Position numbers and translations under genes: made by a program
Assembly (NCBI GenBank): GCA_038127595.1
Contig: JAYPIC010000005.1
Location: 2,371 to 28,934 of the forward strand
Reading direction: 5' to 3'
DNA length: 26,564 nucleotides
From: a bacterium
Lineage (GTDB): Bacteria; Fidelibacterota; Marinisomatia; Marinisomatales; UBA1611
The notes under the pieces: model-generated
The model's database searches: none
Seen by the model: only the letters and a program-made list of their open reading frames with translations
Told to the model about the DNA's origin: nothing
Part shown: positions 1 to 26,564 of the stretch, in pieces
How positions within the stretch are numbered: position 1 is the stretch's first letter
Layout of the letters: each line of letters starts with the position of its first letter

Positions 1-159
1 GTTGAGGAATTGGGTTTGAATGTTCCAGTAATAGTTCGTTTAAATGGAACCAATGCAGAGGAAGCAAAAGAAATACTATCAAATTCTGATGTCTCAGTGA
101 TCGCAGCAAGTGGCATGAAAGATGCTGCTGAGAAGGCTGTTAAAGCAATAAAAAACTAA
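1..159 (+). CDS. sucC: Succinyl-CoA synthetase beta subunit, 3' end (partial)
   Basis: Frame 1 reads [26 protein letters not shown]...[12 protein letters not shown], matching the SucC C-terminal P-x-x-VRL-x-GTN motif. It lies directly upstream of sucD and is absent from the ORF track. Confidence 0.93.
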
Positions 160-170
160 GGATTTTAAAC

Positions 171-1046
171 ATGTCAATATTAGTAAATAAAAACTCAAGG
201 GTCATCGTTCAAGGAATTACTGGATCTGAAGGCGATTTTCACTCTAAGCAAATGCTAGATTATGGCACAAATATTGTTGGCGGCGTTACTCCAGGAAAAG
301 GCGGACAGTATGCTGTTGATGAAAAAATTAAAGTTTTTGACTCTGTAGAGGAAGCAGTTGACCAAACGAATGCAAATACATCTATCATTTTTGTACCTCC
401 CCCCTTTGCTGCTGACGCAATCATAGAAGCTAGTTATGCTGGCGTAGAAACGATTGTATGCATAACAGAAGGCGTTCCTGTACATGATATGGTAAAAGTA
501 AAGCAAGTAACGAATAAAAATAGAACCAGGCTAATTGGTCCCAACTGCCCAGGAATAATTACTGTTGATGAATGTAAACTCGGTATCATGCCAGGTTTCA
601 TTTGCAAAAAAGGAAATATAGGCGTTGTATCCAAATCAGGTACTTTAACCTATGAGGCAATTGATCAACTTGTAAATGTTGGACTAGGTCAAACAACTGC
701 TATAGGGATTGGTGGGGATCCAATAATTGGAACCACAATGAAAGACTGTTTAGAATTATTTGAAAAAGATCCAGATACCGAGGGCGTGGTGATCATCGGC
801 GAGATAGGTGGGCAAATGGAAATTGAAGCTGCCATTTGGGCTAATGATAATATGTCGAAACCTATTGCAGGCTTCATTGCTGGTCAAACAGCTCCACCTG
901 GAAAGAGAATGGGACACGCGGGTGCTATAGTATCAGGTGGAAATGATACCGCCGAAGCCAAAATGAAAGTATTATCTGACTGTGGAATTTCTGTATCAGA
1001 ATCTGTAGCCGATATTGGCAGGATAATGAAATCATTAATGAATTAA
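171..1046 (+). CDS. sucD: Succinyl-CoA synthetase alpha subunit
   Basis: [25 protein letters not shown], and the MGHAGA phosphohistidine motif. Confidence 0.98.
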
Positions 1047-1068
1047 AACAATAAGCTTAGGACTAAAA

Positions 1069-1494
1069 ATGAATAATATAACTTTTGCAATTATTAAACC
1101 AGATGCAGTGAAAAATAGAAATACTGGTAAAATATATGATCGAATAATATCAGCAGGCTTTGAAATTAAAAGCGCAAAGCTACTTCGCATGACTCAGTCT
1201 CAGGCTGAGGGTTTTTACGCAGTACACAAAGAAAGACCATTTTTTGGTGAACTTACTGATTTTATGTCATCTGGACCTTGTATGGTACTGGCTCTTCAAA
1301 AAGAAAATGCAGTAGAGGAATGGAGAAAAACCATCGGAGCAACTAACCCTGAGGAAGCAGAAAATGGGACGATAAGGAAAGATTTTGCAACAAATATTCA
1401 AGAAAATGCAGTTCATGGATCAGATTCTGATGAAAATGCAAAAAAAGAGATTGGATTTTTCTTCTCAGATAGTGAACTTATAGCAAATAACTAA
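1069..1494 (+). CDS. ndk: Nucleoside diphosphate kinase
   Basis: TFAIIKPDAV, FYAVHKERPFF, GTIR, and NAVHGSDS with the catalytic His. Confidence 0.98.
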   Translation: MNNITFAIIKPDAVKNRNTGKIYDRIISAGFEIKSAKLLRMTQSQAEGFYAVHKERPFFGELTDFMSSGPCMVLALQKENAVEEWRKTIGATNPEEAENGTIRKDFATNIQENAVHGSDSDENAKKEIGFFFSDSELIANN

Positions 1495-1507
1495 AAACTG
1501 TTTAAAT

Positions 1508-2398
<891 letters not shown>

Positions 2399-2416
2399 TA
2401 AAACTCATCATATAAT

Positions 2417-3661
2417 TTGTTAGAAAAAAAACTGCATTTTAACTACAAAGATATATTTCTTGCACCTCGCATAGGGTTAAGCCCAAAAAAGATTTGGATC
2501 TTTATTTTAGGTAACTTGACTGGTTACATTGGCTATTGGGTATTTTCATTTCTTGCAATGATAGTATCAAATGTGAGCATAATTGAGGCTCTTTATGATT
2601 TTGGTCTCTACCCCTATCTAGCGGGCAATGACTATTCGACTTTTTCTTGGATCATATATTATTTTGGCATTTTATTCTGGCTATATTGTTTACTTATTTC
2701 TAGTACAGCGATATCTTCTTTGACCATTAGGCAATTAAGGGGAGAGCACTTTCATTCTATCAATGTAGCAATTGATGATGCTTTGAAAAAGTGGAAAACT
2801 ATTTTATTTTCTCCAATTACTTTCGTATTTATACTTTTATCTCTTTTTTTAATCGGTTCTTTCGTCGCCTTGATCGGCAGGATTCCTTACATTGGCTCTA
2901 TCCTACTTGCTATTACCTATCCTTTATACTTTTTTGGAGCAATATTTCTTTTATTTACTTTTTTAGTATTTTTGAGCTCATTTTTAATGCTACCATCTTT
3001 GGTTGGAGTCTATAATGAAGATACGGTTGGATCTGTCTTTCAATCATATCAAATCTTATACAATCAACCTTGGCGATTAATTTTTTATAACCTAATACTA
3101 CTCCCTTTAATAGTAATATCATTAAATATCTTCTCATGGTTCTACGAGACAGGCTTTGCGATGATTAATTTTATTTTTGCCGAGCTTATTGGGTCCACTT
3201 TTTCAAATATATTGAGCTATGCTACATCAATTTTAAATATTGATTTTATTCTGGATAATATTTCAGTATTACAAAATTTTACGTTCCAATTGAAAACCAT
3301 AAGCCTAGACTTAATTGGATTCTTCGTATTTTTGTTTAATGAGACTACTAATCTTCTTGTTTCTACACTTCCTGATTTAACCTATAATTCTGATGGTGGC
3401 TACATAACTTCTATTGAAACAGTTAGCGGTTTAATAATTTCTATAATTCTCATTTTCATTTACATTTCTTTTATCTCTTATGGCTTTTCAATTTTAGCAG
3501 TTGGTGAGACGATAATTTTTATTATTTTTAAAAAATTAATTGAAAACGAGGATTTGATAATCCATAATAGCTCAAATAATTCAATCGATAATGATTCTAA
3601 TAACTCTTCAATAGATGAATCTAGTGCAAAAGTTCTTGGATTATCTACTGAAGATGAATAG
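2417..3661 (+). CDS. Polytopic membrane protein of unknown function
   Basis: 414-aa ORF with TTG start, many hydrophobic segments and an acidic, Ser/Asn-rich tail. Confidence 0.75.
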   Translation: MLEKKLHFNYKDIFLAPRIGLSPKKIWIFILGNLTGYIGYWVFSFLAMIVSNVSIIEALYDFGLYPYLAGNDYSTFSWIIYYFGILFWLYCLLISSTAISSLTIRQLRGEHFHSINVAIDDALKKWKTILFSPITFVFILLSLFLIGSFVALIGRIPYIGSILLAITYPLYFFGAIFLLFTFLVFLSSFLMLPSLVGVYNEDTVGSVFQSYQILYNQPWRLIFYNLILLPLIVISLNIFSWFYETGFAMINFIFAELIGSTFSNILSYATSILNIDFILDNISVLQNFTFQLKTISLDLIGFFVFLFNETTNLLVSTLPDLTYNSDGGYITSIETVSGLIISIILIFIYISFISYGFSILAVGETIIFIIFKKLIENEDLIIHNSSNNSIDNDSNNSSIDESSAKVLGLSTEDE

Positions 3662-3683
3662 GAACCCCCTTGTCTATTGTATC

Positions 3684-3712
3684 TTGTAAAACTAACCTAA
3701 GATAAGTAATTT
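3684..3712 (+). promoter_or_regulatory. Candidate sigma70 promoter of the yceD-rpmF-fab operon
   Basis: TTGTAA (3684-3689), a 17-nt spacer and TAATTT (3707-3712), ending 9 nt before the ATG at 3722. The AT-rich background weakens this call. Confidence 0.4.
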
Positions 3713-3721
3713 TAAGGCTGT

Positions 3722-4180
3722 ATGGATATTTTTCGTTCGGATTTAAATGCCGGATTTAAAAATAAGCTTTTTGAAACAGAAATAGAGCATGTAAATGATA
3801 GAAATATTGTTCTTGAAAATAATACGTTAGTTTGTGAACTCACATCCGGCAAAACTAAAAATGGTTTTAAAATTACAGGTCACTTAATTAACAATGTTGT
3901 TAACGATTGTGATAGATGTTTATGTTCATATATTGTCAAAGATAAATTAAAAGTACACTTTAACGTATATAATAATCCAAGTTCTATAGATAATAGAAAA
4001 GACGATATTTTATATTGGCCATCAAAAAAAGATAGTATTGATATTAGCGATCATCTTATAGAGATATTACTGGTTGAGGTACCATTTAAAAAATTGTGCT
4101 CTACAGACTGTAAAGGTATTTGTATTAAATGTGGTTCAAATCGTAATGATGAATCATGCTTATGCGAAAAAAATAAATAA
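3722..4180 (+). CDS. yceD: YceD/DUF177 family protein
   Basis: CDRCL and LCSTDCKGICIKCG...CLC motifs; canonical position upstream of rpmF. Confidence 0.9.
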   Translation: MDIFRSDLNAGFKNKLFETEIEHVNDRNIVLENNTLVCELTSGKTKNGFKITGHLINNVVNDCDRCLCSYIVKDKLKVHFNVYNNPSSIDNRKDDILYWPSKKDSIDISDHLIEILLVEVPFKKLCSTDCKGICIKCGSNRNDESCLCEKNK

Positions 4181-4201
4181 AATTATTCTAGGAGAATACA
4201 T

Positions 4202-4378
4202 ATGGCTCTGCCAAAAAGAAGACAATCAAAGTCTAGAAGTAAAAAGAGAAGGACTCATTACAAATCTGGTTTAGTTTCTACTACTACATGCGCACAATGT
4301 GGTGCTACAAAAATGCCACACCGCGCATGCCCTAGTTGTGGTTATTACAGGGGTAGACCAGTTGTTTCTTCATCTTGA
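4202..4378 (+). CDS. rpmF: 50S ribosomal protein L32 (Zn-ribbon type, 58 aa)
   Basis: Manual translation MALPKRRQSKSRSKKRRTHY...CAQCG...PHRACPSCGYYRGRPV, with AGGAG Shine-Dalgarno upstream. Too short for the ORF track. Confidence 0.97.
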   Translation: MALPKRRQSKSRSKKRRTHYKSGLVSTTTCAQCGATKMPHRACPSCGYYRGRPVVSSS

Positions 4379-4431
4379 GAATAAGATACACTCATAACTC
4401 AAAAATCATTATTTAATACTTAAATATTAAA

Positions 4432-5421
4432 TTGAATGCTACGATAACATCTACGGCTCATTACGTTCCAGAAAAGATTTTAACAAATTCCGACCTTGAA
4501 AAACTTGTCGATACCTCAGATGAGTGGATTAAAAGTAGAGTAGGTATCAACCAAAGACATGTCGTTTCTGATGGAGAAGCTTCATCTGATATGTCAACAA
4601 AGGTAGCACACTCACTACTAGAAAAAAGAGGAATTAGCGCTGCTAATATCGATGTTATCATAATTGGAACCGTTACTCCTGACCACCCTACCCCCTCTAC
4701 CGCAGCTATTGTTCAAAACAATATTAATGCGGAAAATGCATGGGCATTTGATTTAAGTGCTGCTTGCAGTGGTTTTTTATACGCGCTGGAGACTGGAGCA
4801 AAATTTATTGAATCTGGCCAATACAAGACTATTATGGTAATAGGCGTTGATACAATGACATCTATACTAGATTTTGAAGATAGAGAAACATGTATCATCT
4901 TTGGCGATGGAGCTGGAGGAGTAATTCTTGAAGCATCAAATTCAAATACTGGAATTTTAGGATCTGTTTTAAAGACAGATGGATCAGGAGCAGAGAGCCT
5001 CAATGTGTTAGCAGGTGGAAGCAAATACCCCGCATCACCAACTACGATTAAAAATAGACAGCATTACATAAAACAAGATGGAAAGAAAGTTTTTAAGTTT
5101 GCTATTAAAAGGATGTCTGATGTCTCAATTAAACTCTTAGAAGATAATGGTTTAGCTGGAAAAGATATTAAACTTTTCATTCCCCACCAAGCAAATAAGC
5201 GAATTATTGAAGCTACAGGAGAGCGATGTAACATTCCCTTGGACAGGGTTATGATAAACATCGATAAATACGGTAATACCACTGCTGGAACAATCCCTAT
5301 AGCTTTAAATGAGGCTGTTGAAAGCAATCTAATATCCAATGGAGATTACATTCTTTTAGCTGCATTTGGTTCTGGATTTACATGGGGTAGTATTCTTATA
5401 AAATGGGATACAATGGTTTGA
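4432..5421 (+). CDS. fabH: Beta-ketoacyl-ACP synthase III
   Basis: Catalytic triad motifs AACSGF, PHQAN and YGNT; FGDGAG; TTG start. Confidence 0.97.
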   Translation: MNATITSTAHYVPEKILTNSDLEKLVDTSDEWIKSRVGINQRHVVSDGEASSDMSTKVAHSLLEKRGISAANIDVIIIGTVTPDHPTPSTAAIVQNNINAENAWAFDLSAACSGFLYALETGAKFIESGQYKTIMVIGVDTMTSILDFEDRETCIIFGDGAGGVILEASNSNTGILGSVLKTDGSGAESLNVLAGGSKYPASPTTIKNRQHYIKQDGKKVFKFAIKRMSDVSIKLLEDNGLAGKDIKLFIPHQANKRIIEATGERCNIPLDRVMINIDKYGNTTAGTIPIALNEAVESNLISNGDYILLAAFGSGFTWGSILIKWDTMV

Positions 5422-6338
5422 ACAAGAGTTGGATTTTCCCTGGGCAGGCCTCGCAGTTCGTTGGAATGGGTAAGGATCTTTTCGACAACACTGACATAGG
5501 TAAAAAATATTATAATCTAGCCAATGATATTTTAGAGGTCGACATACAGGATATATCATTCAATGGTCCTGAAGAAAAACTTAAAATAACCAAATATACT
5601 CAGCCTGCTATTTTCATTGTCAGTAGTGTAATTAGTCATTTGCTTATAGAGAACGGACATGTGCCTGGTTGCGTGGCTGGACATAGCTTGGGTGAATATA
5701 GTGCGCTTACAGCAGCTGGCGGCATTAGCTTTGAAACAGGATTAGAATTAGTAAAAATACGCTCCAATAGTATGGATAAAGCAGGTATAACTAATCCTGG
5801 TACAATGGCTGCGATAATAGGATTAAATATGGATTCTGTAGTCAAATTAGCTAACAGTATTAAAACTAATGAAGTTATTGTAGCAGCTAATCATAATACT
5901 GAGAATCAGATAGTTATATCTGGCAATATAAATGCAGTAAATGAATTCGTAAGTATTGCAAAGGAAAACGGAGCTAGAATGGCGATTCCTTTAAACGTTA
6001 GTGGAGCTTTTCATTCTTCACTAATGCAACCAGCTAGAGAAGAGCTTGCTGATAAGCTAAATTCTATCCAAATTTCAGATATAAATATCCCTTTATACTC
6101 AAATGTTAATGCAAAGCCAACAATGAAAGGTTCTGAAATAAAAGAGTCCTTAATTAGTCAATTAGAAAGCCCAGTTTTATGGTTCGACACGATAAATAAT
6201 ATGGTTTCTAATGGTAACCTGAATTTTCTAGAAGTAGGTCCTGGTAAAGTGCTCTCTGGATTAAATAAAAAGATTAATAGAGATATTACTACTACTAACA
6301 TTGGAACCCTAATAGAGCTTAATTCCTATGAAATTTGA
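5418..6338 (+). CDS. fabD: Malonyl-CoA:ACP transacylase
   Basis: FPGQ, TQPAI, GHSLGEY, VSGAFHS and EVGPG motifs. The probable start is TTG 5418, overlapping the fabH stop (TTGA); the ORF track starts at ATG 5403. Confidence 0.95.
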   Translation: MNKSWIFPGQASQFVGMGKDLFDNTDIGKKYYNLANDILEVDIQDISFNGPEEKLKITKYTQPAIFIVSSVISHLLIENGHVPGCVAGHSLGEYSALTAAGGISFETGLELVKIRSNSMDKAGITNPGTMAAIIGLNMDSVVKLANSIKTNEVIVAANHNTENQIVISGNINAVNEFVSIAKENGARMAIPLNVSGAFHSSLMQPAREELADKLNSIQISDINIPLYSNVNAKPTMKGSEIKESLISQLESPVLWFDTINNMVSNGNLNFLEVGPGKVLSGLNKKINRDITTTNIGTLIELNSYEI

Positions 6339-7077
6339 TCTAAATAATAAAGTCGCAATTGTAACTGGTGCATCTCAAGGTATTGGAGAAACTATAGCTG
6401 TAGAAATGGCTAACTCTGGTGCATATGTAATATGCCTAGCTAGAAATAAAAGTGCACTTGACTCTACCATAAATATTATTGATAAAAATGGAAAACAAGC
6501 TGTTGCATATTCTTGTGACATAACAAATAATGATCAGTTCAACCAAATTGTCAAGAGCGTTATAGATGAACATGGGAAAATTGATATTTTAGTAAACAAT
6601 GCCGGAATTACAAATGATACCTTATTAATGAGAATGTCTGATGAACAATGGGATAATGTTTTAGATATTAATTTAAAAGGTTCATTCACATCAACCAGAT
6701 CTGTCATTAAACACATGATGAAAAAAAGATTTGGTAGAATAATTAACATTACATCAATTGTCGGTTTAACTGGTAATGCAGGCCAAGCAAACTATGCTGC
6801 GTCAAAAGCCGGCCTAATAGGGATGACAAAATCCATCGCTAAAGAAGTTGCATCGCGAGGCATAACAGCAAACTGCATTGCACCAGGTTGGATTGAAACA
6901 TCAATGACCGATGAGTTAAGTGATGATGTTAAAAATAAATTTTTATCGCAAATTCCTACTGGAAAAATTGGTTACCCAAAGGATATAGCAAATGCAGTAA
7001 TTTTTCTTGCATCAGATGAGGCAGAATATATAACTGGACAAACTATCACAGTAGACGGTGGTAGAATAATTAATTAA
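6328..7077 (+). CDS. fabG: 3-oxoacyl-ACP reductase
   Basis: [14 protein letters not shown] and NYAASK motifs; fab operon context. Confidence 0.96.
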
Positions 7078-7094
7078 ATAAGAGGAGACACATA

Positions 7095-7325
7095 ATGTCA
7101 ACATTCGATAAAGTAAAAGAAGTAGTAATTGATAAACTAGGAGTTGATGAAGCTGCAATTACTGAAGAGGCTCATTTTGTTAATGATCTAGGTGCAGATT
7201 CACTAGACACTGTTGAACTCATTATGGAATTTGAAGAAGAGTTTGGTATTGAAATTCCTGATGAGGAAGCAGAAAACATTACTACAATTAGTAGCGCGAT
7301 CAAATATATTGATGAACATAAATAA
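7095..7325 (+). CDS. acpP: Acyl carrier protein
   Basis: DLGADSLD phosphopantetheine attachment site; AGGAG Shine-Dalgarno. Confidence 0.98.
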
Positions 7326-7340
7326 ATAGTATATTTATAA

Positions 7341-8579
7341 ATGCATAAAAAAGTAGTAGTAACTGGAGTAGGTGCTTTAGCTCCTAATGGGAATTCTGCT
7401 GAACAGTTTTGGTCAGCAATTGAATCAGGTACTAGTGGCATAGCTCCTATTACATACTTTGATGCCTCTAATCATAGAGTTTCAATAGCAGGAGAACTGA
7501 AGGACTTTAACCCTGAGGATACTCTAGATCTTAAAGAGATTCGCAAACTTGACCCATTTTCTACATTTGCACTAGTATGCTCAAATGAAGCCGTCCAATC
7601 AGCTAATCTGGATCTGGAAAGTATTGACCTAGATCGTGCTGGCGTTGTTATTGGAAGTGGAATTGGAGGAATTCAAACATTAGAGTCTGAGCACGATATC
7701 ATTAAAAATAAGGGTGCGAGAAGAGTATCCCCACAGTTCGTTGCAAAAATGATCCCTAATATAGCTGGCGGTCATGTATCAATGAGATTTGGGTTTCGAG
7801 GACCAAGTCAAACAGTTATTTCTGCATGTGCTTCATCCAACGATGCCATTGGTATAGCTCTTCGGCTAATTAGGTATGGAGATGCTGACATAATGCTTAC
7901 TGGTGGCACTGAAGCAAGCATTACGCCTCTCACTATTGCAGGCTTTGCTAATATGAGAGCTCTTTCTCAAAATTGCGAAAATCCTACCGAAGCCAGTAGA
8001 CCTTTTGATGCAAATAGAGATGGATTCGTACTTAGTGAAGGAGCAGGAATGCTTGTAATTGAATCTGAAGAACATGCTTTAAAAAGAGGAGCTACTATAC
8101 TAGCAGAATTAGCTGGTTATGGTTCATCTGATGATGCGTTTCATATAACCCAACCTGCTCCAGAAGGCCTTGGAGCATTTAAAGCTATGAAAAGGGCATT
8201 AGAGGATGCATCGATTACCACTGATGACATAGATTACATTAATGCTCATGGTACGTCTACACCTTTTAATGATAAGAACGAATCAAAAGCAATTGGGAAC
8301 CTTTTCAAGGATACTTTGCATAAACTAAAAGTCAGTTCTACAAAGTCTATGACAGGTCATTTACTTGGAGCAGCAGGCGGTTTGGAGGCAGTTGCAACAG
8401 TTAAATCTATCGTTAACAGTAAGATAGCACCGACAATTAATTACAAAAACCCGGACCCCGAATGCACATTAGACTATACACCGAATAATGCTGTATCCCA
8501 TACTATCAATGCTGCACTATCTAATACATTTGGATTTGGAGGCCACAATGCTGTTTTATGTTTTAGGAAATATAATTGA
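7341..8579 (+). CDS. fabF: Beta-ketoacyl-ACP synthase II
   Basis: SACAS, NAHGTST, KSMTGHLLGAAG and FGFGGHN motifs. Confidence 0.97.
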   Translation: MHKKVVVTGVGALAPNGNSAEQFWSAIESGTSGIAPITYFDASNHRVSIAGELKDFNPEDTLDLKEIRKLDPFSTFALVCSNEAVQSANLDLESIDLDRAGVVIGSGIGGIQTLESEHDIIKNKGARRVSPQFVAKMIPNIAGGHVSMRFGFRGPSQTVISACASSNDAIGIALRLIRYGDADIMLTGGTEASITPLTIAGFANMRALSQNCENPTEASRPFDANRDGFVLSEGAGMLVIESEEHALKRGATILAELAGYGSSDDAFHITQPAPEGLGAFKAMKRALEDASITTDDIDYINAHGTSTPFNDKNESKAIGNLFKDTLHKLKVSSTKSMTGHLLGAAGGLEAVATVKSIVNSKIAPTINYKNPDPECTLDYTPNNAVSHTINAALSNTFGFGGHNAVLCFRKYN

Positions 8580-9289
8580 GTCTATTATATAAACTTAAAA
8601 ACATACTCAAAACAGATGATCACCTCTCCCCTGTAGAAAAAAAAATTAACTATTTATTCCATAACCGTGAATATTTAGTTCAAGCATTCACCCACAAAAG
8701 TATTACCCCGTCCCCAAGAAAAAATTATGAGAGATTAGAATTTCTTGGTGATACTGTTATTGATTTAATAATAAGCAGAGAACTAATGAGAGAATTCCCA
8801 GAAGGCGATGAGGGCTTACTGACTCAAAGAAGAGCATCTTTAGTAAGAAAATCATTTTTAGCTCAAATCAGTAAAATGTTAGACCTAATTGATCATATTA
8901 ATATTGAAGCTAGCGTTAATATGAATATTGAAAAAATAGCAGAGAAGCAACAAGCAAATCTTTTCGAAGCTATCATTGGAGCAATCTATTTAGATGGTGG
9001 TATTGAACCTTGTAGAAATTTAATTTTAGATACAATTTGGGCCCATAGAACTGAGGCATGGAAATCTACTAATTATAAAGGTAAGCTGATTGAATATTGC
9101 CATATAAAAGAAATTGGAAGTCCATCATTTAATGTAAAAGATATCACTGGTCCTGACCATCAAAAAACATTTGAAATTGAAGTTAAGATTGATGATAGAT
9201 GTTTTCCAACAGGGATGGGATTAGATAAAAAATCGGCAGAACAAACAGCGGCAAAAATAGCTTTAGAAACGCTAAATGCCCCTTTTTAG
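8576..9289 (+). CDS. rnc: Ribonuclease III
   Basis: ERLEFLGD signature and a C-terminal dsRBD (GPDHQKTF...KKSAEQTAA). The TTG start overlaps the fabF stop. Confidence 0.96.
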   Translation: MSLLYKLKNILKTDDHLSPVEKKINYLFHNREYLVQAFTHKSITPSPRKNYERLEFLGDTVIDLIISRELMREFPEGDEGLLTQRRASLVRKSFLAQISKMLDLIDHINIEASVNMNIEKIAEKQQANLFEAIIGAIYLDGGIEPCRNLILDTIWAHRTEAWKSTNYKGKLIEYCHIKEIGSPSFNVKDITGPDHQKTFEIEVKIDDRCFPTGMGLDKKSAEQTAAKIALETLNAPF

Positions 9290-9294
9290 TTAGA

Positions 9295-9840
9295 TCACGA
9301 TTCTAGCTCTTTAATTTTATCTCTGATTTTTGCAGCTTTTTCATATTCTTCTTCATCTACTGCTTGCTTTAATTTGACCTCAAGATCTTCAAGGGAATAC
9401 TTTGGTATTATAGTTTGTTTATTATCAGAAACTATTTCGTTTTTATCAACCCCAGCCTCTCTAATAACCTCTTCAGTTACATATATTTGAGCACCTAATC
9501 TTAGAGCTATTGAAATAGCATCACTAGGCCTTGCATCAATATTCTTTGTACCAAAATTTTTACTTTTAATCTTCAAGCTTGCATAAAAAACCCCATCATT
9601 TAATTGTGATATATTTACTGCATCGAGTGTGGCATCAACTTTTTTAATCATATCACAAATAAGATCATGAGTTAACGGTCTTGGGGTGTCGACAACCTCA
9701 AGAGCCAATGCGATAGATTGAGCTTCAAAACTTCCAACTAAAATTGGTAAAAATAATTTGCTAGAATCATCTTTTAATATGACTGCATAGCTGCGACTAG
9801 ATGGGTGATATGATATTTTTTCTACTTTAACAGGTATCAT
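9295..9840 (-). CDS. Bifunctional nuclease family (DUF151) protein with C-terminal UVR domain
   Basis: LPILVGSFEAQSIA, RPLTHDL, DARPSDAI, and EEYEKAAKIRDKI (UVR). Confidence 0.92.
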   Translation of the reverse strand: MIPVKVEKISYHPSSRSYAVILKDDSSKLFLPILVGSFEAQSIALALEVVDTPRPLTHDLICDMIKKVDATLDAVNISQLNDGVFYASLKIKSKNFGTKNIDARPSDAISIALRLGAQIYVTEEVIREAGVDKNEIVSDNKQTIIPKYSLEDLEVKLKQAVDEEEYEKAAKIRDKIKELES

Positions 9841-10874
9841 TATATTTTTGATAATTTATCTTTTAATGTTTGGATATTTTTTACCGGACTAGGATCGGTA
9901 TTATGCAAAATTGCGCACCAGTAACTTAACCAATCTCCATAATGTATCAATAGTAAGAATCTTTCTTTGAAACTATTTCCATCAACTTTGATTTCTTGTT
10001 GGCTAACATTTAAACCTGATAAAATTTCACTAATAATATTCTTTCTAGATTTATTTCTGATATTCATTTCTTCGTCCATTAACCATAGAACATAGTAATT
10101 TGAGAAATATTTTTCATTATTCTCCCATCCAACAATTTCGTTATGATTCATCTCAGGATATATACTATGATATGCTAAAATTTTACTGTTTTCGCATATT
10201 TGCCCTTTTAATCTAACAGCCACTGTCTCCAAAGATCCGGAGTCAGCATATATAATGGGCAACTTATTGTATAATTTATTAGCTAATTGATATACAAGGT
10301 TATTTTCTTTATCTGAAGAATACTCTACCCTTTTTGATTTTATCAAATCAACTGAGGATTTTAACCAACTGCTGACTTCAACATTTATCAAACTAGTTTT
10401 TTTCAAAATGTATAGCAAAGGAATGAACGAAAAAGCTAAAGCAGCTCTGGGTTGAAGGCCAGAGGGTATATTGACAAAATCAAAGCTGTAGTTCTTACAA
10501 AGAGATTCTAAAACTCCTCCTGTAGTAATTCCAATCACCTTTGCACCTAAAGATTTAGCCTCTTCTAAAATTGAAATCGTTTCTTCTGTATTACCTGAAT
10601 AAGATGAACATATTATGAGAGTTGAACTGTTTGCCCAGGCAGGTAGATCATATCCTCTGTTTACAACGAAAGGTATTTTAATCTCATTTTTAATTAGAGA
10701 GTATACAACATCACCACCAATTGCTGACCCTCCCATGCCTGCAATGATTATATTATTCACATCTAGGTATTCATTTTTCAGTGTTATGTTTTCACTTAAT
10801 TTTATTGCATCAATTATATTTTCTGGAAAATCCCAAATGGATTGATACATATCGTCTTTATCAATTTCGTGCAT
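9840..10874 (-). CDS. Bifunctional phosphoglucose/phosphomannose isomerase (SIS fold)
   Basis: GMGGSAIGG, SYSGNTEET, QPRAA, ENSK and EMNHNEIVGW motifs. Confidence 0.92.
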   Translation of the reverse strand: MHEIDKDDMYQSIWDFPENIIDAIKLSENITLKNEYLDVNNIIIAGMGGSAIGGDVVYSLIKNEIKIPFVVNRGYDLPAWANSSTLIICSSYSGNTEETISILEEAKSLGAKVIGITTGGVLESLCKNYSFDFVNIPSGLQPRAALAFSFIPLLYILKKTSLINVEVSSWLKSSVDLIKSKRVEYSSDKENNLVYQLANKLYNKLPIIYADSGSLETVAVRLKGQICENSKILAYHSIYPEMNHNEIVGWENNEKYFSNYYVLWLMDEEMNIRNKSRKNIISEILSGLNVSQQEIKVDGNSFKERFLLLIHYGDWLSYWCAILHNTDPSPVKNIQTLKDKLSKI

Positions 10875-11830
10875 TAATAATGTCTTCCTTGAATAAATTT
10901 AAAAAAACTGTATAATTCACTATTATTACCGATTCCAAATTTTGATAATGAATCATACGCATTAGAGAAATAATCAAAAGCTATTTTATCTACTTTATTT
11001 TTTACTCCACTTTGATTCAAAAATTTACGAATGTTATCTAAATTTTTTCCATCATATTCATCAACTAATTTTTCCCATCTCATCTTATCTTCATTTTTTG
11101 CAAGTATTGCTAAAGGTGTTTTTTTATTTGAGGCTATATCACTACCCAAACTTTTACCCATGACCTTTTCATCTCTAAAAATTTCAAATAAATCATCTTG
11201 TATTTGAAATGCTACACCAAGAGTTTTACCAATATTATAAAGAAGTTCTACATTACTCTTATTTTCATTTTCAATAATTGCTGGTAAAGCTAAACAAGAG
11301 CCAAGCAATGCACCGGTTTTCTTCTTCACCATTTCTATGTAATCATCTATATCTAGCTCATCTTCAACCTCATATTGTTTATCCATAGCTTGACCTTCGC
11401 ATATTTCAAGTACCATTTCATTATATTTTTGAAATAATATTTTTGAGTTTTGATCAACTGATAACAAAATAAGCTGTGTGATTGTAAAAATACCATCGCC
11501 TGCTAAAATTGCAGAGGGAACATCGTACTTTTTATGTAATGTAGGCATATTTCTTCTTTTATCATCAGAATCCATAATATCATCATGAATAAGAGTAAAG
11601 CAATGCAATAATTCAATAGCCATTGAAATTTTCATAATATCATCTGGATCAGATTTAAAATGTCTTCCAGTTAAGTGAACAATTATTGGCCTATATCTTT
11701 TACCTTTCCCCTTCAATGAATACTCAATTGGCCTATATAAATAGCTTGGGGTTTTTGGAAATGAAAAACTATTTAATGACTTATTAAATTCTTTGCGAAT
11801 GAATTCAATTAGCCCTGAGATATCTTCCAT
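10874..11830 (-). CDS. Polyprenyl diphosphate synthase (short-chain, GGPP synthase-like)
   Basis: GKRYRP, first Asp-rich motif FTLIHDDIMD..RR, GQAMD, KTG, and second motif FQIQDDLFE. Confidence 0.92.
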   Translation of the reverse strand: MEDISGLIEFIRKEFNKSLNSFSFPKTPSYLYRPIEYSLKGKGKRYRPIIVHLTGRHFKSDPDDIMKISMAIELLHCFTLIHDDIMDSDDKRRNMPTLHKKYDVPSAILAGDGIFTITQLILLSVDQNSKILFQKYNEMVLEICEGQAMDKQYEVEDELDIDDYIEMVKKKTGALLGSCLALPAIIENENKSNVELLYNIGKTLGVAFQIQDDLFEIFRDEKVMGKSLGSDIASNKKTPLAILAKNEDKMRWEKLVDEYDGKNLDNIRKFLNQSGVKNKVDKIAFDYFSNAYDSLSKFGIGNNSELYSFFKFIQGRHY

Positions 11831-13198
11831 TTAGTGTGAGCTAGCCTCTAGTTTTCCAAATTCATTTAATTTGTTCAGTATCAATTCTTGGATTTCGCTC
11901 ATCTTCTTAGGTGTATTCCCTTCAAATCTACATACGATTACAGGTTGAGTATTTGAAGCTCTGACTAGACCCCAACCTCCATCAAATTTGACTCTTACAC
12001 CATCAACTGTAATACAATCATAATTACTACTAAAATAGCTTTCAGCCTTTTTAGCAATATCAAATTTTAATTCATCAGATTCTGCTTCTAATCTTATCTC
12101 AGGAGTAGAATAATACTTCGGTATTTCTGCTTTTAACTCTGAAAGTTTTTTATCTGTTCTTGATAATAATTGCAACAATCTTCCTGCCACATATATGGCA
12201 TCATCATATCCATAATAATCATCTGCAAAAAAAATATGACCACTCATTTCACCACCTATCTTACAATTATTTTCGGCCATTTTATTTTTTATCAAAGAAT
12301 GCCCAGTATTCCACATCACAGGTTTACCGCCATACTTTATTATCATGTCCTCTAAAGCCTGAGAACACTTTACATCAAAAATCACTTCATCTCCTTGTTC
12401 AACAACATCAGATATCAAAATAGCGAGTAATTGATCTGCCCAAATTATGTCACCAGTTTCATCCACAACTCCTAACCTATCAGCATCACCATCAAAAGCT
12501 ATACCTAGATCATAGGTACCTGTTTTTATTTCATTTATAAGGTCTTTTAAGTTTTCTTCTACAGTTGGGTCTGGATGATGATTAGGAAATGTTCCATCAG
12601 GTTCACAAAATAATTCTTTTAAATCAACACCTAAATCCTTAAAAATTGAAGGAGCGTTTATGGCAGCTGCAGCGTTACCACAATCCATAACTACTTTCAT
12701 TTTTCTGTTTATAGAAATTTTACTTTTTATCATTTCAGCATATTTTGGAAGAAGCTTATAACGTGTTTCGGAACCTTCACCGCTTTCATAATCCAAATTG
12801 ACAATAAACTTTTTAATTAATTGTATTTGGTCTCCATATACTGGTTTTTTATGCAAAGATAATTTAAACCCATTAAACTCTGGAGGATTGTGACTTCCTG
12901 TAATCTGAACAGATGCAGAAACATCCAATTCAAAAAGACTAAAATAATTTACAGGGGTTGGTACTATTCCAATGTTTATTACATCAACTCCAGTTGATAG
13001 AACGCCCTCTTTGAAAAAATTAATAAGATCAGGGGTTGTTAGTCTAATATCTCCACTAATGGCAATTTCTCTACCACCTGATCTTTTTACTAATGTACCA
13101 AATGCTTTCCCCAAAGAAACAACAACCTCTGGCGGAAAATCCTCTGCAACTTTTCCTCTAATATCATATTCTCTAAAAATATATGGATTCACATTCAT
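11831..13198 (-). CDS. Phosphomannomutase/phosphoglucomutase
   Basis: IFREYDIRG, phosphoserine motif TGSHNP, FDGDADR, GEMSGH and RASNT. The probable start is ATG 13198 rather than 13261. Confidence 0.94.
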   Translation of the reverse strand: MNVNPYIFREYDIRGKVAEDFPPEVVVSLGKAFGTLVKRSGGREIAISGDIRLTTPDLINFFKEGVLSTGVDVINIGIVPTPVNYFSLFELDVSASVQITGSHNPPEFNGFKLSLHKKPVYGDQIQLIKKFIVNLDYESGEGSETRYKLLPKYAEMIKSKISINRKMKVVMDCGNAAAAINAPSIFKDLGVDLKELFCEPDGTFPNHHPDPTVEENLKDLINEIKTGTYDLGIAFDGDADRLGVVDETGDIIWADQLLAILISDVVEQGDEVIFDVKCSQALEDMIIKYGGKPVMWNTGHSLIKNKMAENNCKIGGEMSGHIFFADDYYGYDDAIYVAGRLLQLLSRTDKKLSELKAEIPKYYSTPEIRLEAESDELKFDIAKKAESYFSSNYDCITVDGVRVKFDGGWGLVRASNTQPVIVCRFEGNTPKKMSEIQELILNKLNEFGKLEASSH

Positions 13199-13224
13199 TT
13201 TTTGTATCTCTTTTTCTTTTTCCC

Positions 13225-14292
13225 CTACAATCGAGGCAATTTTTTTAATAATCTTTTCCATCCAATTTTATCTAGCATTGATTTCATTTTTCTAAATCCA
13301 ATTCCATAATCAGGATCAGTATTCTCATTCATATTTTTTAATCTATACTTACTTAATTTTGAACTATAATTTTCATATATCAAGCTAGATCCCAAATTAC
13401 AAAATCCTTCCCTAAAATCTGATTGTAAATCAATTTGATTTTGAAATAAATAAACATGAAGAAGTTCATGAGCTAAAACTGCATTAAAAATTTCTTGATG
13501 TAAATTGGATAGGATATAAATATGGTAGTCTTGATCGATAATTTTCCCAGCTAATGTACTTTCTTCATAACTAGTATACCCTTGAATATTTCCATGCCTA
13601 TGGCCTGACATTTTTATCAAATCATCCTTACTATCAATTAATGTAACTGGAACCTTTTCTGGTAACTCATTAATACCAATTTTTTTTAAAACATTTAAAA
13701 CTTCAGCTAAGTTTTTATTTAATTGTGATTTACTCTTCACCACATTTGGTTTACATAAGTTGCAAACAAATCTGTTTCCACTTACAGAAAAGCCACCTTT
13801 AGTTAACTGTTTTGATATAAGCCTGTTACAATTATCGCAGCTAGGAATTTTATCTTCATGGTAATGATGATAATAATTACCCCAAAAATCTTTAATATAT
13901 TTGTCTTCAACGGGCTGGTAACATAAATCGCACTTTGGAAGAATATGATTTACATAACAACTTTCATGATATTCTTTACCTTCATGAACATTATATATGC
14001 CATTAATTAAATCTCCACATTCATCACATCTTTTTTGAATGTGCTGCTGAAAGCATCTTTTATGATAGTTTTTACCTTTAGAGGTGTTGTAGGATGCTTC
14101 AATTTTTCTATTGCAATGATCACAATATATTTGAATATGCTTATCATAGCAAGACCGATGGTAATTATTACCTTTGTGAATTAAATATTGGCCTGTCAAT
14201 TCACTCTTACAAGTTTTACAATATTTTTGAGTCCCAAAAGCAACTGAAAATAATAAAAAAATTATAGAAAATTTAATTAGCCAATGCTTCAT
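13225..14292 (-). CDS. Exported protein with tandem LIM-like zinc-finger repeats and a DA1-like zinc peptidase domain
   Basis: Signal peptide ending VAFG; repeated CxxC-x16-HxxC units; LAHELLH followed by EGFCN, resembling plant DA1 LAHEMMH...EEGIC. Confidence 0.8.
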   Translation of the reverse strand: MKHWLIKFSIIFLLFSVAFGTQKYCKTCKSELTGQYLIHKGNNYHRSCYDKHIQIYCDHCNRKIEASYNTSKGKNYHKRCFQQHIQKRCDECGDLINGIYNVHEGKEYHESCYVNHILPKCDLCYQPVEDKYIKDFWGNYYHHYHEDKIPSCDNCNRLISKQLTKGGFSVSGNRFVCNLCKPNVVKSKSQLNKNLAEVLNVLKKIGINELPEKVPVTLIDSKDDLIKMSGHRHGNIQGYTSYEESTLAGKIIDQDYHIYILSNLHQEIFNAVLAHELLHVYLFQNQIDLQSDFREGFCNLGSSLIYENYSSKLSKYRLKNMNENTDPDYGIGFRKMKSMLDKIGWKRLLKKLPRL

Positions 14293-14331
14293 TTAGACTT
14301 TCCAAAAGTAATACTTAAAATATCAAAATTT

Positions 14332-14679
14332 TTAAAAATGACCTTTATATCGATCTACTGGATATTTTTTTTCATTCTTTTTCATCTTTTGCTCTACAGC
14401 TGAGGAAATATCTATATTATTTCTGTTCGCAAAAGCGATTGCATATATTATGATATCAGCTAACTCATCAATAGCTTCTTGCCGAGATATGCCTTCTGAC
14501 ATCTTTACTTTTGAATCTTCCTCTGTATCCCATTTAAATATATCCATAAGCTCACTTGCTTCAATTGCCAATGCCATAGAAATATTTTTCGGGCTATGAA
14601 ACTGAGACCAATCTCTTTCTTTTACAAAATTCTCCACAAAATTTTTTAGAGCATCCATAGAGGTTTCTTTATCAATCAT
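14332..14679 (-). CDS. MazG-like nucleotide pyrophosphohydrolase (dCTPase-like)
   Basis: ERDWSQFHSPKN, EASEL, DELAD and KNEKKYP motifs. The probable start is ATG 14679. Confidence 0.9.
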   Translation of the reverse strand: MIDKETSMDALKNFVENFVKERDWSQFHSPKNISMALAIEASELMDIFKWDTEEDSKVKMSEGISRQEAIDELADIIIYAIAFANRNNIDISSAVEQKMKKNEKKYPVDRYKGHF

Positions 14680-14699
14680 ATACTTTTCTGAAAAATTAT

Positions 14700-17072
14700 T
14701 TATATTTTTGACCAATAGTTTAATTTGATTACAAAAGCGTTGTTTGATTCTTCTGACCATTCATTATCGCTAGCAGAGAAATATTTATTTTTATTGATAT
14801 TGTATACTACAAAAATAGTACTGCCTGGCCTATATTCCCACCTTAGAACAAAAGTACCAACATTATTCTCAATCTTAAAATTTGGGTTATCATAATTACT
14901 CAAATAATCATAAGAACCTAAATTCATAGTTTCTGGCGCTAACAAATTGGAAAAATTATCATATTTAATGTCGGCATAGAAAGGTTGAAAGTAACCCTGG
15001 AATGTTAAATCAGGAGAAAAGGTCCAATCAAGACGTAATTGGATTTGGTCTGTAGTTTGCTTTGATTTCGCATACACTCTAACAATTTCACTACCATCCT
15101 CAATGATATCTACATATTGCATGTAGTTAGGGGAAATATCTCTTTTAAACTCTAGACTAAGATTTAGCGGGTCAATTGGTTTATAGTCAATTTCAAATTG
15201 AGAGTAGTATCCTTTACCTCTTAATTTTGCATTACCCATTCCTGCATCAATAGATAATATTAATTTTTTCCTTCTATCTGATTTTATCCAAAAGCCATTA
15301 TACCAAAATTTTTCTGTTTCATATACCCAGGCATTATCGTCCCTAAAAATATCTTCATCATTATATGCAGGTTGTTTGATAAAACTATTTAAACCAAATC
15401 GCCAATAATTTTTTAATAATGTCCAAGTTTCGATACTCAGTTCGTCCTCTATCAAAATGTCATCAATGCCCCATTTTTTATTTAATTTAATTTCAAATGA
15501 ACTACCTAGAAGGTAACCAATTGGTTCTAACCTTCTAATTTTAAACATCATACCAGACCAAGTCATATCATTCCTTCTAAGATATCCTAGATCATTGATA
15601 TCAAACTTATCATCATAGCTACCAAGCCAAAACCTTGACTCCCACCAAGTAGCATTTTTATATCCGATATTAAACCTAAATGCATCTCCAGATTCATTTG
15701 CATTTGATCTAACAATTTGACCGTTTGAAAAAAGTCTATTATTTAGAAGTCCTATTTTCCAATCTAAGCCTAGAACGTTTGCACCTGTAGAATTTTTGCG
15801 GGTGACGTCAGTATAAATTAAGCCAACTCTTGAGAATTTATTCAAAATAGATTTCTCTAATTTACCAACGGAGTAACTAGTTTGAGGTTCGACAACGAAT
15901 CTATTTTTATTATCACCAATAAATAAATCACCAGATTCTTCTTTAGTCATAGCATTAATAAAACCGTAATTAATACCACTATTGGTAGTTCCAATTAATT
16001 TAATTGCACCAATTATAGTTGTATTATCTGATACGTTTTCTAGATCCCCGCTATCAGGGTCAAAATAATTAGGCGTAGCTCCAATTCTTCTGGAATTAAA
16101 TAAATTCATTCTATTTTTAAAAAAACTTGCTCCTTCGGAAAAAAATGGCCGCTTTTCTTCATAAAATGTTTCAAATGCACTAAGATTTAGTACTGAAGGG
16201 TCAGCCTCAACCTGTCCAAAATCAGGATTGACTGTAGCATTAATAATAGCGTTTGAGCTAACACCATATCTTAGGTCTGCACCTAGATTGAACTGATTCT
16301 CTGATTGCCTAGAACTAGATAGAAAATAAGGTGCAATTTCTAATTTCTTGGGCTCAGGAATATTTTTTAATCCTTCAAGTATTCCAAATGATGAAACAAT
16401 ACCAACATGGGATCTCCTACGGCCAGGCCATAAAAATTCCTCCTGCGTCCTATGTATATGCCTATTAAGAGATATTCCCCAAACCATTTCATCTTTATCT
16501 TCATATTGAAAAACAGAAAATGGAATTCTGATTTCAGCTGTCCAACTACTATCGTTTTGCGAAACTGCTGCATCCCAAACCGCATCCCAGCTTCTATCAT
16601 AGTTCTCTTGCCCAGATACATTTACATCTATTTTTACTCCTGCAGCATTTACCCCAAACCACTTACCATTAAAATCATCATTTCTAGAGTCAACTGCAAC
16701 TCCTATGAAATCAGCTACAGTATTGAAGCCATCCATGTATGCATCTCTTCGCGTTAAAGGTGCTCTTATTTTTTTTGAGTTCGAATCAAAATTTAGAAAA
16801 GATATGTAAATAGCATTATCATCATATAAAATTCTAACTTCAGTCTTTTCAGAAGGTTTATCAAATTCTACTGGCACCAGCTGAAGAAAATCGCTTATCA
16901 CAACTGAATTATTCCATGTAGTTTCGTTTAGGATACCATCAATTACTGGTGACGCTTCACAGCGAGTAGCATAAGCTACTTTATACCTTAACGAGTCAGG
17001 GTTAATTACATTTTTACTAAAAATCAGAGAAATGAAAATAAAAGGCGTAATTATTTTTTTGAAATAAATCAT
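14700..17072 (-). CDS. DUF5916-like exported/outer-membrane protein with N-terminal CBM9-like domain
   Basis: Signal peptide; PVIDGILNE..W, WTAEIRIPF, NPDFGQVEAD and FYEEKRPFF motifs; beta-strand-like C-terminus. Confidence 0.8.
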   Translation of the reverse strand: MIYFKKIITPFIFISLIFSKNVINPDSLRYKVAYATRCEASPVIDGILNETTWNNSVVISDFLQLVPVEFDKPSEKTEVRILYDDNAIYISFLNFDSNSKKIRAPLTRRDAYMDGFNTVADFIGVAVDSRNDDFNGKWFGVNAAGVKIDVNVSGQENYDRSWDAVWDAAVSQNDSSWTAEIRIPFSVFQYEDKDEMVWGISLNRHIHRTQEEFLWPGRRRSHVGIVSSFGILEGLKNIPEPKKLEIAPYFLSSSRQSENQFNLGADLRYGVSSNAIINATVNPDFGQVEADPSVLNLSAFETFYEEKRPFFSEGASFFKNRMNLFNSRRIGATPNYFDPDSGDLENVSDNTTIIGAIKLIGTTNSGINYGFINAMTKEESGDLFIGDNKNRFVVEPQTSYSVGKLEKSILNKFSRVGLIYTDVTRKNSTGANVLGLDWKIGLLNNRLFSNGQIVRSNANESGDAFRFNIGYKNATWWESRFWLGSYDDKFDINDLGYLRRNDMTWSGMMFKIRRLEPIGYLLGSSFEIKLNKKWGIDDILIEDELSIETWTLLKNYWRFGLNSFIKQPAYNDEDIFRDDNAWVYETEKFWYNGFWIKSDRRKKLILSIDAGMGNAKLRGKGYYSQFEIDYKPIDPLNLSLEFKRDISPNYMQYVDIIEDGSEIVRVYAKSKQTTDQIQLRLDWTFSPDLTFQGYFQPFYADIKYDNFSNLLAPETMNLGSYDYLSNYDNPNFKIENNVGTFVLRWEYRPGSTIFVVYNINKNKYFSASDNEWSEESNNAFVIKLNYWSKI

Positions 17073-17211
17073 ATTTAGAGTTCTGATATGTGGATTTAAG
17101 TCAGTTAAAAAGAAATCGGAAGAGTTAATAAAGATTGCGCTGGTTCATTTTAAAGTATGTGTATCTAAAACTACAAAATATTAAAATTACATTGAAGCGA
17201 AACCTTAACCC

Positions 17212-18447
17212 TTAAAGCTCTTCAATTGCTTTAATTCTTGCTAAAACAGGAGGATGGCTATATGATAGAAACACCTTGAAAGGATGCGGAGTCAAATGGG
17301 ATAAATTATTAGCTGCTAATCCTTTAAGCATACTAATCAAAGCGTCCTTATTATTTGTAGTTTCATAAGAGTAACGATCAGCTGAAAATTCATTTCTCCT
17401 AGATATAATTGAAGAAATAATTGATGTTATCATACTTACAGGAGCGTAAAGCATCGAAAAGAAAACCAGTCCTGCATGAACTGATAGATCGCTCACACCA
17501 AACACATTGAAGAGATTAATATCGCTCATAATTGTACTAAAAACGAAAAGCATTACTCCAGTCTCTAAAATTCCAATGATTGTGCCTTGAATGATATGTT
17601 TTAATTTATAATGTCCAACCTCGTGAGCAACCACTGATACAATTTCATCTGTAGAGTGCTTCTCAACCAATGTGTCAAAAATTGCTATCCTGCGAGATTT
17701 ACCGAAACCACTAAAATATGCATTTGAATGTGCACTTCTCTTACTACCATCCATTATATCAATTCTCGCTAGTGGAAAATTGACTAAATTAGTGTACTTC
17801 TCAATCGCAATGCGAAGTTCGCCATCATCAAGTGGTGTAAATTTGTTAAACATCGGTGATATGACATGAACAAATATTGGCTGTATTGCTATCATGAAAA
17901 CTGTTAATAATGACCAGGCAATTAACCATCCATATGTTGCATATTCATTGAAAAGATAAAGAACGGGGCTAATTATGATTGAGCCTAAAACGATAAATAA
18001 TGCATATCCCTTTATTTTATCAGAAATGAATAATCCTGCAGACGTTTTATTAAAACCAAACCTTTCTTCAATAACAAAAGTACTATAAATAGAAAAAGGT
18101 AGGCTTATAATATCCTGAAAAAAATAAATTATTGCTATGAATAGCAATCCTTGTAATATGTAATGATCAGTTTGAGCATTAACGAATTCATTTAAATTTC
18201 CAAAGATACCGGTATGAATCACTACCATGATAAGTATCAAACTAAATGTGCTTGAAAATAGACTAAACTTAGTTCTCGCCTTTAAATACTCCTGTGATTT
18301 TGAATACTTTTCTTCATCATAGGCATCTTGAAAGTCTTTCGGGATCTCATGAGTAATATTGCGGAGATCTAGAAAAGAGCCAACACTTGATAGTAGGTAT
18401 TCGACGATTATTGCAGAAACAATAATTGTATAATATAAATTTTCCAT
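17212..18447 (-). CDS. M48 family (Ste24-like) membrane zinc metallopeptidase
   Basis: DGSKRSAHSNAYFSG, HEVGH, EFSAD and SHPP motifs; multiple TM segments. Confidence 0.93.
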   Translation of the reverse strand: MENLYYTIIVSAIIVEYLLSSVGSFLDLRNITHEIPKDFQDAYDEEKYSKSQEYLKARTKFSLFSSTFSLILIMVVIHTGIFGNLNEFVNAQTDHYILQGLLFIAIIYFFQDIISLPFSIYSTFVIEERFGFNKTSAGLFISDKIKGYALFIVLGSIIISPVLYLFNEYATYGWLIAWSLLTVFMIAIQPIFVHVISPMFNKFTPLDDGELRIAIEKYTNLVNFPLARIDIMDGSKRSAHSNAYFSGFGKSRRIAIFDTLVEKHSTDEIVSVVAHEVGHYKLKHIIQGTIIGILETGVMLFVFSTIMSDINLFNVFGVSDLSVHAGLVFFSMLYAPVSMITSIISSIISRRNEFSADRYSYETTNNKDALISMLKGLAANNLSHLTPHPFKVFLSYSHPPVLARIKAIEEL

Positions 18448-18492
18448 ATTTCCCTTTTTTAAAAATTTTAATTAAACATAAAAGTAAAAATC

Positions 18493-19398
18493 CTAATTAT
18501 CACTACCTTCAATAACTTCCCTTAGCATTCCCTTTGCGTTACTTAGTTTTTTTTGAGCATCAATTATATCACAAGACCGCATAATCATAACAATGGCAGT
18601 TTTTACTGATTTATTAGCTTTCATGAGAGCTTCAAGAGATTTTTCGTAACTTTCTCCGGTTATATTTTTAATAATACGTACACCGCGATCTACAAGTTTT
18701 TCATTTACTGCCATAAGATCAACCATAAGGTTTCCATATACTTTCCCCATTGATATCATTGTTGTTGTAGATATCATGTTCAATATCATCTTTGTAGCAG
18801 TGCCTGCTTTCATTCTTGTGGACCCTGCAACAATTTCTGGCCCTGTATCTGCAGCAATGACCTTATCAACTGAGGTTGATAGATAAGGCGAAGGGTTTGT
18901 AATAAGATATACAGTTTTTGCACTTTTCTTTTTAGCGTAATCCAAAGCGGAAATAACATATTTTGCCGCCCCACTACAACTTATACCAATTAAAAGATCA
19001 TTCTTGCTTAACTTATACATTTCTAGATCTTTTTCAGCTTGAAGTGGGTCATCTTCTGCTCCTTCTATAGACTTTCTTAAAGCGTTATCACCACCAGCTA
19101 TTAAGCCAATGAACCAATCATTAGGAACAGAATAAGTTGGTGGGCATTCTGATGCATCAAGTACGCCTAAACGACCACTGGTCCCTGCTCCAATGTAAAA
19201 GACCCTACCTCCATTAATTAGAGATTCTTTCGCATAAGAAACCACAACTTCAATATCAGGCAAAACTTTTTCTACCGCACTAGCAACAGTTTGATCTTCC
19301 AAATTAATTGTTTCTAAAATTTTAGATATTGGAAACTCATCAATTGATTCTGAATTTATATTTTGTTGTTCTGTATTTAATGTTTCTCGCTTATTCAT
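18493..19398 (-). CDS. murQ: N-acetylmuramic acid 6-phosphate etherase
   Basis: GAGTSGRLGVLDASECPPT, GAED, GPE..GSTRMKAGTA and NLMVD motifs. The probable start is ATG 19398. Confidence 0.96.
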   Translation of the reverse strand: MNKRETLNTEQQNINSESIDEFPISKILETINLEDQTVASAVEKVLPDIEVVVSYAKESLINGGRVFYIGAGTSGRLGVLDASECPPTYSVPNDWFIGLIAGGDNALRKSIEGAEDDPLQAEKDLEMYKLSKNDLLIGISCSGAAKYVISALDYAKKKSAKTVYLITNPSPYLSTSVDKVIAADTGPEIVAGSTRMKAGTATKMILNMISTTTMISMGKVYGNLMVDLMAVNEKLVDRGVRIIKNITGESYEKSLEALMKANKSVKTAIVMIMRSCDIIDAQKKLSNAKGMLREVIEGSDN

Positions 19399-19418
19399 AA
19401 TCTCATAATTTACAACAC

Positions 19419-20318
19419 ATGCCAAATTGGAAAAACATTACCCTTGATATACCAAAGGGAGATTTAAATAGTATATCTGAGAAAATTTCCGAGATCAAAA
19501 GGGTATTATCAATCACTATCACTGATAAAATTGACGAGCCTAATTCTAAATGGTTCGATGAAGGTGGGAAACAACAACCTCTTCTAGGTGAGACCCATTT
19601 AATAAAACTTTTAACATCGGCTTCAATTAATTCTGAACTTTTAAATAATGATATTCGAAAAAAGCTAGAAGATGAAACCATAAACATTCTTAAAGAAGAG
19701 ATTTTCGAGGATCGAGATTGGATTCAACATTCAAAGAATCAATTTAAAGAAATAAAAATAACAGATACCCTGCGAATTTTACCTCCATGGGTCGCTGATA
19801 AAAATGAAAGTGGGATCTCAATAATCATTGATCCTGGATCTGGCTTTGGAACTGGCTCTCATCCGACCACGCAGCTATGTTTAAAATGGATTGAAAAAAA
19901 TACTGATCCAAATTATAGTTTAATTGATTATGGATGTGGATCAGGCATCCTCTCAATTGCTGCAAAAAAATTTGGATATGGCCGAGTTGTTGGCGTAGAT
20001 AATGACCATCAAGCCCTACTAAATGCAAAAAGGAATAAAGATCTTAATTCTTCTGATATAGTTTTTTTTCACTCTAATGATTATGATCATAATGAATCTT
20101 ATGATACTACAATTGCAAACATTCTACTCAATACTATTATTAGCTTAAGAGAAACATTGATTTCTAGTTTGAAGGAAAATGGAATTTTGATTTTAAGCGG
20201 AATTCTAGAAGAGCAAGCATCTGATATTATAGATGCATTTAAATCTGATATGTTTTTAAGTATTGTTGATAACCAAGAGGGATGGCTACTGATGAAAGGT
20301 AAAAAAAATAAATTCTAA
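19419..20318 (+). CDS. prmA: Ribosomal protein L11 methyltransferase
   Basis: DPGSGFGTGSHPTT, DYGCGSGILSI, ANIL and LSGIL motifs. Confidence 0.94.
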   Translation: MPNWKNITLDIPKGDLNSISEKISEIKRVLSITITDKIDEPNSKWFDEGGKQQPLLGETHLIKLLTSASINSELLNNDIRKKLEDETINILKEEIFEDRDWIQHSKNQFKEIKITDTLRILPPWVADKNESGISIIIDPGSGFGTGSHPTTQLCLKWIEKNTDPNYSLIDYGCGSGILSIAAKKFGYGRVVGVDNDHQALLNAKRNKDLNSSDIVFFHSNDYDHNESYDTTIANILLNTIISLRETLISSLKENGILILSGILEEQASDIIDAFKSDMFLSIVDNQEGWLLMKGKKNKF

Positions 20319-20367
20319 TTAGAAGGTTTTAGCATATTAATGAACTAATAAAACTATTTTTCATACC

Positions 20368-20402
20368 AAAAACAAAAAACCCGCCACAATAAGCGGGTCT
20401 TT
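20368..20402 (-). terminator. Rho-independent terminator after tRNA-Arg, possibly bidirectional with prmA
   Basis: Stem ACCCGC (20379-20384) pairs with GCGGGT (20393-20398). It is followed on the minus strand by a T-rich run (TTTTTGTTTTT) and on the plus strand by CTTT. Confidence 0.75.
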
Positions 20403-20405
20403 GCT

Positions 20406-20482
20406 TGGTACGCCTGAGAGGACTCGAACCCCTAACCTTTTGGTCCGTAGCCAAACGCTCTATCCAATTGAGCTACAGGCGC
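20406..20482 (-). tRNA. tRNA-Arg (anticodon ACG), 77 nt with encoded CCA
   Basis: Reverse complement GCGCCTGTAGCTCAATTGGATAGAGCGTTTGGCTACGGACCAAAAGGTTAGGGGTTCGAGTCCTCTCAGGCGTACCA. The anticodon arm is TTTGG-CTACGGA-CCAAA and the T-loop is TTCGAGT. Confidence 0.97.
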
Positions 20483-20597
20483 ATATGTTAATCTAATTTT
20501 AAAATTTTGTGATTTAAATTTACATATAATATGAATGTCATTTTTGAAAAATTATCACAGTTTATAATAGGTTAAAAATCGCAAACTAAAATGAAAC

Positions 20598-21437
20598 ATG
20601 TCATCTGCTAAAAAATTATTTTTTGCCATTTCAATAATATTCTTACTATCCTGTGAGGAAAGAGATTATCAGGATTGTAACGGCATAATAAATGGTGGTG
20701 CTTATTATGATGATTGCGGTGTATGCGTAGGTGGGAGGACAGGACTTACTGAATGCATAGTGGACTGTAATGGTCAACTTGGTGGTACAGCCTATTTAAA
20801 TCAATGCGAACTTTGTGTTGAGGGTAACACTACCCTACCACAAGATTCATGCAGTAATCTAAACTTTAATGGATATAGCTACAAAACAGTTATAATAGGA
20901 CAACAAGTATGGCTAGCAGAAGACCTAAAGACAGATCAATTTAGCGACGGTTCAACTATACCTGATTATAACTCAGAGGTAATTGATTCATCTGGAACTA
21001 AGTTTGTGACAAATTTAAATGATTCAGAAAATAGAAGATTTTATTACAGTGCCAAGACTTTAAACCAATTAGCTCCAATTGGATGGAGGATCCCAACTAA
21101 ATTAGATGTTGAAAATTTAATAAATGAATTAGGTGGTGATAGTACCGCAGGTGGCAAACTAAAAGACGCTGGTTATAATTCATGGGATTTCCCCAATCAA
21201 TTTGCTACAAATGAGTCTGGTTTTGCAGCTTTAGGAACGGGATATAGAAATAATAGTGGCAATTTAGTAGATACGCGGAGAAGATATTCCTTTTGGACAC
21301 AAGACACCTTGAGAGTAATAGATAGCATTGAGACTTATCATTGGACATTGAAATTAAGCTTTGATAGTAATAATGCTTTATTAGTGCCTGACAGCTCAGG
21401 AATTGGTCATCCTATAAGATTAATAAAAGATCATTAA
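20598..21437 (+). CDS. Lipoprotein with two Cys-rich repeats and a Fibrobacter succinogenes major paralogous (FISUMP)-like domain
   Basis: Lipobox LLSC; two DCNG...GG.AY...C..CV.G.T units; YKTVIIGQQVWLAEDL, APIGWRIPT, AGGKLK and NESGFAAL motifs. Confidence 0.8.
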   Translation: MSSAKKLFFAISIIFLLSCEERDYQDCNGIINGGAYYDDCGVCVGGRTGLTECIVDCNGQLGGTAYLNQCELCVEGNTTLPQDSCSNLNFNGYSYKTVIIGQQVWLAEDLKTDQFSDGSTIPDYNSEVIDSSGTKFVTNLNDSENRRFYYSAKTLNQLAPIGWRIPTKLDVENLINELGGDSTAGGKLKDAGYNSWDFPNQFATNESGFAALGTGYRNNSGNLVDTRRRYSFWTQDTLRVIDSIETYHWTLKLSFDSNNALLVPDSSGIGHPIRLIKDH

Positions 21438-21460
21438 ATAAACATATTTTTGTCAAGAAA

Positions 21461-22345
21461 ATGATTAATAAATCAAAAATAATTTTTTCATTTATAATTC
21501 TTTTTTCTTGCACCAAACAATTAAATGAAGATACCCAAGATATAATAGACCCTATTCAGTTCATTTGGATTTCATCAAGTGAGAATCAAAGAAGTCTTTC
21601 AGGAATTAAAGATATATACATAAACATTAAAAACTTTCCAAAAGTCTGGAAGATATACCTTTCGATTATCAATAACCCTGCTGTAAATAATCAAAATAGA
21701 ATACTATTAGATACCACTAGCACAATAGACCAGGATATTTATCAGACCTATTGGGATACTAAGTTGTACCCAAATGGCGAATATGAACTATACGCAGAAC
21801 TCTTTGATAGTTCAAATAATAGAATTTTTACTACTGAGTTTTTCAACATAAATAATTACAAAATGCTTAATGTAAAAAATAATTTAGAATCACCTGTTGA
21901 TTATCAAATTAATGGTGCGTTTGGAACGATTTTTTCAAACTCTTTTGGATTAATCGAAGTTGAGAACTTTTTTAATGATTTAATTTTAACAAGCTTTTCA
22001 GCAGGTATGCCCTGCGGAATTAGTTTAAGTAATTCATTCGTCATTAAACCAGATAGCTCAAATATTCCAATTATTATTAATCCAGATAGCAGTGTATTCT
22101 TCCTTAAAATTCAAAATAGTCAGAATTCATATATAGATTCTGTTACCATAAAAAACAATTTTTTATATGAGCGCTGTAATAATATTTCCATTCCAAATGA
22201 TAATCAGGTGTATTCCATTGGCTATTTTTCATTAAATAATGGAAGTGAAACTAAAATTATAGCAAACTATGGAAATACAGTAGATACAATCGATGTAAAT
22301 TTTTATGATCAATCAATAAAAATTGATACGTTGATTATTAATTAA
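21461..22345 (+). CDS. Hypothetical beta-rich lipoprotein (possible Ig-like domain)
   Basis: Lipobox LFSC; WDTKLYPNGEYELYAE resembles a bacterial Ig-like strand motif. Confidence 0.65.
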   Translation: MINKSKIIFSFIILFSCTKQLNEDTQDIIDPIQFIWISSSENQRSLSGIKDIYINIKNFPKVWKIYLSIINNPAVNNQNRILLDTTSTIDQDIYQTYWDTKLYPNGEYELYAELFDSSNNRIFTTEFFNINNYKMLNVKNNLESPVDYQINGAFGTIFSNSFGLIEVENFFNDLILTSFSAGMPCGISLSNSFVIKPDSSNIPIIINPDSSVFFLKIQNSQNSYIDSVTIKNNFLYERCNNISIPNDNQVYSIGYFSLNNGSETKIIANYGNTVDTIDVNFYDQSIKIDTLIIN

Positions 22346-22370
22346 CCCTAAAAATCTAAATGTTGTTTTT

Positions 22371-23858
22371 TTACTTAAGAAGTAAGGCCTTTTTGGTTTC
22401 AATTATTGTTGGAGTTTGTATTTTTACAAAATACATCCCTGATGGAAAAGCTGAAGCATCCCAACTAACTCTATGATATCCTGATGTTAGATATCTCTCA
22501 TTTATCAATGTCGACACCCTCTCTCCTAGCATATTATATATAGAAATAGAGACTGTAGTTTCAGATGGTAAGGAATATGAGACTGTTAAAAATGGATTGA
22601 ATGGATTAGGATACAAACTATGAATGTTAGGCCTATTTGGAAGCGAAATTGATTCCTGTGTGTAGAAATCTTTATTGTATACAGTTTTTATCTCAAAACC
22701 ATCTTTTGATGCAATAACAATATCGCTTACTTCCAAAACTGACCTATTAGGAATACTAAGAATGATTTCCGTTAAAGAGTTAGTACCCGAGGCGTCATAA
22801 GCAAATACATTGTATTCATTATTATTTGATATGTAGTTAATCGACCAACCATTAGGAAGTGATATATTTTCCAAATGTTTACCGATATCTTTTAAGGTTG
22901 ATAATTTAAATTGAAAACCACCTATCTCAGAATCTGACTCAATGATAATTTTGTCAGTGACTGTGTTTTCTACAATTGATAAAATTCCCTCATCAGTACC
23001 TATTTGCATTGATGGGATATTATCGAATAAAACCATATTGACTAAGTTAACAACATCAATAATATTTACATTATTGTCATAATTAATATTACCCGCCTGC
23101 TGCCTACATTCAGATATTGGAATTTCTTCAGAATCATCAAGCTGCAAATGATCTAACAGAGCAACAACATCAAAAAAGTTTATTTTTGGTGAACCAGATT
23201 CGTCCAAGTCTCCATTTACATTGCCAACAACATATACATTAGCATTATCACAAATATCACATGCATCACCTTTACCATCTTCGTCAATGTCTGATTGAGT
23301 AGGATTGTATATTTCTGGGCAATTATCAATATCTACATCAAAACCATCCTCATCTAGATCAGATGGTAAATCTTCAAGCGCTTGGTTAATTGTTGCAATA
23401 ATTGCTGTTTGATTATATCCTGATTCTGAATAAAGCACTTCACCGTTACCCCCAATTACTACATTATGAGGAATGTACCCTACACCGAATAATCCATATA
23501 CATTATTTATATCCTCGACAATCGGATGGGAAAGACCAAAAGTGGTCCCCCAACTTGTGCAACTATACGGTTGATTCCAGTCTTGGCCAAATGCGACGAG
23601 AACTAATGAATCATTCGTGTATTGTTGTAAAACTGCTTCTGCCTGCGGAGCCTCCGTAGTGCAGGAAGGTCACCACGAAGTAAAAAAATTAATCCACGTA
23701 ACTCTATCTCTACCATGTTCGTCATAGGACCATGTACCATCGCCATTGTGACAAATATCACCAGAAAAATCATCCACATAACTTCCTACGGTGTAAGTCT
23801 GACTGAAAGAGAAAGAAAATAAAAGTATTATGCCTAAAAATGTCTTCATTCTTAACAT
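22371..23858 (-). CDS. Predicted secreted selenoprotein (495 aa, Sec63): thioredoxin/TlpA-like UxxC domain, TSP3 repeat, dockerin-like domain and T9SS type A-like C-terminal domain
   Basis: ORFs 23670-23858 and 22371-23438 share a frame (starts 420 nt apart). The only stop between them is TGA 23672-23670. Read-through gives WINFFTSW-U-PSCTTEAPQAEAVLQQY...GYIPHNVVIGGNGEVLYSESGY. An alternative start is ATG 23849. Confidence 0.88.
23636..23669 (-). promoter_or_regulatory. Candidate bacterial SECIS element
   Basis: Immediately 3' of the UGA: CUU(C)CUGC-A-CU-A-CGGA-[GGC]-UCCG-C-AG-GCAG-AAG. The apical loop begins with G, 17 nt after the UGA. The segment is GC-rich in an AT-rich window. Folded by eye only. 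Confidence 0.72.
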
Positions 23859-23910
23859 AAGTTAATATCTACCCCCTAGAAAAATAAAGTTTTTTATTGT
23901 GGGAAAAATC

Positions 23911-25896
23911 TTAGAAAATTGCACTATATGAAAGTTTCAGCCCATCATTAAAAGGCTGAAGAATTCTGCAAATTCCATTGCTGCATACTAACCCACCCTG
24001 TATGGAGCCGTACAAAAACGATATTCGCTGAGTTGATGAAATATTATAAGAAAATTCAAGAGCGACCCATTTATTTTTAGTAAAGGATGGAGAAACTTTC
24101 CTATTTCGTTCACCAGTAAAGTACTTTATATCTCCATAAACCAAAGCCTCTAATGGATTATACTTAGGGTCAACGGTTACAATTTCTTGAACATTCGTCC
24201 AATCATAGTTTAATGTTAAAGCCCACTTAGACGCTTTCCCAACAGAAATTGAAATCATTCTATTTATTTGAAAGGGTATCTGATCAGGATAATTACTAGT
24301 TGTCTGATTAACGTATACATCTGGGTTATCAATATCATTTAAAACCCATGCAGAATCTGCATAATTGTAAAATCCGCCGGCATTACCCTTTTTTACATTA
24401 TTTTTATATCTTTCCTGGTAGGCAAATCCAAACCCTAAAGAATAACCATTATTCATGGCATATGTAAAATCAATAGGAATAGTGAAAGATTTAGAGCTTT
24501 GATAAAGTATAGTCTCAATTTGATTATTGATTGTATCAATACTTACTAATTGGGAATCTAAATAAAACCAATCATCTCCGTACCATAATGAGTCTGTGTA
24601 TTGCCATACTTCAGAAATTGAATTTGAATATCCTTCAAAATATCGATTAACCTTTGGTACTTCCTTGTTTGTACCAAATGCAGTTCTAAACTGAAGCTTA
24701 TTGTCAAAAACATAACCATTTAGCTCGGTATAGAATTCTTTATACGGCAAAGCACTAAAATTCTCTGTTGGTAACAATCCAGGAACCTCGTTGCGTTCCC
24801 ACTTTATTGGACTAACCGAGGTCCAAGTATCGTTCCTACTCAGATGAGAATATTGGCTAACGATTTGAAAACCATTTGGCAATCCACCAGAAAGCTCGAT
24901 TTGAAAACCTCTTTCATCATTCGCATTTGTTTGATGGGCAGCTCTTCCTAAGAAACTGTGATTTTGCTCACGATACAAAATAGGCATTACTTGATAATCA
25001 ATTCTATTACCATAATTATTGATTATATAATCAGTATCAACAGGACTTAGCCTGTCAAAACTATATTTTTTATATTCAAAAAATAGTGACCAACTATCTG
25101 AATAAAAGTTAGAATTAAAATAGAATGCAGAACCTTTTTTTAACGGCGATAATGTCTCAATTTCCTGACCAGAGAAGTTTGTCTGATATGTCCTAGTTTT
25201 TGATTGTTTATCTACATATTCCGCAAATATGTCCATATTGGAACCATACCAGGATAAATAAGCACCATGAAGCCGATGGTTTATATCTACTGTATCCATT
25301 ACTCCTAAGGGCTTTAATTGATGTAGTTCATTAGACTGTAAAAATGATACGCCATAACTGAACGGATATGCATCAAAATTAATGTTTGTAGCATCGATAT
25401 TATGGGTAAACTCAAATTCAGGATATCTTAAATCAGAACCAAGCTGAGCATTTATTGTTTTTCCACTCAATTGAGTAACACTAATATTATCTGCCATATA
25501 ATTTATTAAGTAACCTCTTGAGCTATTGTCAAAATCAATACTCTGATCATCAAGTTGCGATAAAACTAACCCTCGACCCCAGACCTCATAAACATCACCA
25601 AATTTTAGTGTCCAAGGACCAGAACTATATTCTACTCTGTACTTTCTCAAATCTTTTATAGGGAAGCCAAGCTCAGGTGGGTCTGAGTATTCGTACTGTA
25701 GCCAAGCTGAAAAATTATTTTTAAAAAAATTTAAATCCATCCTGTTTTCCATGTAAGTAAAATCATCATAACTATCACCAAAATTCATTACAATACCAGC
25801 ATTATAATTCCAGAAATCTAAGTCAAATACCGAAAAAGGATTTTCTTCTGCATTTAAAAAAGAAAAAGTCGCAATAGCTAAAAATTTCTTATTCAT
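23911..25896 (-). CDS. DUF6029-like outer-membrane beta-barrel protein
   Basis: Probable start ATG 25896 (MNKKFLAIATFSFLNA signal); GDVYEVWGRGLVL; C-terminal QGGLVCSNGICR..P; terminal Phe; aromatic-rich beta strands. Confidence 0.75.
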   Translation of the reverse strand: MNKKFLAIATFSFLNAEENPFSVFDLDFWNYNAGIVMNFGDSYDDFTYMENRMDLNFFKNNFSAWLQYEYSDPPELGFPIKDLRKYRVEYSSGPWTLKFGDVYEVWGRGLVLSQLDDQSIDFDNSSRGYLINYMADNISVTQLSGKTINAQLGSDLRYPEFEFTHNIDATNINFDAYPFSYGVSFLQSNELHQLKPLGVMDTVDINHRLHGAYLSWYGSNMDIFAEYVDKQSKTRTYQTNFSGQEIETLSPLKKGSAFYFNSNFYSDSWSLFFEYKKYSFDRLSPVDTDYIINNYGNRIDYQVMPILYREQNHSFLGRAAHQTNANDERGFQIELSGGLPNGFQIVSQYSHLSRNDTWTSVSPIKWERNEVPGLLPTENFSALPYKEFYTELNGYVFDNKLQFRTAFGTNKEVPKVNRYFEGYSNSISEVWQYTDSLWYGDDWFYLDSQLVSIDTINNQIETILYQSSKSFTIPIDFTYAMNNGYSLGFGFAYQERYKNNVKKGNAGGFYNYADSAWVLNDIDNPDVYVNQTTSNYPDQIPFQINRMISISVGKASKWALTLNYDWTNVQEIVTVDPKYNPLEALVYGDIKYFTGERNRKVSPSFTKNKWVALEFSYNISSTQRISFLYGSIQGGLVCSNGICRILQPFNDGLKLSYSAIF

Positions 25897-25937
25897 TACT
25901 TTTGAAATTGGCAAATATGGTATGTTTAAATTCTGAA

Positions 25938-26447
25938 TTATTTTTTCAAGGATAGTAGAGATTGTATTTGGTCTTTTATCTCTAATTCTTCCCCAGGCAT
26001 ATATCCCTGATGTCGCCATCTAACAGTAGCATCCTGATTAATCAAAATCAAATTAGGCATAATCTGACCATTTAGCTTTTTGGAAATCTGCTGATTTGGA
26101 TCTATGCCAACTAAAAAATCATACCCTTTAGAATTCACATAAGCTTTTACTTTACCAAGGCTTCTAGGAGTATCTTGATTGATCATAAGAACCTGAAACC
26201 CCTCAGAATTAAATTCATTATGATATTGATTAAGATGTTTCATTACCTGCTTACAAGGCTTGCACCAAGTTGCCCAAAAATCAAGCAGAACAGGTCCTGT
26301 TTTTAATAATTTGTAAAGAGTAGTTTTTTTACCATTAAGTAATTTTAAGTCAATATCTGGTATTTTTCCTAACGAGGGGTTTTCTTGACCCAACAAAACT
26401 ATAAAGCTTGTTAAAATAACTATGGATATTATTTTAATTTTTTTCAT
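25938..26447 (-). CDS. TlpA/ResA-like thiol-disulfide oxidoreductase, exported
   Basis: N-terminal signal or anchor; LLDFWATWCKPC; cis-Pro motif IMPNLILI. Confidence 0.92.
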   Translation of the reverse strand: MKKIKIISIVILTSFIVLLGQENPSLGKIPDIDLKLLNGKKTTLYKLLKTGPVLLDFWATWCKPCKQVMKHLNQYHNEFNSEGFQVLMINQDTPRSLGKVKAYVNSKGYDFLVGIDPNQQISKKLNGQIMPNLILINQDATVRWRHQGYMPGEELEIKDQIQSLLSLKK

Positions 26448-26449
26448 TT

Positions 26450-26563
26450 CTATAAAACAGGTTCTAAAAAGTTTTTCAATTCATTTTCATTTATGAATTT
26501 TAAACTAACATTGCTAAGATTTTCAACATCAAGAAGCCACAGAGCATGACTTTTGTTGAAATC
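26450..26563 (-). CDS. 3' end of an unidentified upstream CDS (partial)
   Basis: An open frame from the window edge reads DFNKSHALWLLDVENLSNVSLKFINENELKNFLEPVL*, and its TAG ends 2 nt before the TlpA ATG. Confidence 0.6.
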   Translation of the reverse strand, partial: DFNKSHALWLLDVENLSNVSLKFINENELKNFLEPVL

Positions 26564-26564
26564 A

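Follow-up and report, generated by a model that had tools for sequence, protein, structure and literature searches.

The gene studied here is located on the minus strand of the window, that is, the whole analysed stretch of DNA of 26,564 nucleotides. When TGA was read as selenocysteine (U), read-through translation gave one coding frame of 495 codons (22374..23858, minus strand), which contains a single in-frame TGA at codon 63 (23670..23672, minus strand) and is followed by a terminal TAA (22371-22373, minus strand). Under translation table 11, the same DNA yielded two minus-strand ORFs of 62 aa (23670-23858) and 355 aa (22371-23438). A sequence-only reading of the window had described both the split at the TGA and the uninterrupted 495-aa frame, and both descriptions were confirmed, with exactly one TGA before the TAA; the strings it quoted (FFTSW-U-PSC, GYIPHNVVI and, from the neighbouring gene, FWATWCKPC) were all found in the translations. 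An alternative start, the ATG at 23849, would give a frame of 492 codons. The N-terminus (residues 1-20, MLRMKTFLGIILLFSFSFSQ; 23799..23858, minus strand) resembles a Sec-type signal peptide and is probably one, as judged by eye from the translation, and the N-termini of the orthologs were, by inspection, similarly hydrophobic.

Upstream of this frame lies a conserved neighbour, a DUF6029 gene (23911..26019, minus strand; Pfam PF19494, 98.3 bits). At 8 of the 12 ortholog loci, the gene immediately upstream of the ortholog is a homolog of it (44-97% identical), and a ninth locus gave a weak match (26%). The upstream genes also include a TlpA/ResA-like CxxC redoxin with the motif FWATWCKPC, a Cys counterpart of the frame described above (25938..26447, minus strand; Pfam Redoxin 76.8 bits, AhpC-TSA 76 bits), which matched the NCBIfam ResA subfamily with an E-value of 1.8e-21 and fell under its cut-off.

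The N-terminal part of the read-through protein (residues 24-151; 23406..23789, minus strand) was assigned to the Redoxin/TlpA-ResA-like thioredoxin-fold domains by Pfam, by sequence matches to PDB entries and by Foldseek. AhpC-TSA (PF00578) matched residues 26-143 with 33.4 bits (cut-off 26) and Redoxin (PF08534) matched residues 24-151 with 30.4 bits (cut-off 26.6), so that in Pfam terms one redoxin domain spans the TGA, and a Redoxin-type Pfam domain was matched in all 13 orthologs. The active-site motif is W62-U63-P-S-C66, where ResA/TlpA enzymes have W-C-x-x-C, and it is accompanied by E69, P71 and the cis-Pro pair I129-P130; the ortholog alignment revealed two extra invariant cysteines, C36 and C100. 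In the sequence matches to ResA (4nmu) and StoA (3erw), U was aligned with the first Cys of CxxC, and the active site and cis-Pro were in register with the solved structures 2l5o, 4nmu and 3erw, as in a TlpA/ResA-like protein. Foldseek on the predicted model, in which this domain was moderately modelled (block pLDDT 43-86), recovered TlpA-like chains (TMt 0.62-0.67). Assignment to the peroxiredoxins proper was rejected, since the motif S-W-U-P-S-C has U first in a CxxC-type motif and not in T/S-x-x-C(U); the motifs tabulated in 2008 were TxxU for Prx and UxxC for Prx-like families (PMC2398784). Between R52 and K196 the protein contains no Lys or Arg, and tryptic metaproteomics would therefore miss the selenocysteine peptide, which is invisible to that method.

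Homologs were searched in 41 genomes, namely that of the window and those of 40 relatives. In 13 of them, a full-length frame with a single TGA was matched at 39-100% identity (own frame included), the other full-length frames being 39-95% identical to the window's protein; in 12 of the 13 the match begins no later than query residue 12 and ends at residue 495, and in the frame of genome G029 it covers 46-495. In all 14 aligned sequences (these 13 and one short paralog) U occupied a single column, with W62, C66, E69, A70 and P71 at its flanks. From 37 loci picked from the genome-search list, 33 frames matching the redoxin domain were obtained, of which 25 (from 17 genomes) carry W-U-x-x-C, five carry W-C-x-x-C, two have lost the motif and one represents the latter half of a broken Cys form. 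The codon at the selenocysteine column was TGA in 25/25 U-type frames, and TGT (four) or TGC (one) in the five Cys forms. Since every one of the 25 U-type homologs examined has its TGA in this one column of the alignment, the TGA is more than a chance occurrence. The expectation of the sequence-only reading, namely TGA or Cys codons at this site and conservation on both sides of it, was thus borne out, and among the orthologs examined neither TAA/TAG at the site nor a loss of conservation upstream was seen. The TGA itself was corroborated by the contigs of four public runs from four studies, in which no other letter was present at 23670-23672. Those contigs held 39 variant places, 35 of which fall on third positions of codons in the read-through frame, both before and after the TGA; contigs from the RNA libraries of two studies span it. 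A UGA at a conserved position, together with Cys in homologs, is the arrangement that marks bacterial selenoproteins.

A SECIS-like hairpin (23636..23668, minus strand), which starts 2 nt after the UGA, was delineated by a single-sequence fold and by covariation across 25 sequences. In the single-sequence fold, an apical stem CGGA/UCCG with the loop GGC is situated 18-20 nt 3' of the UGA. Pairing was retained in 86.5% of the cells of the 25-sequence alignment, versus 30-44% when the partners were slid. Both-sided changes occurred at 6 of the 11 pairs and the covariation score was reached by none of 500 shuffles, a signal to which protein constraint may contribute in part, given that the 25 are coding sequences related to one another. 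RNAalifold, run on the same 25 sequences, retained just the 4-bp apical stem, and the longer helix was tested after that result as a structure named by the authors. The stability of the hairpin in the single sequence was unremarkable (z = -1.17; 21 of 200 shuffles folded equally well), and Rfam at gathering thresholds gave no SECIS family across the whole window. The only Rfam match in the window was a tRNA at 20409-20482 (minus strand). Codon usage within the U-type sequences was frozen across the hairpin: the Glu codon at +6 was GAG in 25/25, while the Glu codon at +11, which served as an internal control, was GAA in 23/25; the Ala codon at +7 was GCT in 24/25 and the Pro codon at +8 was CCG in 19/25. 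The sole Cys form that keeps E-A-P encodes it as GAA GCC CCA, without such a hairpin. The E-x-P residues are also conserved in Cys-type ResA and StoA. From the pairing and the frozen codons, a SECIS stem-loop immediately 3' of the UGA, as found in selenoprotein genes, was recognised.

The machinery for selenocysteine insertion was then considered together with the explanations that compete with it. The genome carries selA (387 bits), selD (389 bits; itself with U in GAGUACK) and a tRNA-Sec with anticodon TCA (62.2 bits), as a selenoprotein-producing genome should, and selB (341.6 bits) adjoins selA. All four components whose presence the sequence-only reading had made a test of its proposal were thereby found, with one flaw: codon 271 of selB is an in-frame TAA. 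Should this TAA be real, the strain could not insert selenocysteine; the family would then consist of selenoproteins, and this strain would make a 62-residue stub or a low level of Trp/Cys read-through product. The interruption is confined to this assembly, selB being open in 6/6 other genomes of the genus that hold it, in which codon 271 is TCA (closest relative) or AAT/AAC (five others). However, a single base separates the TAA from the TCA of the closest relative, the frame stays open for 346 codons beyond it, and the 60 residues compared around it are 91.7% identical to that relative, a picture expected if the TAA arose very recently or is an error of assembly or consensus. In the same assembly, moreover, no damage is seen in the selenoprotein gene, its hairpin or the U-containing selD. 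A loss of selenocysteine insertion through a broken selB is accordingly considered quite improbable.

A reassigned genetic code (code 4 or 25), in which TGA would be a sense codon for Trp or Gly, would agree with the public full-length versions of the protein (492-498 aa), since all six of the N-terminus-bearing proteins examined read W at the site (SWWPSC). These full-length proteins (64-93% identity) were also considered as Cys forms, which was rejected owing to the W. Against reassignment, TGA ends 156 of the 868 stop-to-stop frames of at least 300 codons in the genome and 4 of the 24 frames of at least 150 codons in the window, and is otherwise an ordinary stop in this genome; in alignments the site falls on the catalytic Cys of CxxC, the relatives have TGT or TGC there and not TGG, and the machinery for selenocysteine is present. 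The likelihood of a sense codon is therefore close to nil, and the W forms are best explained, we infer, by gene callers that applied a TGA=Trp model to short contigs. Scarcely more credible is a pseudogene inactivated by a nonsense mutation, or a pair of genes, one for a 62-aa peptide and the other for a T9SS protein of 355 aa, although table 11 does yield two ORFs and public annotation names the tail alone. A single redoxin domain spans the TGA, the same TGA is retained down to 38% protein identity, and, before as well as after it, the population variants occupy third codon positions; as a separate gene, the 355-aa ORF would be devoid of a signal peptide and of half its first domain. With the homologs, the hairpin, the insertion machinery and the role of TGA as a stop elsewhere all pointing the same way, the selenoprotein reading put forward from the sequence was supported, and it is well supported by sequence comparison that the apparent stop codon specifies an active-site selenocysteine of a thioredoxin-like enzyme.

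Downstream of the redoxin domain, a thrombospondin type-3 (TSP3) calcium-binding repeat was identified at residues 166-204 (23247..23363, minus strand; DNC...GDACDxCDN, with three invariant Cys) by a profile match to Pfam TSP_3. This family was matched in 13/13 orthologs (best E 3e-6), and an ortholog profile aligned at positions 167-204 with the type-3 repeats of COMP and thrombospondin-2 (E 1e-33 to 1e-31). The model of the whole protein was poor (pLDDT 63.3, pTM 0.33), and with it Foldseek mixed cohesins with antibody-like tandem Ig chains; a separate model of residues 205-412 (pLDDT 79.4) settled on cohesin. Structure alignments of this model placed a putative dockerin module with two F-hand-like repeats at residues about 209-282 (23013..23234, minus strand): model residues 5-76 aligned with the type I dockerin 2ccl_B (Z 9.4, rmsd 2.2, 62 aligned) and model residues 6-78 with 4fl4_A (Z 9.0, rmsd 1.7, 60 aligned). 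Pfam Dockerin_1 was matched weakly, in 2 of 13 orthologs (best E 0.011), and no cohesin family was among the Pfam matches listed. A predicted cohesin module at residues about 289-404 (22647..22994, minus strand) was indicated by VIA-align (6kgc_A, Z 10.0, rmsd 3.7, 113 aligned; 2vn5_A, Z 9.5; 2xdh_A, Z 9.3) and by Foldseek. The best 20 VIA-align rows were all chains of cohesin or dockerin entries, and the best 24 Foldseek rows listed for the 205-412 model were all cohesin entries. Judged on the predicted model, the tail would hence contain both a dockerin and a cohesin fold.

A complex predicted between the cohesin and the dockerin scored 0.39 (best of three controls 0.00), which weakly supports an interaction and may be explained by similar solved complexes. 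The mark applied was reached by 116/157 solved complexes and by 2/215 mismatched pairs, and at scores of 0.60 or less by only 18 of the 157 solved complexes and by both mismatches. The runs agreed in at least 58% of contacts, with a partner pLDDT of at least 40. When single-sequence queries, which distant modules could escape, were used against the window's own genome (95.8% complete), no further cohesin or TSP3-dockerin copies were found besides the gene itself, so that this search yielded no separate partner. The secretion-type C-terminus that had been noticed in the sequence was verified as a T9SS type A C-terminal sorting domain (residues 415-490; 22389..22616, minus strand) by PF18962 (48.1 bits, cut-off 27) and TIGR04183 (44.7 bits, cut-off 23), and the domain was present in 13/13 orthologs. 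The search for the secretion system covered SprA and PorU, and the genome encodes both above their cut-offs (507 and 570 bits, respectively).

Public table-11 gene calls keep only the 355-410 aa tail, under the name 'T9SS type A sorting domain-containing protein' or 'hypothetical', so the prediction that standard annotation would split the protein was accurate. The description of the protein as hidden, made in the same reading, does not hold for the literature, given that a near-identical sequence stands in the list of selenoproteins from the GOS data published by Zhang and Gladyshev in 2008 (PMC2398784). In the available portions of that account, a family 'Prx-like 3' with a fused 'Unknown_3' domain was described, and Dataset S1 includes eight reads with WUPSCTTEAP. 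One of these, JCVI_READ_1091143199283, is filed under '#Prx-like 3' and differs from residues 28-295 at about 6 of 268 positions by eye, WUPSCTTEAPQAEAV being included in the match. By this comparison, the window's protein appears to belong to the GOS 'Prx-like 3' family. The 'three conserved Cys including CxxC' given there for Unknown_3 correspond to C180, C200 and C203, and the TSP3 repeat corresponds to the first part of Unknown_3 (Figure S1D); some paralogs of the same family were filed under 'Prx-like 1'. The 2008 'Prx-like 3' entries are single reads, and in those portions no mention was found of the organism, of the TSP3 and dockerin nature of Unknown_3, of cohesin or of the T9SS tail; the term 'signal peptide' is absent from the paper's main text (PMC2398784). 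The main text of the BSepDB paper (PMC13326102) does not mention Prx-like, Trx-like, Marinimicrobi, secretion, signal peptide or extracellular, and no described T9SS-secreted selenoprotein was found in the literature searched, including that on Omp28 and Marinimicrobia. The selenoprotein family is therefore already known and the selenocysteine call adds nothing to the literature; what is added here is the full architecture of signal peptide, redoxin (UxxC), TSP3 repeat, dockerin, cohesin and T9SS domain. The 2008 Unknown_3 can now be named as a TSP3 repeat and dockerin, which are followed by the cohesin and T9SS tail. The catalytic head of an abundant marine protein is still dropped by public table-11 annotation, and other pipelines write Trp.

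Marinimicrobia are among the abundant uncultured phyla of the ocean. The gene very probably encodes one 495-residue selenoprotein of a marine member of this group, a secreted ResA/TlpA-type oxidoreductase with selenocysteine at codon 63, of the family named 'Prx-like 3' in 2008. In the host (Neomarinimicrobiota; Marinimicrobia/SAR406), the UGA at codon 63 would be recoded as selenocysteine, and, by analogy with the general bacterial mechanism, the stem-loop 2 nt after it would bring SelB and its Sec-tRNA(Sec) to the ribosome. The product would be an extracytoplasmic thiol-disulfide oxidoreductase of the ResA/TlpA type in which selenocysteine replaces the attacking Cys (U-P-S-C). The signal peptide would carry it across the inner membrane, and because the type A C-terminal domain marks type IX secretion cargo, the final location of the protein is probably the cell surface or the space outside it; the cohesin and T9SS tail would place the selenoenzyme beyond the outer membrane, where we know of no reductant that reaches it. 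Between head and tail would lie the calcium-binding TSP3 repeat, the dockerin and the cohesin. Dockerins and cohesins are protein-protein docking modules. We suggest, as a speculation more likely wrong than right, that Marinimicrobia export selenoenzymes via the T9SS to the cell surface and that there the dockerin and cohesin on the tail link them, in a calcium-dependent manner, into chains or mixed assemblies. In this proposal, at least two different selenocysteine heads, a ResA-like U-x-x-C and an Omp28-related U-x-x-C, would ride on that tail. Were this true, Marinimicrobia would possess an extracellular, selenium-based redox layer.

The head shares with ResA, StoA, TlpA and CcmG (PDB 4nmu, 3erw and 1st9) a common fold, the W-C-x-x-C-x-x-E-x-P layout and the cis-Pro loop, and matches to ResA/StoA-type structures ranged from E 2.7e-7 (single sequence) to 1.7e-14 (profile). 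It differs from them in having selenocysteine for the first Cys and the additional conserved C36 and C100, and it scores under the NCBIfam cut-offs for ResA, DsbE and StoA; whereas ResA-type proteins are membrane-anchored in the periplasm, the selenoprotein has docking modules and a T9SS tail fused to its head. The broad UxxC class with a deltaproteobacterial prototype has the same Pfam domain and UxxC motif, and the available portions of its description do not mention a secretion tail, signal peptide or extracellular location. With the Omp28-related selenoproteins (NCBIfam NF045500), the likeness lies in the tail: residues 150-277, the TSP3-dockerin stretch, match model positions 257-376 (E 1e-29), and an NF045500 member of a relative (genome G009; 518 bits) carries the same dockerin-cohesin-T9SS tail, but the NF045500 catalytic head is different, being Omp28-like with the motif Q-U-P-Y-C. 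Membership of the window's protein in NF045500 was rejected (104 bits, cut-off 200). The non-cellulosomal modules, such as the Archaeoglobus fulgidus cohesin (PDB 2xdh), have predicted folds like those of the tail (cohesin Z 9.3-10.0, dockerin Z 9.0-9.4); in contrast to them, the predicted cohesin and dockerin here occur together in a single T9SS-tagged selenoprotein, and the bacterium that encodes it is marine and Gram-negative.

Two minus-strand ORFs called with translation table 11, one of 62 aa that terminates at TGA (23670-23858) and one of 355 aa (22371-23438), had been proposed to be joined by an in-frame UGA. When TGA was translated as U, 22371-23858(-) gave a single frame of 495 residues with only one in-frame TGA, at codon 63 (23670-23672), and the observation was confirmed. 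The surrounding residues are VTWINFFTSW-U-PSCTTEAPQAEAV, and all strings quoted in the sequence-only reading were found; FWATWCKPC, for one, belongs to the TlpA-like ORF (25938-26447, minus). In the Pfam analysis of the read-through protein, AhpC-TSA (residues 26-143, 33.4 bits) and Redoxin (residues 24-151, 30.4 bits) scored above their cut-offs, a single redoxin domain straddling codon 63, and a T9SS sorting domain was matched at residues 415-490. The TGA is very probably read as selenocysteine, making the product a UxxC selenoprotein.

A six-frame search with the read-through protein was performed against its own genome and 40 relatives. Full-length matches with exactly one internal TGA were obtained in 13 genomes (39-100% identity), and when these were aligned with one short paralog, all 14 sequences had their U at a single position, flanked by invariant W62 and C66, E69, A70 and P71. 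Among 37 loci picked from the match list, N-terminal matches without reported stops included, the redoxin domain was matched by 33 frames: 25 (from 17 genomes) carried W-U-x-x-C (U forms), five carried W-C-x-x-C (Cys forms), two had lost the motif, and one was the second half of a Cys form interrupted by TAG. In the U column, all 25 U forms carried TGA, and the five Cys forms carried TGT (4) or TGC (1). Judged from the aligned codons, TGA versus TGT/TGC in one column is the classic Sec/Cys pattern. Homologs had a Cys codon or TGA at the site with conservation on both sides, as predicted. At least six family matches were observed within ∼13 kb of one relative (G010:C1:258845-271913), which looks like a local paralog cluster; TGA occurs in some of them, TAA in one, and one has no stop. 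A second paralog in the own genome (L045, G000:C29:5500-5988) is a single-domain, 209-aa frame with W-U-K-P-C, and the hairpin after its TGA resembles that of the 495-residue gene.

The Sec machinery named as a check was all found in the own genome: selA (387 bits), selB (341.6 bits, directly downstream of selA), selD (389 bits) and tRNA-Sec (62.2 bits; tRNA-SeC with anticodon TCA by ARAGORN). The selD gene (L003, G000:C23:9610-10530) has TGA at the active-site position, giving U in GAGUACK, and is itself a selenoprotein gene. Elsewhere TGA is an ordinary stop: in the own genome it terminates 156 of the 868 stop-to-stop frames with 300 or more codons, and in the window 4 of the 24 frames with 150 or more. 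The selB gene (G000:C71:5272-7089; L005:1492-3342) is interrupted by an in-frame TAA at codon 271 (L005:2302-2304), the one finding that speaks against the Sec reading. This codon is TAA in this assembly, TCA in the nearest relative and AAT or AAC in five others; outside it the frame is open and conserved. The gene was open in all six other genus genomes holding it, and none was seen in two of the eight other genus genomes, which are 64-69% complete. A single C-to-A difference in a frame otherwise well kept suggests either an error in the consensus or a lesion of very recent date.

The selenocysteine reading was also followed in public sequencing runs. The stretch or part of it occurs in 20 runs from 13 studies, mostly marine metagenomes, six of them RNA libraries. 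Contigs of two DNA and two RNA runs from four studies, all covering the TGA, were used for variation, and no other letter was seen at 23670-23672, in agreement with the expectation that the TGA would be present in reads. Of 39 variant places listed, 35 fell at the third codon position of the read-through frame, on both sides of the TGA, and none was found in these contigs at 23584-23675, the segment holding the hairpin. Contigs from both RNA libraries (records 6 and 14) bridged the TGA, which does not by itself prove transcription.

A SECIS-like hairpin begins 2 nt 3' of UGA codon 63. Its apical stem, CGGA/UCCG, is capped by a GGC loop that lies 18-20 nt beyond the UGA; a G-rich apical loop spaced roughly like this presumably fits the published bacterial SECIS model. 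Folded from the single sequence, the hairpin was unremarkable (z = -1.17; 21 of 200 shuffles equally stable), and RNAalifold on the U forms retained only four apical pairs. An 11-pair helix, named by us and not an RNAalifold output, was tested across the 25 U forms, which are related and coding: 86.5% of cells were paired, against 30-44% with partners slid by 1-3 columns, six of the 11 pairs showed changes on both sides (e.g., C-G to U-A in four sequences), and the covariation score was reached by 0 of 500 shuffles. Glu at +6 (codons counted after the TGA), which lies in the stem, was GAG in 25/25 U forms, whereas Glu at +11, five codons further on, was GAA in 23/25 and serves as an internal control. 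Ala +7 was GCT in 24/25 and Pro +8 CCG in 19/25; the sole Cys form keeping E-A-P spells it GAA GCC CCA and is without such a hairpin. This apparent freezing of codons in the stem favours selection acting on the RNA, with the caveats that the sequences are related and protein-coding and that cysteine ResA/StoA conserve E-x-P too.

The protein search gave 592 relatives at E ≤ 1e-10. Most of the best 120 were tails of 355-410 aa, named, where a name was given, "T9SS type A sorting domain-containing protein" or "hypothetical protein". A split by standard annotation had been anticipated. Of ten public proteins inspected from these 120, six with an N-terminus read SWWPSC, the TGA called Trp (P0002, P0003, P0007, P0009, P0011 and P0044), as though short contigs had been translated under a TGA=Trp model; two began after the TGA, and two joined another head to this tail. 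One such head is the curated Omp28-related selenoprotein: a frame of ∼600 aa with one TGA in a relative (L034, G009:C8) is a selenoprotein of this kind (NF045500, 518 bits) ending in the same TSP3-dockerin-cohesin-T9SS tail; another of ∼600 aa with one TGA (L025, G005:C14) has a different head and the same tail (NF045500, 124.5 bits versus a cut-off of 200); and frames of 590 and 603 aa (L036 and L037), with one TGA each, match the tail. The end of the NF045500 model itself matches residues 150-277 of the 495-residue protein (E 1e-29).

The same-strand upstream neighbors are a DUF6029 gene (23911-26019) and the CxxC TlpA-like gene. A DUF6029 homolog (44-97% identity) was directly upstream in 8 of 12 ortholog loci; in a ninth the match was weak (26%). 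As listed, the DUF6029 ORF (702 aa) shares 82 bases (25938-26019) with the end of the TlpA-like ORF; translation of the DUF6029 gene probably starts further downstream. Downstream lie a tRNA (20409-20482, minus; Rfam, 66.3 bits), a Fibrobacter-succinogenes-major-domain protein (20598-21437, plus) and a 294-aa ORF (21461-22345, plus) without a match to any Pfam or NCBIfam family, a homolog of which flanked the ortholog on that side in all four same-genus loci examined (G001, G002, G003 and G007).

Residues 166-204 form a thrombospondin type-3 repeat (ortholog profile E 1e-33 to 1e-31 to COMP and thrombospondin-2), and TSP_3 was matched in 13/13 orthologs. Residues 205-412 were modeled from 34 sequences (pLDDT 79.4, pTM 0.70), and the predicted model gives two domains: a dockerin at ∼209-282 (2ccl_B, Z 9.4, rmsd 2.2, 62 aligned; 4fl4_A, Z 9.0, rmsd 1.7), then a cohesin at ∼289-404 (6kgc_A, Z 10.0, rmsd 3.7, 113 aligned; 2xdh_A, Z 9.3). 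The best 20 VIA-align rows and the best 24 listed Foldseek rows were all chains of cohesin/dockerin entries. When the cohesin and dockerin of the protein were predicted as a complex, the outcome was "weak support" (score 0.39, against 0.00 for the best of three controls; runs agreeing in at least 58% of contacts; partner pLDDT at least 40). Of 157 solved complexes 116 reached the mark, as did 2 of 215 mismatched pairs, but only 18 of the 157, and both mismatched pairs, did so at a score of 0.60 or less; the pass may reflect likeness only, since cohesin-dockerin complexes have already been solved. The protein ends in a T9SS sorting domain of type A (TIGR04183, 44.7 bits versus a cut-off of 23). 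SprA (507 bits) and PorU (570 bits) are encoded in the own genome, as are dozens of further sorting-domain frames. In Bacteroidota, such domains are cleaved off by PorU, which attaches the cargo to the cell surface. Lys and Arg are absent between R52 and K196 (residues 53-196, 23271-23702), so the Sec tryptic peptide would have 144 residues and be invisible to standard proteomics.

The sequence-only reading had called this selenoprotein hidden, which does not hold: it has been known since 2008. Table 2 of Zhang & Gladyshev 2008 (PMC2398784) lists "Prx-like 3" (pfam08534, UxxC; 68 sequences, commoner in marine samples), and in their Dataset S1 the near-identical JCVI_READ_1091143199283, placed under "#Prx-like 3", spans residues 28-295 with ∼6 differences by eye. 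Eight reads of that dataset contain WUPSCTTEAP, family paralogs are also present, one resembling the own-genome contig C29 copy, and Figure S1D aligns the TSP3-dockerin stretch. A broader "Prx-like thiol:disulfide oxidoreductase" class is listed in a 2022 review (PMC9312934). What is new here is descriptive: names for the tail domains, a SECIS consensus and the errors in annotation. The selenol-based ResA-like enzyme would act outside the outer membrane, where its cohesin and dockerin may assemble it. The redoxin domain matched solved ResA, StoA, DsbE and TlpA-like proteins (profile E 1.7e-14 to 4nmu; Foldseek TMt 0.62-0.67 to TlpA-like chains). C36 and C100 are invariant in the ortholog alignment and could form a structural disulfide. 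Compared with solved ResA/StoA-type redoxins, E69 and P71 match the conserved Glu and Pro, I129-P130 corresponds to the cis-Pro, and U stands in place of the first Cys of CxxC.
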